DNA of 64,000 nt, taken from assembly GCA_016188865.1 (NCBI GenBank), contig JACPGX010000001.1, positions 13,197 to 77,196 on the forward strand, in the 5' to 3' direction. The stretch comes from Candidatus Nealsonbacteria bacterium (GTDB lineage: Bacteria > Patescibacteriota > Minisyncoccia > Minisyncoccales > MHMH01). Shown here in pieces: positions 1-64,000 of the stretch (within the stretch, counting starts at the first letter, position 1; every line of letters starts with the position of its first letter). Under the pieces are notes generated by a model. The model worked only from the letters and a program-made list of their open reading frames with translations, made no database searches and had not been told where the DNA came from. The translations under genes and the position numbers were made by a program.

Positions 1-224
1 GCGTGATTCTTAAGACCGATGATTCTAATCAGAGTTCTAATGGATCTGGCAGTAGAACCTTCGCGGCCTACCACTTGACCCATGTCTTCGGGGTGGACTC
101 TTAAAGAGAGCAACACGCCCATTTCGTCAACCTTCCTCTCAACTTTGACGTCTGAAGGATGATCGACTATAGACTTGACGACATACTCGAGAAACTCTAA
201 ATCTTGAGTTTTCTTTTCTGCCAT
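1..224 (-). CDS. KH-domain RNA-binding protein (UPF0109/YlqC-like), C-terminus outside window
   Basis: Not in ORF track (truncated). Minus-strand ATG at 224-222 gives MAEKKTQDLEFLEYVVKSIVDHPSDVKVERKVDEMGVLLSLRVHPEDMGQVVGREGSTARSIRTLIRIIGLKNH..., typical small KH (GxxG) protein. Confidence 0.8.
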   Translation of the reverse strand, partial: MAEKKTQDLEFLEYVVKSIVDHPSDVKVERKVDEMGVLLSLRVHPEDMGQVVGREGSTARSIRTLIRIIGLKNH

Positions 225-397
225 ATAATCTGTTCGATTCTTTAATCGTTAATTAATCTTTCTGATAATCGACCTTTAGCTTTACTAACAATACATTATA
301 CTCCTATTAAAAAACTTGTCAAGTGGAACGTAATATTTGCTTTCGTAAATAAACGTTCCAACAGCGTTTAAATTTTCTATGAAAATTCATTACGCTG

Positions 398-470
398 TGC
401 GCGCGGAAGGAATCGGACCTTCTACCTCCTCATTATCAGTGAGGCGTTCTAACCGGTGAACTACGCGCGC
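398..470 (-). tRNA. tRNA-Ile(GAU)
   Basis: Minus strand folds as GCGCGCG-TA-GTTC-ACCGGTTA-GAAC-G-CCTCA-CTGATAA-TGAGG-AGGTA-GAAGG-TCCGATT-CCTTC-CGCGCGC-A; 73 nt, no encoded CCA. Confidence 0.9.
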
Positions 471-499
471 ATCGTCAATGTTTATTCTATCATAAAAAC

Positions 500-526
500 A
501 AAAAGCCTGTAAAGTTTAGGCTTTTT
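500..526. terminator. A/T-flanked hairpin between 16S trailer and tRNA-Ile (possible bidirectional terminator/processing hairpin)
   Basis: aaaagcct(501-508)/aggctttt(518-525) stem with A-run before and T-run after. Confidence 0.4.
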
Positions 527-538
527 GTTTATATTTTA

Positions 539-557
539 GTTCTTTAGAGTTGCCTCG
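539..557 (-). other. 3' half of 19-bp 16S precursor processing stem
   Basis: gttctttagagttgcctcg is the exact reverse complement of 3469-3487; brackets the whole 16S gene as in RNase III processing stems. Confidence 0.75.
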
Positions 558-699
558 GATCGATCTTTATAAGGCGTTCGATCAATGCCTTAAAGTTGAA
601 AACAGAATTCTCGGTCTTCAACATTAGTCAACACTCCTTACTTAAAAAGTAAGTAAAATTATATGATCCACGGACAGCTTCCGCTACCCGTGCCTTGTT

Positions 700-1139
700 C
701 ATGTTTCCCCCTATATCGCTATAAGGCATGGACTATATCTTCATCCTCTTTTTTAACGTCTTAATCTTTCTCGGGTGCCAAGATCCTATTATTGTCACAA
801 ATTTCTCTTGCGAATGCGCTAAAATAAACATTCGCCAATAATCAGGGTCTATCTTTCTGCTGGGGTTATAAATCTTTCCGGTATTGGAACTGAAAGTTTC
901 ATCATGAAGTGCTCCAAGAAGATAAGCTTTAATTTCTTTTTTACTAAGAGGAGCTTGGCGTGTAGTCTCTGAGGGATCCCGCTTCGCGGGACTTCCCTGC
1001 TGATTTTCTGCACTGAAAACATTCTTACGCATATTAATTTATTTTAACATACGTAGTTTCAGATACACAGATGTTCCAGCAAATAGCCAAGTTTTTACCG
1101 AAAATTACTTTTCGGAGTCGCAACGTGCAGTTTGCACCG
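700..1139 (-). mobile_element. 16S insertion/intron 2 (~440 nt) between GAAGTCGT and AACAAGG
   Basis: Conserved 16S sequence is interrupted exactly between ..GAAGTCGT (ends 1140) and AACAAGG.. (starts 699); contains 99-aa ORF. Confidence 0.75.
733..1032 (-). CDS. intron-borne ORF, possibly a degenerate LAGLIDADG-like endonuclease remnant
   Basis: ORF track 99 aa; only weak motif KAYLLGALHDETF resembling a LAGLIDADG helix; lies wholly in 16S insertion 2. Confidence 0.35.
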   Translation of the reverse strand: MRKNVFSAENQQGSPAKRDPSETTRQAPLSKKEIKAYLLGALHDETFSSNTGKIYNPSRKIDPDYWRMFILAHSQEKFVTIIGSWHPRKIKTLKKRMKI

Positions 1140-1220
1140 ACGACTTCGTCCCTCTCACCGAGCTTAGCTTGATACCCCTTGCAGGGTGCTTTGGCTACTC
1201 CCGGCTCGCTTGACGTGACG

Positions 1221-2095
1221 GATTGAGATCATTGAGTCTATGTCTCGTTCCCAGTTCGATTTTCTATCGAACTCTTAATTTTCCATATTAAGACTGAACG
1301 AACGGATTTCCCGTATTCAGCGAGTCCAAAAAATATGCATTTCTTTTTTCCATTGCTTAATCTGTTCAAGTCCATTTTTTGTTTGATGCCTTTTTTTTAT
1401 CACAGCATCCACGATTTTCTTAAATAATCTGAAGTCGTGAATCTTATTACCTTCTAAAGGATTGGCATCGAAAAATGGTATGATGATTTCTCGAATCTCT
1501 TGAAGTTGTGTTGTTTCGTAGCGGTAGCAATTATGATGATTCGGACGACGATCTTTTTGGAAAGAGATGCGTCCTACCCCGAAGAATTGTTTCACCTTTT
1601 TTAAAAGAGGCAAATCATCTTCCCGTAGTTTTACATAATAATGGCATTCCACTCGATAATTCTTTGCACCATGCTTTTTACTAGGCGGACGGATATAGGC
1701 AGTAAAACTGCCCTCCCCGTCGGTTAGACCAACAATGTAATTTTTCGAAATCATACTTTTTGGTTAGGCCCTTCCCCGTCACAACTTCTTAACGAAGATG
1801 TTGGCGGGTACTATGGCGCTAGCTGACTTCCTAGAACTGTAAGGACTCTATTTCTAGGATATCCCCGGGTAATTTATTCTGCTCTTCCGAGCATCCTATA
1901 AGAAAAATTGATGGACTTCCTTCTGACCGCCCGCAGAAGTCGTTCAATTTCTTTATGATATCATAGGCTGCTCTTTGCCTCAAGCCCTCTGCCCTGAACC
2001 CTTACGAGTCAGGACTGCTATTTTTTTGGCTACCCTGTTTTGCAGGGACAGGATTTTAACCTGTTAGTAGAATAAACCGCCGGGCACAGTTGTTT
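1221..2095 (-). mobile_element. 16S insertion/intron 1 (~875 nt) in the decoding-centre (~1400) region, carries homing endonuclease gene
   Basis: 16S reads ..GTACTCACCGCC (ends 2096) then resumes CGTCACGTCAAG at 1220; boundary ambiguous by 1 nt. Confidence 0.8.
1317..1754 (-). CDS. LAGLIDADG homing endonuclease (single-motif)
   Basis: 145 aa, N-terminal YIVGLTDGEGSF motif; located inside 16S insertion 1. Confidence 0.85.
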   Translation of the reverse strand: MISKNYIVGLTDGEGSFTAYIRPPSKKHGAKNYRVECHYYVKLREDDLPLLKKVKQFFGVGRISFQKDRRPNHHNCYRYETTQLQEIREIIIPFFDANPLEGNKIHDFRLFKKIVDAVIKKRHQTKNGLEQIKQWKKEMHIFWTR

Positions 2096-3468
2096 GGCGG
2101 TGAGTACAAGATTCAGGAACGTATTCATCGCCACATAGCTGATTGGCGATTACTAGCGATTCCGGCTTCATGAGGTCGAGTTTCAGACCTCAATCTGAAC
2201 TGGGGAGCCGTTTGATGCGATTAGCTCCAGCTTGCGCTTTAGCAACGCATTGTCGGCTCCATTGTATCATGTGTGCGGCCCAGGATGTCAAAGGGCCACG
2301 CTGATCTGGCGTCATCCCCACCTTCCTCCTGGTTGTCCCAGGCAGTCTCCTGTGACAGATAAAACACAGGATAGGGGTTGCGCATGTTATCCCATTTAAG
2401 GATGCGTCTCAAGATACATGCTGACGACGACCGTGCAGCACCTGCCACGCCGTCCTTGTGAGAAGTCCCAATTTTCATCGGGATTTCGTCGTGGTTTCTA
2501 ACCCTGGTAAGGTTCTTCGTTTGTTGTCGAATTAAGCCACATGATCCACCGCTTGTGTGAATCCCCGTCTATTCCTTTGAGTTTTAGTGTTGCCACCGTA
2601 CTTCCCAGGCGGGACACTTAACGCGTTAGCTTCGCCACTTGAAGGGTCGACACTTCAAATAGCCAGTGTCCATAGTTTACAGCGTGGACTACAAGGGTAT
2701 CTAATCCTTATCGCTCCCCACGCTTTCGTCCCTCAGTGTCAGGATCGTCCCAGCTGACTGCCTTCGCTTTTGGTGTTCCGCACGATATCAACGGATTTCA
2801 CCCCTACACCGTGCGTTCCGTCAGCCTCTAACGTCCTCGATTCTGCCAGTTTTTTCTGCAGCTCCCAGGTTGAGCCCGAGAGATTTAACAGAAAACTTAA
2901 CAAAAAACCTACGGACCCTTTACGCCCAATAAATCCGGATAACGCTCGAGGTCTCTGTATTACCGCTGCTGCTGGCACAGAGTTAGCAACCTCTTATTCC
3001 ACCAGTACAATCAGCCTTGCGGCTTTCTCCTGGTGAAAAGTAGTTTACAAACCTAAGTCCTTCTTCCTACACGCGGCGTCGCTCGATCAGGGTTTCCCCC
3101 ATTGTCGAATATTCTCGACTGCTGCCTCCCGTAGGAGTATGGGCCATGTCGCAGTCCCATTGTTGGGGGTCGCGCTCTCACGCCCCCTACCCGTCATAGC
3201 CTTGGTGGGCCATTACCTCACCAACTAGCTGATAGGCCGCAGACCCATCCCATTCCCCCTAAGCCTTACGGCCGGGTTTACCCTTGCGGGACTATCGGGA
3301 ATTAACCAACCTTTCGGCTGGTTGTGCCCGTGAATGGGGTTGGTATCTACGTGTTACTAACCCATTTGCCGGTTGCCCTTGCGGGCCCCCATGACTTGCA
3401 TGCCTTATCCACGCCGCCAGCGTTCATCCTGAGCTAGGATCAAACTCTCAAAAAAAACTTAATTTTTT

Positions 3469-3487
3469 CGAGGCAACTCTAAAGAAC
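3469..3487 (-). other. 5' half of 19-bp 16S precursor processing stem
   Basis: cgaggcaactctaaagaac, exact complement of 539-557. Confidence 0.75.
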
Positions 3488-3721
3488 TAATTAAATTAAC
3501 TTACTAAAACTTCCCGATTTCATCATTGATGAAATCGCGGATCCTCGACCCTCGATTAAAGTCAGGGTCGGGACATTGGATTTTCAAAGATCTTCCCTTC
3601 GGCTTCGCTCAGGGCAAGCCCTCTTTCAAACAAAACCAGGAAGACATCTTCCTGGAAATATATCAGGATGTCTTCTTTATTCAGTTTTGCTTATTCATTA
3701 TTCAATCATATTCTATCTTGT

Positions 3722-3749
3722 ATTATATGCCTTCCCAAAATACTGTCAA
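3722..3749 (-). promoter_or_regulatory. rRNA promoter (TTGACA-16-TATAAT)
   Basis: Minus strand cTTGACAgtattttgggaaggcaTATAATacaag; -35 at 3749-3744, -10 at 3727-3722; ~260-nt hairpin-rich leader to 16S. Confidence 0.7.
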
Positions 3750-3765
3750 GAGTCGGTCAATCGGT

Positions 3766-3801
3766 CAAAAAGAAAAGGCGTTCTGTTGCCAAAACGCCTT
3801 T
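3766..3801 (-). terminator. intrinsic terminator of 3818-5889 operon
   Basis: aaaggcgtt/aacgccttt stem (3774-3801) followed on minus strand by TTTTCTTTTT. Confidence 0.7.
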
Positions 3802-3817
3802 ATATTTTTTTTCATTT

Positions 3818-4447
3818 TTATTTAGATGGGAGCACTTTTAACGGCTCCATAGTTCCGCTTTCGTAAGCCTTAAGAGCGTCCGGAGCAAGAACAATGCGAT
3901 ACATTCTATCCCGGGCCTCAACGCCCTTCAAAGATTGATCCCCAATTCTGGCCTCTAATCTTGAACTCGGAAAGCCAAGCATTCTTACCGCCTGACTTTT
4001 CACTATTCCTGTTTCTCGCCAGGAATCATATGCTCTCAGCATATCGAGCAATTTGCTTTGCGTTGCCCGATAGCCTTCTCGGCCAGCTGCAACATAATTC
4101 ACGACTTTATCGTAGACATCCAAACCAGCCAGATTCGGGTAAGCTTCCATAATGCCGGTGAAAAAAGATGAACCGACATTGAAACCGCCCTTATCGTAGC
4201 GTCCTCTTACCGCATCGGAAAGAATTTGATCTAATTTCTCCGACTTCAAGTTCGCTATTCCCAACTGCTCGTAAAATCCGCTTACATAAGCCGAGAGATA
4301 ATTCTGATTATCAAGGTACTGGGCAGTCAAACGGGTTTCGTGTTGGATACCATCATTTCTTACCCCATTCACCCAGCCGTAAAGACTTAGGCCTACAATA
4401 AGAATTATCGCGACAAATATGCCAAGACCGATTAGAACCCCTTTCAT
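3818..4447 (-). CDS. membrane-anchored protein of unknown function
   Basis: 209 aa; single N-terminal TM (GVLIGLGIFVAIILIVGLSLYGW); AGGAGGAG SD upstream of ATG. Confidence 0.7.
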   Translation of the reverse strand: MKGVLIGLGIFVAIILIVGLSLYGWVNGVRNDGIQHETRLTAQYLDNQNYLSAYVSGFYEQLGIANLKSEKLDQILSDAVRGRYDKGGFNVGSSFFTGIMEAYPNLAGLDVYDKVVNYVAAGREGYRATQSKLLDMLRAYDSWRETGIVKSQAVRMLGFPSSRLEARIGDQSLKGVEARDRMYRIVLAPDALKAYESGTMEPLKVLPSK

Positions 4448-4488
4448 TCGCTTTCTCCTCCTTTTCGTTTTTTTTTGATTTTATTTCC

Positions 4489-5889
4489 TTACGGAGTTTT
4501 TCTCCATGTGCGCTCTCCCACCGCGATGAAAACCAGCCAAACAGGCAGGCAAACCAGAAAAGTGACAAAAAGAATCCAAAATTTCTGCTTTCCAGTCGGC
4601 TCAATTTCACCGGAAAGATAATTAAAATCCTTCATGCTGACTCTATTAAATTTTGTCTGCGGCTTATCGAGTCCCCAGATGATTCTTTCAAGCGCTCCGC
4701 CATTATGCACTCCCCGTATTTTAATCTTTTTTGAGCCATCGTCTTGCGCTGCCGTATAAAATTCTCCATTAACTGTTCCGATTACTGCATCCGGGGTCAA
4801 GGGAACATTCTCCCAAGGAAAATTACGTATCGCCACTATCATTTGTTCATTGCCTAGAGGCATTCCGGTAACCGCCCTCACCCATGCAACAGAATCGCCG
4901 TTTTTTGTCCCAACTACGACAATAATGCTATTTTTACTGATAGCATCGTCGCCAAAAACATCTTTGTTATGCCAATAAGCTTTCAAAGCAAGCAAGTAAG
5001 CGTCGGGATTGGCAGATATAGTTTCGTTCTGGACAATAACCAAATGGAGATCGCCTTGGAGTTCCATTCCTAAAGCTGCGTTGAAATACATTAAGTTCCT
5101 CTGCCAATCTCCGGCATCTTTTGGCGTATAACCGATAAACTGCGCCTTATCAGCATAGTACATATCAACAATATTGCTCTTTACCGGTGGAAGAAGTTTT
5201 AATGCATTGAACCGCTCAATTTCCGAAGAATATTGTTTCAAAATTGTCTGATCGCTTGCCAAAAGATAATTCTGATAAGTCATCCTCTTTGTGACTGGCC
5301 CGGGTTTTCCCGCGTCAAGCCGCGCTTTTACGGCCGACCAAAAAGTTGGAAAACCGCTTCCGGCTCTGTTAATCGCGTATTGAGGTATCGGTTCATATGA
5401 ACGCCAGCGATGCGCTTGCGGATTTTCCGGAAAACGATACGAATCGATAGAGTAAAACCCCAAAGTCGTATCCACGCCGAATGTCCACTCTTCGTTAGCA
5501 TATGGACAATTATGGTATCGCGTTTCAGCGCGATACTGGGTCGTGCAGTTATTTTTACTATCGCATACAGTATACGGCACCATTACCACATATGGATCGC
5601 AGGAATATGTGTTTCGACAGGGGCCGTCGCGAGAACAAGGAATCACCGTCCAAACTGCTTCTTTTTCCCAGCCATTCCAATACTCATTAAAAGAAAGATT
5701 ATTGGATTTGGCAATTTTCCATCCTATGGCTGTTACCGACGGAACAAGCGCTATACTGATAACAAGTATTCCGATGAGATATTCTTTCCATGTAATATTG
5801 TTATGATTTTTCGTTAAATCAAAAACAAATTTCAAAATAAGGCCCGCTAATCCTGTGGCAATAATAGAAAAAATCATCAAGGAAATCAT
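4489..5889 (-). CDS. Cys-rich integral membrane protein of unknown function
   Basis: 466 aa; two N-terminal and one C-terminal TM segments, Cys-rich ectodomain; GGAGGTG SD; co-oriented with 3818-4447. Confidence 0.7.
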   Translation of the reverse strand: MISLMIFSIIATGLAGLILKFVFDLTKNHNNITWKEYLIGILVISIALVPSVTAIGWKIAKSNNLSFNEYWNGWEKEAVWTVIPCSRDGPCRNTYSCDPYVVMVPYTVCDSKNNCTTQYRAETRYHNCPYANEEWTFGVDTTLGFYSIDSYRFPENPQAHRWRSYEPIPQYAINRAGSGFPTFWSAVKARLDAGKPGPVTKRMTYQNYLLASDQTILKQYSSEIERFNALKLLPPVKSNIVDMYYADKAQFIGYTPKDAGDWQRNLMYFNAALGMELQGDLHLVIVQNETISANPDAYLLALKAYWHNKDVFGDDAISKNSIIVVVGTKNGDSVAWVRAVTGMPLGNEQMIVAIRNFPWENVPLTPDAVIGTVNGEFYTAAQDDGSKKIKIRGVHNGGALERIIWGLDKPQTKFNRVSMKDFNYLSGEIEPTGKQKFWILFVTFLVCLPVWLVFIAVGERTWRKTP

Positions 5890-5956
5890 AAAACACCTCC
5901 GCTGCAGAATATTGTTAAATAGCTAAATTAGTATAACAAATTTGTTTATTTTGTCA

Positions 5957-6137
5957 AGCCGGAGAGAGGATTTGAACCCCCGACCTTCGCTTTACAAAAG
6001 CGTTGCCCCGCCTGCCAAAGCCTGAGCCGATGGTCGGATTTGAACCGACGACCTACTGTTTACAAAACAGTTGCTCTACCACTGAGCTACATCGGCTTAG
6101 GCTATGGCGGGCAGGTCTACCGCTGAGCTACTCCGGC
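5957..6137 (-). pseudogene. outer tRNA-Thr(UGU)-like gene interrupted in the D arm by a 109-nt insertion containing an intact tRNA-Thr
   Basis: GCCGGAG-TA-GCTC-AGCGGTA-GA [insertion 6115-6007] GC-A-ACGCT-TTTGTAA-AGCGA-AGGTC-GGGGG-TTCAAAT-CCTCT-CTCCGGC-T; acceptor halves 6137-6131 and 5964-5958 are complementary. Confidence 0.6.
6025..6096 (-). tRNA. tRNA-Thr(UGU)
   Basis: GCCGATG-TA-GCTC-AGTGGTA-GAGC-A-ACTGT-TTTGTAA-ACAGT-AGGTC-GTCGG-TTCAAAT-CCGAC-CATCGGC-T, 72 nt. Confidence 0.9.
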
Positions 6138-6141
6138 AGCA

Positions 6142-6495
6142 TCACAACTGCTTTCCGTCTTTGACCTTTTTGAGTTTGTCCCAATATTCGCCGTTGCTAT
6201 GGCCGTTGTGGCCGTTTCTTCTTTGGCGCAGCCACGTCAGCCAGTTGCCTGTTTTACTTTCTGTTTTAAGGGTTAAAACCCTAACCCTGGAAAGTATTTT
6301 TTCCAAATAAAGTTCGTAATCGAACTTTTGAGATCCTGGGATGCTTTTAACGCCTTTTTTGAGTATTGAAATAATTGGCCACTTCGGGAAATCATCTCCG
6401 GGCAGTTCAAGCAAGCTGGGTATTTTCTTAAATAAAATAAAACCTATGCCCAGCAAACTAAAAAATGAAAGTAATGCTAAAATAATTTCTAACAT
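6142..6495 (-). CDS. small membrane protein, unknown function
   Basis: 117 aa, N-terminal TM, overlaps tsf stop by 7 nt. Confidence 0.6.
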   Translation of the reverse strand: MLEIILALLSFFSLLGIGFILFKKIPSLLELPGDDFPKWPIISILKKGVKSIPGSQKFDYELYLEKILSRVRVLTLKTESKTGNWLTWLRQRRNGHNGHSNGEYWDKLKKVKDGKQL

Positions 6496-6956
6496 TCGTT
6501 CGAATATTTTATAAGAGAATATCTAATATATCTTTTAATAGAGATATTTTCGCCAATTTTTGCAATGTTGTCATCTACTAATTCCCTGATTTTTTTGGAT
6601 TCGTCTTTAATCCACGGCTGTTCTGAAAGCGGTACGGCCTCATCGCTAAATCCAGCTATTTGCAAACATAATTCATGAGATAAATTCTGGAAGTCGGCTG
6701 ATCTGGCCACAAAATCTGTTTCGCAATTTAATTCTAAAAGCACGCCGACTTTCTTATTGGGATGGATATAGCTGTCTATAATTCCCTGATGGGTTTCTCT
6801 TGCTTTTTTCTTTTCAGCAAGTTCTTTGCCCCATTTTTTAAGAATCTCTTTGGCTTTATTAAAATCTCCACTAGCTTCTTCAAGCGCCTTTTTGCATTCA
6901 CCAACAGAAACTTCAGTTTCTTCTCTTAATTTTTTAATTGTATCAATGCTGACCAT
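6489..6956 (-). CDS. tsf: elongation factor Ts (short form)
   Basis: 155 aa; UBA-like N-terminus IKKLREETEVSVGECKKALEEASGDFNKAKEIL and ..VGVLLELNCETDFVARS motif; downstream of rpsB. Confidence 0.85.
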   Translation of the reverse strand: MVSIDTIKKLREETEVSVGECKKALEEASGDFNKAKEILKKWGKELAEKKKARETHQGIIDSYIHPNKKVGVLLELNCETDFVARSADFQNLSHELCLQIAGFSDEAVPLSEQPWIKDESKKIRELVDDNIAKIGENISIKRYIRYSLIKYSNEC

Positions 6957-6962
6957 ATTTTA

Positions 6963-7661
6963 TTATTTATTTTGTTTTTTGGGCTTTGTCCCTAAAACCG
7001 CTTCTTTTACTTTTTCTAATATATATCTCACCGAGCTGGCAGCGTCATCATTAGCCGGAATAAAATAATCTGCCTGAGAGGGGTCAATATTCGTATCGGA
7101 AATACCGATAACCGTAATTCCCTTGGCCTTTGCTTCCCTAACCGCTAATTTATCCTTTTTCATGTCGCATACAAAAATGACATCGGGCAGCTGCTGCAAA
7201 TTCTTGATGCCGCTGAATTTTTTCTCCAAATCCTGAAGCTCTTTATCGAAGTTGGCCCGTTCTTTTTTGGTGTATTTTTCCAGCTCGCCAGTTGCTTTTT
7301 TGTTTTCTATATCTTTATAGTATTCAATTCTCTTAAGAATATTATGAAAATTAGTAAATGTGCCGCCCAGCCACCTCTCGGAAACATAAGGCAAGCCGCA
7401 TTCTTCGGCTGTTTTTTTCACTAAATCTTTAATTTGAATTTTTGTCCCTACCAGTAAAATCATTTTATTGTCAGAAATCATCTTGACAATTAAATCTAAA
7501 ACTTCCTGTAGTTTTTCTTTTGTTTTATCCAAATCAAAAATATGAACGCCGTTTCTTGCGCCGAAAATATACGGTTTCATTTTGGGGTGAATTTTTGATG
7601 TTTTATGCCCAAAATACAAACCCGCTTGCGCCATTTGTTCTGTATCTAGTGTTTTGGCCAT
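6963..7661 (-). CDS. rpsB: 30S ribosomal protein S2
   Basis: ..AGLYFGHKTSKIHPKMKPYIFGARNGVHIFDL..; ORF-track start 7679 is TTG; ATG at 7661 sits 8 nt after a -10 box. Confidence 0.9.
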   Translation of the reverse strand: MAKTLDTEQMAQAGLYFGHKTSKIHPKMKPYIFGARNGVHIFDLDKTKEKLQEVLDLIVKMISDNKMILLVGTKIQIKDLVKKTAEECGLPYVSERWLGGTFTNFHNILKRIEYYKDIENKKATGELEKYTKKERANFDKELQDLEKKFSGIKNLQQLPDVIFVCDMKKDKLAVREAKAKGITVIGISDTNIDPSQADYFIPANDDAASSVRYILEKVKEAVLGTKPKKQNK

Positions 7662-7669
7662 CAATTTTG

Positions 7670-7698
7670 AATATACCAAAAACTCAACAAGTAGTCAA
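7670..7698 (-). promoter_or_regulatory. rpsB promoter, leaderless geometry
   Basis: Minus strand TTGACT-17-TATATT then 8 nt to ATG(7661); no SD. Confidence 0.55.
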
Positions 7699-7712
7699 TA
7701 ATGTGATATAAT
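7684..7712 (+). promoter_or_regulatory. pyrH-like promoter, leaderless geometry
   Basis: TCAACA-17-TATAAT(7707-7712) then 7 nt to TTG start at 7720. Confidence 0.45.
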
Positions 7713-7719
7713 CAAATCA

Positions 7720-8412
7720 TTGAAGAAAAGAAATCCAACCATAGTTATAAGCTTGGGCGGGTCGATTATTGTGCCGGGGGAAATACAAGCAGAATTTATT
7801 AAAAATTTCAGGGATTTTATTTTTAAATTTTTGAAAAGGGGTTATAGGTTTATAATCGTAACTGGCGGAGGAAGCATTGCCAGGAATTATATCAAAGCTG
7901 CTTCGGAAATTACCAAAACTTCAGACGAAGATAAGGACTGGCTGGGAATTCACGCCACAAAGATAAATGCCCAGCTTATCAAAACTGTTTTCAAAAAGGT
8001 CGCTTATCCAACTATTTTAAGCAACCCGTTGAAGAAAATTAACGAAAGAAAATATCGGCTTTTTATCGCTTCCGGCTGGAAGCCGGGCTGGTCAACCGAC
8101 TACATTACGGTTTTGCTGGCTAAAAGATTTAAAGCTGATAAAATCATCAATGCTTCGAATATTGATTACGTCTACGATAAAAATCCTTTAACAGAAAAAA
8201 ATGCGCGGCCAATTAAAAAAATGGGCTGGAACGATTACCGCAAAATAATCGGCTCTAAATGGAAGCCGGGCATGAAGGCTCCCATTGATCCTGTTGCCGC
8301 TAAATTAGCTTCCAAACTAAAAATGGGCATTATTGTCGCAAGGGGCACAAATTTAAAAAATTTAGGAAACATCTTGACAAATAAAAAATTTAAAGGCACA
8401 ATGATCACATGA
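7720..8412 (+). CDS. pyrH: amino-acid-kinase family protein, archaeal-type UMP kinase-like
   Basis: 230 aa; [11 protein letters not shown] .. [14 protein letters not shown] motifs; TTG start. Confidence 0.7.
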
Positions 8413-8636
8413 AAAAAGATATACACCCAAAATACTATTCCAATGCCAGAGTGCAGTGCGCTTGCGGAAATACTTTTACCGTTGGCTCGACAAAAGAGCT
8501 GATTGAAACGGAAATCTGCTCTGCCTGCCATCCTCTTTATACCGGCAAAGAGAAACTGATTGATACGATGGGCAGAGTGGAAAAATTCCGAAAGAGATTA
8601 GCCAAAGCTCAGAATGTCAAACATAGAAAGCATTAA
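8409..8636 (+). CDS. rpmE: 50S ribosomal protein L31
   Basis: [14 protein letters not shown]....T......E.CS.CHP.YTGK; ATGA overlap with upstream gene. Confidence 0.9.
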
Positions 8637-9663
8637 AAAGCAATACGATGATGTTTTAGAGCAGCTCAGTTCTCCTGAGCTTCTTTCAAATTGGGTAAGA
8701 TTCGAAGAGCTATCAAAAGAAAAAAAACATCTGGAAAAAATTATAGCCAAAAATGATGAATTGCAGGATTTAAAGAATAAAATAGAGGAGAATAAAGAGA
8801 TACTAAAGGCGCGGGAAGACGGAGAGCTGGTTTCTTTGGCTGAAACCGAAATTAAACAACTCGAAGAAAAAGTAAAAATATTAGAAAAAGAATTTGACAG
8901 CTTATTAAGGGGCGAACAGGAGGAAGATCGCACTTCAGATCATTCGGCCGTAATTGTAGAAATTAGAGCTGGCGCTGGAGGGAACGAAGCTGCTCTTTTC
9001 GCCGGAGACCTTTTTAAAATGTATTCAAAATACGCTGCCTTAAACGACTGGAAGCAAAAAACGCTGGATTCGCACCAAATAGGCATTGGCGGTTTTAAGA
9101 GTCTTTGCTTTGAATTGCAGGGTAGAGATGTTTGGCAAAAAATGCAATACGAGGGCGGAGTGCACAGGGTTCAAAGAATTCCCGTAACTGAAAAACAGGG
9201 CAGAGTTCATACTTCCACTGCTTCAGTGGCTATTTTGCCAAAACCAAAAGAAACACAGCTAAAAATCAACCCTGCTGATTTAAAATTTGAAGTTTCAAAA
9301 GCCACGGGCCCCGGCGGGCAAAATGTCAACAAAAGAATGACGGCCGTCAGAGTAGTTCACTTGCCTACTGGCATTGCCGTTGATTCCCATACAGAAAGGA
9401 ACATGCAGCAGAATAAAGAGAACGCCGTAAGTATTCTTTCAGCAAAACTATTCGAAAAGCAGGAAATAGAAAAATTAGATACTCTTTCAGAAAAAAGGAA
9501 AAGCCAGATTAAGGGCGCCATGAGAGCTGAAAAAATAAGGACTTACAATTTTCCCCAGGACAGAGTCACCGACCACCGTGTTAAAAAATCGTTCCACAAT
9601 ATTGAAGGAATAATGGCCGGCGACCTCGATCCAATCGTCGAAGTTCTTGACAAGTTTTTATAA
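8614..9663 (+). CDS. prfA: peptide chain release factor 1
   Basis: 349 aa; GGQ motif (GPGGQNVNK), [14 protein letters not shown] (RF1-type PxT). Confidence 0.9.
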
Positions 9664-9675
9664 TGGGCGTATAAT
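9647..9675 (+). promoter_or_regulatory. consensus sigma70-type promoter TTGACA-17-TATAAT
   Basis: ttgaca(9647-9652) agtttttataatgggcg tataat(9670-9675), overlapping the prfA stop. Confidence 0.7.
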
Positions 9676-9681
9676 GTACTT

Positions 9682-9924
9682 GTTTATTTAAGGTCGAGGG
9701 CATTGCATTTATGGCGGGCCATTTGTGGTAGTGTGATAGCCGCCCTCCACACTACCCTTCCTCTCTGCATCTTTCAATCAAGTCAAGGATTTAGAGGGGA
9801 GGGTGTTCTAGACTGCCGCATAAGGATTATGTTGGGACACTTAATACCCAACCAGTGGAGATCTAGAACACTTATCCTTAGCAAGGATCAGCCAGTTTCT
9901 CAAAGAGAGCTGGCTTTTTGTTTT
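9682..9924 (+). ncRNA. unclassified structured RNA (~240 nt) with own promoter and terminator
   Basis: Helices 9727-9735/9748-9756, 9756-9766/9793-9803 (two G.U pairs, + sense only), 9803-9812/9862-9871, 9831-9836/9847-9852; two pseudoknot options; terminator agccag..ctggct+TTTTT at 9890-9924. Confidence 0.5.
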
Positions 9925-9939
9925 ACTTAAAATACAAGG

Positions 9940-9970
9940 AAAAATACAGGGGTTGCGCCCCTGTATTTTT
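9940..9970. repeat. hairpin at 3' flank of Y1-transposase-like gene 1
   Basis: aaaaatacagggg ttgcg cccctgtattttt, 13-bp stem. Confidence 0.8.
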
Positions 9971-9977
9971 ACTCTAA

Positions 9978-10700
9978 TTACTCTAAAACTAGGTCTTTAA
10001 TTTTTTCAAAATCCTTCTTTAATTCTGTTTTATATAAAATCCGGTCTTCAATAGATTTTTTAATCCCATCTGAACCGCCAAAGAATTCCATTACAAAATC
10101 TCTTTTTGTAACCGATGGAAAATTTGGCATTCCAATACAATCTAAGTAGTTCGACCAACGATAAGATTCTAAAAATTGAATGGCTCTTTTAATATATTTC
10201 ACTCCCACCTCTTTCCATTTTTTCTCTATTAATTCAACTGGATTAGTGAAAATATAACAAATTAAAGCCAGTAGCTGTCTATCGTTTTTTACGTGAACAG
10301 CCTTAAAACGACCCTGGAATAAAGAACCCATTCTTTTTCTATTATGTTTTAGATTAAAGTACCCAACATAACTATCGGCTAACTTCTTCATAAAAAGAGA
10401 AATGCCACCATCGACCAATTGTCTTAAAACTAAATGGTAATGATTTGGCATTAAACAAAAGGTAATAACTTCTACTAACATTTCCCTATCAGATACACGG
10501 GTTGCACCCGTGTATTTTCTTTCTTTTCTTTCAGATACCCTATCTCGCATTTTAATTAATTTTTTGTCGTTTAGCTCGTAAAGACAAAAGACAAACCTGA
10601 AATAATCAGAAACTTGTTGAAAAATACTTCTTTTTTCTACCCCTCTGTTAAAAATATGGTAAAGTTGTCCGGCAATAAATTGTGGTCGTTGTGATGGCAT
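9978..10700 (-). CDS. HUH/Y1 transposase-like protein (IS200/IS605 TnpA / RayT, COG1943-like), copy 1
   Basis: 240 aa; HUH motif LMPNHYHLVL, Tyr motif CYIFTNPV. Confidence 0.8.
   Translation of the reverse strand: MPSQRPQFIAGQLYHIFNRGVEKRSIFQQVSDYFRFVFCLYELNDKKLIKMRDRVSERKERKYTGATRVSDREMLVEVITFCLMPNHYHLVLRQLVDGGISLFMKKLADSYVGYFNLKHNRKRMGSLFQGRFKAVHVKNDRQLLALICYIFTNPVELIEKKWKEVGVKYIKRAIQFLESYRWSNYLDCIGMPNFPSVTKRDFVMEFFGGSDGIKKSIEDRILYKTELKKDFEKIKDLVLE
10493..10515. repeat. intragenic hairpin related to the flanking hairpins of copy 1
   Basis: atacacggg ttgca cccgtgtat; encodes ..YTGATRVS.. in the linker before the HUH motif. Confidence 0.75.
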
Positions 10701-10731
10701 ATTACTAAACTCACTATAATTATATCAGATT

Positions 10732-10758
10732 AAATACACGGGTGTAATCCGTGTATTT
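10732..10758. repeat. hairpin at 5' flank of Y1-transposase-like gene 1
   Basis: aaatacacgg gtgtaat ccgtgtattt, 10-bp stem. Confidence 0.8.
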
Positions 10759-10763
10759 TTAAC

Positions 10764-12194
10764 TTATTGGGATAATAAATTGATTTCTTCTTGGTATTGT
10801 TTGGCGCGCTCGATGACTGGTTTGCCATAAGCCTGCTCTTCTAACCATGTCCACGAAGAGCCGGAAAAATATTTCATTGCGGCTTTAAATTCGTTGTTTT
10901 CAGCCCCTAAATCCTTCAAATAAAGCGCTGCTGCTAGAAAAGCGTCTTTAATGTCCCAGGGATCGGGCAAGCTTCCCATAATACCTAAGATTCTTGTTTT
11001 ATATTTAACCCAGGTTGACGGAATAAATTGGGCTGGACCCATAGCCCCTCCCCAACCATACGGCTTACCTCCGGAATAAGCAGTTATCCAGCAAGAAACA
11101 GGTGTTCTCAAGTGGTCCCTTACCAAGCCCTTTGCCTGATTTAACTCCCTGATAATTTCTAGAAAAACTGGCACATCGCGCGTTGGATTCATCGTCCTTA
11201 TGCTTGCCGCCCCCGTTTGGATGCGAGTGCCGTCTCCGGTATTAATATTCTGCAGATAGCACTGGCCGACATTTTCTCCTATCTTGCCGTATCTCATTGA
11301 TTCCTGAGCTAAAATAGAAAGTAAAAAAGCTGCCCTCACTCCTGTCGCCCTTTCTACGTATTGCGCTATCTCTACAGCTTTACCGAATTCTATGCCTCCT
11401 TCAGGCACACCGATTAATTCAAACAAACGGCTTCTAATTTGCGCTGCCACTTTTTCAATTTCCTGTTTTTCTTTCAATTGTTTTTGGTATTCCTCTTCGG
11501 TAATTTTTAAATAATATTCCTGCTGAGTTTTTAATTCTGAATTTTGCTTTTTCTGAAGCGTTTGAAGATATACTTGATCCTCTAAATCATCTTTATTTGA
11601 ATCGAGAGCTTGTTTCTGACTCTCCAGGGTATTTTTTAATGATTTTATATTTGCCAATAGTTCCTGTGTTTCAAAACTTAATGATTCATAAGAAGCCAGA
11701 TTGTCAAAAAATTCAGACATTCCTTCGGCCAGCATTATTTCAATCAAGGTTCTTTGGTCTTCTTCGTTTATCTTTCTTATGACTAAAGACAACCTATCTT
11801 TTATATCTTCAATATGCAAAGAGGTTTTTCCTATGGATAGTTCCGTGTCTTTAATCTGCACGCTTAAGTCGCCGATCATCAAATTAGACTGATAAATTTG
11901 GTATTCTAAGTTTTGTATTTGTTTTCTTAAACTGGAAACTTTATTTTGCAAAGTTTGTTTTTCTTTTTCCGTTTTGCTCAAATCCTGACCGATTCTGGCC
12001 GATTCTTCCTTATAATATTGATCGCATTTTTCTAAAAGCTGGCGGCACTGGGTCGGTTCAATGCTGCTGCAGCTTTTTTCGATATTATTTATATCGCAAA
12101 TCTCAGCAAACTCGCCTTGGGCTGAAATAAAAAACTCCGGCAGCGCTAAAGCCGAAGCAAAAATAATAAAAATTATTTTTGGGACAAATTTCAT
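10764..12194 (-). CDS. secreted coiled-coil protein with C-terminal lytic transglycosylase-like domain
   Basis: 476 aa; N-terminal signal/TM, long coiled coil, C-terminal ..LAQESMRYG.. and GGAMGPAQFIPSTW motifs. Confidence 0.65.
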   Translation of the reverse strand: MKFVPKIIFIIFASALALPEFFISAQGEFAEICDINNIEKSCSSIEPTQCRQLLEKCDQYYKEESARIGQDLSKTEKEKQTLQNKVSSLRKQIQNLEYQIYQSNLMIGDLSVQIKDTELSIGKTSLHIEDIKDRLSLVIRKINEEDQRTLIEIMLAEGMSEFFDNLASYESLSFETQELLANIKSLKNTLESQKQALDSNKDDLEDQVYLQTLQKKQNSELKTQQEYYLKITEEEYQKQLKEKQEIEKVAAQIRSRLFELIGVPEGGIEFGKAVEIAQYVERATGVRAAFLLSILAQESMRYGKIGENVGQCYLQNINTGDGTRIQTGAASIRTMNPTRDVPVFLEIIRELNQAKGLVRDHLRTPVSCWITAYSGGKPYGWGGAMGPAQFIPSTWVKYKTRILGIMGSLPDPWDIKDAFLAAALYLKDLGAENNEFKAAMKYFSGSSWTWLEEQAYGKPVIERAKQYQEEINLLSQ

Positions 12195-12859
12195 TTTTTA
12201 GGAGTTTCCTCTTTATGAGCTTCCTCCTCAACTGGTTTCTTTTCTTTTTCAACAACCTTCACTTCTTCAACTTTTTCCTCAACCGGTTTGGCTAACTCTT
12301 CTTCAACTTTTTCCGGCGGAGCTACAGAAACCACTATTTCATCAAGACCTTTAATAATTTCTACGCCTTGAGCTAATTTTAAGTCTTTGACTAAAATATG
12401 GTCTTCAAAGGTATTCAAGCCGCTAATATTGATAATAATTTCTTTCGGGAGGCTCTGCGGTAAAGCTTTAACTTTAATCTGCGAGATATTCTTAATTAAA
12501 GTCCCTCCCAGGTCTTTGACGGCTAAAGATTCTCCTTCCAAAACTACCGGGATATCAACTTCAATTTTTTCTTCAAGAGACGGCTGATATAAATCAACGT
12601 GCATAAACTGGCCGGTTAGGGAATCCTTCGCTGGATTATGAACCAAAACCAAATACTTCTCTTTATTGCTCAATTCAAGCGAAATTAACGTATTCTCTCC
12701 AGCTTCTTTATAAACTTTTTCAAACTCTTTCAGGTTAATTTCTAACGATTGATTTTTAATTTTAGGCCCATACAAAACAGCGGGCAATAAGCCTTTTTGG
12801 CGGAGATTTTTCACTTTTTTGCCGAGTTCTTTACGAATTTTGGCTGATAAAATAATCAT
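12191..12859 (-). CDS. rplY: 50S ribosomal protein L25/Ctc
   Basis: ..LSAKIRKELGKKVKNLRQKGLLPAVLYG..; ATG 12859 forms ATGA overlap with ferredoxin stop; acidic/lysine-rich tail. Confidence 0.8.
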   Translation of the reverse strand: MIILSAKIRKELGKKVKNLRQKGLLPAVLYGPKIKNQSLEINLKEFEKVYKEAGENTLISLELSNKEKYLVLVHNPAKDSLTGQFMHVDLYQPSLEEKIEVDIPVVLEGESLAVKDLGGTLIKNISQIKVKALPQSLPKEIIINISGLNTFEDHILVKDLKLAQGVEIIKGLDEIVVSVAPPEKVEEELAKPVEEKVEEVKVVEKEKKPVEEEAHKEETPKK

Positions 12860-13074
12860 TTTTCTATATGAATGCATTGTACCGGACAAATGTCGGCAGC
12901 TTCCTGATTACAGGCCAAATCAGAAACTTCCAGCTCGTATTTTTCATCTTCTTTCTTGGCAGAACCAAGCAGGTTTATCTTGGCATCATCGCCCATTTCC
13001 CAATTTTTCGGGCAAACCGCCTGGCATGACCCGCAGCCAATGCAAATATTTCTTTCTAATATAATTTTTGACAT
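12856..13074 (-). CDS. small 4Fe-4S ferredoxin
   Basis: 72 aa; CIGCGSCQAVCP .. CP cluster motif. Confidence 0.75.
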   Translation of the reverse strand: MSKIILERNICIGCGSCQAVCPKNWEMGDDAKINLLGSAKKEDEKYELEVSDLACNQEAADICPVQCIHIEK

Positions 13075-13077
13075 AAA

Positions 13078-14181
13078 TTATTTTTTCTTAGTGACAAATT
13101 TTTTCTCCAATTCTTTAAGGGTATCCATTACGCCGGTATATTCCAACTCTGACATGGGCAGCATGGCCTGGCCATAGAATCCCTGGCGCCTTATTTCTTC
13201 AGCTTTTTGGGCAACCTTTCTTCTTATATAGTCCCAATAAGGATGGTCAAAAGCATCTGCCGGCTCTGTAAGCTTACCATCTTTCACGCAAAATGCCAAG
13301 CAGCTGACAACTGGAGGCCCGTCAAAGAAAGAAATCGGCGAATTTTTCTTAACCGGCATTAAAGGTCCCGCATGCGAGCCTCTCATAAAGCCAGCCACAA
13401 AGGGGCCTATAGAGTAGGGCGATAAAATCTCGCCAGTTGCTGGAAAATCTTTTTGAGACCGGACTAATGCTACCGGATCGTCTTTGCCTGTATATTTTCC
13501 GGCTATATTATGAAGCCGGGTGGTGCTCACTGAAGCTACCTGCTCGCCAGTGGCTCTTGACCAGACTGATTCAACTACAAATCTGTTGGGGTCTCTCAAT
13601 AAAACAGCGACGTCATAAATGTTTTCGGGCGTATAAAGTTCTATAATCCTGTCGGCTTCAGTATGAGAAACATCCATTATCACGAACTTAAAACCCTTCT
13701 TTATATTCGGCGAAAGCAAAAGTCCGGCATTATGCATGGGGTCGGAAAAGGTTAAATACATGGGCAGACTGTAAGCTCCGGGATCAGTTTTATCGGCCGC
13801 AAACATCAAAAATGGTTCAGCCGGCCTTTCTTCAATCTCCATTTCCGCCACAGCCGGCCCCATACCCTTAACATTTCCGGAAAAACTATCTTTCAATAAA
13901 TCTTGGCCTGCGCCATAAAGACCTTGGGCTTTAGCAATTTTTGTGCCCTCGATAAAAGCATCCCAACAAAGCTTATGAACTTGCTCATTCAAAGTCCCCT
14001 TTGTGTGAGTGCTTAAAATGGCTATATCATCGCCAGTGTGGCCGATATAAGAGTCAATCAATAAACCCTTGCCATGTTCTTTTATATAGCTTTCTACAGT
14101 TTGGAGTAATTTTTCACTCGGCTTTATATGTCCGCCGATTGATCCAATATCGGCTTTAATTATAGATAAGGTTATTTTCAT
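13078..14181 (-). CDS. fbp: fructose-1,6-bisphosphate aldolase/phosphatase (archaeal type V)
   Basis: 367 aa; MKITLSIIKADIGSIGGH..GHTGDDI.. characteristic N-terminus. Confidence 0.85.
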   Translation of the reverse strand: MKITLSIIKADIGSIGGHIKPSEKLLQTVESYIKEHGKGLLIDSYIGHTGDDIAILSTHTKGTLNEQVHKLCWDAFIEGTKIAKAQGLYGAGQDLLKDSFSGNVKGMGPAVAEMEIEERPAEPFLMFAADKTDPGAYSLPMYLTFSDPMHNAGLLLSPNIKKGFKFVIMDVSHTEADRIIELYTPENIYDVAVLLRDPNRFVVESVWSRATGEQVASVSTTRLHNIAGKYTGKDDPVALVRSQKDFPATGEILSPYSIGPFVAGFMRGSHAGPLMPVKKNSPISFFDGPPVVSCLAFCVKDGKLTEPADAFDHPYWDYIRRKVAQKAEEIRRQGFYGQAMLPMSELEYTGVMDTLKELEKKFVTKKK

Positions 14182-14226
14182 ATATTTATAAATTAATTAT
14201 ATTTTCATTATATCTCGACTTTTTAA

Positions 14227-16545
14227 TTATACTTTTTTCTTAGATAAATGCAAAATAGTCTTAATAACGGTATCGGGGTTGAGGGAGATTGACTCTATCC
14301 CCTCTCTGACGAGAAATTCGGCAAAGTCCGGAAAATCGGATGGCGCCTGGCCGCAGATTCCGCAGTATTTTCCCCTTTCCTTGCATATTCTTATGACTCT
14401 GGAAATCATATGTTTAACAGCTTCGTTTCTTTCATTACTAATATGGGAAATTAAGGCATTATCCCTATCTATGCCTAAAGCTAATTGAGTTAAATCGTTG
14501 GAACCTACGCTCATTCCATCAAAAATATCCAAAAACGCAGGAGCCAGAATAACATTAGACGGAATTTCGCACATCATAATTACCTTTAGGCCATCAATGC
14601 CTCTCTTCAAGCCAGCTTCCTCTATTATTTTTAAAACCTTTTTTCCCTCTTCCACTGTTCTGCAAAAGGGCACCATTGCCCAAATATTTTTCAAGCCAAA
14701 CTCTTTTCTGGCTTTTTTCATTGCTTGGCATTCCAATAAAAAGGCTTTTTTGAATTTCGGGTCATAATATCTTGAAGCTCCCCTCCAGCCAAGCATAGGA
14801 TTTTCTTCTTTTGGTTCAAACTTTTCTCCGCCTATTAAAGACGCGTATTCGTTGGTTTTAAAATCGGAAAATCTGACAATTACGGGGTGAGGCCAAAAAG
14901 CCGAGGCAATTTGGCCTATGCCTCTGGCTAGCTCATCAACAAAGTAATTGCTTTTTCCCTGCCTGATTAATTCCAATGGATGAGTTTTAATTTTAGAAGC
15001 AATAATGAATTCTTCTCTTGCAAGACCCACTCCCTGATGCGGTAAAAAAGAAGTCTTAAAAGCTAAAGAGGGCTGACCGATGTTAACCATTATTTTTGTT
15101 TTTATTTTAGGTATTCTATCTAAGCTGTATTCGTGCTCCTGCCATTTTAGTTTGCCGCTGTATATTTTCCCAACTTCGCCGCCTGAACAATCCATGGTGA
15201 TAAGATCGCCAGTTTTTAAAACAGCTGTCGCCTGCTTTGCGCCGACAATGCAGGTAACTCCCAACTCCCGAGAAACAATAGCGGCATGGGAAGTTCTCCC
15301 GCCGGTATCGGTGATAATCCCCGAAGACTTTCTCATCACCGGCTCCCAATCTGGATTAGTGGTGGTAGTTACCAATACCTCGCCTTCTTTAAATTCTTTA
15401 ATTTTTTTAATATCTCTTATTACCCTCACTCTCCCGGAAGTTATTTTATCTCCGATAGCAATGCCTTCAGCTAATAATTGAGGCTTTTTTTCTTTTAAAA
15501 TATATTCTTTAAAAATCATCTTTTCTTTGCGGACATGAACGGTTTCCGGCCTTGCCTGCACAATAAAGATTTTGCCTGATTTGCCATCTTTTGCCCATTC
15601 TATATCCATTGGCATGCCATAATGTTTCTCAATCGTAATTGCCCACTTTGCCAATGTTAAAATCTCATCTTCGATTAAACAAAATTTACTGCGATCTTTT
15701 GGAGCAACCAAAACTTCAGCCAATCCGGATTTACTATAAATTATTTTTTTCTTTTTTGTGCCTAAATTTTTAACAATTATGGGCCTGAAACCCTGCTCTA
15801 ATGTTGGCTTAAAAACATAGAATTCATCTGGTATAATTTTCCCCTGAACCACCATTTCGCCAACTCCGTAAGAACCGTTAATCAAGACAACATTGCTAAA
15901 GCCGGTTTCGGTATCCAAAGTAAAAATAACTCCAGCAGATCCCAAGTCCGACCTCACCATTTTCTGCACTCCTACGGATAGAGCAATTTTTAAATGGTCG
16001 AATCTCCCCTTCTCCCTGTAGGAAATAGCTCTGTCGGTGAATAAGGAAGCAATGCATTTTTGAACTGATTTCAATAAGGAATCTTCTCCAAAAACATTCA
16101 AATAAGTTTCATGCTGGCCGGCAAAAGAAGCTGTGGGCAAATCTTCGGCCGTAGCTGAAGATCTTATTGCAACGTCGGTATCTTTGCCGTATTCTTGGCA
16201 AAGTTTTCCGTAAGCTAATTTTAGTTCTTGAGCCAAATCTGTCGGAAAACAAGCATTTAAAATTAAATTTCTTAATTTTTTGCCTCTTTCTTGGAGATTT
16301 TGGACATTAGTAATATCTAAATCTTTTAAGGTCTTTGCTATTTTATCTTTTAATTTATTCTCCTCTATAAACTTCCAATATGCTTTAGCAGTCAAAGCAA
16401 AACCATTGGGGATATTAACTCCCTGAAACGAGAGGTTTCTTTTCATCTCGCCCAAAGAAGCATTTTTCCCTCCAACTAGCGAGACATCTTTAGCCGAAAT
16501 ATCCTTAAACCATAGGATATATTTTTGATATTTTGCTAAGGACAT
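14227..16545 (-). CDS. ppsA: phosphoenolpyruvate synthase (pyruvate, water dikinase)
   Basis: 772 aa; phosphohistidine motif GGRTSHAAIVSRELG, C-terminal PEP-utilising TIM barrel. Confidence 0.9.
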   Translation of the reverse strand: MSLAKYQKYILWFKDISAKDVSLVGGKNASLGEMKRNLSFQGVNIPNGFALTAKAYWKFIEENKLKDKIAKTLKDLDITNVQNLQERGKKLRNLILNACFPTDLAQELKLAYGKLCQEYGKDTDVAIRSSATAEDLPTASFAGQHETYLNVFGEDSLLKSVQKCIASLFTDRAISYREKGRFDHLKIALSVGVQKMVRSDLGSAGVIFTLDTETGFSNVVLINGSYGVGEMVVQGKIIPDEFYVFKPTLEQGFRPIIVKNLGTKKKKIIYSKSGLAEVLVAPKDRSKFCLIEDEILTLAKWAITIEKHYGMPMDIEWAKDGKSGKIFIVQARPETVHVRKEKMIFKEYILKEKKPQLLAEGIAIGDKITSGRVRVIRDIKKIKEFKEGEVLVTTTTNPDWEPVMRKSSGIITDTGGRTSHAAIVSRELGVTCIVGAKQATAVLKTGDLITMDCSGGEVGKIYSGKLKWQEHEYSLDRIPKIKTKIMVNIGQPSLAFKTSFLPHQGVGLAREEFIIASKIKTHPLELIRQGKSNYFVDELARGIGQIASAFWPHPVIVRFSDFKTNEYASLIGGEKFEPKEENPMLGWRGASRYYDPKFKKAFLLECQAMKKARKEFGLKNIWAMVPFCRTVEEGKKVLKIIEEAGLKRGIDGLKVIMMCEIPSNVILAPAFLDIFDGMSVGSNDLTQLALGIDRDNALISHISNERNEAVKHMISRVIRICKERGKYCGICGQAPSDFPDFAEFLVREGIESISLNPDTVIKTILHLSKKKV

Positions 16546-16979
16546 TGACAGCTTGATGAATTAATTGCCGTACAATTTAACTTTACTGATAAGCCAGCCG
16601 ATTCAACGCACCATGATTTATTGAAATCGGTTCTTAGGGGAGAAGAGGCTGCGAAATTTTTTTTATTAGCGCTTTCAAAACAAGTAATATTTCTGTTGCC
16701 ATTCTCTCTCTTTACGCCTGCTTCCAAAGTCCCAAATTCGCCGCTGTTGCTTAAAGTATTGTCTGCCTCATCGCACACTGCGGTATAAGTTTCAATTCCC
16801 TGCTGGCTATAACTTAATTCAGCGGCATTTCTTAATTGATGCATTAAAGTTTGAATTTGAGCGTCGCTGGCTTGCTGGCGAGTTTGTCCGGCATTAACTA
16901 TGATAAAACTGGCTAACAAACCGATGATGGCTATAACCACCAAAAGCTCAATCAAAGTAAACCCATTTTTTTTATCCAT
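16536..16979 (-). CDS. type IV pilin-like protein (prepilin N-terminal methylation motif)
   Basis: 147 aa; KNGFTLIELLVVIAIIGLL; overlaps acs stop and ppsA start. Confidence 0.8.
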   Translation of the reverse strand: MDKKNGFTLIELLVVIAIIGLLASFIIVNAGQTRQQASDAQIQTLMHQLRNAAELSYSQQGIETYTAVCDEADNTLSNSGEFGTLEAGVKRENGNRNITCFESANKKNFAASSPLRTDFNKSWCVESAGLSVKLNCTAINSSSCQCP

Positions 16980-18834
16980 AAATTAGTTTTTTAATTTTAT
17001 CAACGCTTTCTGGATTGGCTAAAGTTGATAGATCTCCCAGTTCTTCTCCTGTAAATAACTTTCTTAAAATCCTCCTCATAATTTTGCCCGATCTGGTCTT
17101 TGGCAAATCTTCAACTAAATAAATTTCTTTAGGCAAAGCAATGGGGCCGATGCCTTTTTGAATCTGGGCGATTACCTCTCTTTTGATTTCCTCGACAGGC
17201 CTTGCTCCTTTATAAATAACGAAGGTTACCGGCACTTCTCCTTTTATTTTATCGGGAATTCCCACCACGGCGCATTCTGAAATTTCCGGATGATCGTTGA
17301 CGGCAGCTTCCATTTCGCCCGTACTGATTCTATGGCCGGCTACTTTAATTACATCGTCAACCCTACCTATTACTCTAATTAAGCCGTGCTCATCCATAAT
17401 AGCTCCGTCGGAAGTGAAATAAACTTTTTTACCGTATTGAGACCAATAAGTTTCGAGATACTTTTCTGGATTATGGTAAATTCCTCTTAATAAACTCGGG
17501 GCGAAGGGCGGCAGAATAACTAAGTTCCCATGCTTGCCGTTTTGCCCATCCCTGATTTCAGTTTTCACTCCGGGGAATGGCAAACCGGTAAATGCCGGCT
17601 TAAATGGTCCTAATCCCGGCAATGAAGTCAGCAAGATGCCGCCTGTTTCCGTCTGCCACCAGGTGTCGACTATCGGGCATTTTTCTTTCCCCACATTTTT
17701 ATAATACCACAACCAAGCCGACTCATCGATCGGCTCGCCAACTGTGCCCAGCAGTCTTAATTTTTTAAATTGATATTTTTTAATGATATCTTCGCCATAT
17801 TTTTCAAACATTCTAATAGCTGTAGGAGCAGTATAAAATACGGTAACTCCGTATTTTTCAATAATCTGCGCCCACCTATCGGGCGTTGGAAAATCAGGCA
17901 CTCCCTCAAACATCAAAGTGGCAATACCATTCATCAGGGGAGAATAAATAGTATATGTATGACCGGTAATCCAGCCGGGATCGGAAGTACACCAAAAAAC
18001 ATCGTCTTCGTGGAAATCGAAAATATATCTGCCGGTCCAATAAGCCTGAACTGAGTATCCTCCGCAAGCATGCATGCAACCTTTTGGTTTTCCGGTTGAT
18101 CCAGAAGTATAAAGAATAAATTGTAAATCCTCCGAATCCATAAAAACGGCTTTGCAGAAATCATCTTCTTTATGCCAGGGTGCTTTGTTAGATCTTTCTA
18201 CCACGATCAATTTCTTTACCTTCGTTCCTTTAATGCTCTCTTCAACGTTTTTAAATAAATTAATAAGCTGACCTCTCCGATAGTAGCTATCTGCGGTAAT
18301 TAAAACTTTAGCTCCTGTATCCTGCAGCCTCACCTTTAAAGCATTAGGAGAAAAAGCGGAAAATACCACGCTGTGCACGGCTCCTATTCTGGCGCAAGCG
18401 AGCATAGCTATTACTACTTCTGGAATCATGGGCAGATATATGCCCACCCTATCGCCTTTTTTAACTCCCAGTCCCTTAAGATGATTGGCGCATTTGCAAA
18501 CTTCTTTAAAAAGTTCCTGATAGGTAAAAACTTTTGATTTTTCGTTAAGAGACTCAGGCTCCCAAATCAAGGCAATCTTATCTTTTTTCACCACCCAATC
18601 TTTTTCAAAAATATTGGCAGTAATATTTATTTTTCCGCCGGCAAACCACTGAAAATTGGGCGGCTTATGTATAAAGCCCTTTTTCCACAACTTAAACCAA
18701 AAAAGATCTTTGGCTAATTTCTCCCAAAATTTAACCGGATCTTTTGCCGCTTCTTTATAAATTTTCGGATCGCTAACCCAGGCATTTTTTTTAAATTCCT
18801 CGGTTGGATAATATAGTTCGCCCCTTTTAATCAT
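16972..18834 (-). CDS. acs: acetyl-CoA synthetase (AMP-forming)
   Basis: 620 aa; YTSGSTGKPKG AMP-binding motif, ..WWQTETGG.. Confidence 0.9.
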   Translation of the reverse strand: MIKRGELYYPTEEFKKNAWVSDPKIYKEAAKDPVKFWEKLAKDLFWFKLWKKGFIHKPPNFQWFAGGKINITANIFEKDWVVKKDKIALIWEPESLNEKSKVFTYQELFKEVCKCANHLKGLGVKKGDRVGIYLPMIPEVVIAMLACARIGAVHSVVFSAFSPNALKVRLQDTGAKVLITADSYYRRGQLINLFKNVEESIKGTKVKKLIVVERSNKAPWHKEDDFCKAVFMDSEDLQFILYTSGSTGKPKGCMHACGGYSVQAYWTGRYIFDFHEDDVFWCTSDPGWITGHTYTIYSPLMNGIATLMFEGVPDFPTPDRWAQIIEKYGVTVFYTAPTAIRMFEKYGEDIIKKYQFKKLRLLGTVGEPIDESAWLWYYKNVGKEKCPIVDTWWQTETGGILLTSLPGLGPFKPAFTGLPFPGVKTEIRDGQNGKHGNLVILPPFAPSLLRGIYHNPEKYLETYWSQYGKKVYFTSDGAIMDEHGLIRVIGRVDDVIKVAGHRISTGEMEAAVNDHPEISECAVVGIPDKIKGEVPVTFVIYKGARPVEEIKREVIAQIQKGIGPIALPKEIYLVEDLPKTRSGKIMRRILRKLFTGEELGDLSTLANPESVDKIKKLIYG

Positions 18835-18840
18835 TGATTT

Positions 18841-18849
18841 ATTATACCA
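18841..18849 (-). promoter_or_regulatory. extended -10 (TGGTATAAT) 6 nt upstream of acs ATG, leaderless geometry
   Basis: Minus strand ..attGGTATAATaaatcaATG. Confidence 0.5.
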
Positions 18850-18860
18850 ATTATCCCGAA

Positions 18861-18892
18861 AACAAAAAAGCGAACGAGGGTTACCGTTCGCT
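18861..18892 (-). terminator. intrinsic terminator after 18901-19197
   Basis: agcgaacg/cgttcgct stem followed on minus strand by TTTTTTGTTTT. Confidence 0.7.
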
Positions 18893-18900
18893 ATAATTTA

Positions 18901-19197
18901 TCATTCGATGTAGCCCCTCTCGCGCCCCCAGCGAAGCCAAGATTGTTTCATCTGTTCAACATCTCCTCGGGCTTCCGCGGGAACTGGGTCATCACCGCTC
19001 AATATTCTCAAGGCCCGATACCAGCTTCCTCCGCGTTCCCTCAAATCTTTCAGAATAAATGGAATAACTCCTTGACCCATAGAAATAATTTTCAAATAAT
19101 TGTCATTGTCCGTGATGCGAGACGGAGAAGACAGAAAATCAGTCTCCTTATGCCATTGATTTGCTAGCTCAACGAATCTTTTCTCTAATTTCTCCAC
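18901..19197 (-). CDS. hypothetical protein
   Basis: 98 aa; GTG start preceded by AAGGAGGAAAA SD; own terminator. Confidence 0.6.
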   Translation of the reverse strand: MEKLEKRFVELANQWHKETDFLSSPSRITDNDNYLKIISMGQGVIPFILKDLRERGGSWYRALRILSGDDPVPAEARGDVEQMKQSWLRWGRERGYIE

Positions 19198-19235
19198 TTT
19201 TCCTCCTTATTTTCTTTTTTTGTTTACTTTCTGTC

Positions 19236-20216
19236 CTACAATTTCTTTCCCACAAACTCGACGAACTCTGCCAATCTACAGGCGTAACCATACTCGTTAT
19301 CGTACCAAGCCAGGACTTTCACCAAATTATCTTTCGCCATGGTCAGGGGCAAATCAACTGTGGCCGAATATGTATTGCCGATGTAATCCGAAGAAACCAA
19401 AGGGGCTTCTTCAACGCCTAAAATTCCTTTCATTTCTTTTGTCGCTTCCTTAAAAGCTGAATTGACCTCATCTGCAGATGCTTTCTTTTCTACTTGGCAA
19501 ATTAAATCCAAAACGGAAACAGTCGGAACGGGAACCCTTATGGCAATTCCATCTAATTTCCCTTCTAATTCGGGAATAATTTTGCCTATAGCTTTAGCAG
19601 CTCCAGTACTCGTGGGAATCATATTTAAATCTGCTGCCCTCGCCCTTCTCAAATCCTTGTGGGGTAAATCTAAAATTCTCTGATCATTGGTGTAAGCGTG
19701 GCAGGTGGTCATGAAACCTTTTACGATTTTAAAATTGTCGTTCAAAACTTTAGCTACTGGAGCCAGACAATTAGTAGTGCAAGAGGCTAAATCTAAAATA
19801 TCGTATTTTTGAAGATCTAATTTATCCCCATTTACTCCGAGAACAAAAGAAGGAATTTTATCCGGATCTTTTGAGGGAGAGGAAATTATTACTTTCTTAG
19901 CTCCAGCTGTAATATGTTTTTTGGCTTCATCATACTTAGTAAATTCACCCGTAGACTCTATCACCACATCAATCCCTAATTCTTTCCAAGGCAAATGAGC
20001 CGGGTCTTCTTCGGCGAAAAATTTAACATTTAATAATGCTTCTGCTGACTTCTCATCTCTTCCGTAAACTGAATCATATTTCAAAAGATGAGCAAGAGTT
20101 TTCTGGTCGCCCAAATCGTTAATTGCTACAACTTTTAAATTGGGATGGTGGCCGATTATTCTCCGGAATGTCGGTCGGCCGATTCTCCCAAAGCCATTAA
20201 TGGCAACTTTTATCAT
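19236..20216 (-). CDS. gap: glyceraldehyde-3-phosphate dehydrogenase, type I
   Basis: INGFGRIGR N-terminus, active-site SCTTNCLAP. Confidence 0.9.
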   Translation of the reverse strand: MIKVAINGFGRIGRPTFRRIIGHHPNLKVVAINDLGDQKTLAHLLKYDSVYGRDEKSAEALLNVKFFAEEDPAHLPWKELGIDVVIESTGEFTKYDEAKKHITAGAKKVIISSPSKDPDKIPSFVLGVNGDKLDLQKYDILDLASCTTNCLAPVAKVLNDNFKIVKGFMTTCHAYTNDQRILDLPHKDLRRARAADLNMIPTSTGAAKAIGKIIPELEGKLDGIAIRVPVPTVSVLDLICQVEKKASADEVNSAFKEATKEMKGILGVEEAPLVSSDYIGNTYSATVDLPLTMAKDNLVKVLAWYDNEYGYACRLAEFVEFVGKKL

Positions 20217-20217
20217 G

Positions 20218-20451
20218 TTATATTTTTAATATCTTGCTTATTTTTTCTCTATCAAAACCGATGATAATTTCCCCGTCAATATCAATTACCGGCACTCCCA
20301 TTTGGCCTGATTTGTGAATCATTTCTTCTCGCGCTTGAGCGTCTTGGGCAACGTTGGCGTCCTCAAAGGCAATATCCCTTTCTTTCAAAAATTCTTTCAA
20401 TGTAACACAATAAGGACAAGTTGGCGTAGAATATATTTTTATTTTGGCCAT
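20218..20451 (-). CDS. glutaredoxin-like protein
   Basis: 77 aa; KIYSTPTCPYC redox motif. Confidence 0.8.
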   Translation of the reverse strand: MAKIKIYSTPTCPYCVTLKEFLKERDIAFEDANVAQDAQAREEMIHKSGQMGVPVIDIDGEIIIGFDREKISKILKI

Positions 20452-20471
20452 AAATTTATTTTAATTAATAA

Positions 20472-20777
20472 TTAATGTAAATTAAAAGCTGATGAAAAAA
20501 GATATTTACCATCTTTGGTCAGGAATGAATCGTATTCCGTATCTTTAATTTTTAAATGTATTTTATAAACGCCGCTTTCTTCAGTTATGCCCAAGAGAGA
20601 AGCCGCGACACTATCCCCCTCTAATGCCTGATTAATAAAATCTATAGCGAGTTTGCCTGCCTCATTTATGGAGGGGTCTCCATTATTTTGATTCTGCCAT
20701 AAATTAAAAAAACCCAATCCAATTGTCAGTACTGCGGCGAAAATAATAATAACTGTTATATTTTTACTCATATTCAT
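20472..20777 (-). CDS. small membrane-anchored protein, unknown function
   Basis: 101 aa, N-terminal TM. Confidence 0.55.
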   Translation of the reverse strand: MNMSKNITVIIIFAAVLTIGLGFFNLWQNQNNGDPSINEAGKLAIDFINQALEGDSVAASLLGITEESGVYKIHLKIKDTEYDSFLTKDGKYLFSSAFNLH

Positions 20778-21336
20778 ACTCTAATATACCGCCATATGGT
20801 ATTTCAAGATTAATTATATCACTATCTGATATTTTCTCAATATACTTAACCAAGGCCCTCAAACTATTATGGCTGGCTACAACTAAAATATCTTTTCCTA
20901 ACTCAAGGTCCTTTTCAATATATTCTTTAAAAAAAGATACTGCCCTTTCATAAACATCTTTTAAGCTCTCGCCTCCCGGAGGAGCCTGATCCCAGCTTCT
21001 CCTCCATAATTTAACCCGTTCTTCTCCGTATTTTTTCTTTACTTCGTCTTTGTTCAGACCTTGCAATTTGCCGTAATTTCTTTCATCCAAAGCCTTGTTA
21101 ATGACAATCGGAACATTTTTTTTGCTCAGATAACCCAAAATTAAAGAGGTGGTTTCCCTATTCCTGGCCAGAGGCGAAGTGTAAACTTTATCTATTTTAG
21201 CGTCGACTAATTTATCGGCAATTTCTTTTGCGTTCTCAATCCCCTCCTTGCTCAAAGGAACATCAGTCCAACCGGTAAATCTGTTTTCCAAATTCCACTG
21301 CGACTGAAGATGCCTTAGTAAAATTAGTTTCGCCAT
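20764..21336 (-). CDS. gpmA: 2,3-bisphosphoglycerate-dependent phosphoglycerate mutase
   Basis: LILLRHLQSQWNLENRFTGWTDVPLS; start moved to ATG 21336 because ORF-track extension runs through the eno terminator hairpin. Confidence 0.85.
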   Translation of the reverse strand: MAKLILLRHLQSQWNLENRFTGWTDVPLSKEGIENAKEIADKLVDAKIDKVYTSPLARNRETTSLILGYLSKKNVPIVINKALDERNYGKLQGLNKDEVKKKYGEERVKLWRRSWDQAPPGGESLKDVYERAVSFFKEYIEKDLELGKDILVVASHNSLRALVKYIEKISDSDIINLEIPYGGILEYEYE

Positions 21337-21337
21337 A

Positions 21338-21386
21338 CGAATAAAAGAGGTCCGACCCCGCAAAAAATTGTGCGGGGTCGGACCTC
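21338..21386 (-). terminator. intrinsic terminator after eno
   Basis: 16-bp stem gaggtccgaccccgca/tgcggggtcggacctc followed on minus strand by TTTTATT. Confidence 0.75.
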
Positions 21387-21392
21387 CAGATA

Positions 21393-22460
21393 TTATTTTA
21401 ATTCCTCCTCTATTTTTAATAATCTATTATATTTAGCCACTCTTTCTCCTCTGGCCGGAGCCCCGGCTTTGATATAGTCGGCTCCGATGCCCACCGCCAG
21501 GTCGGCAATAAAATCGTCATTGGTTTCGCCAGATCTGTGCGAAACTATTATTTTCCAGCCGTAGGATTTAGCTAATCTTGCCGCCTGCAGAGCTTCCGAT
21601 ACCGTGCCAATTTGATTAATTTTCAAAATCATCGCATTGCAAAGATTTTTTTCTTTTGCCATTTTTATTCTTTCGGGATTAGTTGCCAGCAAATCATCGC
21701 CGATTATTAAAATATTTTTAGGTTTAAATTCCTGCCAACTCTGAAGATTATCTTCCATAAATGGATCTTCCAGCCCAATAATAGGATATTTTTTAATTAA
21801 TTTATAATAATAAGCCGGGTCATATTGTTTTCTGGCGGCAACATCAATAATAATTTTAACATTATATTTGGATAAAAGATCCAGAGCTTCTTCCGCCTTT
21901 TTAAAAGGCGGCGCAAATCCCCCTTCGTCTCCGACATTTTTCCCTAATTTTTTGCGCAAGTCCCGGTAAATTTCCGACGCCCTTTGGATGCTACAAACTG
22001 CCATAAACTCCTGGAAATCAAGGTCATTGGTGGCATGCATTCCCCCATTAATCATATTAAAAGCCGCCTGAGGCAAAATAATCTTACGAGGCTTCGCCTC
22101 GTAAATTTTGGCCGCATATGAGTATAGGGGTAGATTTTTGGCTGCGGCTGCGGCTCCGGCTCTGGCCACTGCCATGGAAACCGGAGTCGTGGCATTGGTC
22201 CCGACATTCAATTTTTTAAGAATTTCGTCAATCCCCTTTTGGTCTAAAACATCTTTTCCATTTAACTCTCTGCTTACTAAACTATTTATATTCTTCACCG
22301 CAACTTCCGGAGACGCGGTTTTAGCTTCGTATTTGCCGGTAGATGCTCCCGAGGGGGCAGAGTCAGTAAAAATACCTTGATTTGTCTCAAGGTTAACTTC
22401 CGCCGTCCAGTTTCCCCTCGAATCCAAAATTTTCCTAGCCGTGATTGATAATATATTCAT
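21393..22460 (-). CDS. eno: enolase (compact, ~355 aa)
   Basis: ARKILDSRGNWTAEV..SGASTG..EA, ..SHRSGET..; start at MNILSI (22460). Confidence 0.85.
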   Translation of the reverse strand: MNILSITARKILDSRGNWTAEVNLETNQGIFTDSAPSGASTGKYEAKTASPEVAVKNINSLVSRELNGKDVLDQKGIDEILKKLNVGTNATTPVSMAVARAGAAAAAKNLPLYSYAAKIYEAKPRKIILPQAAFNMINGGMHATNDLDFQEFMAVCSIQRASEIYRDLRKKLGKNVGDEGGFAPPFKKAEEALDLLSKYNVKIIIDVAARKQYDPAYYYKLIKKYPIIGLEDPFMEDNLQSWQEFKPKNILIIGDDLLATNPERIKMAKEKNLCNAMILKINQIGTVSEALQAARLAKSYGWKIIVSHRSGETNDDFIADLAVGIGADYIKAGAPARGERVAKYNRLLKIEEELK

Positions 22461-23352
22461 AAGCGGATAAGGCGGCTTTGCAGCCTTCGCCGGCTGCAAT
22501 GACAATTTGCTTCCACCTTACGTCAGTTACGTCGCCGGCAGCGAAAAGGCCGGGGGTTTTTGTCATATTATTTTTTGGATCAATTTTTATTTCATCTTTC
22601 TCGGAAAACTCCACTAAATCTTTAGCAAAAGAAGTGGCCGGCTGCGAACCTATCTCCACAAAAACTCCCTGAACATTGAGAGTAATTAATTTTTGCGATT
22701 TCCTATCTTGATAAATAACGGAGTCTACAAAATCTTTTCCCTTAATTTCTTTAATGGCAGCGTTAGTTATAACTTCGATGTCGTATTTCTGGGCAAGCTT
22801 TTGATTGATTTCATCTGCTTTGATTTGAGGAGAAAATTCCAAAATGTAAACTTTCTTGGCATAACTGTGCAGGGAAATGGCTGCTTCAAATCCGGAATTT
22901 CCTCCCCCAACGACTGCCACTTCTTTATCACCAAATAAAGGGCCGTCGCAGGCAGTGCAATAAGATACTCCCTTGCCTATAAATTCTTTTTCGCCCGGCA
23001 CTTCCAAAGGTCTCGGGTCGGCTCCGGAAGTAACAATCACCGCTTTTGATTGAAACTGCTTTCCGGATGTTGCTGAAACGTAAAAACCGCCGCTAACTTT
23101 TTCAACCTTGCTAACTGAGTCTATTTCTATGTCAATCTTATTCTTTCTCAAATGTTTTTCAAATTTCTGCATCAAATCCAAACCAGATATTTTTTCAAAA
23201 CCAGGATAATTCTCAATATCCACGGATTTCCTTGTCATTTGTCCGCCGAAGGACTTTGCTATTAAAAGAGTATTCAAATTTTGTCTGGCAGCATAAATGC
23301 CCGCTGCCACTCCTGCCGGCCCGCCGCCAATGATAATTAAGTCGTATAGCAT
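22435..23352 (-). CDS. trxB: thioredoxin-disulfide reductase
   Basis: DLIIIGGGPAG, redox CTACDG; start at ATG 23352. Confidence 0.85.
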   Translation of the reverse strand: MLYDLIIIGGGPAGVAAGIYAARQNLNTLLIAKSFGGQMTRKSVDIENYPGFEKISGLDLMQKFEKHLRKNKIDIEIDSVSKVEKVSGGFYVSATSGKQFQSKAVIVTSGADPRPLEVPGEKEFIGKGVSYCTACDGPLFGDKEVAVVGGGNSGFEAAISLHSYAKKVYILEFSPQIKADEINQKLAQKYDIEVITNAAIKEIKGKDFVDSVIYQDRKSQKLITLNVQGVFVEIGSQPATSFAKDLVEFSEKDEIKIDPKNNMTKTPGLFAAGDVTDVRWKQIVIAAGEGCKAALSAYEYIINHG

Positions 23353-23356
23353 TATT

Positions 23357-24220
23357 TTAGTGTAAAACTTCGGGAATAGCTTCAATCAAGTCGGTGGCCA
23401 TAAGTCCATCCTTTTTAGATTCGCTGGCTATTTCTCCGGCCTTGCCGTTGATATAGGCTGCCGCTTGTCCTGCCAAAAATGGATTTATACCTCTAGCCAT
23501 TAAGGCCCCGGCGATTCCAGCTAAAGTATCGCCGCAGCCGCCTACTGTCATATATGGATTGCCCGTCTTATTCACGGCTACTTCTTTACCGTCGGAAATA
23601 ATATCTATTTTGCCTTTAAGCAAAATAGTTGTTCCAAGCCTAAGGGCCTCTTCCTGGGTCGCCTTGATTCTCTCTTCATCTGTTTTACCGATAACCTCCT
23701 TGCCGGTTAATACAAAAAACTCGTAACCGTGAGGAGTAAAAAGAAAATTTTTACCTTTATAAACATCGGGTTTTTGGGCTATAGCATAAATCGCGTCGGT
23801 ATCGACTACAACTGGCACTGAAATGTGCGATAAGTACTCCAAAATTGCCTCTTGCGTTTCCTTGCTTCTGCCCAATCCCCCGCCGATTACTACAGCGGCA
23901 TTTTCTCTGGCTACGATTTTAGCCGATTCTGTCATAGAAATCAGGGTTGCTACGTCCGGCTTATCCAGCCATTTACCCTCCAACGGATAAGCTGCTAGAT
24001 TCGGAGAAAAAGAAGCGATGATATCTGCCGCTCTTTTGGGCGCTAAAATTCTTACCATATCAACGCCTGCCCTGAAAGCTGCCATTGAGGCTAAGGCGGG
24101 AGAGCCGGAATAAAAATCAGAACCGCCGATTACCACCAGCATCCCAAAATCATATTTTCTGGAATCTTCCGGCCTTGGTTTATAAATATTTTTCAAAATA
24201 TCTTTTGAAACTTCTATCAT
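23357..24220 (-). CDS. nnrD: ADP-dependent NAD(P)H-hydrate dehydratase (YjeF C-terminal family)
   Basis: 287 aa; ..GGSDFYSGSPALA.., ..GCGDTLAGIAGAL.. Confidence 0.8.
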   Translation of the reverse strand: MIEVSKDILKNIYKPRPEDSRKYDFGMLVVIGGSDFYSGSPALASMAAFRAGVDMVRILAPKRAADIIASFSPNLAAYPLEGKWLDKPDVATLISMTESAKIVARENAAVVIGGGLGRSKETQEAILEYLSHISVPVVVDTDAIYAIAQKPDVYKGKNFLFTPHGYEFFVLTGKEVIGKTDEERIKATQEEALRLGTTILLKGKIDIISDGKEVAVNKTGNPYMTVGGCGDTLAGIAGALMARGINPFLAGQAAAYINGKAGEIASESKKDGLMATDLIEAIPEVLH

Positions 24221-24235
24221 AATATCTTAATTTAA

Positions 24236-25105
24236 TTATAATTTTTCTTTTAAAAATTTTTGGAGTTCCTCCCCGTATGAAGGATGGTGCAGAGAAAAAT
24301 AAAGATTAGATTTTAACCAGCGAAGTTTATCGCCGCACTCCAGCCACTCGCCGTCAATTTCGTAACCATAAATTGTTTTTCCAGCTTGAATCATTCTTTC
24401 AAAGGCCTGAGCTAAAATAATCTCGCCCTTCTCATTACGCTGAGTTTTTTTGAGAAATTCGAAAACTTCGGGGGTAATAACATATCTCCCCACTATTGCT
24501 AAATTAGATGGAGCAGAATCAATGGCTGGTTTTTCAACGATTTTTTTAATTTTGTAAAGTCGTGAAGCGATCTTTTCCACTCCCACTACCCCATAATGTG
24601 GTAATTTTTCTTTTGATATTTTTTTCAGGGCAATAATCGGTTTTTGGCAAGTTTGAAAAACTTCTAAAAGCTGCGTAAGGCAGGGTATTTTTGAATCCAC
24701 AACATCATCGGCGAAAAAAACTCCACAAGGCTCATCGGAATATTTTCTGGCCTGTAAAATAGCATGGCCATCGCCCAAGGGCTCTTTTTGCGTAGCGAAA
24801 GAAAATGTTATATTTTTAGAAAGATCTTTTAGTTGGTTTAGTTCTGTTAGAATATCGTCTTTTTTCTTATCTTGAAGAAATTTTTCCAACTTTTGGGAAG
24901 GATTAAAGTATGATGAAATTTCGCGCTGTTTGCCGGCAGAAACGACAAAAACTACTTCCTCAATTCCAGAAGCAAGGGCCTCTTCCAAAAGATACTGTAT
25001 GGTAGATTTATCAGCTAAGGGTAAAAATTCTTTTGGAACAGCTTTCGAAAGAGGCAAAAGACGCGTGCCCAAGCCAGCGATAGGGATTATGGCTTTTTTA
25101 ATCAT
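24236..25105 (-). CDS. galU: UTP--glucose-1-phosphate uridylyltransferase
   Basis: KAIIPIAGLGTRLLPLSKAVPKEFLP. Confidence 0.85.
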   Translation of the reverse strand: MIKKAIIPIAGLGTRLLPLSKAVPKEFLPLADKSTIQYLLEEALASGIEEVVFVVSAGKQREISSYFNPSQKLEKFLQDKKKDDILTELNQLKDLSKNITFSFATQKEPLGDGHAILQARKYSDEPCGVFFADDVVDSKIPCLTQLLEVFQTCQKPIIALKKISKEKLPHYGVVGVEKIASRLYKIKKIVEKPAIDSAPSNLAIVGRYVITPEVFEFLKKTQRNEKGEIILAQAFERMIQAGKTIYGYEIDGEWLECGDKLRWLKSNLYFSLHHPSYGEELQKFLKEKL

Positions 25106-26421
25106 AAATTATTTTGTCTCCTTAAAAAGGCTGGTATATTCCACTTTTCTTCCGCCTCAAGTAGTTCTTGCTCGGTCTTTTCAGTGTCCTTCTTCAAGTC
25201 AAGAGCATTTTTCCTAGTAAAAACACTTGCTATCGCAGGCGATGGGTTAGAAACGGGAGCTTTTTTTTCTTTCTTCTTAATTGTCGGTTTTTTTGATTTC
25301 TTTGATTTTAACTGGGTTTTTGGCTGAGTTTTTTGTTCGGGCTTCGGCTCTTGCTTTGGCTCTTGCTTTGGCTTAATTTTATTATCCCTTCTTTCGTCTT
25401 GCTTGACGCCAACTCCTACAGCCAAAAGAGTAATCCTGAGCTTATCATTATAGCTGCCATCCTGAGAAACTCCGAAAATAATTTTTGCCCGGCGATTAAA
25501 ATCGGAAATTGCCCTGCTGATTGCTTCCACTTCCATCATTCCCAAATCTTTTGAAGCCGTAATATTAAAAACAATTTTTTCCGCGCCATCGATAGTATAT
25601 TCATTCAGGGGACTGCTTAAAAGTTCTTTGATAGATTCTTCTGCGCGATTTTCCCCTTGGCCATAAGCTGTATTTAAATAAGTTAATTTGCCTTTGCCGT
25701 CTAAAATAGTTTTAAGGTCGGCGAAATCAATATTAACAATGCCGGGAAAATAAATCATTTCAATAAGCCCCCTGAGATTTTCCGAAAGACGTTTGTTAAC
25801 TGCGGAAAAAGCATCAATTATCGGCGTATCTTTATTAATAATCTGAAAAATATTTTCATTAGGTATGACGGAAAAAGCATTTAAATTTGGTATTGCCCTT
25901 TCCAAACTAGCTCTGGCAATCTGGGCTCTTTTTGCTCCTTCAAATTTAAAAGGCAAAGTAAAAATCCCAAAAGACATTACTCCCAGCTCTTTAGCAATTT
26001 TTATAAACTCCGGGGCGGCGCCCGATCCGGTCCCGCCGCCTAAACAAGCAACAAAAATCGCCAAATCCACTTCCTTTAAAAGCTGGCTTATTTTTTGTTT
26101 TGCTTCATGGGCTGACTTTTGGCCGACTTTCGGATCCATGCCGCAGCCCAAGCCATGTGTTAAATTTTGGCCGAACTGGAAAATTTTTGCCTTTTTCTTG
26201 ATTGCTTTTAACGCCTGCAAATCAGTGTTGGCCGTTACAAAATCAATTTTTTTCAATTGAGAAGAAATTTCTGAAATTATGGAACCGGCCCCTCCGCCAA
26301 CGCCAATAATCCTCATCTTGGTTTTGTGGACTCCGTCTTCGGTCTTTGGAATACTTAGTCCCGACTTTGTCGAGGATCCTCGGCTATGTCGGGATTTTTT
26401 AGCGCTTACTTTCTTCTTCAT
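25102..26421 (-). CDS. ftsZ: cell division protein FtsZ
   Basis: GVGGGAGSII.., tubulin signature GGGTGSGAAP; basic N-terminal extension and K/P-rich linker. Confidence 0.9.
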   Translation of the reverse strand: MKKKVSAKKSRHSRGSSTKSGLSIPKTEDGVHKTKMRIIGVGGGAGSIISEISSQLKKIDFVTANTDLQALKAIKKKAKIFQFGQNLTHGLGCGMDPKVGQKSAHEAKQKISQLLKEVDLAIFVACLGGGTGSGAAPEFIKIAKELGVMSFGIFTLPFKFEGAKRAQIARASLERAIPNLNAFSVIPNENIFQIINKDTPIIDAFSAVNKRLSENLRGLIEMIYFPGIVNIDFADLKTILDGKGKLTYLNTAYGQGENRAEESIKELLSSPLNEYTIDGAEKIVFNITASKDLGMMEVEAISRAISDFNRRAKIIFGVSQDGSYNDKLRITLLAVGVGVKQDERRDNKIKPKQEPKQEPKPEQKTQPKTQLKSKKSKKPTIKKKEKKAPVSNPSPAIASVFTRKNALDLKKDTEKTEQELLEAEEKWNIPAFLRRQNNL

Positions 26422-26437
26422 ACATTTTCCATTATTA

Positions 26438-26468
26438 CAAACAAAAAAGCGGGGGTCAATACCTCCGC
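26438..26468 (-). terminator. terminator, copy A of a 31-bp direct repeat
   Basis: caaacaaaaaagcgggggtcaatacctccgc identical to 27703-27733; minus strand gcggagg..cccccgc + TTTTTTGTTTG. Confidence 0.7.
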
Positions 26469-26475
26469 CTTAAGA

Positions 26476-26940
26476 TTACTTTTTATAAAGTTCTCTGGCA
26501 TCTTTTCGCAAAAAAACCTGCGAAACACCAACTCTTATTATTTCATCCCAACAGGGCTCACATACCCACCAATGACCATCTAAATACATACTGGCGCCCT
26601 TGGGGTCGCTTCCTTTATTCAGGGTGTCGCGGATTGCCATAACTTCGCAGTGCCCTTCTTGTTTACAAACCGTCTTACAAAACTCGTACCCAGTGCCAGT
26701 GGGGCAATTACGGATTACTCTTGGACAAACCTCTACTTTTTCACCAGCGTTTACGCCACGACCGATAATCTTTCCTCGCTTAACAATAACTGCGGCGGTT
26801 GGTTGCTTAATGCAACCAGAATTAGCCAGTATTTTCGTCGCTTCTTTCATAAATTTATTAGTCGGACTTACGTATAGAATCTTTCGGTTTTTAGGCAGAT
26901 ATGGCAGCAATCTCGTCCTCCATTTTTCACCTCTTAACAT
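26476..26940 (-). CDS. dCMP/cytidine deaminase family protein (ComEB-like)
   Basis: 154 aa; zinc motifs HCEVMAI and CEPCWDEI, extra Cys cluster. Confidence 0.75.
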   Translation of the reverse strand: MLRGEKWRTRLLPYLPKNRKILYVSPTNKFMKEATKILANSGCIKQPTAAVIVKRGKIIGRGVNAGEKVEVCPRVIRNCPTGTGYEFCKTVCKQEGHCEVMAIRDTLNKGSDPKGASMYLDGHWWVCEPCWDEIIRVGVSQVFLRKDARELYKK

Positions 26941-26941
26941 T

Positions 26942-27667
26942 TTATTCGAGACTTATTTCTTTAAAAACCGACGTCTCTCTTAATTCTCTCTTGGCTTGAA
27001 GCCAATCGTTGATAAATCTTTGAGCTTCTTTAATCCCGTCCATCTCATTGATCAAAAATTCTCTACTAGTTAGGGATGGAAAATTTTTCTTTCCGAGACA
27101 ATCGGGATAGCTTGACCAGCGATAATTTTCTATAAATTCTATTACTTTATTTAACTCTTTACCAATAATTCCACCCTCTTTCCAGTTTGGTATCAAAATC
27201 GCCACTGGATTAGTATGGATATAAACAAAGACTATTTTTAATTGATTATCATTCTCAATATGAATAGCTCTATACCTTCCGTCAAACAGCCGGCCTTTCC
27301 TTTGATATTTTTTGTTGTAGTATCCTCCGTAGCCTGCGCCAATTTTTCTCATAAGCTTGCTAATGCCCCCGTCTGAAACTTGTCTAACTAATAAGTGGAT
27401 ATGATTTGACATTAGGCAAAAAGCTAAAACTTCCACTAACAATTTTCTCTTCGTAAATAGAGCGAGAACACTTCTCGCTCTATTGGGTATCTCATTTCCT
27501 TGTCTACGATAAGTAGAAATTGCTGCATTATTATTATTAAAAACAAACAAGCTATGGATCATTCTATAATAATCTTTTTCATTGCGAAAAAGCTTCATCC
27601 CCTCGATTGCTCGAATTACGATGTGGTATATTTCTCCATTAATTAATGGTGGTCGTTTAACTGGCAT
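26942..27667 (-). CDS. HUH/Y1 transposase-like protein, copy 2
   Basis: MPVKRPPLINGEIYHIV.., HUH LMSNHIHLLV, Tyr motif VYIHTNPV; ORF-track start 27763 rejected (runs through hairpin and terminator). Confidence 0.8.
   Translation of the reverse strand: MPVKRPPLINGEIYHIVIRAIEGMKLFRNEKDYYRMIHSLFVFNNNNAAISTYRRQGNEIPNRARSVLALFTKRKLLVEVLAFCLMSNHIHLLVRQVSDGGISKLMRKIGAGYGGYYNKKYQRKGRLFDGRYRAIHIENDNQLKIVFVYIHTNPVAILIPNWKEGGIIGKELNKVIEFIENYRWSSYPDCLGKKNFPSLTSREFLINEMDGIKEAQRFINDWLQAKRELRETSVFKEISLE
27456..27484. repeat. intragenic palindrome of copy 2
   Basis: aatagagcgagaa cac ttctcgctctatt; same stem as 27668-27700 with inverted loop; encodes ..NRARSVLALF.. Confidence 0.8.
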
Positions 27668-27700
27668 ATAATAGAGCGAGAAGTGTTCTCGCTCTATTAT
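27668..27700. repeat. 15-bp-stem palindrome abutting the start codon of copy 2
   Basis: ataatagagcgagaa gtg ttctcgctctattat, ends 1 nt from ATG(27667). Confidence 0.8.
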
Positions 27701-27702
27701 CG

Positions 27703-27733
27703 CAAACAAAAAAGCGGGGGTCAATACCTCCGC
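27703..27733 (-). terminator. terminator, copy B of the 31-bp direct repeat
   Basis: Identical to 26438-26468; directly downstream of 27747-28076. Confidence 0.7.
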
Positions 27734-27746
27734 TTTAACAAGAGTC

Positions 27747-28076
27747 TTATTCCTTGAAACCAAACCTTGTTTCTAAGCCGGCTCTACGGCAAATCCAGTG
27801 GATCATCGCGGCATCCATGATAATTCCTATCGGTCCCAAGATAATACTTGGAATTCCCACAAAGACCTCATCGTATGCAGTCCAAACTCGTCCCCTTGTT
27901 TCAGTCTTATAAAATTTCGTCATGCCCCTTCCAATGAACCCCAGAACAATCCAGAGAAAAATTGCGAACATCCAAAATATGAATGCAAATGAAAATATGG
28001 GGCCAGTGAAAACTGCTAGCATCACACGATGGAAAAAATCGCCAAGCAACTCTCCGATAAGTTCAAATATCCACAT
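27747..28076 (-). CDS. small multi-pass membrane protein, unknown function
   Basis: 109 aa, hydrophobic segments; AAGGAGGT SD. Confidence 0.6.
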   Translation of the reverse strand: MWIFELIGELLGDFFHRVMLAVFTGPIFSFAFIFWMFAIFLWIVLGFIGRGMTKFYKTETRGRVWTAYDEVFVGIPSIILGPIGIIMDAAMIHWICRRAGLETRFGFKE

Positions 28077-28141
28077 TGTTGCAACCTCCTTTCTTTTTTA
28101 ATGTTCCAGATAACGAATACTAGCATACACATTAAAAAAAG

Positions 28142-29497
28142 TCAATAACCTATGCGGTATTTCGTAAAAGCTTCTTGATAAACTCCCTCGTCCAAAAAGC
28201 CATGGCCGGAAATATTAAAAAGAATTATTTTTTTCTCACCGGTTGCCTTGCACTCGAGCGCTTCTTCAATTGCGGTGGCAATAGAATATATGGACTCCAC
28301 TGCGGGAAAGCCGTGCCGCCTAGGATTATACTCTCCGATATTGGCTACTTGCGGCAGGACAACCGGCGGAGGCAAGGGCCCTTCCGTATCATAAAATAAT
28401 TTAGCGCAGCAAAAAACAAAAGATTCATCGGGAGAAACCGCTTCTATCAAGCCATGATTTCTCAAAAGGCTGATAATCGGAGCGGCTGAAGCGTAGCGCA
28501 AACCTTCAGCTAAAGAAGGAGCGAGTTTTGCTTTATGGCCCAAAGTATACATCTTCAACTTCGGAGTCAAACCGGCGTGGTCAGCGTAGTCATAGCGATA
28601 TTTTCCCTTAATCAAGCTGGGAGCGGCTTGCGTCTGGCTGGCAATAAATCTGATTTTTTTTCCACCCGCCAAAACTTCTTTCATAAAAGGCAGAGCAATA
28701 CCGCCAAAATTACTCCCGCCGCCAAGACAGGATATTACGATATCCGGCCAAAGCCTCAATTCCTCAAACTGCTGACGCGCTTCCAAGCCAATAATGGTCT
28801 GATGCAAAAGCACGTGGTTTAAAACAGAACCCAAAACGTAAACCGTACTTTCGGAGCTGGGTAGATAAGCTGTGTCCTTACGGGAAATGGCATCTTCCAA
28901 GCCTTCGGAAATGGCTATGCCTAAAGACCCTTGATGATTGGGATTATCATGCAAAAGTGTCTGGCCGCATCCTGTATTTGTGCTGGGAGAAGCATAAACC
29001 ACGGCTCCTAATTCTTCCATAAACTTTCTTCTTTCCGGCTTTCTATCGTGAGCCGCTCTCACCCAATAAACCGCCGCCTCAAGGCCAAAAATTTTTGCTG
29101 CGTAAGCCACGGCAGTTCCCCACTGTCCTGCTCCGGTTTCTGTAACTAGCCGTTTAATGCCAGCTTGTTTTGCGTAAAATGCTTGGGCTAAAGCAGTATT
29201 TAATTTATGAGAACCTGTGGGACTGTAAAATTCTGTTTTATAAAAAAGACGGGCGGGAGTTTTCAATGCTGCTTGAAGTTTTTTAGCTTCAACCAGCGGC
29301 CTTGGCCTGCCAATCATCGCATAAATTTGCTGAAGCTCTTTGGGAATTTCAATTTCCGGTTCCCTGCTCATTTCCTGCTTCAAGCATTCCGGCACTAAAA
29401 CTTTCAGCACTTCTTCGCCGCCTTTTGGCGGAGGCAATGGCTCTAAGTATTTTGCCAAATCCGGCACAATGTTATACCAACTCTGAATATTTTCCAT
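28142..29497 (-). CDS. TrpB2-type tryptophan synthase beta-like PLP enzyme
   Basis: ..FYSPTGSHKLNTALAQA..TETGAGQWGTA..; start at MENIQSWYNI with GGAGGT SD. Confidence 0.8.
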   Translation of the reverse strand: MENIQSWYNIVPDLAKYLEPLPPPKGGEEVLKVLVPECLKQEMSREPEIEIPKELQQIYAMIGRPRPLVEAKKLQAALKTPARLFYKTEFYSPTGSHKLNTALAQAFYAKQAGIKRLVTETGAGQWGTAVAYAAKIFGLEAAVYWVRAAHDRKPERRKFMEELGAVVYASPSTNTGCGQTLLHDNPNHQGSLGIAISEGLEDAISRKDTAYLPSSESTVYVLGSVLNHVLLHQTIIGLEARQQFEELRLWPDIVISCLGGGSNFGGIALPFMKEVLAGGKKIRFIASQTQAAPSLIKGKYRYDYADHAGLTPKLKMYTLGHKAKLAPSLAEGLRYASAAPIISLLRNHGLIEAVSPDESFVFCCAKLFYDTEGPLPPPVVLPQVANIGEYNPRRHGFPAVESIYSIATAIEEALECKATGEKKIILFNISGHGFLDEGVYQEAFTKYRIGY

Positions 29498-29584
29498 TAG
29501 CGTACCTCCATCTTCTATTTTCAAGGCGCTAATCCACCATACAAAATCTTCAAAAAAAATCAAGCCCCAAAATAAAACCCCGGA

Positions 29585-30748
29585 TTAACCCGAGGTTTTT
29601 TTACTTAATAGAATTTCCAGATAAGATTTTTTAGTGGTGTCTTTTTTCCTGATGCCGAGCTTTTTCAAGAGTTCGGTGATTTCAGCTTTCCCCTCGTGAT
29701 TCTTAGCGCGGAATTCCAAAAATTCTCCGTTGTTTTCTATTCTATCCATAACGAGTTCCAGATTATCTCTTTCAGAAAATTTTCGCCTTATTTTTTTCAG
29801 AGAAAGCGTTCTTTTATATCCCAACTTTTCCAGTGCGTCTTTTAAACCGGGCTCCACCTCAAACTCAATTTTGGGCTTAATCCTGAAAGAGCCACTGCAT
29901 ACAGGACCTTTGTAGGCAAGAAAATATCTGCCCCCCTCTTCCCTTATGCGCATCAACTCTCCCTTATAATTCTTTTCCCAATTAGGAGCAGAATAGTAGG
30001 TGTCCTGCTGGAGAGCGCTGGATCGCAATCGAAAGCCAATCTTTGCCAATTCGTCCAGAGGAATTTCCCGCCTCAAAAATACTTTAATCTGGATTTCCTG
30101 ACTCTGGCACGATTCAGCTTCAATTTCCGGAACATACTGATTAACGATTATTACATCGGCCCGGGATTTTGTCGGCTCAACGTGCAGCTTATACATCGGA
30201 TAAACGGTTTCTACATACTGCCTAAAAATATCCCGCTCTGTCTGGCCGGTTCTGCCGACATCCCTAAGAAGCCTGCGCAATAAACTTCCGTGAACGCTTA
30301 TATCCACAAAAATTTTACAATCAACTCTGCTGACAATGGTATCATGCAAAGCAAAGAGGCCCTCCAGAATGATTAAGTCAGCCGATTGGAATTCTTCGTA
30401 TCCTTCTCTCGTGCCTGTCTCAAAGGAATAGATTGATTTTTGGATCGAAAGGCCGCATTTTAAAAGTTCCAGGTGCCACTTCAGAAGATCAAGATCAAGA
30501 GCCCGCGGCTCATCCCAATTGTCAGAGCCGATGCTCTCCATGAAATGCCGGCCCTTGAAATAATCGTCCATGCTTAAGATAACTGACCCGGGAAAGCAAT
30601 CGTGAAGACTCTTGGCTACTCTCGTTGTTTTGCCCGAACCCGAACCTCCGGCAACCCCTATAATCAACGGTTTCGTTTTCTTTATCATTCTTTTTATTCT
30701 GCGCTGGATGACTGGCAGTCCTTTGTTTAATTCGTAAGTCTTAGACAA
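29585..30748 (-). CDS. uridine kinase/PRK-family P-loop kinase fused to C-terminal CYTH domain
   Basis: IIGVAGGSGSGKTT P-loop; C-terminal beta-rich EIQIKVFLRREI.. region; probable TTG start (30748) 5 nt after GGAGGTG inside upstream gene end. Confidence 0.7.
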   Translation of the reverse strand: MSKTYELNKGLPVIQRRIKRMIKKTKPLIIGVAGGSGSGKTTRVAKSLHDCFPGSVILSMDDYFKGRHFMESIGSDNWDEPRALDLDLLKWHLELLKCGLSIQKSIYSFETGTREGYEEFQSADLIILEGLFALHDTIVSRVDCKIFVDISVHGSLLRRLLRDVGRTGQTERDIFRQYVETVYPMYKLHVEPTKSRADVIIVNQYVPEIEAESCQSQEIQIKVFLRREIPLDELAKIGFRLRSSALQQDTYYSAPNWEKNYKGELMRIREEGGRYFLAYKGPVCSGSFRIKPKIEFEVEPGLKDALEKLGYKRTLSLKKIRRKFSERDNLELVMDRIENNGEFLEFRAKNHEGKAEITELLKKLGIRKKDTTKKSYLEILLSKKTSG

Positions 30749-31220
30749 TTTTACACCTCCATTCTTCCGGAATAGCGTCGAGTTTCGCCAAATTATGATT
30801 TTCAAATCTTGGATCACCCGTCACTTCTTCGGTCATAATGCCCGTAGGCATTTCAAAAGCATCATCTTTTGATTTTTTCTCGAACTCCAGCAAAACTAAG
30901 CCGCCTAATTGAGCAAGAAAAACATCGAGCTCCAAAATGCCAATGAGATGTCTTGTCTTTCTGATTTTGTTAAACTTTCTGACTCTTAAAAGCGTATTGG
31001 CAAAAGTGCGATGAATTTCCTGCTCATACTCCCGATTAACGCCCGGCTTCTGCTTTATTTTTATTGTCAAATAGTAAGTATCGAAATTCTCAACCCTCAC
31101 TCTAATCGGCGGGTCAATGGAAATATACCATTGAGTGATTTCTTTGCTAGGATATTCAAGATAGCTTCTCGGAAGCGCCTTCACCAAAAATTTTTTTTCA
31201 TTCTCAATCTTTAATTTCAC
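30741..31220 (-). CDS. CYTH-domain (triphosphate tunnel metalloenzyme) protein
   Basis: KLKIENEKKFLV (ExExK) N-terminal motif; probable GTG start at 31220 just after Nudix stop. Confidence 0.7.
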   Translation of the reverse strand: MKLKIENEKKFLVKALPRSYLEYPSKEITQWYISIDPPIRVRVENFDTYYLTIKIKQKPGVNREYEQEIHRTFANTLLRVRKFNKIRKTRHLIGILELDVFLAQLGGLVLLEFEKKSKDDAFEMPTGIMTEEVTGDPRFENHNLAKLDAIPEEWRCKIV

Positions 31221-31221
31221 G

Positions 31222-31626
31222 CTATCCTTCCCTTTTCGAATCATTGATTATCTTGCGATGATCAAATCCTATATTCTCGGGAAGTTGATCCAAAGGGAAA
31301 AATTGAAATTCCAGCGACTCATCGTTAAGACAAATCTCCCCCTTTGTTCTCTCTAAAAGAAAAACCATGGAAACTACGTGGTACCTTGGGTCTCTCTTGG
31401 GATCAGAATACACTCCAATTAATTTTTTAATCCTCACTGAAATTCCCAATTCTTCTTTCATTTCCCTTTTAACCGCTTCTTCAACAGTTTCTCCGTATTC
31501 AACATGACCGCCGGGAATCACCCAATACCCGATAAAGGGATAATAACTCCGTTTCTCCAATAAAATCTTCCCTTCTTCCAAAATCACTCCATCCACGGCT
31601 AAAATCGGACTTCTCGGCTTTTCCAT
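31222..31626 (-). CDS. NUDIX hydrolase
   Basis: Nudix box GGHVEYGETVEEAVKREMKEELG; AAGGAGGAAGG SD. Confidence 0.85.
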   Translation of the reverse strand: MEKPRSPILAVDGVILEEGKILLEKRSYYPFIGYWVIPGGHVEYGETVEEAVKREMKEELGISVRIKKLIGVYSDPKRDPRYHVVSMVFLLERTKGEICLNDESLEFQFFPLDQLPENIGFDHRKIINDSKREG

Positions 31627-31766
31627 GAATCCTTCCTCCTTTTATTGCGAATTTTGTCAATGAACGAAGTTATATTATCAAAAATTTAAAAATTTGACAA
31701 GAAGAAAAACGTATGCTAATCTTCCAGAGTTCGGTTCATTAAAAATAATCGTAAAGGGGGAAAAGT

Positions 31767-32360
31767 ATGAGCCACATCGCGGTTTACAAGACAACGCTGG
31801 GAGAGGTTAATACAGATATTCTGAAAAAAACCCTGGAAATCCTTGCGCTGGAGGAAACCGGCATAGAAATACGCGATTATATAGAAGATTACTACGGGAA
31901 AAAACATAGTTCATGGGAAGGAAATAAGATCATCGGAGCTATATTCAGCCGCCAATTGCAAAAAGGAGTTGGCGTCAGCGTAGATAAGCAGGGGCATCTT
32001 GTTTTTATTTCGCATGAACTAGGACCGGCCTTTGAAAAAATAAAAGCCAGAATTGAGCATATCTATAAAGTGGTTGCTCTGGCAATCGCCCTCCAAAATA
32101 TGGGGTACGAAATCCAGGCAGATGAAAAAATGACGACCCTCGAGGCAACTCTTAATAAAAATAAAATCAGCATTGAAATGAAGGGCAAAGGAGATGTTGC
32201 CACCGACCTTGAAGGATTTGCCGGTAAAACCTGCTTTGAAGAAGCGCAAAAATTAGCAGAAATGCTGAAAGAATTGGGGGTGAACGTTGATGCCAAAGAT
32301 TTGCAGCCAAAACCAGAAAGCCAAATCGAACCGCCCGAAAGGCAAAAACAAAGCTCCTAG
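31767..32360 (+). CDS. DUF1257(Ycf35)-like N-terminal domain fused to DUF2997-like C-terminal domain
   Basis: 197 aa; starts MSHIAVYKTTL; C-terminal ISIEMKGKGDVATDLEGFAGKTCFEEAQKLAEMLKELG; AAGGGGGA SD. Family assignment from memory of family signatures. Confidence 0.6.
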   Translation: MSHIAVYKTTLGEVNTDILKKTLEILALEETGIEIRDYIEDYYGKKHSSWEGNKIIGAIFSRQLQKGVGVSVDKQGHLVFISHELGPAFEKIKARIEHIYKVVALAIALQNMGYEIQADEKMTTLEATLNKNKISIEMKGKGDVATDLEGFAGKTCFEEAQKLAEMLKELGVNVDAKDLQPKPESQIEPPERQKQSS

Positions 32361-32361
32361 T

Positions 32362-32502
32362 ATGATGGTAATTTCTGTCTTGTCAAATGGCGACATTATG
32401 GTGCAAGATTACTCGCATCAAGATGATCGCCAAAAACTCGTTAAAATGCTTCAAAAAATGGGAATAAAAACAGAAGCTATTATTGACAGTCTTTGCGGTT
32501 AG
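32362..32502 (+). CDS. 46-aa mini-protein (DUF2997-shaped, lacks the Cys)
   Basis: MMVISVLSNGDIMVQDYSHQDDRQKLVKMLQKMGIKTEAIIDSLCG; ATG 1 nt after upstream stop; ORF-track 32287 start overlaps gene 1. Confidence 0.5.
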   Translation: MMVISVLSNGDIMVQDYSHQDDRQKLVKMLQKMGIKTEAIIDSLCG

Positions 32503-32512
32503 GGGAGGTAAG

Positions 32513-34330
32513 ATGGACGAAAAAAATAATTTGCCCGAGTGGTTTAATGATCTTGTCACTCAATATCAGGCTGGCATCAGCCGGGAATTTATACTTTTTG
32601 GGAATATCGCTGACTTGATTCGTAATCCTGACGACGAACCGGAAAAACAGTATATTTCTTTTCGAGAATTTTGGGAGAAAATTTTTGAAGAACGTGAAAT
32701 GGTTATTCTTTACAGCATGGCCTGGGGACTCCGTTTCCCTAACAAAGATATGGAAGAACGTTTTAGAATAGCTTCCGGATTCGACCAGCCAGACTCAAGC
32801 TCAACAAGTCCTCTGGCAAAAGTCGGCGTCCTGCAGAAAAGACGGCTTCCTCAAGATCCAGAAACCTGCCTTCTGCTTATTGAAAGAGCGCTTAGAAATA
32901 TACCGAAAATAGCGGTGATGATCTACTTTGCTCACCACGTTGTCCCGGCTGGAGGTCCCGGCGGGACAACGCAGACACCCTCGGAAAGAGTAAACATTGA
33001 AAGACTTGCCCAGTGGGCTTCGAGCGTAGGAATCAAAGAAAGCAAGGGCATTGTCCTATTATTTACTGATAAAATTGCGAACCTTGCCTCGGAACTGCGA
33101 GAAACTAACAGTGGCGTTAAACCGATTATGGTGCTCAAGCCTTCAAGGGCCGAAAGAAAAGAATTTTTGCAATCCATTACCTGCAAGCCACAGCCGAAGA
33201 AAAAGAAACAGCCGCCAGTTGATAGCGAAGGAAAATTTTTAGTACCGGAAGATTTCAACCTGGACGAATTCACCCACGCTACTCAGGGAATGGGCTTCCA
33301 GCAGATTCTTGATATTTTCCTTCGCAGCAAAGAAAGAAAGGGGGCAGTAAATTTAGATTATGTAAAAGAAGAAAAAAAGAAAATACTGAACAGCGAATTC
33401 GGCGAAGTTATGGAGGTTATGGAACCTGCAAGCGGATTCGACGATGTCGGAGGATTGGAGTATATAAAGAAATATTTTAACGTTATTCTTGACGCCATAA
33501 AGAAAGGTGAAAAAAGACTCGTCCCGATGGGAATCACCTTGATGGGTCCTCCGGGAACCGGAAAGACAAAGATTCTTGAGGCACTGGCCTTCGAAGCAGG
33601 CTTCAACTTTGTCAAAGCTAAAAATCTCCGAAACATGTGGGTCGGCGGCTCGGAAGAGAGGATGCAGACTTTCAAATACGGTCTTTATTCACTGGCGCCG
33701 GTTGTGGTTAACAATGATGAGGCCGATCTCGCCGAAGCCGACCGCAATTCTCCGAAAGGAGATTCCGGTGTATCGGAAAGGCACATGAGAGAATGGATGG
33801 ATATGCTGTCCGATCCGAAAATCCGCGGCCAAATTATTGTAATCAACTGCACCAATAGACCCGACAGGCTTGATCCGGCTCTCAAAAGAAGCGGGAGAAG
33901 CGATGACAGAGTCCTCCTGCCCATGCCTTCAGAAGAAGAGAGGAAAGTGATTTTTCCGGTAATGTTCAAGAGATACAAAATACCAACGAGTATTTCTGAC
34001 TTTACAGAATTTGCCGAACTGACAAACGGCTTATCCGGAGCAGATATCGAAAAAATAACATTGAACGCCTTCAAGCTGGCGTTTAAGCAATGCAGGGAAA
34101 AGGTCGACGCAGACGATTTGAAAAAGGCAATTGCCGATTTCATCCCAAGCGCCAGCCAGAAAGAAATCGATCTGATGACCCTTATGGGTATACTGGAATC
34201 TTCATCGCGTGAATTACTGCCGCCTCATATCAAAGAGATTGTCGAGGCGATTAAAAAACGAAACATGGTACCGAACCTTGACGGAATTCTTGCTGAAATC
34301 AAGGCCAGAAAAATTGTGGATATAGATTAA
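32513..34330 (+). CDS. AAA+ ATPase, Ycf46-like (long N-domain + one classical AAA module)
   Basis: Start at MDEKNN after GGGGAGG SD; Walker A GPPGTGKT, Walker B VVVNNDEAD, SRH TNRPDRLDPALKRSGRSD. Confidence 0.8.
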   Translation: MDEKNNLPEWFNDLVTQYQAGISREFILFGNIADLIRNPDDEPEKQYISFREFWEKIFEEREMVILYSMAWGLRFPNKDMEERFRIASGFDQPDSSSTSPLAKVGVLQKRRLPQDPETCLLLIERALRNIPKIAVMIYFAHHVVPAGGPGGTTQTPSERVNIERLAQWASSVGIKESKGIVLLFTDKIANLASELRETNSGVKPIMVLKPSRAERKEFLQSITCKPQPKKKKQPPVDSEGKFLVPEDFNLDEFTHATQGMGFQQILDIFLRSKERKGAVNLDYVKEEKKKILNSEFGEVMEVMEPASGFDDVGGLEYIKKYFNVILDAIKKGEKRLVPMGITLMGPPGTGKTKILEALAFEAGFNFVKAKNLRNMWVGGSEERMQTFKYGLYSLAPVVVNNDEADLAEADRNSPKGDSGVSERHMREWMDMLSDPKIRGQIIVINCTNRPDRLDPALKRSGRSDDRVLLPMPSEEERKVIFPVMFKRYKIPTSISDFTEFAELTNGLSGADIEKITLNAFKLAFKQCREKVDADDLKKAIADFIPSASQKEIDLMTLMGILESSSRELLPPHIKEIVEAIKKRNMVPNLDGILAEIKARKIVDID

Positions 34331-34347
34331 AAAAGGAGGTAAAAAAA

Positions 34348-35286
34348 ATGGGTGGAGGGGGAACATATTACGATAGGGATGTAACCGACAGGAATCGAAG
34401 GACAGATAAGGGTTTTTCAGATGTTGCGGAATCAAAAATGTCTAGAAGCAAAGTTGATGCGGCAGTACTCCCTCGCGGCAGAAAACTTACCTGTACGGCT
34501 AAAAGTCCTGTTGTTTATGCATTTGATGTAACTGGTTCTATGGGCGATCTGCCAAAAATAATTTTTGACAAAATGCCAATGATGGCAGGCCAGTTGATAG
34601 AGAAGGGTTACCTTGAAGATGTGATGATGAGCCTTTCGGCCGTGGGCGATATTCTAAGTGACCAGGCGCCTCTGCAAGTGTGTGATTTCGCTCTTGTTAA
34701 GAATCTGGACGAGTGGCTGCAAAGAATCTGGCTGGAAGGCCAGGGGGGAGGGCAAGCGCGGGAATCGTACGAGTTTATTGCCTACTTCTATGCGAAAATG
34801 TGCGATATTCCAAATGCTGAAACGCCGATATTTCTTTTCACCGGAGACGAAGGGTTCAGAGAAAACCTGCCCGCAGCTACCCTTAGGGAATATTTTGGCA
34901 AAGGAAGTGAAAACACTGACGCCAAAAGCATCTTCGAAGAGTTAAAAAAGAAATTCAAGGGCAATGTATTTCTCATTCATCGGCGTTACAATCAAGGCGA
35001 CCAAGAAATTGTAGCGCAATGGGAAAATGTCCTTGGTAAAGAGAGAGTAATTAAACTTGGCAGTGATTTGGCCATCGCTGATGTAACTTTAGGAGTATTC
35101 GCAATCGTCGCCGGTAAGCGCACCCTTGAAGAATATCTCCAAGACATGAAAACCAGGGGCCAAGACGACCAAAGAATTGCCGAGGTCAGAAAATCCTTGG
35201 AGGTACTGGCTGCTATGATAAAACCCGCCCGCAAAATTTCCAAAAAAGCACCGGCAACAGAAAAGAAAAAGCCGGGAAGGATTTAA
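34348..35286 (+). CDS. vWA-domain protein (MIDAS DxTGS) with basic C-terminal tail KKKPGRI
   Basis: 312 aa; VVYAFDVTGSMGD, ..DQAPLQV.., LEGQGGGQARESYE; AGGAGG SD. Confidence 0.7.
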   Translation: MGGGGTYYDRDVTDRNRRTDKGFSDVAESKMSRSKVDAAVLPRGRKLTCTAKSPVVYAFDVTGSMGDLPKIIFDKMPMMAGQLIEKGYLEDVMMSLSAVGDILSDQAPLQVCDFALVKNLDEWLQRIWLEGQGGGQARESYEFIAYFYAKMCDIPNAETPIFLFTGDEGFRENLPAATLREYFGKGSENTDAKSIFEELKKKFKGNVFLIHRRYNQGDQEIVAQWENVLGKERVIKLGSDLAIADVTLGVFAIVAGKRTLEEYLQDMKTRGQDDQRIAEVRKSLEVLAAMIKPARKISKKAPATEKKKPGRI

Positions 35287-35298
35287 AGGAGGTAGATA

Positions 35299-35763
35299 AT
35301 GATTGTAAAACTCCCTGTGCCAATTTCATCTATTATAGACCAGGCAGTTGATATTTTCGTTTCCAGTCACTCTGGAGTAGAAACTGATAAAAGATACCAA
35401 GGCGCCGACCTATGGATGATACGCAAACACGAAACAGGAAATAGCGATGAGCCGTCTATTGTTTCGCGGCGAATAACAATCGCGGCATATCCAGAAAACG
35501 AAGATGAATTAGTTTTCATACCCGACATTATTGTAACCAAGGCAAACAGCGGTCGCTATGTTCCTACGGCCGAGAAACGAAGGGAAAATATGAGGCGTCT
35601 TTCTATTTTTGATATTGAGGGCCGCTTGTTTCGTAAACGAAACGAAAATCAGAGAAGGAAAGAACTCGAAAAGATAAGAAATGAGATGGTGAAAATATTA
35701 AACTCTGCTTGGGTTGCCACAAACAATCTTTCAACGGCGGATGCGACAGAATTAGTTCCGTAA
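35299..35763 (+). CDS. hypothetical protein, last gene of operon
   Basis: 154 aa, AGGAGG SD, no recognisable motif. Confidence 0.6.
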   Translation: MIVKLPVPISSIIDQAVDIFVSSHSGVETDKRYQGADLWMIRKHETGNSDEPSIVSRRITIAAYPENEDELVFIPDIIVTKANSGRYVPTAEKRRENMRRLSIFDIEGRLFRKRNENQRRKELEKIRNEMVKILNSAWVATNNLSTADATELVP

Positions 35764-35785
35764 TAAGTTTAGATAGTTGTAAATC

Positions 35786-35826
35786 AAAACCCGATGTTTA
35801 CATCGTCAACATCGGGTTTTTTGTTT
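35786..35826 (+). terminator. intrinsic terminator of the 31767-35763 operon
   Basis: aaaacccgatgtt/aacatcgggtttt 13-bp stem + T-run. Confidence 0.8.
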
Positions 35827-35853
35827 AAAACTAACGATGTCGTTCTTCGTTAG
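35827..35853. repeat. hairpin repeat i of Y1-transposase-like gene 3 (3' flank)
   Basis: aaaactaacgatgtcgttcttcgttag; ctaacga/tcgttag stem; abuts stop codon. Confidence 0.8.
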
Positions 35854-36600
35854 TTATTCAATGGCGACTTGTTCCGAATCGGCCAATTCTCTTTTTACTT
35901 GCAGCCAATCATTGACTAATCTTCGGGCTTCTTTAACGCCGCCCATTTCATTAATCAGCCATTCCCTGGCAGTGACGGACGGAAAATTTTTATTGCCAAG
36001 GCAATCGAGATAGCTTGACCAACGATATTCTTCTTCAAGAAATTTAATAATTTTATTTAAATCTTTAATTTTGATTCCCTCTTCTTTCCACTTCGGACAA
36101 ATAATTGCTACTGGATTGGTATGAATATAGACAAAAACAATTTTTAATTGGTTGTCGTTAGTAATATAAACTATTTTATATCTTCCCTGAAAAACATGCC
36201 CCGCTCTTTTATATTTCTGATTATAGTAATGTCCGTATCCAGTCCCAATTTTTCTCATGAGTTTAATTATACCGCCATCTTTGACTTGTCGCACCAACAG
36301 ATGAACATGATTTAACATCAAACAAAATGCCAATATCTCTACTATAATTTCTCTTTTTTCATCTCTTATATTTACTAAACTAACGATGTCGTTCTTCGTT
36401 AATTTTCGTTTTAGAGAAAAATGGCGGGCAACACGGAATTTTGAAGAAACTGGCTTTAAGTCGTTGAATACAAATAAATTATGGATCATTTGCAAATAAT
36501 CTTGCTTATCACGAAAAAGCTTTAGGCCATCTACTGCCCGAATAACAATGTGGTATATTTCCTTAGTAACTAATGGTGGTCTTCTGCCTTTATTCTTCAT
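35854..36600 (-). CDS. HUH/Y1 transposase-like protein, copy 3
   Basis: 248 aa; HUH LMLNHVHLLV, Tyr motif VYIHTNPV. Confidence 0.8.
   Translation of the reverse strand: MKNKGRRPPLVTKEIYHIVIRAVDGLKLFRDKQDYLQMIHNLFVFNDLKPVSSKFRVARHFSLKRKLTKNDIVSLVNIRDEKREIIVEILAFCLMLNHVHLLVRQVKDGGIIKLMRKIGTGYGHYYNQKYKRAGHVFQGRYKIVYITNDNQLKIVFVYIHTNPVAIICPKWKEEGIKIKDLNKIIKFLEEEYRWSSYLDCLGNKNFPSVTAREWLINEMGGVKEARRLVNDWLQVKRELADSEQVAIE
36376..36403. repeat. hairpin repeat ii, inside the ORF of copy 3
   Basis: taaactaacgatgtcgttcttcgttaat; encodes ..LTKNDIVSLV.. in the pre-HUH linker. Confidence 0.8.
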
Positions 36601-36628
36601 AAAACTAACGATGTCGTTCTTCGTTAAT
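36601..36628. repeat. hairpin repeat iii, abutting the start codon of copy 3
   Basis: aaaactaacgatgtcgttcttcgttaat begins 1 nt after ATG(36600). Confidence 0.8.
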
Positions 36629-36631
36629 TAT

Positions 36632-36660
36632 ACTATAGCGAAATAAAAATACCCTGCCAA
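36632..36660 (-). promoter_or_regulatory. promoter of copy 3 (TTGGCA-17-TATAGT)
   Basis: Minus strand cTTGGCAgggtatttttatttcgcTATAGTataatt; transcript would start at the hairpin. Confidence 0.5.
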
Positions 36661-36664
36661 GAGT

Positions 36665-36700
36665 GTCTCCAAGAACGTCTCCAAGAACGTCTCCAAGAAC
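36665..36700. repeat. 3 x 12-bp perfect tandem repeat gtctccaagaac
   Basis: Units 36665-76, 36677-88, 36689-700; directly upstream of the copy-3 promoter. Confidence 0.85.
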
Positions 36701-36709
36701 GAAAGGCTT

Positions 36710-36750
36710 GCCCTCCCACTCATGCATAGGTGGGAGGGCTTGTTTTTTTT
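36710..36750 (+). terminator. orphan plus-strand intrinsic terminator
   Basis: gccctcccac/gtgggagggc 10-bp stem + TTGTTTTTTTT; no plus-strand gene directly upstream. Confidence 0.65.
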
Positions 36751-36799
36751 ATAAAATATGGTAGCGTATAACATCGAACCTTAACAAAGAGGTAAAAAA

Positions 36800-39229
36800 A
36801 TGGTTAAAAGAAGTATGGCGAAACTAAAAGGATTAACCATTGCATTGTGCCAAATGAAGGTAGTCCCGGGGCGTCCCGACCTTAACGCCGCTTACATTAT
36901 TGAAGAAATTAAAAAAGCAAAAAACCGCGGCGTGGACATTATCGTTTTCCCGGAATTGTGCACAACCGGCTACATTGTCGGCGACATCTTTGAAGACGAT
37001 TTCTTTATAGAAGACGTACTTTCTTGGAATAAAAACATTATTGAAGCCACCAGAAACGGCGTTACGGTTGTTTTCGGCACCATAACTGTTTCCCAAAATC
37101 AAAGGGGCGAAGATGGCAGACAGCGTAAACACAATACCGTCGTTACCGCGCAAAACGGCAAGGTGCTGCTGGCTGTCCCTAAGACTCTTCAGCCGAATTA
37201 CCGTTTTTTTAACGATGATAAACATTTTTATTCTTCGCGTAAAATAGCGCAAGAACAAAATATCTCTTTACAAAAAATCCTCAAACCGGTAGAAGTTGAA
37301 ACTAAAATTGGAAAGGTTAAGATCGGCGCTATTGTCTGCGAAGATATGTGGCACAAAGACTACCCTTTCAACCCGACCAAAATCCTGACAGATAACGGAG
37401 CTGAACTTATTATCAATGTTTCTGCTTCACCTTGGACGTGGCAAAAAAACCGCAAACGCCACCAAATTGTCAAAGAATTACTGCAAGAGTGCAAAATTCC
37501 CTTCGTTTATGTAAACAACACGGGTGTTCAAAATACAGGGAAAAACATTATTGTTTTTGACGGAAGCTCAACTGTATACGATGAAAAAGGCGAGATTGTT
37601 TTTGATGTCGAGCCCTATGAAGGTGGCTCTTACGATTTTAAATTCGCCAAAGACGTAAAACCTTTGAAAACAAAGCCGCAAGATGATACTGCAGAACTTT
37701 ATAACGCCATGCTTTGCGCGACTAAAACAATGACGCCTCCGAATAAAAAAGTGCTTGTCGGGTTAAGCGGCGGGATTGATTCTGCTGTTGTCTGCGCTCT
37801 TTTGGTGGACGCCCTAGGCAAAGACCGAGTAATGGCAATAAACATGCCCATGCCCTACAACAGTCAGAAAACTCGCGATTTCGCAGCGCTTATTGCTAAA
37901 AATCTGGGAATTCAATACGAAGTCGTTCCTATTGGTGAAATCGTTGAGGCGGTTTGCAAATCAAGGCAAATTGAACCGGGAACTCTTGCCTATGAAAATA
38001 TCCAAGCGCGGGCAAGGAGAGAAATCTTATCGACTACGGCCGATGGTTTCTTTGTCTGCTGTTCCAATAAGACAGAAATTGCTTTCGGTTATGGCACTCT
38101 TTACGGAGATATTGCCGGATATTTTGCGCCATTGGGCGACTTAGTAAAAAGAGAAGTTAGGCAAATTGCCGCTTATCAAAATCAAACAAGATTCAAACAA
38201 AAAATTATCCCCGAAGAATGCATTAACCAAACGCCAACCGCCGAACTTAAAGAAAACCAAAAAGATCCCTTTGATTACGGCGATTTAACTAAAAGGGGCT
38301 ATCACGACGAGATGATCAGGGCTTTTACCGAGTTTCGCAAAAATCCCGAGTGGTTTATCGAATCGTATCTTAAGAGCAAGTTGGAAGAAGAACTTTTGCT
38401 TGAGCCCGGAACCTTAGTCCGTCTTTTCCCGACCCCTAAAGACTTTGTGAACGACCTGCAACATTGGTGGAAAACGTTTCACGGATCGTATTTTAAGAGA
38501 GTTCAATGCCCGCCCATACCAATTTTCAGCAAACGGGCTTTCGGCAGAGACCTTGAGGAATCTTTAATGCAGCCTCATCTCACCCAAAGATACTTATATT
38601 TAGAAAAATATTTGCTTTCTCAAGGAAAATCTCCAAAGCAAAGAGTTGCGATTTTTGGCGGAAGTTTTAATCCTCCGGCCATGAATCATAAGTTCATCGT
38701 TGCCGAACTTTCCCGAGTGTTTGAAAAAGTGGTGGTCGTGCCTTGCGGCATCAGAACAGATAAACCATCTACCACGGTGGCTTCTCCCCAGCAAAGAAAA
38801 GTAATGGCAGAAATGACCTTCTCGGGTATGCCCAATGTCCAGCTTGATTTTTATGACCTCGAGAAAAATGTTTTTACTCCTACTTATCTTCTGCAGGAAC
38901 GCTACGCCAAACTTTTTCCTGATTCGGAAATATGGATTGCCGTCGGCGAAGATTTAGTGGCAGGCGGAAAGGAAGGCAATTCGGAAATTCAAAAATCCTG
39001 GAAAAAAGGAAAAGAAATCTGGAAAAATTTGAAATTCGTTGTTGTCAGCCAGCCAAATAAAAGACCAAACCCTCAAGACCTGCCGCCAACAAACGAATTG
39101 ATAGCAATAGAAATTATTTTGGGAAGAAGCACCGAGTTAAGAGAGAAAATCTCCAAAGGGCAATCGATTGATGGCCTTGTCATACCGGAAGTAATGCGGT
39201 ATATTGAAGAACAGAAACTTTACAAATAG
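36800..39229 (+). CDS. nadE: glutamine-dependent NAD+ synthetase (CN-hydrolase + NAD synthase) fused to C-terminal NMN/NaMN adenylyltransferase
   Basis: 809 aa; ..FPELCTTGY.., PP-loop GLSGGIDSAV, C-terminal IFGGSFNPPAMNHKFIV (eukaryote-like NMNAT GSFNP..MH). Confidence 0.8.
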   Translation: MVKRSMAKLKGLTIALCQMKVVPGRPDLNAAYIIEEIKKAKNRGVDIIVFPELCTTGYIVGDIFEDDFFIEDVLSWNKNIIEATRNGVTVVFGTITVSQNQRGEDGRQRKHNTVVTAQNGKVLLAVPKTLQPNYRFFNDDKHFYSSRKIAQEQNISLQKILKPVEVETKIGKVKIGAIVCEDMWHKDYPFNPTKILTDNGAELIINVSASPWTWQKNRKRHQIVKELLQECKIPFVYVNNTGVQNTGKNIIVFDGSSTVYDEKGEIVFDVEPYEGGSYDFKFAKDVKPLKTKPQDDTAELYNAMLCATKTMTPPNKKVLVGLSGGIDSAVVCALLVDALGKDRVMAINMPMPYNSQKTRDFAALIAKNLGIQYEVVPIGEIVEAVCKSRQIEPGTLAYENIQARARREILSTTADGFFVCCSNKTEIAFGYGTLYGDIAGYFAPLGDLVKREVRQIAAYQNQTRFKQKIIPEECINQTPTAELKENQKDPFDYGDLTKRGYHDEMIRAFTEFRKNPEWFIESYLKSKLEEELLLEPGTLVRLFPTPKDFVNDLQHWWKTFHGSYFKRVQCPPIPIFSKRAFGRDLEESLMQPHLTQRYLYLEKYLLSQGKSPKQRVAIFGGSFNPPAMNHKFIVAELSRVFEKVVVVPCGIRTDKPSTTVASPQQRKVMAEMTFSGMPNVQLDFYDLEKNVFTPTYLLQERYAKLFPDSEIWIAVGEDLVAGGKEGNSEIQKSWKKGKEIWKNLKFVVVSQPNKRPNPQDLPPTNELIAIEIILGRSTELREKISKGQSIDGLVIPEVMRYIEEQKLYK

Positions 39230-39249
39230 AAAAAGGAAAGGAGGAAAAA

Positions 39250-40155
39250 ATGGGATCTGGTAAATGGTCGGATAATGATTACTATCTTAAAGAAAGTGCG
39301 CGTAGAGTAAGCGGTGAAAGCGCTTTTAAGTACACGGACAACGAAATGAGCAGGGTTAGCCGGGATAAATGGAAGGTTAACCAAAAAATGGACCCGAAAG
39401 GCGTAACGCGCGAAAGCAGGGACAGCGCCACCCATCCGGAATCACTGGCTATCGGAGTCATTTTTGACCACACGGGCTCTATGGGAGAAACCCCGAGAGT
39501 CCTGCAAAGAGCATTAGCCCGCATGATGGGAACTCTCTTAGAAAAAGGCAAAATCGCCAATCCCCAAGTTCTCTTCGGCGCAAATGGCGACGCTACGACT
39601 GATCAGGCGCCATTGCAAATAGGCCAGTTTGAATCTGATATCACTATGGAAGATGATTTGGGCCGGCTCTTGCTGGAAGGAAACGGCGGACACTACGGGC
39701 AAGAATCATACGAACTTGCACTGTATTTCATGGCCCGGCACACTTCAATGGATTGCTTAGAGAAAAGAAAGAAAAAGGGTTACCTCTTCCTTATCGGCGA
39801 TGAACTTCCATATAATATTAAAAAGAGTGAGGTCAAAAGCATTATTGGCGACGAGCTTCCTCAAAATATCCCAGTTGAACAAATTGTCGCTGAGGCCAAA
39901 GAAAAGTATCACATCTTTTTCCTTATTCCTACTGGAGCTCATGGCGGAAGAAATCCCGCGGTAATGCAGCGCTGGGTAGAATTGCTTGGGCAAGAATTCG
40001 TAGTCCAGCTGGAAAATCCCGAAGAGATCGCTGAAAGAATTTCCCTTATAGTGAAAACGAACGAAGAAAAGCTTGCGCCGGCAAAAGGCAAAACAAAAAT
40101 ACCAACTACTGCCCCCAAGGAACCTGCCCGAAAGAAAAAACCCGGAAGGATATAA
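39250..40155 (+). CDS. vWA-domain protein, paralogue of 34348-35286, same KKKPGRI tail
   Basis: 301 aa; VIFDHTGSMGE, ..DQAPLQI.., LEGNGGHYGQESYE; AAAGGAGG SD. Confidence 0.7.
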   Translation: MGSGKWSDNDYYLKESARRVSGESAFKYTDNEMSRVSRDKWKVNQKMDPKGVTRESRDSATHPESLAIGVIFDHTGSMGETPRVLQRALARMMGTLLEKGKIANPQVLFGANGDATTDQAPLQIGQFESDITMEDDLGRLLLEGNGGHYGQESYELALYFMARHTSMDCLEKRKKKGYLFLIGDELPYNIKKSEVKSIIGDELPQNIPVEQIVAEAKEKYHIFFLIPTGAHGGRNPAVMQRWVELLGQEFVVQLENPEEIAERISLIVKTNEEKLAPAKGKTKIPTTAPKEPARKKKPGRI

Positions 40156-40161
40156 AAATAA

Positions 40162-40197
40162 AAAGTCCTGCACTAAGGTGCGGGACTTTACTTTTTT
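40162..40197 (+). terminator. intrinsic terminator after nadE-vWA
   Basis: aaagtcctgcac/gtgcgggacttt stem + CTTTTTT. Confidence 0.7.
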
Positions 40198-40250
40198 AAA
40201 AAATATGATAAAGTGCAATGTTCGTACATTGAAAAAAGGAGGTGGTAAAA

Positions 40251-41219
40251 ATGCTCATAGCTACCTTACCGACGCTTACGGGAACAGAAACGCAGAATCT
40301 TTCAGAAGAAATTTTAAGACATTCTTTAGTAGATGGCGCAAGATATAATACCGGGGGAGCAAGCCCCTACACGCCCAAGCAAATCCTCGAAACACTCAAA
40401 CCTATTGCGGATCGTTACAAAAAAATTCTTTATGTTGATCTTGAAGGAAGACAGGCTCGAGTTGCCGCCTGGACTCCTTTTTCTAGAGGAGCAGTAACCC
40501 TCAACCGCGATTTTAACATTGAGCTTCCAGGCAAGATTCATTTTCGCCGAGGCGGCTGGTGCGACATCGTCAACGCCTTACCGGAAGAACGAAAAATTTT
40601 CTTTAAATCGCACAGAACTAAAGAGGAGTATTATTTAGGCGAATCGCAAAGCGTTAATGTTGTTGCTAAAAATTTTGAAGTGAAAGGCTATCTTTACGGC
40701 GACGATTTTGAATATATCAAAGCAGCTGTTGAGCTAGATATATCTCACTTCATGCTGTCTTTTACCGAGAGTCTGTACGACGTAGTTGATTTTTACGCCG
40801 CGTACCATGAGCACGGCACCATCAACGATTTGCCAAATCCGCAGCTCGTATTGAAAATAGAGTCTCAAAAAGGAATTGAATTCGTTAAAAAATCTTCACG
40901 CCATTTTCTGCGGGAATTCAGGCTTATGGCCGCCAGAGACGATTTATTCCTTAGTTTTGCTGATAAGCGCCCCGAATTTCTCTCAGCCCTTAAGCTTATC
41001 ATCAAGAAAAATCCCAAGGCGATTCTTGCTTCCAAAATTCTATCCGGCCTGCTGGATTATCCCTACGAAGTCTCGGTTGGCGATATGACGGATATAACCC
41101 TGATGAACCATCTCGGTTACCGCCACTTTATGCTTCAAGATGAGCTGGCTGACAATTTTGAGCTGACAATGCAAAACTGGCAAAAAATAATCGTACCTCT
41201 TTTAAGGGAGAAATTATGA
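40251..41219 (+). CDS. pyruvate-kinase-barrel-like protein lacking B and C domains
   Basis: MLIATLPT.., ARYNTGGAS, LVLKIESQKGIE, LMAARDDLFLSF, ..SVGDMTDITL.. parallel PK motifs; ATG after AAGGAGGTG SD. Confidence 0.55.
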   Translation: MLIATLPTLTGTETQNLSEEILRHSLVDGARYNTGGASPYTPKQILETLKPIADRYKKILYVDLEGRQARVAAWTPFSRGAVTLNRDFNIELPGKIHFRRGGWCDIVNALPEERKIFFKSHRTKEEYYLGESQSVNVVAKNFEVKGYLYGDDFEYIKAAVELDISHFMLSFTESLYDVVDFYAAYHEHGTINDLPNPQLVLKIESQKGIEFVKKSSRHFLREFRLMAARDDLFLSFADKRPEFLSALKLIIKKNPKAILASKILSGLLDYPYEVSVGDMTDITLMNHLGYRHFMLQDELADNFELTMQNWQKIIVPLLREKL

Positions 41220-42439
41220 CGGGAGAAGCGATTCTTGTCGGCGGATTGGGTTTCGGAGACGAAGGCAAGGGAAGCATAGTAGATTATCTTGTTCGCACGC
41301 AAGGAGCAAAACTTGTCGTACGCTACAACGGCGGAGCGCAAGCTGGCCATAATGTCGTTACTCCTGAGGGGTTGCATCACACTTTTTCCCAGTTCGGATC
41401 AGGCACTTTCGTGCCGGGCGTAAAAACACATCTTTCTCGATTTATGATCCTAAATCCGCTTGGCATGGTAAGGGAAGAAGAGCATCTCCGTAGTTTGGGG
41501 ATCAAAGACGTTTTTCAAAGAACGACGATTGATGAGCTGGCTCTTGTTACCACGCCGTTTCAAATAGCGGTTAACCGGCTGCTGGAAACTTGGCGGGGCG
41601 ATAAAAAACACGGCAGCTGCGGCATAGGCATCGGCCAAACTATTGAAGATTACGAAAAATATGGAGATAAAGTATTGTTTGCCAAAGATTTGAAAAATCC
41701 CGCAATTATGTCAAAAAAACTGGAGTTTATTCAAAAACAATGCCTCCAAGCAGTTCGCAGTATAACCTCAAATCTTTCTAACACCGAAACAGTAAAAACA
41801 GAGCTGGAATGGCTGGAATGTAAAAATGCTGTAGATTATTTAGTAAAAGAATTTTCTCAGTTCAGCGCCTGCGCAAGAATCGTTGGTGAAAAATATTTAA
41901 CTAAACTGCTTGAGGATAGTTCGCCTGTAATTTTTGAAGGCGCCCAAGGAGCTCTGCTTGATAGAAACTGCGGATTTAAGCCGCATATTACGAAAACCGA
42001 TACTACCCTTGCTAATGCCTATGTACTTCTCAGGGAAGCCGGCTATAAGGGAAAAATAACTAAAATTGGCGTATTACGCGCTTATGCCACTCGCCACGGC
42101 GCGGGCCCCCTTCCCACAGAAGATGAAAAACTGACCAAGATGCTCAATGACGATCATAATGTCTACAATCAATGGCAAGATAACTTCAGAGTCGGCTGGC
42201 TCGATATTCCATTAACTAAATATGCGATTATGATTAATGACGGAGTGGATTTTATAGCCCTAACAAATCTTGATCGTCTTTCAATCCTTGGGACCATAAA
42301 AGTGCGCATTAATTCCGGATTTATAGAATTTTCCGCTTGGCAAGAATTAGTCGATTTCTTACAAAACAAAAACGGACTGAATTGCCCGATTAAAATTCTA
42401 TCATTCGGCCCAACCTGGAAAGAAAAAAAAATAAACTAA
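41216..42439 (+). CDS. adenylosuccinate synthetase family protein (diverged, archaeal-short-type-like)
   Basis: 407 aa; GFGDEGKGSIVDYL, RYNGGAQAGHNVV, GSCGIGIGQT; ATGA overlap with upstream gene. Confidence 0.7.
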   Translation: MTGEAILVGGLGFGDEGKGSIVDYLVRTQGAKLVVRYNGGAQAGHNVVTPEGLHHTFSQFGSGTFVPGVKTHLSRFMILNPLGMVREEEHLRSLGIKDVFQRTTIDELALVTTPFQIAVNRLLETWRGDKKHGSCGIGIGQTIEDYEKYGDKVLFAKDLKNPAIMSKKLEFIQKQCLQAVRSITSNLSNTETVKTELEWLECKNAVDYLVKEFSQFSACARIVGEKYLTKLLEDSSPVIFEGAQGALLDRNCGFKPHITKTDTTLANAYVLLREAGYKGKITKIGVLRAYATRHGAGPLPTEDEKLTKMLNDDHNVYNQWQDNFRVGWLDIPLTKYAIMINDGVDFIALTNLDRLSILGTIKVRINSGFIEFSAWQELVDFLQNKNGLNCPIKILSFGPTWKEKKIN

Positions 42440-42476
42440 AAACCGCTCGGTCTGCGAGGCACAGAGCGGTTTTTTA
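42439..42476. terminator. bidirectional terminator between convergent genes
   Basis: aaaaccgctc..gagcggtttt stem flanked by A- and T-runs. Confidence 0.7.
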
Positions 42477-43712
42477 TTGCGCCGCATTTTGGCCAGCTAG
42501 ATATCCGGTACTCCAGCAAACTTGAAGATTGTAGCCGCCGGTGGGGCCGTGCAAATTTATAATTTCGCCGGCGAAAAACAAATTATTGACTAATTTTGAT
42601 TTCATCGTTTTTGCGTCAATTTCGCGCAATGAAACGCCGCCCGATGTGACTATGGCAAACCCGAATCCCAAAAGAGAATCTACGGTCATTTCTAATTTTT
42701 TAAATAATTTTACTAATATTCGCCTTTCCTCGCTGGTGATTTGATGAACCTTTTTCAATGGATTAATGCCCGAAAATTCAATAATTATTGGAATTAATTT
42801 TTGAGGCAGTAAATCATCCAAAGCATTTTTAAAAAACTTATTAGCGTATTCTACAAAATCTGACTGAATTCTTTTATCTAATGTTCTCTCATCTAAAGCA
42901 GGCTTCAAATCTAACGCCAGCCTGACTTCTCCCCTCTCCAAAAGCTCGCCTATTATAAAAGATAAATCCAAAACTATCGGCCCGGATAAGCCGAAATGCG
43001 TAAAAAGAAGCTCTCCAAACCTGCTGTCTTTTTTCTTGCCGTTTTGGAAGACAAGTAATTCAATATTTTTTAAGGATAGGCCTTGAAGCGATTCGACCCA
43101 ACCTTCCTTAATTTTCACGGGAACCAAAGCCGGCCTTAATTTAGTGACACTATGGCCCAGTTTTTCTGCCCAGCAATAACCATCGCCGGTAGAGCCTGTG
43201 CCGGGGTAAGCTTTACCCCCGGAAGCAATAATATAATTTTTAGCGAAAATCTCTTCGCTAGTTTTCAAAATAATTTTTGAAATGATATTATTATCTTTTA
43301 TAATCTCTGAAACTTCGGCATTAGTCTTTATTTCAACCTTATTTTTTTTCAAATATCCAAGTAAAATATCCAGCACGTCTTTGGCGCTGTCACTTTCTGG
43401 GAAAATCCTTTTTCCCCTTTCCACTTTCATTTTCAATCCCCTCTTCTCAAAAAAATCAACAGTTTCTTTTGGACCGAATTGCGATAAAGCATGCAAAAGA
43501 AAATCGCCCTCTCTGCCGTATTTTTTGACAAGTTGTCTGGAATTAAATTCAGCTCTAGTAATATTGCTTCTGCCCTTGCCAGTAATTAAAAGTTTTCGGC
43601 CAAGTGAATTATTTTTCTCTAAAAGCACGACCTTTGCTCCTAGTTCCGCCGCACGGCCTGCTGCCATCATCCCCGCAGGCCCTCCACCAATAACAATTAC
43701 ATCATAGAGCAT
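42474..43712 (-). CDS. HI0933/BaiN-family FAD flavoprotein
   Basis: MLYDVIVIGGGPAGMMAA..LLITGKGRSNITR. Confidence 0.8.
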   Translation of the reverse strand: MLYDVIVIGGGPAGMMAAGRAAELGAKVVLLEKNNSLGRKLLITGKGRSNITRAEFNSRQLVKKYGREGDFLLHALSQFGPKETVDFFEKRGLKMKVERGKRIFPESDSAKDVLDILLGYLKKNKVEIKTNAEVSEIIKDNNIISKIILKTSEEIFAKNYIIASGGKAYPGTGSTGDGYCWAEKLGHSVTKLRPALVPVKIKEGWVESLQGLSLKNIELLVFQNGKKKDSRFGELLFTHFGLSGPIVLDLSFIIGELLERGEVRLALDLKPALDERTLDKRIQSDFVEYANKFFKNALDDLLPQKLIPIIIEFSGINPLKKVHQITSEERRILVKLFKKLEMTVDSLLGFGFAIVTSGGVSLREIDAKTMKSKLVNNLFFAGEIINLHGPTGGYNLQVCWSTGYLAGQNAAQ

Positions 43713-43719
43713 ATTTATT

Positions 43720-44787
43720 TTATGCAGAGTGTTTTATTTCAATGACATCGCCGTCTTGGACGACGTATTCTTTGCCTTCGGTGCGAATAAGAGCTTTTTC
43801 TCGAGCTTGAACAAAACCGCCTGCATCCAGCAAATCTTTACAGTTTATAACTTCGGCTCTGATAAAATTGGCTTCAAAATCGCTGTGAATAGCTCCGCCG
43901 GCCTTAGGGGCCTTATCGCCTTTTTTTATAGTCCAAGCGCGAGTCTCATCGAGGCCGGTAGTAAAAAAAGTTATCAAACCAAGTATCTCGTAGGCTTTTT
44001 TGATAAGAGCATCTAATTCCGGTTCCTGGGTCAAGCCCAAAGATTCCCTTTCTTCCTTGGTTAAACCGGCAGCTTCGAATTCGGTAGCCACATCAACTAT
44101 TAAATAGGGCCAGTTATTTTTCTTAAACTCATCAATAGCTTCGGATTTTACTTCTTCATCTTTGCCATTTATCAAATACAATCTAGGCTTCATGGTCAGT
44201 AATTGGTATTGGTGAATAATTTTATGCTCGTCTTCCGTAAAACTTTGCTCAAATAGCAAAGTTCCCTTTTCCAGATAATCTTTGACCCGTTTTAGGGTTT
44301 CCAGCTCTTTTATTGCTTCTTTTTTACCCGACTTAGCTTCCCCCTCAACGCCGTTGATTCTTTTATCGATTGTTTCCAAATCTTTTAAGATTAATTCTGT
44401 CTCCAAAATCCCTTTATCTTCCAAGGGGTTTATCTCATCTACGGTTTTGATTATATCCGACTTCAAAAAAGCCCTTAAAACATAAACTACGGCGTCGGTT
44501 TCCCTGATATTAGCCAAAAATTTATTGCCCAATCCCTCGCCTTTATTGGCTCCCTTGACCAAACCAGCTATATCGTAAAATTCAATGGTGGTATAAATTT
44601 TCTTGGCTGACTCCGTAAGCTCGGCCAATTTATCTACCCTTTCATCGGGAACGGCAACAACGCCCACATTTGGGTCAATGGTGCAAAAAGGGTAATTGGC
44701 AATATCCACCTGTTTTTTAGTTATTGTCTGGAATAGCGTGGACTTTCCCACATTGGGCAGCCCCACGATTCCTATTGATAACGGCAT
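43720..44787 (-). CDS. ychF: ribosome-binding ATPase YchF
   Basis: IGIVGLPNVGKSTLF, C-terminal TGS-like domain. Confidence 0.9.
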   Translation of the reverse strand: MPLSIGIVGLPNVGKSTLFQTITKKQVDIANYPFCTIDPNVGVVAVPDERVDKLAELTESAKKIYTTIEFYDIAGLVKGANKGEGLGNKFLANIRETDAVVYVLRAFLKSDIIKTVDEINPLEDKGILETELILKDLETIDKRINGVEGEAKSGKKEAIKELETLKRVKDYLEKGTLLFEQSFTEDEHKIIHQYQLLTMKPRLYLINGKDEEVKSEAIDEFKKNNWPYLIVDVATEFEAAGLTKEERESLGLTQEPELDALIKKAYEILGLITFFTTGLDETRAWTIKKGDKAPKAGGAIHSDFEANFIRAEVINCKDLLDAGGFVQAREKALIRTEGKEYVVQDGDVIEIKHSA

Positions 44788-44794
44788 ATTGTTA

Positions 44795-45241
44795 CTATTT
44801 TAGTTTAAAACTATTTTTAATTTTATCTATATTATCAATCGTAATCCAGGCAGACATTGATCCGAAACCGGTTTTATCAATATCAAACGGCTTTATTTTC
44901 TCTACCTTATCAAAGAATACGAGAATACAATAATTTTTACCTGCAACGTATTTTATTATTTCAGGCATAATACCGGCCGTCCCCAAATCTTTTCTGCCGT
45001 ATTTTTCTAAAATTTCTTCTGTCTTTTCACGGTTTAAACTATCAAACTGCAAAATCTTTGTAACTTTTGCTCTAACCGTAACCGGCCCTCCGGAATCTTT
45101 AAAATATATTCTATCGCTAGGCTTTATTCTGCCCCAAGGAGCATGTTTCATTTTATACCACCTAGATTCAACCGTCTTTTCTCCGGCTAAAATCTTTTCC
45201 GTCAGGCGCCACGACTTTTTCATTATAACCAAATGATCCAT
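44795..45241 (-). CDS. ASCH (PUA-like) domain protein
   Basis: 148 aa; ..KILAGEKTVESRWYK.. pattern. Confidence 0.55.
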   Translation of the reverse strand: MDHLVIMKKSWRLTEKILAGEKTVESRWYKMKHAPWGRIKPSDRIYFKDSGGPVTVRAKVTKILQFDSLNREKTEEILEKYGRKDLGTAGIMPEIIKYVAGKNYCILVFFDKVEKIKPFDIDKTGFGSMSAWITIDNIDKIKNSFKLK

Positions 45242-45242
45242 T

Positions 45243-45464
45243 TCAATTTAGTATTTCAAAAATTTTACTGCTTTCTCTAAAACCTTTAATGAGTCTAATT
45301 TTTTCCGGGGAAATTTTAAAATACCGGGCCAAAGCATCGATTACCGCCCTGTTGGCAAGGCCCCTCACCGGCTTTTCTTTAACCCAAACCTCAAAACTAT
45401 CTTCAGATTTTTTAGTTACCAGCGCTTGACCGGCATCGGGAAAAACTTTAACTTTTATCAGCAT
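45243..45464 (-). CDS. DUF167/YggU-family protein
   Basis: 73 aa; ..KEKPVRGLANRAVIDALARYF.. Confidence 0.65.
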   Translation of the reverse strand: MLIKVKVFPDAGQALVTKKSEDSFEVWVKEKPVRGLANRAVIDALARYFKISPEKIRLIKGFRESSKIFEILN

Positions 45465-45466
45465 AT

Positions 45467-45916
45467 TTATTTAATCTCGAGGAGTTCTACTTCGAAAACG
45501 AGAGTAGAATTGGCAGGTATGACTCCGCCGATTGCCCTACCTCCATAAGCTAAATCCGGAGGAATGGTCAGTTTTATCTTTTCGCCAACCTGCATGCCTA
45601 AAAGCCCCTGATCCCAGCCTTGAATCACCTGGCCGGCTCCCAAGGTAAAAGAAAATGGCGCTCCTCTGTCTAAGCTGGAATCAAATTTTGTGCCGTTCAA
45701 AAGAGTGCCGGTATAATGGACAACTACGGTATCGCCATTTTGAGCAGCTTTACCCGCACCCGGCCTTAAAACTTCCTTTACCAAGCTGATTTCTGCGGGC
45801 CGCATGATTTCATCTGCCGGAGTTTCCGTTTTCGGTGTTTCTTTTTTAGAAAAACCGAAATAATAAACCAAACTGACGACAATCAAAAGCGAAAAAAATA
45901 TGATATATGTTTTCAT
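45467..45916 (-). CDS. FKBP-type peptidyl-prolyl isomerase, membrane-anchored/secreted
   Basis: VVVHYTGTLLNGTKFDSS..F.LG.GQVIQGWD. Confidence 0.9.
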   Translation of the reverse strand: MKTYIIFFSLLIVVSLVYYFGFSKKETPKTETPADEIMRPAEISLVKEVLRPGAGKAAQNGDTVVVHYTGTLLNGTKFDSSLDRGAPFSFTLGAGQVIQGWDQGLLGMQVGEKIKLTIPPDLAYGGRAIGGVIPANSTLVFEVELLEIK

Positions 45917-45920
45917 ATAT

Positions 45921-46628
45921 TTATTTGAAATAATTATTTAAAAATTTTACTAAATATTCCTTAAATTTAATCTGTTCCCTAATGCTGTTTTCAACTTCTA
46001 TGGCAATAATATCTCCAAAAATATATTTTGGCAAAGTGGTCAAATAGTCGAAATCCTTCAAACTGGTTATGGTGTGCAAATCGCTGTTGGTTTTCGGAGA
46101 AAAACCGTTTAAGTGATTACAGGCGAACTTTATCTTATTTTTTCTAACAAAAACATAATATGCTTCCTCGCTTCCCCGCGCAATAGCCGATTTAAAATGC
46201 GCTAAATCCACGCAAAATCCGCCGATTTGCCTGACTTTGACGTCCTTGGCAATTTGACTATCAAAATTCATCTCCAAATACAATTTATCCCAATACCCCT
46301 GCCATTGAGTCAATGATCCAAAATGCTCCTCATGGATATTAAAATAATGAGTTCCAAAATTATCAATAAAAAACTTAATGTCATCTGCATTGGTATCATC
46401 TCTCAAGTGCACAAAAGGCACTTTGCTAATCGAAGATTTCAAAAGCATGCGGTAAAGATTGTCCCTTTCTTTTTTATCGAAACGAGATAAAAAAACAGCG
46501 ACTGCATCTATTTTCAGCCGATTAATTTCTTTCAGCTTAGATTGCCAGTCAACGTTTGTTGCGCCCGTAATCCCTAAATAAACCCTTTTTTCAAAACTGC
46601 TTTCCATTCTATTCAGTAGTTTTACCAT
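45921..46628 (-). CDS. hypothetical protein
   Basis: 235 aa ORF (alternative start 46607); no motif recognised. Confidence 0.55.
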   Translation of the reverse strand: MVKLLNRMESSFEKRVYLGITGATNVDWQSKLKEINRLKIDAVAVFLSRFDKKERDNLYRMLLKSSISKVPFVHLRDDTNADDIKFFIDNFGTHYFNIHEEHFGSLTQWQGYWDKLYLEMNFDSQIAKDVKVRQIGGFCVDLAHFKSAIARGSEEAYYVFVRKNKIKFACNHLNGFSPKTNSDLHTITSLKDFDYLTTLPKYIFGDIIAIEVENSIREQIKFKEYLVKFLNNYFK

Positions 46629-47004
46629 CGAAATACTCGTTATCCGCCATGGCCTGCCCTTTGGTTGCGTGGACTACCCCGTCCCTATGATTTGGCGGCG
46701 AATAAATCGTATACAGCTTCATTTCTTCGGCAGAGGAAGTGTTTATAATATTGTGTTTTGTTCCTGCGGGCACCACTATGGCAAATCCGTCCCCAATTAG
46801 ATATTCTGACCCATTCAAGACGGCTTTTCCGTTTCCTTTCTCCACCCTTAAAAATTGATCCAAATCGTGCACTTCTTCTCCGATTTCTTCTCCGGGTTTC
46901 AAAGACATTACAACCAATTGGCTGTATCTGGCGGTGTAAAGAACTTTCCGAAAATTACTATTTTCTTCTGTTATTTTTTCGATATTTACTGCATAACCTT
47001 TCAT
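46609..47004 (-). CDS. cupin-domain protein
   Basis: 131 aa; G.EIGEEVH .. VVPAGTKHNIINT cupin motifs. Confidence 0.7.
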   Translation of the reverse strand: MKGYAVNIEKITEENSNFRKVLYTARYSQLVVMSLKPGEEIGEEVHDLDQFLRVEKGNGKAVLNGSEYLIGDGFAIVVPAGTKHNIINTSSAEEMKLYTIYSPPNHRDGVVHATKGQAMADNEYFDGKTTE

Positions 47005-47015
47005 ATATTTATAAA

Positions 47016-48185
47016 TTAATTATTATATTTTACTTTTTCTTTTACAAAAATTAACAAAAAAACGGCGGAAATCGTAAGCAGTAAAGAGAAGTAAAAGGGC
47101 GCGGTAGGATCTATTTTGTCCCAAAGCAAACCGGCTATTAGAGAAGAAGGCAAAGCGCAAAGACCAATTATCATTCTGAAGCCGCCCATAGCTGAGCCCA
47201 CCAGCTCTTTTGGAGCTAATTCTCCCACCAAAGCTCTTTGGACGGGATCTATGGCTGCCAAATGAAGCCCGTAAAATATAAAAGCTAAGATAATTCCCCA
47301 ATAACTTTGAAAAATAATGAAAAATAAGGAAACTGCAATCCAGAAAAGAAAAGATAAATAAAGAACTTTTTTCCTGCCGAGCCTGTCAGAAAGTTTACCA
47401 AAAGGCAAAGAGAATGCAGCTGCCACGACCGTGAATAATAAATACAAAACTGGGACTAGACTTGCCTGAAACCCATAATTTTTAGCGAAAATTAATAAAA
47501 AAGAGTAACTAAAAAATCCCAGAGAAAATAAAGCTGTAAGCAACGTATATAATTTTAAATTTTTATCAAAATACTTAAATTTTATTCCTTTAAAAATTCT
47601 GGCCTCATCAGATTTCATTTCTTTTACCAGTAAAGCAACGAGGATCACGGCTATAACAGAAGGAATAGCTGCCAAAAAAAGAAAATTTCTGTATCCTAAA
47701 ATGCCTAAAAAGAAAATTGCCACTAAAACTCCCGCTACCGCTCCTAAATTATCCATCATTCTTAATAAGCCAAAATTTTTACCTCGTTCAGCTCCCGTGC
47801 TGATTTCCGAAATCATAGCATCCCTGGGAACTGACCTCATTTTACCAGATCTATCCAGCATTCTAAAAGGCACGAGAAAATGCCACGTTGGCGATAAGGA
47901 ATAGCCTATTCTAGATATTGCTCCAAATGAATAGCCCAGCCAAACGAATAGCTTCCTCTTTCTGATTCTATCAGAAATATATCCGGAAACTGCCTGAGAG
48001 ATTGAAACGATTGCCTCGCCTAAACCGTCAAGAAACCCCAAGACGACCATATTAGCTCCCATAACACTTGTGACAAATATCGGCCAAACTGAAAATACCA
48101 TATCAGAACCCATATCATTCAAAAATGATGCTATCCCAAAAACCTTAACCGTTCTTTTACTTTTTGGTTGTTCTAAGCTATTCAT
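47016..48185 (-). CDS. MFS transporter
   Basis: 389 aa, ~12 hydrophobic segments, D-R-x-G-R-K-like loop (SDRLGRKK). Confidence 0.8.
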   Translation of the reverse strand: MNSLEQPKSKRTVKVFGIASFLNDMGSDMVFSVWPIFVTSVMGANMVVLGFLDGLGEAIVSISQAVSGYISDRIRKRKLFVWLGYSFGAISRIGYSLSPTWHFLVPFRMLDRSGKMRSVPRDAMISEISTGAERGKNFGLLRMMDNLGAVAGVLVAIFFLGILGYRNFLFLAAIPSVIAVILVALLVKEMKSDEARIFKGIKFKYFDKNLKLYTLLTALFSLGFFSYSFLLIFAKNYGFQASLVPVLYLLFTVVAAAFSLPFGKLSDRLGRKKVLYLSFLFWIAVSLFFIIFQSYWGIILAFIFYGLHLAAIDPVQRALVGELAPKELVGSAMGGFRMIIGLCALPSSLIAGLLWDKIDPTAPFYFSLLLTISAVFLLIFVKEKVKYNN

Positions 48186-48390
48186 CCTTTGGCTCTATTT
48201 CCTTTTTTATTTCCTCAAATTCATTTTCAATCTCCTTAAGCCTCTCTTTGCTCATTTTTATCAACGATACGGCTTCTTTGACTTTTTCAAGTCCTTGCTC
48301 AACGTCAATTTCCTCTTGATCATCGAACCACTCGGTAATTTCAGCTAACCTCTTTAAATTGGTATTCAAATTTTTGGCATCTTTAATCAT
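48178..48390 (-). CDS. xseB: exodeoxyribonuclease VII small subunit
   Basis: 70 aa helical; follows xseA with 4-nt overlap. Confidence 0.75.
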   Translation of the reverse strand: MIKDAKNLNTNLKRLAEITEWFDDQEEIDVEQGLEKVKEAVSLIKMSKERLKEIENEFEEIKKEIEPKDE

Positions 48391-49571
48391 ATTTTTTGTT
48401 TTACTTTTGAAATAATTTTACCATCGGAAACTTTAAGGTCAAAATCTTCGCCTATTTCAATATCTTTAGTATTTCTTATCACCTTACTGCCTACCATGGC
48501 AATGCTGTAGCCCAATTTCAGCTGCCTTTCCGGGTTATTGAGCAAAGCAATCTTTTCTGACTGCGCTAATTTTTCATTTGCCGCTGACAGTAAGAGCTTA
48601 AATCCGGAAAAAGTTTTTATTAAATAATCCCCTAAAGCTATTTTAACACCAGATAGGCTGCTTTGGAAAATTTGCAAAGAAACTCTTAACTTATTTTCTA
48701 TCATTTTATAGTTTTCGAAAATATCTTCGTAGCGTCCCAAAATATTTCTTTCGTATCTTTCCAAAAGCAAAAGGGCTTCTTCCCATGACTGATTGAGGTA
48801 GTTAGCTGCGGCAGTGGGCGTTGAAACGGAAACGTCTGCGGCAAAAGTGATTAAGGGTTCGTCTTTATGGTGGCCGACTCCGGCAATTACCGGAACCGGA
48901 AAATTCACGACTTCCCTGATAATGGTTTCATTGTTAAAAGGCATTAAAGATTCCAAGGACCCTCCGCCGCGGATAATGACCAAGACATCGATGTCTTGCT
49001 TTTTAAAGGTCTTTAAAGAAGCCAGCAGGTCGCCGACAGCTTCCTGCCCCTCAACCCTGGAATCAATCATTTTAATTTTAAATCCGAACCGGCCGATATT
49101 GTTTAAAAAATCTGCCAAAACCGCTCCGTGTTTTGACGTAATGACTCCGATTTTTTGAGAATACTTTGGAACGGACCTTTTTCTTTCATCGACAAAAAGG
49201 CCCTCTTCCGACAGCCTCTTTTTCAATTCGTCGTATTGCTTTTTCAGTTCGCCTTCGCCTGCCGGCTCAATTGTCTCGGCTATAAAAGAAAGCTTCCCCA
49301 GGGGAGCATAAATTTCAGGGTAGCCTGAAGCCATAATTTTCATTCCAGTTTCCAATTTTATTCCATAAAGATTGTATCTTGATTTCCAAATGATACAACT
49401 CAAAACTGCCCCATCTTTTTCATCTTTTAATGTAAAATAAACATGGCCCAGAGAGCTTACTTTCATTTCGGTAATCTCTCCTATAATTTTCGCCTTGGAG
49501 CTTTTTAGCCCAATATTAAGCAAATATATAAACTCCGAAACCGAAAATATCTTATTCTCCAATGATTCCAT
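48387..49571 (-). CDS. xseA: exodeoxyribonuclease VII large subunit
   Basis: 394 aa; OB-fold N-terminus ..GEITEMKVSSLGHVYFTLKDE.., ..IRGGGS.E.L..FN. Confidence 0.85.
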   Translation of the reverse strand: MESLENKIFSVSEFIYLLNIGLKSSKAKIIGEITEMKVSSLGHVYFTLKDEKDGAVLSCIIWKSRYNLYGIKLETGMKIMASGYPEIYAPLGKLSFIAETIEPAGEGELKKQYDELKKRLSEEGLFVDERKRSVPKYSQKIGVITSKHGAVLADFLNNIGRFGFKIKMIDSRVEGQEAVGDLLASLKTFKKQDIDVLVIIRGGGSLESLMPFNNETIIREVVNFPVPVIAGVGHHKDEPLITFAADVSVSTPTAAANYLNQSWEEALLLLERYERNILGRYEDIFENYKMIENKLRVSLQIFQSSLSGVKIALGDYLIKTFSGFKLLLSAANEKLAQSEKIALLNNPERQLKLGYSIAMVGSKVIRNTKDIEIGEDFDLKVSDGKIISKVKQKI

Positions 49572-49577
49572 ATTTGT

Positions 49578-50708
49578 TTATTTTATCAGATATTTGCGTC
49601 CCTTCAAATGCTCGGGCAAATAATCTTCTTGAGAATATTTTTCGTAGCCCTTACCGTAATTGAGGTCTTTCATCAGCTTAGTTTCAGGATTACGCAAATT
49701 GAGAGGAATCGGCAGATTGCCGTATTGTTTTACATCTGCCATCGCTTCCGTAAAAGCATTGTAAGAACTCCTGTCTTTTTTGCATTGGCACAAATGCACG
49801 ACTCCATGAGCCAAATTGATGCCGCATTCCGGCAAGCCGATTGTTTCCACCGCCCTGAAAACTTCATTGGCTACCACCAAAGCCGTGGGCTGGGCAATGC
49901 CGATGTCTTCTGAAGCGAAAATAACCATTCTTCTGGCTATGAATTTCGGGTCTTCACCGGCATCAATCATTCGAGCTAAATAATATAAAGCGGCATCAGG
50001 CTGGCTCGCCCTCATGCTTTTAATAAAAGCTGAAATTGTGTTGTAATGCTCCTCGCCAACCTTATCGTATCTTAAAAATTTTGACTGAAGAGTATTTTTT
50101 AATGCTTCTACGGTAATATTTTTGTAAAGCCGGGCTGTATTTTCCAGCATGGTAATCGCCTGTCTGGCGTCGCCGTTAGCCATGTTAATCAGCCAATCTT
50201 TCGCTTCTTTGCTCATTTTGAAACCGGCTCTGGCAATAATCGCTGCCATATTTTCATTAGAAAGCGGATTCAAAATAAAAACCCGGCACCTCGACAGCAA
50301 GGGAGATATGATTTCAAAACTCGGATTTTCCGTTGTCGCTCCGATAAGCGTAATATCGCCCCTTTCAACGTAAGGCAACAAAAAATCCTGCTGTGATTTA
50401 TTAAAGCGATGAATTTCATCTAAGAATAAAACTTTGGGGACCCTACCCGAATTTTCTTCCACTATTTTTTTAATATCGGCTTTGCCCGATGAAACCGCTG
50501 ATAATTCGTAAAATTTCGCATTCAAACTATTGGCATATATTTTAGCTAAAGTTGTTTTGCCGGTCCCCGGAGGCCCCCAGAAAATAAAAGAAAACAAATG
50601 CCCCTGCTTAATGGCAATATTCAAGGGTTTTCCCTCTCCGACCAAATGCTCCTGTCCCGCAAACTCTTCCAACTTTTTAGGCCTAATTTTTGAAGCCAAG
50701 GGTTCCAT
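49578..50708 (-). CDS. rarA: replication-associated recombination protein A (AAA+)
   Basis: LASKIRPKKLEEFAGQEHL.., WGPPGTGKTTLA. Confidence 0.85.
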   Translation of the reverse strand: MEPLASKIRPKKLEEFAGQEHLVGEGKPLNIAIKQGHLFSFIFWGPPGTGKTTLAKIYANSLNAKFYELSAVSSGKADIKKIVEENSGRVPKVLFLDEIHRFNKSQQDFLLPYVERGDITLIGATTENPSFEIISPLLSRCRVFILNPLSNENMAAIIARAGFKMSKEAKDWLINMANGDARQAITMLENTARLYKNITVEALKNTLQSKFLRYDKVGEEHYNTISAFIKSMRASQPDAALYYLARMIDAGEDPKFIARRMVIFASEDIGIAQPTALVVANEVFRAVETIGLPECGINLAHGVVHLCQCKKDRSSYNAFTEAMADVKQYGNLPIPLNLRNPETKLMKDLNYGKGYEKYSQEDYLPEHLKGRKYLIK

Positions 50709-50775
50709 ATATTTTGGCGTTATTATTGAGGTGGTTATTTTGTTGAATTTTTATTTCCTCCGTCAGCTCTGGCGG

Positions 50776-50815
50776 ATTAATGGATATCGGATATCCATTA
50801 ATTCTATCCATTAAT
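50776..50815. promoter_or_regulatory. 27-bp perfect palindrome plus third half-site (candidate operator upstream of rarA-xseAB operon)
   Basis: attaatggatatc g gatatccattaat (50776-50802) and atccattaat again at 50806-50815. Confidence 0.45.
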
Positions 50816-50829
50816 TCAATGATACGCCA

Positions 50830-50854
50830 TGTAACGGGTCGTACCCGTTACATT
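50830..50854. repeat. 25-nt palindromic element, copy 1
   Basis: tgtaacgggtcgtacccgttacatt identical to 54836-54860. Confidence 0.85.
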
Positions 50855-53792
50855 ATCTTTCGGCAAAGTCGCAAATGTCGCAAAAGTCGCAATAAGAACA
50901 CTGCCAGCCGGGGGTAGGGGCAAAGTCGCTGGTTTTGATGGCGCCTATTTCTTCCAGTATTTTTTCTTTAAGTTCGTCTTTTTCTTTGTCAGATCCCAAA
51001 AAAGAGGCTTTCTTTCCATCATTTAAATAATAATAAACCAGTTCTTTGGGTTTTATTTTAAAAATTTCTTCGGCGGCTATTTGATAAATCAACAGCTGTT
51101 CTTTAGAATCAGAATCCAGTTTATCTTTGGATTCGCCAGTTTTGTAATCAATGATTCTGACTCCCTCTGGTATTTCATCTATGCGGTCTATAACTCCCCT
51201 GATGATATTATCTTCAATTTTTAAATTAAATGGCATTTCTAAAGCTAGGTCATTATTCATCTTTAAAATCTTGGGGTAATTTTTATTAAAATCGGCATAA
51301 AAATCTTTTGCTATCTTTTTGCCAAGCTCATAATATTCCTCCTTCTGTTTTTTATTTTCATACCACTCATCAATCCAATTATCTTCGTAAATACTAATGA
51401 GAGAAACTAAGTTTCCACTTGGAAACTTAGTTTCTAGGCCACTATTATCCTTAAAGCCGAATAAATTATTCTGCTTGGCCTTATTAACCTCATTCGCCTG
51501 TTTTAAAAATTGATACAAAGTATTATGCATGGTTTTTCCGAAAGAAAAAACTGCCTTGCCCCTTACCGGCACCCTTAAAATAAAGGCATATTTATACTGC
51601 AATGGGCATTTCTCAAAAGCCGCCAGTTGGGAATAGGAAAAGTGGTCGGGCAGCTGATATGACGACGAATGTCTGAAAATCTGACTTCCCTCAAAATTCT
51701 GAGGGAAGTCGGACTTCCCAATATCGGATTTCGTGCTTCGTGCTTCAGATTTATCGTTGTATCCCATTTCAATCATAAACCTCGATGGCTTCTTTCTTCT
51801 TGCTCCGCCGTAATCCTCGGCTGAAGTAAAGTAAATCCCCTTTTTCGCTCGGGTCATTGCCACGTAGCAAAGCCGCCTTTCTTCCTGCAAATGGACGTCG
51901 CCTTTGGGCTTTATATCTTTAATCAAAGCGTCGGGAACCTCAATCGGGTCTTTTCTTTCAATAGTCGGGAATCTTCTATCCACCATATTCACTAAAAACA
52001 CATATTTAAACTCAAGGCCCTTAGCTCCGTGTATGGTCATTACTTTTATCATGTCTGGCCCTTGCTCGGAATCAAAATCGAGAGAACCCGACTCTCCTGA
52101 TTCTAATTCCAGTTTCATTTCATGCATAAAATTATTGAGAGTCGCATCTATGTTAGCTTCTTCAAAATTCTTTATCTTTTTATAAAATTGATTGAGCAAA
52201 TCTAACTGCTCTTTATCGTCTTTTTCCACTAAATATCTCAAATAACCCGAATCCTCAAGAAAAATAACCAATATTTCTGAAACATTTTTTTTGCCAGCCA
52301 GAATACTGTGCTTTTTTATCAAACTCAATATAAAAGATATTTTTTCCTGCGTTTTTGGGGAAATTCCCTGAATTAAGGGGAGGTCTTCGGCTGCCTCGTA
52401 AAGCGATTTTGTTTTGCGGCTGGAGTATTGGGTAAGTTTCATTATGTCTTCCGTCGAAATATCCAAAAGGACAAAATTTAAAACTCTAAAAAGCGCCGAG
52501 CTCTCGTGATAATTGTCTAAAAGTTTGAAATAAGAAATAATATCCAGAATAACTGGCTTGGAATAAAGGCCCTTTGAGGCTAAAAACTGATAGGGCAAGC
52601 CGGCTCTTTCTAGGGCTTTAATGAATGGCTGGGCATGATCGTTGGCTCTGACTAAAATGGCGAAATCACTGCAAGAAGCCTCTTTGTCGCTCTTTAAAAT
52701 TTCTGATATTTTTTTAATAACTTGATTTGTTTCCTCCTCCAGAGTTTGGGCATGGATATGTTTTATTACGCCTTTGCCATCTTTGTCGGCCACTAGCTGC
52801 TTATTTATTTTATTAACGTATTCGAGGCGGTCCGGGTCGTTGGCTTTGATGAATTTATAAGCCAAGTCCAAAATGTCTTGGCTTGACCTGTAATTTCTAA
52901 CCAAAGATATTTGCTTGGTTTCCGGGAAATCTTTTTTGAATTGAATTATATTTGAAAAAGATGCTCCACGCCACCTATAAATTGCTTGATCGTCGTCAGC
53001 GCAAACTGTCAAATTATTTTTTGGCGAAGTCAATATTTTTATCAATTCATACTGTGCCCAATTTGTGTCCTGAAATTCATCAACTAAAATATATTTGAAT
53101 TTCTCGCGGTATCTTTTTAAAATTAAGGGTCTTTGCTGGAAAATCTTAAGGCAGTAATTTATCAAATCGCCGAAATCTAAATAACTGTTTTCTAAAAGCA
53201 ATTTTTGATAAACATGATAAGCCGAAGCCACCTCTTTTATTCTTTCAGTTTCTCCGTCTTCCGGAACATCGTCCCTTGTTTTTAAATCGTCGGCATATTT
53301 CAAATAATCTTCGGGATAAATCGCCTGATCCTTGCAATGAGAAAAATGAGAAATTAAAGCCTGAATAAATTTCGCGGGATTTCCCAAAGACTTATAATAG
53401 TCTAAATTAAATTTGTCTAAATTTTTAAACATTAAAAGCCAGGCGGCTGTTTGGTCTAAAATCTTAAAATCGCCGGGCAAACCTATATCTAGAGCATGCT
53501 CTCTCAAAACCCTCTCGCAAAAAGAATGAAAAGTTGAAATCCATAAATCAATGTAGCCATAGGGCAGCATTTTATCAACCCGTTCCTCCATTTCTCCGGC
53601 AGCTTTTTCGGTAAAGGTAACCGCCAGAATTTCTTCCGGTTTTGCCAATCCTTTTTCAATTAAATAAGCCACTCTTTGAGTGATTACTGCCGTCTTGCCA
53701 GTACCAGCTCCCGCCACAATCAAAAGAGGGCCCTCCCCGTGAGTTACGGCTATTTTTTGCTCCTCGTTAAGCTTCATTAAATCAATTGCCAT
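50853..53792 (-). CDS. UvrD/PcrA-type SF1 helicase fused to C-terminal PD-(D/E)xK nuclease with 4-Cys (Cas4/AddB-type) cluster
   Basis: 979 aa; AGAGTGKT Walker A, ..VDEFQDTN..; C-terminal ..FEKCPLQYKY.., DRID...IIDYKTG, CSYCDFCDIC. Confidence 0.85.
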   Translation of the reverse strand: MAIDLMKLNEEQKIAVTHGEGPLLIVAGAGTGKTAVITQRVAYLIEKGLAKPEEILAVTFTEKAAGEMEERVDKMLPYGYIDLWISTFHSFCERVLREHALDIGLPGDFKILDQTAAWLLMFKNLDKFNLDYYKSLGNPAKFIQALISHFSHCKDQAIYPEDYLKYADDLKTRDDVPEDGETERIKEVASAYHVYQKLLLENSYLDFGDLINYCLKIFQQRPLILKRYREKFKYILVDEFQDTNWAQYELIKILTSPKNNLTVCADDDQAIYRWRGASFSNIIQFKKDFPETKQISLVRNYRSSQDILDLAYKFIKANDPDRLEYVNKINKQLVADKDGKGVIKHIHAQTLEEETNQVIKKISEILKSDKEASCSDFAILVRANDHAQPFIKALERAGLPYQFLASKGLYSKPVILDIISYFKLLDNYHESSALFRVLNFVLLDISTEDIMKLTQYSSRKTKSLYEAAEDLPLIQGISPKTQEKISFILSLIKKHSILAGKKNVSEILVIFLEDSGYLRYLVEKDDKEQLDLLNQFYKKIKNFEEANIDATLNNFMHEMKLELESGESGSLDFDSEQGPDMIKVMTIHGAKGLEFKYVFLVNMVDRRFPTIERKDPIEVPDALIKDIKPKGDVHLQEERRLCYVAMTRAKKGIYFTSAEDYGGARRKKPSRFMIEMGYNDKSEARSTKSDIGKSDFPQNFEGSQIFRHSSSYQLPDHFSYSQLAAFEKCPLQYKYAFILRVPVRGKAVFSFGKTMHNTLYQFLKQANEVNKAKQNNLFGFKDNSGLETKFPSGNLVSLISIYEDNWIDEWYENKKQKEEYYELGKKIAKDFYADFNKNYPKILKMNNDLALEMPFNLKIEDNIIRGVIDRIDEIPEGVRIIDYKTGESKDKLDSDSKEQLLIYQIAAEEIFKIKPKELVYYYLNDGKKASFLGSDKEKDELKEKILEEIGAIKTSDFAPTPGWQCSYCDFCDICDFAER

Positions 53793-53805
53793 TACCTAAT
53801 GGTAT

Positions 53806-53838
53806 ATTAAAAAATACGCAGGTTCAACCCGCGTATTT
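53806..53838 (-). terminator. intrinsic terminator after 53837-54529
   Basis: aaatacgc..gcgtattt hairpin followed on minus strand by TTTTTT. Confidence 0.6.
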
Positions 53839-54529
53839 AATTTAATTGCCTAACTATTTCTTTTAATCTTTCGAGTTCCTTCTGACAGTCTTTGACGCTA
53901 TAAAGTTTTGTTCCCATGCCGCAAGGCAGGGTCAATAAGTCTCCCGGCTGGAAATTTTTAACATTAATTGATTCCTTTGCGCCCCAAGCGATTCTTTTTC
54001 CGTTTCGGTAATGCGGATATTTCGTGATATCAAACTGGGAAGCATCAAAACTGATTATTTTTACTAAGTCCGACTTAAATAACTTGTCCCAGTCCATGTT
54101 ACCGCAACAGTGAACTCCTGGCGTTACCTTGAAACTACTGAAAATCGGCAGCCACAGTTCCTCAAAGTCAAACCCTGCCTGCCCTAAAGCTGGTTCGTCC
54201 AAAAACAGGATTATTTCTTTTGCTTCAAGGCCGTCTAAAATGCAGGAAATATGATTATAGGCTCTTTCAACGGCGTCTTCTGCTTCATAGCCCGACATAA
54301 CAAGGGTTGAGGGGCCCACGCACTGAACCTTTACAACGTCAAAAGAATGTTCCTTAAATTCTTCTAAACAACTCAATTGCCCCGGATTTTTAATATACTC
54401 CAATATCGCATCGCCCAGCAAGGGAAGTTCCGGCAAAAACGGAATATCATGCTTCAAGCTGTATTTTACAGCCTGCTTAACATTTTTATACGGCAAAGAG
54501 CCAACTTGAGTAATTATTTTTTCTGCCAT
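53837..54529 (-). CDS. MetE C-terminal-like (cobalamin-independent methionine synthase / URO-D-like fold) protein, tentative
   Basis: ..ITQVGSLPYKN.., ..IILFLDEPAL.., ..GVHCCGN.. resemble MetE-family motifs. Confidence 0.4.
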   Translation of the reverse strand: MAEKIITQVGSLPYKNVKQAVKYSLKHDIPFLPELPLLGDAILEYIKNPGQLSCLEEFKEHSFDVVKVQCVGPSTLVMSGYEAEDAVERAYNHISCILDGLEAKEIILFLDEPALGQAGFDFEELWLPIFSSFKVTPGVHCCGNMDWDKLFKSDLVKIISFDASQFDITKYPHYRNGKRIAWGAKESINVKNFQPGDLLTLPCGMGTKLYSVKDCQKELERLKEIVRQLN

Positions 54530-54774
54530 TTTAACTTCTCCAAAAGTTTCTGCCACCATTTCTTCTCATCCTTTGGAACAGCAATCTGAAAAATAACTTC
54601 GTACTTATCATGCATCTGCAGTAAAAGATTTTTAATGTATTCTTTTTCTTCTCCGGTGATTTCTTCTATCACATCAACAAAAACCTGATTATCTTTCGCC
54701 CACCTTATATTTATAATACAAGGAATCTTGCCAAGTGCTTCAAAAATAATCTTCGAACGCGATTTTTGCTCCAC
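54514..54774 (-). CDS. hypothetical protein
   Basis: 86 aa ORF, overlaps downstream gene start. Confidence 0.5.
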   Translation of the reverse strand: MEQKSRSKIIFEALGKIPCIINIRWAKDNQVFVDVIEEITGEEKEYIKNLLLQMHDKYEVIFQIAVPKDEKKWWQKLLEKLKWQKK

Positions 54775-54835
54775 CCTCCACCTCTATTTTTAAATAACTA
54801 ATCATAGTTTAGCAAATCAAGCCGAAAAATAAAAG

Positions 54836-54860
54836 TGTAACGGGTCGTACCCGTTACATT
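54836..54860. repeat. 25-nt palindromic element, copy 2
   Basis: tgtaacgggtcgtacccgttacatt; overlaps -35 of the next promoter. Confidence 0.85.
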
Positions 54861-54887
54861 GACAAAGATCATTATCTATGGCAGAAT
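54859..54887 (+). promoter_or_regulatory. promoter TTGACA-17-CAGAAT for 54933-55586
   Basis: ttgaca 54859-54864, cagaat 54882-54887. Confidence 0.45.
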
Positions 54888-54932
54888 ACTTTTGTTGAGG
54901 CACGCTAACAACTGGAGAAGAGGGAGAGTATT

Positions 54933-55586
54933 ATGGAAAAAAATAACAAAAAAAGATGGGTTGAATTGTGGCAACGTGCCGGAAGAAACGGGGGAGAAGA
55001 CGCCGGAGATTGCGCCGTTGTGTACGCCCACCTTATAAGTCACCATAGGGGGAAATATGAAAAATCGCCTCGCCTCTATCACACAATAGACCACATAGAT
55101 CGGTGCCTTGAGGAATTTGACGAAGTTAAGGGCCTTTTAACGGAGCCGAACGCAGTTGAAATGGCAATTTGGTTTCATGATTTTTTCTACGATACTTATA
55201 GAAAAGATAACGAAAAAAGAAGTGCTGGGGTAGCGAAAGACATTCTCAAAGCAGCTTCGTTGCCCCATGCCTTTGGTAAACGCGTTACCGAACTAATTCT
55301 CGTGACCAAACACGATATTCCGCCTGCAGATTTTGATGCGCGGATTATAGCCGACATAGACCTGGCTTCGCTGGGTTATTCAGAAAAAATATTCGATGAG
55401 AATACGGCCAAGATTCGCAAAGAATACGACTGGGTGCCAAAAGAAATATTCAATAAGGGAAGAATAAAAATCTTGAAAGCGTTTCTTGATCGCCCAACCA
55501 TTTATTTAACGCAGTTCTTTCGCGATAAGTACGAAGCGCAAGCTCGCAAAAACCTCGCCCGAGCCATCGCAAAACTATTAGAATGA
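54933..55586 (+). CDS. HD-like metal-dependent phosphohydrolase family protein (uncharacterised)
   Basis: 217 aa; ..YHTIDHIDRC.. and ..AIWFHDFFYD.. (H..HD). Confidence 0.5.
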   Translation: MEKNNKKRWVELWQRAGRNGGEDAGDCAVVYAHLISHHRGKYEKSPRLYHTIDHIDRCLEEFDEVKGLLTEPNAVEMAIWFHDFFYDTYRKDNEKRSAGVAKDILKAASLPHAFGKRVTELILVTKHDIPPADFDARIIADIDLASLGYSEKIFDENTAKIRKEYDWVPKEIFNKGRIKILKAFLDRPTIYLTQFFRDKYEAQARKNLARAIAKLLE

Positions 55587-55614
55587 AACCCTTCGGCAAG
55601 CTCAAGGTAAACAA

Positions 55615-55649
55615 AAAGGCCTAGAGATAAATCTCTGGGCCTTTCTTTT
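55615..55649 (+). terminator. intrinsic terminator after 54933-55586
   Basis: aaaggcctagagat/atctctgggccttt stem + TCTTTT. Confidence 0.65.
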
Positions 55650-55696
55650 CACAAACGCAGGAGTTAATGATTGATGTCGTAAACCAATCATAAAAG

Positions 55697-55727
55697 AATC
55701 CGTGGAACTTCCGCGGATTATTTTTTT
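55697..55727 (+). terminator. second tandem plus-strand terminator
   Basis: aatccgtgg/ccgcggatt stem + A TTTTTTT. Confidence 0.6.
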
Positions 55728-55776
55728 GAAGGATAAAACCAGAGTTGACACCATTTTTACCATCGGCCGCAGAAAT

Positions 55777-55804
55777 AAATACACCGGTTGAACCGGTGTA
55801 TTTT
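55777..55804. terminator. palindromic AAATAC..GTATTT hairpin downstream of the tRNA-Lys locus
   Basis: aaatacaccggtt g aaccggtgtattt, 13-bp stem. Confidence 0.55.
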
Positions 55805-55837
55805 GCAATGGGCCTGCCGGGACTCGAACCCGGAACC

Positions 55838-55889
55838 ATCACCTTAAAAGGTTTATCCGCCTTTGGCGGAGTGTTGCTCCCTGCCTGCC
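55838..55889 (-). repeat. 52-nt direct repeat, copy 1 (intact anticodon loop CTTTTAA)
   Basis: 51/52 identical to 56250-56301. Confidence 0.85.
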
Positions 55890-55913
55890 CGACAGGCGGG
55901 ACTACTAAGATTA

Positions 55914-55986
55914 TGGGTCTGGCGCGAATCGAACGCGCAACCTCTTCCTTAAAAGGGAATTGCTCTACCAATTGAGCTACAGACCC
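55914..55986 (-). tRNA. tRNA-Lys(UUU)
   Basis: GGGTCTG-TA-GCTC-AATTGGTA-GAGC-A-ATTCC-CTTTTAA-GGAAG-AGGTT-GCGCG-TTCGATT-CGCGC-CAGACCC-A. Confidence 0.9.
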
Positions 55987-55997
55987 ATGATACTAAT

Positions 55998-56246
55998 TTA
56001 TTTTTGTATAAACTTCTTTAAAAACTCTCTGCCTATTCCGCTTTTTAAATACTTTTCTCGTTTTCTGGCCACATCGCTATTTTCTACTTTTTCGCAATAT
56101 ATTAAATCAAATGGACCACGATTTTTTGTAGAAGGAGTTGCTTTACTGCCATGATTATGTTGATTTATTCTACGGGTTAAATTATTGGTGATGCCAGTAT
56201 AACGCTTTTTATCTTTTTTACTTTTAATTACATAAACAAAATACAT
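55998..56246 (-). CDS. small GIY-YIG (URI-domain) nuclease
   Basis: 82 aa; YFVYVIKS..KRYTGITNNLTRRINQH..; ATG 5 nt after AAGGTGAT, which is the 3' anticodon-stem of the interrupted tRNA. Confidence 0.8.
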   Translation of the reverse strand: MYFVYVIKSKKDKKRYTGITNNLTRRINQHNHGSKATPSTKNRGPFDLIYCEKVENSDVARKREKYLKSGIGREFLKKFIQK

Positions 56247-56249
56247 AAT

Positions 56250-56301
56250 ATCACCTTAAAGGGTTTATCCGCCTTTGGCGGAGTGTTGCTCCCTGCCTGC
56301 C
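56250..56301 (-). repeat. 52-nt direct repeat, copy 2 (loop mutated to CCTTTAA)
   Basis: Single difference from copy 1 falls on U33 of the anticodon loop. Confidence 0.85.
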
Positions 56302-56369
56302 GGCAGACAAGGTACCAATTGACCCGCCTATCGGCGGGCAGGGCTACAGGCCCCTATACAAAAAACTTT

Positions 56370-57479
56370 TTACAACCCTTCTTCTTTTAATCTTTCTAAT
56401 AACTCTTTTTGCTTTTTTGTCAACTTCTTGGGAGTTTTTATAATCAACTCTACATACATATCGCCTCTGCCATAACCCTGAAAATGCGGGATGCCTTTTC
56501 CGGAAATTCGCAAAATTTTGCCGGATTCTGCCCCTTCGGGAACCTTCAATAAAATCTTGGTACCCTCTAGAGCCGGCACTTCAACCTCATCACCTAAACC
56601 AGCTTGAGAAAAAGAAATTTCGCGGCTTAAATAAAGGTCATCACCCTTTCTCTCAAAAATCGTGTGCTTTTTAACAAAAATTCTCACATAAAGGTCGCCG
56701 GCTTTTCCGCCTTTTCTGCCTGCCTCTCCCCCGCCTCCGACTTTAATTACTTGATTTGTATCAACGCCGGCCGGAATAGAAATCTTTATTTTATCATCGC
56801 CCTTTACTCTGCCTTCCCCCTTGCAAACATTGCAAGGCTTTGCCGGCCTATAGCCCTCACCGCCGCACTCTGGGCATACTGCATAGCGGGTAACCGTTCC
56901 AAACATAGTTTTCCTTATTTGCTGGACTTCGCCTGTGCCGCGGCAAGAAAAACACTCGTTAACTGAAGTGCCGGGTTCAGCTCCTTTGCCCTGGCAGCGA
57001 CTGCAAACAACTTGTTTATATAAAGAGATTTCTTCTTTTCTTTCGTTAAGCGTTGCTTCCAGGGGAATCTCCATTTCAATTTCTATATCTTTGCCCCTTT
57101 TTAAATCTTTTTTTCCGCCGCTACGCATGCCAAACCCAAACATTTCTCCGAAAATATCACCCAAATCCATTTCGTCAAAATCTTCGCCGAATCTATCTTT
57201 CATAGATTCGAAATCAAAGCCAAATCCCTGGCCGCCTTGACCGGGAAAATCCCAACCCGGAGCTTGTCCGCCTTCAAAAACTCTGCCAAATTGGTCATAC
57301 TGGTTTCTTTTTTCAGAATCAGAAAGCACCCTATAAGCCTCGCTTACTTCTTTAAACTTTTCGGCATCGCCGCCCTTATCGGGGTGATACTGATGAGCTA
57401 ATTTCCTGTAGGCTCTCTTTATTTCTTCTTGGTTGGCGTTTTTTTGAATGCCTAAAATTTGATAATAGTCTTTTGCCAT
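56370..57479 (-). CDS. dnaJ: chaperone DnaJ
   Basis: [15 protein letters not shown]-domain, G/F region, four CxxCxGxG repeats; ORF-track upstream extension rejected. Confidence 0.9.
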
Positions 57480-57510
57480 TGTGATATTAGGAGGTCCGAC
57501 CTCAAAATAT

Positions 57511-59403
57511 TTATTTTTCTTTATATTGGCCTTCCTCCGGGCCCTTCTTCTCTTCCGGCTTCTTTTCCTGCTGAGCTGCCTTATATAACTCCGCTCCAAC
57601 TTTCTGAATTGCTTGCGAGAGCTCTGAAGTTTTTTGCTTAATTTCTTCTATATTATCACCGTCTTTGACTTTTTTCAAAGCTTCAACTTTTTCGGTAATC
57701 TCTTTTTTAACATCAGCTGAAACTTTGTCGCCAGCTTCCCTTAAGGTTTTCTCGGTAGTATAAACCAAATTATCAGCTAAATTTTTAGCTTCGATAGATT
57801 CTCTTTTCTTTTGATCCTCAGCGGCGTGCATTTCGGCTTCTTTTTTCATTCTTTCAACCTCTTCTTTAGAAAGACCGGTAGAGCCCTCAATTCTTATTGA
57901 TTGCGACTTGCCGGTAGCTTTATCTTTAGCGGTAACCGACAAAATTCCGGAAGCATCAACGTCAAAAGTTAACTCAACTTGAGGAATGCCGCGAGGAGCC
58001 GGCGGAATGCCGTCTAAAACGAACTTGCCTAAGGACCTGTTATCCTGGACCATGGGCCTTTCTCCCTGTAAAACATTAATTTCCACTGCCGGCTGGCTAT
58101 CAGCTGCCGTAGAAAAAATCTGGCTTTTGGAAGTAGGTATTGTGGTATTTTTGGCAATCATTACAGTATTAACTCCTCCAAGGGTTTCTATTCCAAGCGA
58201 TAACGGCAAAACATCCAAAAGCAATACGCTTTTAATATCGCCCTCCGGAGCCCTGCCCTCTTCTTTGGCTTTTAGAATTTCAGCTTGAATGGCAGCTCCC
58301 GTTGCAACCACTTCTTCCGGATTAATAGATTTATTCGGCTCTCTGCCGAAAAACTTTTTAACTTCTTCTCTAACCGAAGGAATTAAAGTGGTACCGCCCA
58401 CCAAAACAACTTCATTAATGTCTTTTTTCGTCAATTTAGTTTCAGCTAAAGTTTTTTCAGCTCTTTCAATTGACCTTTCCACCAAATCGCGGGTTAAATC
58501 TTCAAATTTAGCTCGGTTGATTTTGTAATAAAGATGCTTTGGTCCGGCGGAATCAGCTGAAACAAAGGGCAAATTAATTTCTGTTTCCAAAGCTGAAGAT
58601 AATTCTATTTTGGCTTTTTCAGCAGCTTCCTTAACTCTTTGCAAGGCTAAGGGATCTTTTGATAAATCAATCCCCTGCTCTTTTTGAAATTGCTCAATAA
58701 TCCAATTCATTATTCTCTGGTCAAAGTCTTCTCCGCCCAAATGCGGCTCGCCGCCGGTAGATAACACCTCAACAGTATCGGGAGAAACTTCTAGGACGGT
58801 AACATCAAGGGTTCCACCGCCGAAATCGTAAACTATGACTTTTTGGTTTTCTTTCTTGCCAAAACCATACGCTAAGGCAGCGGCAGTCGGCTCGTTGATA
58901 ATCCTTAAAACATTAAATCCTGCTACTTCGCCTGCGGTTTTTGTGGCTTTCCTTTGAGAATCGTCAAAGTTAGCCGGGCAGGTAATCACAACCGCCCCCA
59001 CCTTATCTCCTAGTTTTTCTTCGGCATCAGCTTTAATCTTCTGTAAAATCATGGAAGAAATCTCAATTGGCGTATGCCAAGCTTCCCCCATTTTAATTTC
59101 TACGCCGCCATCTGACCTTTCCCTTGTTTCATAAGGCAATCTTTTTAACTCCTTTTGGACTTCAGGGTCTTGGAATCTTCTGCCAATAAACCTTTTAACA
59201 GCGAAAATAGTGTTTTTAGGATTGGTAACTGCCTGCCTTTTGGCCAAATCTCCTACCAATCTTTCGCCTGATTTTGTCAAAGCGACAATCGAAGGTATTA
59301 AAACAGAACCCTCTCTTGAATCTAAACACTTTGGCTCTCCCTGAACGATGGAAGCCATCTTAGAAATTGATGTACCTAAGTCGATACCGATAACTTTTGT
59401 CAT
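57511..59403 (-). CDS. dnaK: chaperone DnaK (Hsp70)
   Basis: VIGIDLGTS.., ..DFGGGTLDV.. Confidence 0.95.
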
Positions 59404-59443
59404 AATTTTTATTTTTTTATTTTTTATTAATTTTATTAGCGAC

Positions 59444-59471
59444 TTGACAAACTATATGAATATGCTAAGAT
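59444..59471 (+). promoter_or_regulatory. candidate promoter TTGACA-16-TAAGAT (TGn-extended)
   Basis: ttgaca 59444-59449; tgc-taagat 59463-59471. Confidence 0.4.
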
Positions 59472-59477
59472 AATCAT

Positions 59478-59657
59478 GCTGAGCTGAGTCATTGGATTAC
59501 CCGGAGCGCGAGCCTCGTGTTCCCCTCCTTCGGCGGACAGTGTGGCCATTTCAATAAGTCCATGCTTTCGATGATTCAGTTCAGTAGTATATAAATATAT
59601 ATAATATAGTTAGTAGTAAGTCCCTTTGACTGCGCTGCGGTCGAAGGGACATTTTTT
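59478..59657 (+). ncRNA. candidate small RNA antisense-oriented in the grpE-dnaK spacer
   Basis: 14-bp closing helix CTGAGCTGAGTCAT/ATGATTCAGTTCAG with two G.U pairs valid only on + strand; apical UCC-UUCGGC-GGA; terminator gtccctttgac..gtcgaagggac + TTTTTT (59620-59657). Confidence 0.4.
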
Positions 59658-60120
59658 ATTTAACTACCTTCACCTTAGCGGGTCTCAATAATCGACCGTT
59701 AATTATATAACCCTTCTGGATTTCTTCAATTATTACACCGGGTTCTTTACCCCTTTCCTCAACTTCTCCAACAATCTCGTGCCAATTTGCGTCAAATTTT
59801 TCTCCCACGGTTTTTATTTCTTCCATTCCCTGACTTTTAAGTAAATCCTGAAGTTGTTTTTTAATTTGCAATAAACCTCGTATATTATCATCTTCTTTAT
59901 TCGATAAATTCTTTTCGGCTGACTCAAAGTTATCTAAAATCGGCAATACTTTCAAAACCAATTCTTCAGTGCCGTATTTTAGCAGCTCGGCGATTCTTTC
60001 CATTTCTTCTTTTTTATAATTCAAAAAATCAGCTCTCGCCCTTTGCCAACCTGCCAGATATTCTTCTTTCTGCTTGTCGCATTCTTCCAGCTTCTTTTTA
60101 ATCTCTAAATTCTCGTCCAT
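59656..60120 (-). CDS. grpE: nucleotide exchange factor GrpE
   Basis: 154 aa; ..RARADFLNYKKE.., operon position. Confidence 0.85.
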   Translation of the reverse strand: MDENLEIKKKLEECDKQKEEYLAGWQRARADFLNYKKEEMERIAELLKYGTEELVLKVLPILDNFESAEKNLSNKEDDNIRGLLQIKKQLQDLLKSQGMEEIKTVGEKFDANWHEIVGEVEERGKEPGVIIEEIQKGYIINGRLLRPAKVKVVK

Positions 60121-60764
60121 ATTTCTTGAATTAACTTAATATTCCTATCATAACTCATTCTTTTGGGCCCTAAAAGAGCAAAAAGTCCGCCATTAAATCC
60201 AGCAGTAATAATGCTGAAATCTTTGACTTTTGACACTGGATTTTCCTTGCCGATATAAATTTTAACTTCCGGTAAATATAATTCTTCAATATTTTCCTCA
60301 AAATCATCAATCATTTTCGCAAAGCTCGCCGCAAGCCCGGGCTCTAAAAATTCCGGCTCTTCAAAAATATCCTGCCAACCATCTTTCCAAACGATTTTTT
60401 CATCAGCCAAATACCCAAAGGCCAATTCGGAAGATTCTTCAGCTAAAAATCTGGTAGCTGTTTTGATAAATTCGAAAGAATCATCGATTTGCTTATCTAA
60501 TTCCTTTTCAATATTCAAACTATTTTTTAACAGCTCATTTACGAAAAACCTATAGCCTTTATCAGTAGGCACCCTGCCCGCCGAAGTATGCGGCTGGGAA
60601 AGATACCCCTCATCGGCAAGTTCCTGCATCTCATTCCTGATGGTAGCGGGCGAAATGCCAAGTTTATGCTTCTTTTCAAGCAATTTAGAGCTTATCGGCT
60701 CCGCCAAAACAATGTAGTCCCTGACAATCCTATTTAAAATTTCTCCCTGCCTTTCCGTAATCAT
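60105..60764 (-). CDS. hrcA: heat-inducible repressor HrcA (short)
   Basis: MITERQGEILNRIVRDYI..PISS..L......SPATIRNEM..L...GYL.QPHTSAGRVPT; ATG at 60764. Confidence 0.85.
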   Translation of the reverse strand: MITERQGEILNRIVRDYIVLAEPISSKLLEKKHKLGISPATIRNEMQELADEGYLSQPHTSAGRVPTDKGYRFFVNELLKNSLNIEKELDKQIDDSFEFIKTATRFLAEESSELAFGYLADEKIVWKDGWQDIFEEPEFLEPGLAASFAKMIDDFEENIEELYLPEVKIYIGKENPVSKVKDFSIITAGFNGGLFALLGPKRMSYDRNIKLIQEIWTRI

Positions 60765-60771
60765 CAAGAGT

Positions 60772-60799
60772 ATTATAGCAAACCCAAATTAGCAGTCAA
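60772..60799 (-). promoter_or_regulatory. hrcA promoter TTGACT-16-TATAAT, 7 nt before ATG (leaderless geometry)
   Basis: Minus strand cTTGACTgctaatttgggtttgcTATAATactcttgATG; -35 overlaps CIRCE. Confidence 0.6.
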
Positions 60800-60815
60800 G
60801 GCCTTCGAGTGATAA
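60789..60815. promoter_or_regulatory. CIRCE operator (HrcA binding site)
   Basis: TTAGCAGTC-N9-GAGTGATAA vs consensus TTAGCACTC-N9-GAGTGCTAA (one mismatch per arm). Confidence 0.8.
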
Positions 60816-60846
60816 CAAAAAGCCCTGGCGTTGAAGCCAAGGCTTT
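60813..60846 (-). terminator. intrinsic terminator after AAA+ gene 60851-62476
   Basis: agccttggc/gccagggct stem followed on minus strand by TTTTTGTT. Confidence 0.65.
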
Positions 60847-60850
60847 ATAC

Positions 60851-62476
60851 TTAATCTCTCAAAAAGCCGATGGAGTTATCTCTTCTGTGGTTATAATAAT
60901 CCTTTTTTGCCTTCTCTAGAATTTCCTGGCTCTCGCAAATAGTCTTTGCCGCGGCCAAAACATATTCTACCGGAACTGAATCTAAATGATCATAGGAGGC
61001 CCTGTCGGCTGCGTTTATAACGGCATTTTTGATCTCACGACCATTTATCTCAAACTTAACTAATTCGCACAGTATCTTCTCCGTCAGGCCGGAAACTGAC
61101 AAATTCTCGGAAAAAATTCCCTGCCAAACCTTTTTTCTTTTCTCATCATCTAGAGCAGGAAAACAAATCTGGCATCTTATCCGCGAATTAATAGCTGGAT
61201 CAATATCAATTGGCCGATTAGTCGTCAGCCACAAAATCCCTCTTTCCAATCTTTCGAGATTTCTTAATACTGCCTGTATCCTCCAACTCACATCATATGA
61301 AGTAGCTTCGCGAGAGAGCAAAATTCCTTCTGCCTCATCAATAATGGTAACAGCGTTCCATCTTTCAGTTTTATCGATAACTTCCTTTAAGGCTTGCTCA
61401 AAGTGGCCAGCAATGGGGATGAGGTTTGTGGAATCAGCTATAAAAAGTGGCCGGCCTAGCAATTCAGCTAAAGCTTCGCCCGTCATTGTTTTGCCGGTGC
61501 CCGAAGGACCGATAGCTAAAAATATTTTTCCTCTCCCCCTATGAAAAACCTTTCCCAGCCCCCATTGAGAAAGAATTTTTTCCTCGCTATAAACGAGGGA
61601 AAGAATTTCTTTACGGGTTTTTTCATCCATAACTATTCGATCAAACATCTTCCTATCAAATTGCCTGCGCCGAATTTGAGAAGAAGAAAACTCTACATTA
61701 TGCTGATAAGACGGAAGGTAAACATTATACCTTTGCCCGGGCACCAAAGGAACCTCAAAAACATCTCTTTGCCGTACAAGTGGCCGCTTGCCATATGCTA
61801 AGGATAATTCTACATTAACCCCGGTTTTATTAGCCAACTGGTATGGAGAATTAATCTGATTCAGATTAGCGCCTTCGCGTCCTTTCGGGCTATCGATAAC
61901 TCCTTTCAGCCCTTTTGGAAAAGCGTGGGAAGCAGCTCCCATCATTGGCGACTCCATCTTTATAGTGGTGTCTCCAGTCAATTCCACCGCATCTCCCTCA
62001 TTAAAAATAATCTCTTCTGGAGAAAAATTACTTTCTCGATTTTTAACAAAAAGGCGATAAGTATCTTCTGAAACTGCTTTCAAATCTTTAATCCGGACGG
62101 AGTATTCTCTCGGCTCAATTGCCTGCGCCGCTGAATTTAGAGGCATAACTTTGGCCTCTGGCACGAAATCCTGGTCAGTGAAAAAAACTTTTTGGATCTG
62201 AACTTTCGTTACTAAACACTTAGATCCCGGAGGCAAGAAGGTATAACGAGTGCCCTCCTTTAATTCAAAAATATGGCCGATTTTTGGCAGGACAACGCCA
62301 TTGATATCTATGAATGATCCCGGGGAAGCTGACTGCTTCTTAATTATATTGCAGATACGCCATGCCTCAGAAAGGCTAAAACTGTGACTCTTTTTCCATA
62401 ATTTGCGGCTCTTCCTTCCTCTAGCCGGATTAAAAAGCTTATCTATGGGATTCAATCTGTCGTTGTCATCACTCAT
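60851..62476 (-). CDS. AAA+ ATPase with large uncharacterised N-terminal domain
   Basis: Walker A GPSGTGKT, Walker B IIDEAE, ..TTNRPIDIDPAINSRI..; start at MSDDND (62476) after GGGGAGGA SD. Confidence 0.75.
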   Translation of the reverse strand: MSDDNDRLNPIDKLFNPARGRKSRKLWKKSHSFSLSEAWRICNIIKKQSASPGSFIDINGVVLPKIGHIFELKEGTRYTFLPPGSKCLVTKVQIQKVFFTDQDFVPEAKVMPLNSAAQAIEPREYSVRIKDLKAVSEDTYRLFVKNRESNFSPEEIIFNEGDAVELTGDTTIKMESPMMGAASHAFPKGLKGVIDSPKGREGANLNQINSPYQLANKTGVNVELSLAYGKRPLVRQRDVFEVPLVPGQRYNVYLPSYQHNVEFSSSQIRRRQFDRKMFDRIVMDEKTRKEILSLVYSEEKILSQWGLGKVFHRGRGKIFLAIGPSGTGKTMTGEALAELLGRPLFIADSTNLIPIAGHFEQALKEVIDKTERWNAVTIIDEAEGILLSREATSYDVSWRIQAVLRNLERLERGILWLTTNRPIDIDPAINSRIRCQICFPALDDEKRKKVWQGIFSENLSVSGLTEKILCELVKFEINGREIKNAVINAADRASYDHLDSVPVEYVLAAAKTICESQEILEKAKKDYYNHRRDNSIGFLRD

Positions 62477-62543
62477 TTCTTTATCCTCCCCATATATATT
62501 GCAAAAGAGCTTCGACACCGCATCATAATCTAAATTTTTAAAT

Positions 62544-62571
62544 TTGTCAATAAGCTGGGTTATGATAAGAT
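62544..62571 (+). promoter_or_regulatory. corA promoter TTGTCA-16-TAAGAT, 8 nt before ATG (leaderless geometry)
   Basis: ttgtca 62544-62549, taagat 62566-62571, ATG 62580. Confidence 0.5.
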
Positions 62572-62579
62572 TAGTAAAT

Positions 62580-63491
62580 ATGCGCAATATAATTCAAAAC
62601 GAAAAAACAACATGGATCGATATAACTAAACCTACCAAACAGGATGTTGAATATTTGAAAAACCAATATCGCTTTCATCCGATGGTTTTAGATCAGTTAA
62701 TCCCCCGCGTTTATCATCCAAGACTGGAAACCAAGCCTGATTACCTTTTTATTATCATCAACTATCCCCAGTACCACGAAACCGATAAAGAAGTATCTCC
62801 CAGAGAGTTAGATATAATCCTTACTAAAAATACTATCATTACCAATCACTTCAGACCGTTTTTTGTCTTGGAAAATTTATTCAAAACATGCCAAAGGCCA
62901 GAAATAGAAGGTGAAAAATATTTAGACAAGGGACCGGGCTTTGTTTTATTTTCCATTCTGGATACCTTTTGGCGCGATTCTTTATTAAAATTAAACAAGC
63001 TAAGCGACGAAATCGACAAAATAGAGAAAAGAATTTTTAAGGGCGTGGAAAAAGAAATGGTAATAGAAATCTCTCATATAAAAACGGACATAATGGATTT
63101 TTGGCGGATAATTGACCCTCAATTTGAAATAATGAAATCACTGGAGAAAGAAGGGCCTAAATTTTTTGGTGAAGAATTTTCTTTTCATTTTTCCGACATG
63201 CTGCAAACTTATGAAAGAGTCTGGCAAGCTCTAAAAGCGCACAAAGAAACAATTTTGGCCCTGGAAGACACTAATCGCTCGCTGCTTACTATTAAAACTA
63301 ACGAAATTATAAAAATTCTAACTATTTTTTCACTGATACTCATGCCGCCGACTTTATTAGCTTCAATCTGGGGCATGAATGTCAAGCTGCCTTTCGGGCA
63401 GCATCAATCCGGCTTTTGGATTGTTGGCGCAATAATGGCCATAGTGCTGGTTACCATGTTTATTTATTTCAGAAAGAAAAAGTGGCTCTAA
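62580..63491 (+). CDS. corA: magnesium/cobalt transporter CorA
   Basis: C-terminal two TMs with WGMNV (GMN) motif; start at MRNIIQNE. Confidence 0.85.
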   Translation: MRNIIQNEKTTWIDITKPTKQDVEYLKNQYRFHPMVLDQLIPRVYHPRLETKPDYLFIIINYPQYHETDKEVSPRELDIILTKNTIITNHFRPFFVLENLFKTCQRPEIEGEKYLDKGPGFVLFSILDTFWRDSLLKLNKLSDEIDKIEKRIFKGVEKEMVIEISHIKTDIMDFWRIIDPQFEIMKSLEKEGPKFFGEEFSFHFSDMLQTYERVWQALKAHKETILALEDTNRSLLTIKTNEIIKILTIFSLILMPPTLLASIWGMNVKLPFGQHQSGFWIVGAIMAIVLVTMFIYFRKKKWL

Positions 63492-63495
63492 GCTG

Positions 63496-64000
63496 ATGTT
63501 TAAGTCAATCCGACATTATTTACTGGGAAAAACTCTGGCAATCAGAGAGACTGCCGAAGAAAAACTAACCAACTTCCAGGCATTGGCGATTTTTGGTTCA
63601 GACGCTCTTTCTTCAACGGCTTACGCTACGGAAGAAATCCTTTTAGTTTTAGCTTTGGCAGGCGCAATGGCATCGTCACATCTCTTGCCAATATCCTTAG
63701 CGATTGCCCTTTTAATACTTATGGTGGCTTTTTCTTATCGGGAAATTATTTATGCCTATCCCCAGGGAGGCGGAGTTTATAATGTTGCTAAAGAAAATTT
63801 AGGCGAAACTCCCGGGCTTATTGGAGCTTCAAGTTTAGTCTTTGATTACATACTAACTGTTACTGTATCGGTTGCAGCCGGAGTTGCGGCAATAACTTCC
63901 GCTTTTCCGTCATTATACCCATACAGAATCCTAATGGGCTTGCTGGTTATTTTATTTTTAATGTGGATTAACCTGAAGGGAGTCAGATCATCCGGAAGAA
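63496..64000 (+). CDS. APC-superfamily amino-acid/cation permease, C-terminus outside window
   Basis: Not in ORF track (truncated). ATG 63496: MFKSIRHYLLGKTLAIRETAEEKLTNFQALAIFGSDALSSTAYATEEIL.. multiple TMs. Confidence 0.7.
   Translation, partial: MFKSIRHYLLGKTLAIRETAEEKLTNFQALAIFGSDALSSTAYATEEILLVLALAGAMASSHLLPISLAIALLILMVAFSYREIIYAYPQGGGVYNVAKENLGETPGLIGASSLVFDYILTVTVSVAAGVAAITSAFPSLYPYRILMGLLVILFLMWINLKGVRSSGR

Follow-up and report, generated by a model that had tools for sequence, protein, structure and literature searches.

Nested and interrupted tRNA genes in a Candidatus Nealsonbacteria genome suggest a family of small nuclease-associated cassettes

In a 64,000-nucleotide stretch of a Candidatus Nealsonbacteria genome (GenBank assembly GCA_016188865.1, contig JACPGX010000001.1, positions 13,197 to 77,196; here called the window), a tRNA-Thr gene and a tRNA-Lys gene are interrupted by short GC-rich sequences, which raises the question of what these insertions are and how they came to lie within tRNA genes. 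The coordinates and sequences given for them in the original prediction, all on the minus strand, proved correct at both loci, and after in-silico deletion of the inserts ARAGORN called tRNA-Thr(tgt) and tRNA-Lys(ttt). Compared with shuffles of the window, the shared motif is enriched, with 13 matches to CCTGCCCGCC at no more than one mismatch (2.65 expected), 14 matches to GGCAGGCRGG (4.1 expected), and 10 perfect 6-bp GC-rich hairpins (2.1 expected). Within the 64 kb, copies of the palindrome are confined to the two tRNA loci, and all three of the CCGCC-type hairpins lie at the Lys locus. The remaining motif matches, at 54174, 60573, and 23312, are located in coding regions, lack a palindromic partner, and seem coincidental.

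At the Thr locus, the outer tRNA-Thr gene (minus strand) is split by a 109-nt insert (6115-6007) in which CCTGCCCGCC and GGCAGGCGGG enclose an intact tRNA-Thr. The 5' part of the outer gene (GCCGGAGTAGCTCAGCGGTAGA; 6116-6137) is cut within the 3' strand of the D stem, between GA and GC. It is followed by the left arm of the cassette, CCTGCCCGCC-ATAGCCTAA (6097-6115, with CCTGCCCGCC at 6115-6106), by the inner tRNA-Thr(tgt) (6024-6096; ARAGORN; 79.4 bits in Rfam), and by the right arm, AGGCTTT-GGCAGGCGGG (6007-6023, with GGCAGGCGGG at 6016-6007). The 3' part of the outer gene (5957-6006) comprises the anticodon arm with TGT, a T arm with two G.U pairs, and the 3' strand of the acceptor stem, and gives a sub-threshold Rfam tRNA match of 26 bits. 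The two cassette arms pair with each other as part of a 31-nt inverted repeat that is 81% complementary and includes the inner acceptor stem. When an empty site was searched for, same-species Logan contigs ended inside the outer tRNA, and a relative with 62% identity differed in synteny; the neighboring genes were named from their translations alone.

The Lys locus is more elaborate, with an outer tRNA-Lys (minus strand) interrupted by three GC hairpins, a GIY-YIG nuclease gene, and an intact tRNA-Lys, about 450 nt in total. Its flanking ORFs are dnaJ and two proteins without a Pfam match. Nucleotides 1-11 of the outer tRNA (GGGCCTGTAGC; 56343-56353) lie directly 3' of dnaJ and are separated from nucleotides 12-21 (TCAATTGGTA; 56313-56322) by a first insertion at D-stem position 11/12 (56323-56342), the 20-nt hairpin CCTG-CCCGCC-GATA-GGCGGG, that is, CCTGCCCGCC-GATA-GGCGGG. 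This hairpin corresponds to a Patescibacterial palindrome variant, CCTGCCCGCCGGCAGGCGGG, carrying two central substitutions; the alternative of a cassette collapsed by two deletions was dropped in favor of this simpler account. A second insertion, CCTTGTCTGCC-GGCAGGCAGG (56292-56312), sits at tRNA site 21/22 and is a degenerate copy of the universal palindrome CCTGCCTGCC-GGCAGGCAGG, which occupies the same D-loop position in many tRNA remnants from other phyla. Nucleotides 22-30 follow (GAGCAACAC; 56283-56291; like nucleotides 12-21, delimited from the sequence and from ARAGORN on the joined pieces), and then a third insertion, TCCGCC-AAA-GGCGGA-TAAA, at anticodon-stem position 30/31 (56264-56282). 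The upstream copy ends with nucleotides 31 to about 45 (CCCTTTAAGGTGAT; 56250-56263), delimited from the sequence and a 52-nt repeat. Downstream of it lie the nuclease gene (55998-56246), which encodes 82 amino acids and contains the catalytic domain only (Pfam PF01541, 1.1e-18), and an intact inner tRNA-Lys(ttt) (55913-55987; ARAGORN; 71.9 bits against the Rfam tRNA; cloverleaf). The ORF between the tRNA-Lys pieces was absent from the original prediction.

Sequence divergence from the outer gene affects the acceptor, anticodon, and T stems of the inner tRNA-Lys, which is presumed to be the functional copy. Beyond this inner tRNA, a second palindrome copy, CCCGCCTGTC-GGGCAGGCAGG (55880-55900), precedes the 3' remnant of the outer gene (55809-55879), which consists of nucleotides 22-30, a second copy of the third insertion (55852-55870), and nucleotides 31-73 with a canonical CTTTTAA loop, the T arm, and the 3' strand of the acceptor stem. 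Palindrome sequence and the third insertion are both carried by a 52-nt repeat (55889-55838 and 56301-56250) with 98% identity between its copies. The upstream copy had been taken for the outer gene, with a CTTTTAA loop. It is instead a 5' fragment that ends at about 56250 and reads CCTTTAA (T33C), and the canonical loop does exist, in the true 3' half at 55851-55809, downstream of the inner tRNA. A terminator-like hairpin with fully (100%) complementary 13-nt arms, followed by a T run (55777-55803), stands directly 3' of the outer tRNA-Lys and marks the native gene end. With the inserts deleted in silico, the joined outer pieces differ by 1 nt from the sole tRNA-Lys of a relative (L010).

Orthologous dnaK-dnaJ-ORF-tRNA-Lys loci differ in what is left of the outer gene. 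L010 has neither outer tRNA-Lys remnants nor hairpins, L009 retains the 5' remnant only, and L001-L008 and the window have both remnants. The first hairpin is identical in site and sequence in L001, occurs in reversed orientation and in three tandem copies in L009, and has near-identical counterparts in L016 and L191, and the third has an identical counterpart in L001 and a degenerate one in L009. The kinds of hairpin and their insertion sites vary between lineages at one and the same locus.

The motif turned out to be half of a 20-nt palindrome, CCTGCCTGCC-GGCAGGCAGG, of which the variant CCTGCCCGCC-GGCAGGCGGG dominates in Patescibacteria. The original prediction of a mobile hairpin element or a recognition/processing motif is borne out in that the half-palindrome recurs in dozens of genomes across phyla, beside a nuclease family and inside tRNA genes; that the motifs might occur nowhere else, a possibility it had allowed for, is false, since they recur across phyla and metagenomes. 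In 39 to 45 of 80 loci (species), the palindrome is found no more than 120 nt upstream of the nuclease start, mostly 13 to 32 nt from the ATG. This pairing spans Patescibacteria to Bacteroidota, and the palindrome interrupts the partial copy of the tRNA that abuts the nuclease gene. Since the palindrome is present in cultured isolates (Polaribacter, Algoriphagus, and Melioribacter), it is not an artifact of metagenome-assembled genomes. It is also found in tandem (L072, L009) and nested or with cargo at its center (L049, L077), and L015 contains exactly the two ends of the Thr insert, joined. The first and second insertions at the Lys locus and the second palindrome copy (19-21 nt) are probably cargo-less arms, which we infer to be either collapsed cassettes or minimal copies. 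The third insertion belongs to a second, co-occurring family of mini-hairpins, TCCGCC-NNN-GGCGGA with a TAAA tail; TCCGCC-NNN-GGCGGA is the commonest hairpin in the outer tRNAs of nested loci, and mini-hairpins are 6-fold enriched in outer tRNA parts.

The sole recurrent linked gene is the GIY-YIG nuclease, and a GTDB scan returned at least 538 stretches matching its family. In the layout that we call type G, a nuclease gene of about 80 codons abuts an intact tRNA, and a palindrome-interrupted fragment of the same tRNA lies on its other side. A complete tRNA was found at -27 to +100 nt of the ORF stop in 55/80 GTDB loci and just upstream of the ORF in 12 more. The partial tRNA copies carry precise 19-21-nt insertions, and the interrupted copy is usually just a 5' fragment leading into the ORF. 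ORF lineages follow tRNA identity (45/58 nearest neighbors agree; 20% at random) more closely than taxon (33/58; 29% at random), and identical tandem units occur at L076 and L089. A classical homing-site logic, in which the ORF splits its own palindrome, was rejected for type G: the palindrome is intact beside the ORF in most loci.

The window nuclease is 100% identical to a Candidatus Nealsonbacteria protein; an exact-protein look-up of it returned no record, and homologues were used in its place. It has the GIY-YIG catalytic residues (Tyr, Tyr-x-Gly, Arg, His, and Glu), and Y5, Y16, G18, R26, H30, and E64 are invariant among 24 homologues. Members of the family are 77-100 amino acids long, with the GIY-YIG domain at residues 1-69 and no separate C-terminal DNA-binding domain. 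The NCBIfam group I intron endonuclease model scores 20.5 bits (cut-off, 56 bits), and the nearest solved structures are the UPF0213 proteins 1zg2 and 1ywl. PADLOC gave no defense-system match. A phage origin was rejected, the family being rare and distant in sequenced phages (11 records, <40% identity).

The half-palindromes are also both ends of cassettes in which one tRNA gene lies within another, which extends the idea of a mobile hairpin element. In this second layout, type N, a complete tRNA is flanked on the left by the arm CCTGCCCGCC-AT(N)GCC and on the right by the arm GGC(N)AT-GGCAGGCGGG, for a total length of about 105 to 135 nt. A metagenome scan yielded at least 120 cases of half-palindrome, tRNA, and half-palindrome, 80 of which were kept for analysis. 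The inner tRNA is complete in 79/80; deleting the insert restores the outer tRNA in 43/80, with the same anticodon in 36 of those 43, and the outer tRNA is past recognition in the remaining 37/80. Insertions are flush, without target duplication, in a loop or at a stem edge of the resident tRNA gene, including some at 34/35 to 36/37 of the anticodon loop. The cassettes have terminal inverted repeats, and their ends, CCTGCCCGCCAT on the left and, read as the reverse complement, CCCGCCTGCCAT on the right, are conserved in 73-75/75, a figure to be read with the fact that the scan pattern itself demanded most of these bases. The conserved arms of the 75 cassettes include fixed T.G and C.A positions, and the left arm of the Thr cassette fits their consensus, CCTGCCCGCC-ATNGCC. 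Some type N loci are Russian dolls (L168 and L208; in part L176, L191, and L214).

Inner and outer copies have fared differently. All 17 of 17 scored stem pairs are kept in the inner tRNAs of 38/38 loci, and the outer tRNAs have perfect stems in 26/38 (Wilcoxon p = 0.001 versus inner). The comparison covered 544 stem pairs: in 168, both partner bases differ and pairing is preserved in either copy, and 19 are broken in the outer copy only, with none broken in the inner one. Inner and outer tRNAs have a median identity of about 77%. Given this high divergence with compensatory pairs, the inner tRNA is a diverged allele that came with the cassette. The same architecture recurs with a shared anticodon, an intact inner copy, and a decaying outer one.

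On balance, we favor with moderate confidence the explanation that the motifs and hairpins are part of selfish, nuclease-associated cassettes, a family of small elements each of which disables a bacterial tRNA gene and supplies its replacement. The system is apparently widespread and undescribed; in the full-text literature, we found no description of such a combination of palindrome, nuclease, and nested tRNA. That the cassettes move and spread we infer from their architecture only. The outer, interrupted gene would be dead and the cassette-borne or regenerated inner tRNA would do the work; because the inner tRNA would take over, an insertion would cost the host nothing and could persist. The nuclease would break DNA at the position that a cassette comes to occupy, or at the palindrome, and the cassette would then be copied or pasted in. 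Every insertion would recreate an intact target tRNA open to further insertion, and such a regenerated target would account for the Russian dolls of type N and the tandem arrays of type G. In RNA, the arms would form a stem that presents the inner pre-tRNA to RNase P and 3' processing, and the outer tRNA halves would be by-products of this processing.

Several observations speak against this explanation. An 80-amino-acid protein without a DNA-binding domain is odd as a site-specific enzyme, and we know of no GIY-YIG enzyme that integrates DNA. Homing by homologous repair is ill-suited to inner and outer tRNAs that are 63-87% identical, and cut-and-paste transposons do not typically leave flush junctions that lack a duplicated target. 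The palindrome occurs in viral contigs without the nuclease, few nuclease genes are found near type N cassettes, and 26 of the 38 outer tRNAs still have perfect stems. The Lys 5' remnant with its hairpins is better conserved than dnaJ, and no cassette was seen to be present in one close strain and absent from another at the same orthologous site.

Some of these observations would suit an autonomous palindrome. MITEs, REP/BIME elements with RAYT transposases, and yeast mitochondrial GC clusters are short, GC-rich, dispersed palindromes, and the sequences described here resemble them as GC-rich palindromes in AT-richer genomes, present in many copies and sometimes tandem or nested. The palindrome might be a MITE/REP-like element, spread by another enzyme or by replication slippage, that gathers in redundant tRNA duplicates, in which case the GIY-YIG gene would either travel along without any relation to it or be a selfish gene in its own right, linked to tRNAs. 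The exact palindrome indeed occurs in 35 viral contigs, in only one of which the nuclease is nearby, and direct repeats of at least 7 nt, resembling target-site duplications, abut it at 7 of 39 non-tRNA viral-contig sites (0.8% of controls). The tandem and nested copies likewise agree with autonomy, as does the count of only 8 nuclease genes in 527 kb around type N cassettes. Nevertheless, we consider this explanation unlikely. The tRNA inserts have no target-site duplication, the tRNA sequence being contiguous across every one of them, and the 13-32-nt spacing to the nuclease start holds in about half of the 80 species, whatever the position in the tRNA; such fixed spacing is not expected of independent elements. 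Ordinary duplication leaves unexplained both the location of the inner tRNA exactly between the halves (79/80) and its being a diverged allele. Furthermore, the unit is only 20 nt, is tightly associated with tRNA genes, has a GIY-YIG gene and not a transposase as its recurrent neighbor, and can enclose a tRNA between its halves, and the cassettes end in CCTG/CAGG, whereas REP has a GTAG/CTAC tetranucleotide. No RAYT gene was seen within the 64-kb window. Scanning viral contigs for split palindromes gave mostly chance matches in GC-rich coding DNA and no nested tRNA, and the hairpin of the third insertion gave 5 matches there, 0 of them tRNA-linked.

Alternatively, the loci might be domesticated expression devices, with the outer halves and GC stem serving as a structured leader and trailer for the inner tRNA and as a 5' untranslated region for the nuclease, and with the hairpins maintained because RNA structure is under selection, not as remains of mobility. 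For the Thr transcript, structure prediction gives one cloverleaf nested in another (-85.1 kcal/mol, z = -6.4), type N arms pair over 10-16 bp with the conserved extension ATNGCC/GGCNAT, and mini-hairpin stems covary (TCCGCC/GGCGGA, TCAGCC/GGCTGA, and TGACCC/GGGTCA) while their loops vary. At the Lys locus, AAGGTGAT of the outer remnant lies 5-12 nt before the ORF ATG, at the distance of a ribosome-binding site, and may act as one for the nuclease. The window and L001 share 95.5% identity in the 5' remnant and its hairpins, compared with 81% in dnaJ and 81-83% in the neighboring genes, a hint that supposedly dead DNA is under constraint or evolves in concert. Against this stand the absence of any remnants or hairpins from L010, the often truncated or degenerate outer parts, and the insert sites and hairpin types that differ among lineages at one locus; Russian dolls and tandem arrays, too, are hard to explain as regulation. 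We therefore regard a regulatory device as quite unlikely.

The original prediction likened the insertions to archaeal multi-intron tRNAs and suggested looking for their removal from RNA. Archaeal disrupted tRNA genes include multiple noncanonical bulge-helix-bulge introns and split and permuted tRNAs (PMC4390854, PMC3293823, PMC3978253). They too have short insertions at noncanonical sites (D arm, anticodon stem, and T loop) whose removal restores the tRNA, and mobile-element integration has been proposed as their origin. By analogy, the inserts could be a new kind of protein-spliced bacterial tRNA intron, cut from the RNA (possibly by the GIY-YIG protein) before ligation of the exons (e.g., by RtcB), with inner and outer tRNAs both functional. 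In-silico removal does restore tRNAs in the window and in 43/80 metagenomic loci, and perfect stems in 26/38 outer tRNAs, together with the many compensatory differences between inner and outer copies, are compatible with function. Slx1-like prokaryotic GIY-YIG domains are, moreover, fused to tRNA methyltransferase homologues (PMC1564403).

The likeness did not hold up, and we find splicing very unlikely. A bulge-helix-bulge has its splice sites in two 3-nt bulges on either side of a 4-bp helix between exon and intron. The inserts lack this structure: each begins and ends with bases that pair with each other, leaving a hairpin flush with the junction, and the final 4 bases of the exon find no complement in the intron. 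The host is bacterial, and the interrupted copies always have a clean tRNA of the same anticodon within or next to them. These interrupted copies are redundant and decaying rather than sole functional genes: they are truncated, degenerate, or absent in relatives, at type G loci usually 5' fragments running into the ORF, and 37/80 metagenomic outer copies are unrecognizable, with broken pairs solely in outer copies. RNase P and RNase Z would cleave any whole-tRNA cassette situated in an anticodon or T loop. To our knowledge, all characterized GIY-YIG enzymes are DNases. Group I introns, which are frequent in the tRNA genes of Patescibacteria, including at an unusual 35/36 site (PMC13011429), share with the cassettes the phylum, the insertion into tRNA genes, and the fact that standard tRNA finders miss them. 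However, the inserts are 19-134 nt long and supply a replacement tRNA instead of splicing, and at E values up to 1 Rfam found only tRNA at both loci and no ribozyme core. The one RF00028 match of the window lies elsewhere, at 709-1151.

That the loci are simple decaying pseudogenes with a chance GC-rich motif, or assembly artifacts, can be dismissed: although short-read contigs of the species in the window break at the nested tRNA and such loci are hard to assemble, more than 200 independent loci, drawn from many samples, assemblers, and cultured isolates, show the same architecture and share the 10-20-nt sequences, and motif counts are well above those in shuffles.

The favored explanation, small selfish cassettes, can be set beside several known systems. 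T4 Seg proteins are free-standing phage GIY-YIG homing endonucleases, and SegB lies within the T4 tRNA gene cluster (PMC2330249). The resemblance consists in the GIY-YIG domain, in small, selfish-looking genes among tRNA genes, and in an inferred spread by double-strand break and copying along with the flanks. In contrast, Seg/I-TevI-type enzymes have 200-250 amino acids with a separate DNA-binding domain, whereas the window protein is an approximately 80-residue catalytic domain only; here, the tRNA gene that houses the nuclease gene is regenerated next to it, a conserved 20-nt palindrome accompanies the nuclease gene, and the latter is chromosomal in many phyla and rare in sequenced phages.

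For phages, integrative and conjugative elements, and genomic islands, tRNA genes serve as attachment sites, and the incoming element brings a fragment that restores the gene. Fragments of tRNA genes have been reviewed (PMC9897764). Insertion in a tRNA gene, function kept by sequence from the element, and a partial tRNA copy left behind are common to both. Integrative elements, however, are kilobases long, carry an integrase, and duplicate only the 3' att core, leaving one intact gene and one fragment. The cassettes span about 0.1-0.35 kb and have a whole nested tRNA or a regenerated 5' part, GC-rich inverted ends, and recursive nesting. There is no integrase in the Thr (109 nt) or Lys (about 450 nt) insert, and the Lys duplication comprises tRNA nucleotides 22-45 plus hairpins, not a 3' att core.

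Slx1 enzymes are structure specific, with branched and stem-loop DNA as their substrates, and a hairpin or cruciform target would fit this activity. The stand-alone Slx1-like/UPF0213 (YhbQ-type) proteins (PDB 1zg2, 1ywl) belong to the same minimal GIY-YIG domain family as the window nuclease, and the analysis of prokaryotic Slx1-like proteins described neither a function nor a linkage to tRNA genes or a palindrome (PMC1564403). There is also an analogy, and only an analogy, to an engineered system, in that the inner tRNA-Lys of the window has diverged from the disrupted outer tRNA-Lys. Synthetic "cleave and rescue" drives combine a nuclease with a sequence-diverged rescue copy of an essential gene, the resident copy of which is destroyed. 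Here, cleavage of the resident gene is putative, and immunity by recoding is not general, since the intact tRNA is identical to the remnant at many type G loci.

We tentatively raise the further possibility of a new class of mobile element: a 0.1-0.35-kb cassette with GC-rich inverted ends of about 10-16 nt that targets the tRNA body, brings its own rescue tRNA, is driven by a structure-specific, Slx1-like nuclease of approximately 80 amino acids, and reinvades itself. What its nuclease recognizes would be either the palindrome (or hairpin) or a tRNA gene folded into a cloverleaf. If this is true, it would amount to a natural cleave-and-rescue drive on tRNA genes from Patescibacteria to Bacteroidota that leaves 20-nt palindromic scars, and to a new selfish strategy in which an essential single-copy RNA gene is disrupted while its replacement is brought along, with recursive self-nesting possible. 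It would also account for many tRNA genes of Patescibacteria and Bacteroidota that look interrupted, intron-bearing, or like pseudogenes, and provide a bacterial case of disrupted tRNA genes whose mobile-element origin is still visible. These loci defeat both tRNA finders and short-read assemblers, and their simple sequence signature could be put to use in annotation pipelines. The stand-alone GIY-YIG (UPF0213/Slx1-like) family has had structures for two decades and no function; it would gain a genomic context and a candidate substrate, the 20-bp palindrome and tRNA genes, and might become a source of very small programmable or structure-specific nucleases.

We found that a 109-nt insert (6115-6007) interrupts the tRNA-Thr(tgt) gene on the minus strand of the window within the D stem, on its 3' strand (GA|GC), and that the joined outer pieces (6137-6116 and 6006-5957) are called as tRNA-Thr(tgt) by ARAGORN. 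The insert consists of a left arm, CCTGCCCGCCATAGCCTAA, a perfect inner tRNA-Thr(tgt) (6096-6024; Rfam, 79.4 bits) and a right arm, AGGCTTTGGCAGGCGGG, which pairs with the left arm. The 182-nt RNA of this locus is predicted to form a cloverleaf on a long stem within a second cloverleaf (-85.1 kcal/mol, z = -6.4).

The lysine locus, also on the minus strand, starts immediately 3' of dnaJ with outer tRNA-Lys nt 1-11, followed by a 20-nt insert (ins1), nt 12-21, a 21-nt insert (ins2), nt 22-30, a 19-nt insert (ins3) and nt 31 to ~45, carrying T33C. Next come a GIY-YIG ORF of 82 aa (56246-55998) and a clean tRNA-Lys(ttt) (55987-55913), and then a 12-nt spacer, a second palindrome, second copies of nt 22-30 and ins3, and nt 31-73 with a canonical CTTTTAA loop; a terminator-like hairpin ends the locus. 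A 52-nt direct repeat (98% identity) runs from the right half-palindrome through nt 22-30 and ins3 to the end of nt 31-45. The joined outer pieces gave tRNA-Lys(ttt) in ARAGORN. The original prediction had thus placed both interrupted tRNAs correctly, but the upstream Lys copy that it took for the outer gene is a 5' fragment only; the true 3' half downstream, with the nuclease gene in between, had been overlooked. The window comes from a Candidatus Nealsonbacteria bacterium (Patescibacteria), and its 82-aa protein and a neighboring protein of 466 aa both match entries for this taxon at 100% identity.

Within the window, the two 10-mer motifs first noticed at the ends of the inserts occur three to five times more often than in shuffles, and there are 10 perfect GC hairpins against 2.1 expected. 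A chance origin of the motif is excluded. Its matches beyond the two tRNA loci are lone half-sites within coding sequence, and the three T-loop motifs besides those of called tRNAs all lie within the Thr and Lys loci; the motif is no general repeat of the window genome.

A profile built from 24 nuclease homologues matched at least 600 stretches of GTDB species representatives, at least 538 of which encode a relative. We kept 80 loci, from Patescibacteria, Bacteroidota, Ignavibacteria, Planctomycetes, Omnitrophota and others, including the cultured carriers Polaribacter and Algoriphagus (Bacteroidota) and Melioribacter (Ignavibacteria). In 55 of these loci, a complete tRNA gene, whatever its identity, has its start -27 to +100 nt from the ORF stop, and in 12 more one ends 18-63 nt upstream of the ORF; the contig ends past the ORF in 6, and no tRNA near the ORF was detected in the remaining 7, one of which (L090) has a tRNA-Arg overlapping the ORF end by ~50 nt. 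In 25 of the 55 loci (e.g., L014, L039, and L063), the ORF extends into the tRNA and has its stop codon there, typically at U8-A9-G10 (a -10-nt gap), and the acceptor strand of the tRNA thus codes for the nuclease C terminus. Nearest-neighbor ORFs share the tRNA amino acid in 45/58 pairs (20% at random), the anticodon in 33/58 and the broad taxon in 33/58 (29% at random), indicating that nuclease lineages track a given tRNA more than a host clade.

On the side of the ORF opposite the clean tRNA, the kept loci almost always carry a partial copy of the same tRNA with a precise 19- to 21-nt insertion. In nearly all cases this insertion reads CCTGCCTGCCGGCAGGCAGG, which is perfectly palindromic, with the original motifs as its halves. 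The palindrome was detected no more than 120 nt upstream of the start codon in 39/80 loci (up to three substitutions) or 45/80 (up to four edits); among the 39, it stops 13-32 nt short of the ATG in 33, wherever in the tRNA it is inserted. Within the remnants it sits at 11/12, 13-17, 21-23, 26 and 30-32. Mirror-image loci (clean tRNA, ORF, palindrome-bearing 3' remnant) and two-sided loci like that of the window also occur. The window's ins1 and ins2 are palindrome copies, ins2 being a degenerate one; ins1-like palindromes with a GTA/GATA center are present in L016 and L191. One GTDB locus, L015, carries CCTGCCCGCCGGCAGGCGGG, in which both ends of the window Thr insert are joined exactly. Palindromes stand in tandem in L072 and L009, and in L049 and L077 they are nested or have other hairpins at their center. 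The nuclease, the palindrome and tRNA genes are linked across phyla, which supports, and generalizes, the initial idea of a mobile hairpin or recognition motif. In a further locus (L225:~250-420, minus orientation), a tRNA-Val 5' remnant upstream of the nuclease ORF holds a palindromic insertion of ~85 nt (CCCGCCCGACTGAACGACT…AGTCGTTCGGGCGGG) at 21/22, which shows that this site also takes palindromes with GC ends that are far longer.

The Thr locus belongs to a large class of tRNA-in-tRNA cassettes. We scanned metagenome contigs for pairs of half-palindromes around a T-loop motif, with the left one 45-75 nt before the motif and the right one 12-40 nt after it; there were at least 120 matches, of which we kept 80 loci. 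All but one (79/80) contain a complete tRNA between the halves, with Arg, Thr, Val, Pro, Leu, Gln, Gly, Ile, Asn and Cys identities. Deleting the insert in silico restored an outer tRNA across the junction in 43/80 loci, with the anticodon of the inner one in 36 of the 43; loci without an outer tRNA mostly show outer halves with additional hairpins or deletions. Junctions form three clusters, at about 16-25 (D arm), 33-37 (anticodon loop) and 53-55 (T loop). The arms read CCTGCCCGCC in 73/75 and GGCAGGCGGG in 75/75 cassettes, the scan having required half-palindromes and allowed Y/R at variable positions; their T.G and C.A positions are fixed, and the consensus continues into ATNGCC…GGCNAT, as do the window Thr arms.

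Inner tRNAs are intact and outer ones are decaying. All 17 scored stem pairs were present in the inner tRNA in 38/38 loci, whereas recognizable outers were perfect in 26/38 (one-sided Wilcoxon P = 0.001). The two copies are usually different alleles (63-99% identity; median, ~77%): of the 544 stem pairs compared, 168 have both bases changed with pairing kept in either copy, 19 are broken in the outer copy only and none in the inner. The differences within the window's Thr and Lys pairs are likewise compensatory. On the simplest reading, the inner tRNA would have come with the cassette already diverged, and the resident gene would have been functional until its interruption and decayed thereafter.

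Perfect 6-bp GC-rich hairpins are 6-fold enriched in outer tRNA parts (2.77 versus 0.45 per kb). Their commonest stems are TCCGCC (the stem of ins3), TCAGCC and CCTGCC, and their loops vary; a TAAA tail (TTTA on the other side) recurs, for example, in L165 and L228. We therefore assign ins3 to a second recurrent hairpin family. Two viral contigs (L163:5727 and L161:1669) carry CCCGCC-AAA-GGCGGG-TAAA hairpins between short direct repeats (AACCCAG in L163), and this family possibly shows the same behavior, resembling target site duplication, as the palindrome. In two Logan contigs of the window species (L284 and L285, nt 1-30), independent short-read assemblies stop within the T arm of the outer tRNA-Thr. 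Assemblies apparently break at nested tRNA repeats, and as a result such loci are probably underrepresented in metagenome-assembled genomes.

Insertion is also recursive. Two loci (L168 and L208) are three-level Russian dolls with the same leader, trailer, arms and tRNA insertion position at every level, and in three others (L176, L191, and L214) an additional trailer and right arm have been retained downstream of the 3' half of the outer tRNA. In L076, one clean tRNA is preceded by two identical units in tandem, each made up of tRNA nt 1-21, the palindrome, nt 22-32 and the ORF; L089 has three of them. Such dolls and arrays are expected if every insertion makes the target whole again and so leaves it open to another hit.

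Relatives with nuclease homologues at 79-89% identity share the dnaK-dnaJ-ORF-tRNA-Lys context. In L010, dnaJ and the ORF are followed by a single clean tRNA-Lys, which equals the window's outer tRNA-Lys without inserts save for 1 nt; no remnant and no hairpin was found at this locus. L009 has only a 5' remnant. Besides three tandem ins1-type hairpins in opposite orientation, this remnant carries a degenerate ins3 and, at 23/24, a TTTA-CTCGCC-GAA-GGCGAG hairpin. Eight samples identical across the locus (L001 to L008) have both remnants and another hairpin complement. Hairpin-bearing copies thus vary, shorten and vanish while the clean tRNA stays constant; in these orthologous loci, the interrupted copy is dispensable.

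The closest solved structures to the window nuclease are UPF0213 proteins. Minimal GIY-YIG nucleases of its type have been placed in a Slx1-like cluster, whose prokaryotic domains are reportedly fused or adjacent to a TrmH homologue and also linked to COG4123 methyltransferases (PMC1564403). This linkage is a second, independent tie of the nuclease clade to tRNA. The COG4123 enzymes correspond to the tRNA m6A37 methyltransferase TrmN6.

We propose that the cassettes are selfish insertions which would be harmless through carrying or regenerating a tRNA, with the putative minimal nuclease supplying the DNA break. The conserved palindrome or arms may be its recognition or structural element, since the nuclease is the sole component common to the phyla and Slx1-type enzymes cleave stem-loop and branched DNA; palindromes devoid of cargo would be collapsed or minimal copies. 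The insertion itself might be homology-dependent homing, which fits the fixed sites per tRNA type, the fidelity to tRNA type and the tandem arrays, or a paste-type reaction, which fits the flush junctions, the conserved imperfect inverted ends and a cargo merely 63-87% identical to its target. Several observations sit uneasily with the cassette model. The palindrome stands intact beside the ORF rather than around it; only 8 nuclease genes in 527 kb, 3 of them adjacent, lie near the cassettes that enclose a tRNA; and 35 viral contigs carry the exact palindrome, hardly any of them with a nuclease close by. The Lys remnant is, moreover, unexpectedly well conserved: the window (55809-56353) and L001:2409-2500 share 95.5% identity over the hairpin-bearing 5' remnant, against 81% for dnaJ and 83.5% for the nuclease ORF, possibly through constraint, concerted evolution or recent transfer.

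The viral palindromes (IMG/VR contigs L092 to L126) are mostly GC-rich and intergenic, with a nuclease nearby in L123 only. Direct repeats of at least 7 nt, resembling target site duplications, abut 7 of 39 distinct viral sites, compared to 0.8% in controls (for example, CACAGAGA in L094 and TTGCGGA in L110). In two phage tRNA-Met genes (L093:8616 and L116:2284), the palindrome separates the variable loop from the T stem, and ARAGORN calls a 92-nt tRNA.

The cassettes lack defining features of BHB introns, group I introns, integrase-type tRNA integration, REP/RAYT and classical two-domain GIY-YIG homing endonucleases, the only two found being a GIY-YIG catalytic domain and terminal inverted repeats; the archaeal-like introns initially considered are not supported. 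A recent survey of Patescibacteria tRNA introns reports group I introns only (PMC13011429). At 709-2047 on the minus strand, the window itself has a group I intron (Rfam RF00028, 709-1151, 74.6 bits) between the 16S rRNA gene (2048-3455), which covers the full model in just 1,408 nt, and tRNA-Ile (397-470); a region upstream of the RF00028 match apparently encodes a LAGLIDADG-type protein. Full-text searches on the palindrome sequence and on GIY-YIG in connection with tRNA genes that are nested, disrupted or partial yielded no description of such elements. We rate the cassettes as belonging with nuclease-associated selfish insertions in tRNA genes, and their combination of a whole replacement tRNA within the old one, GC inverted ends of 10-16 nt, an 80-aa nuclease and recursive self-nesting is without a described counterpart. 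The finding would surprise a specialist, and the cassette hypothesis is directly testable in cultured Bacteroidota.
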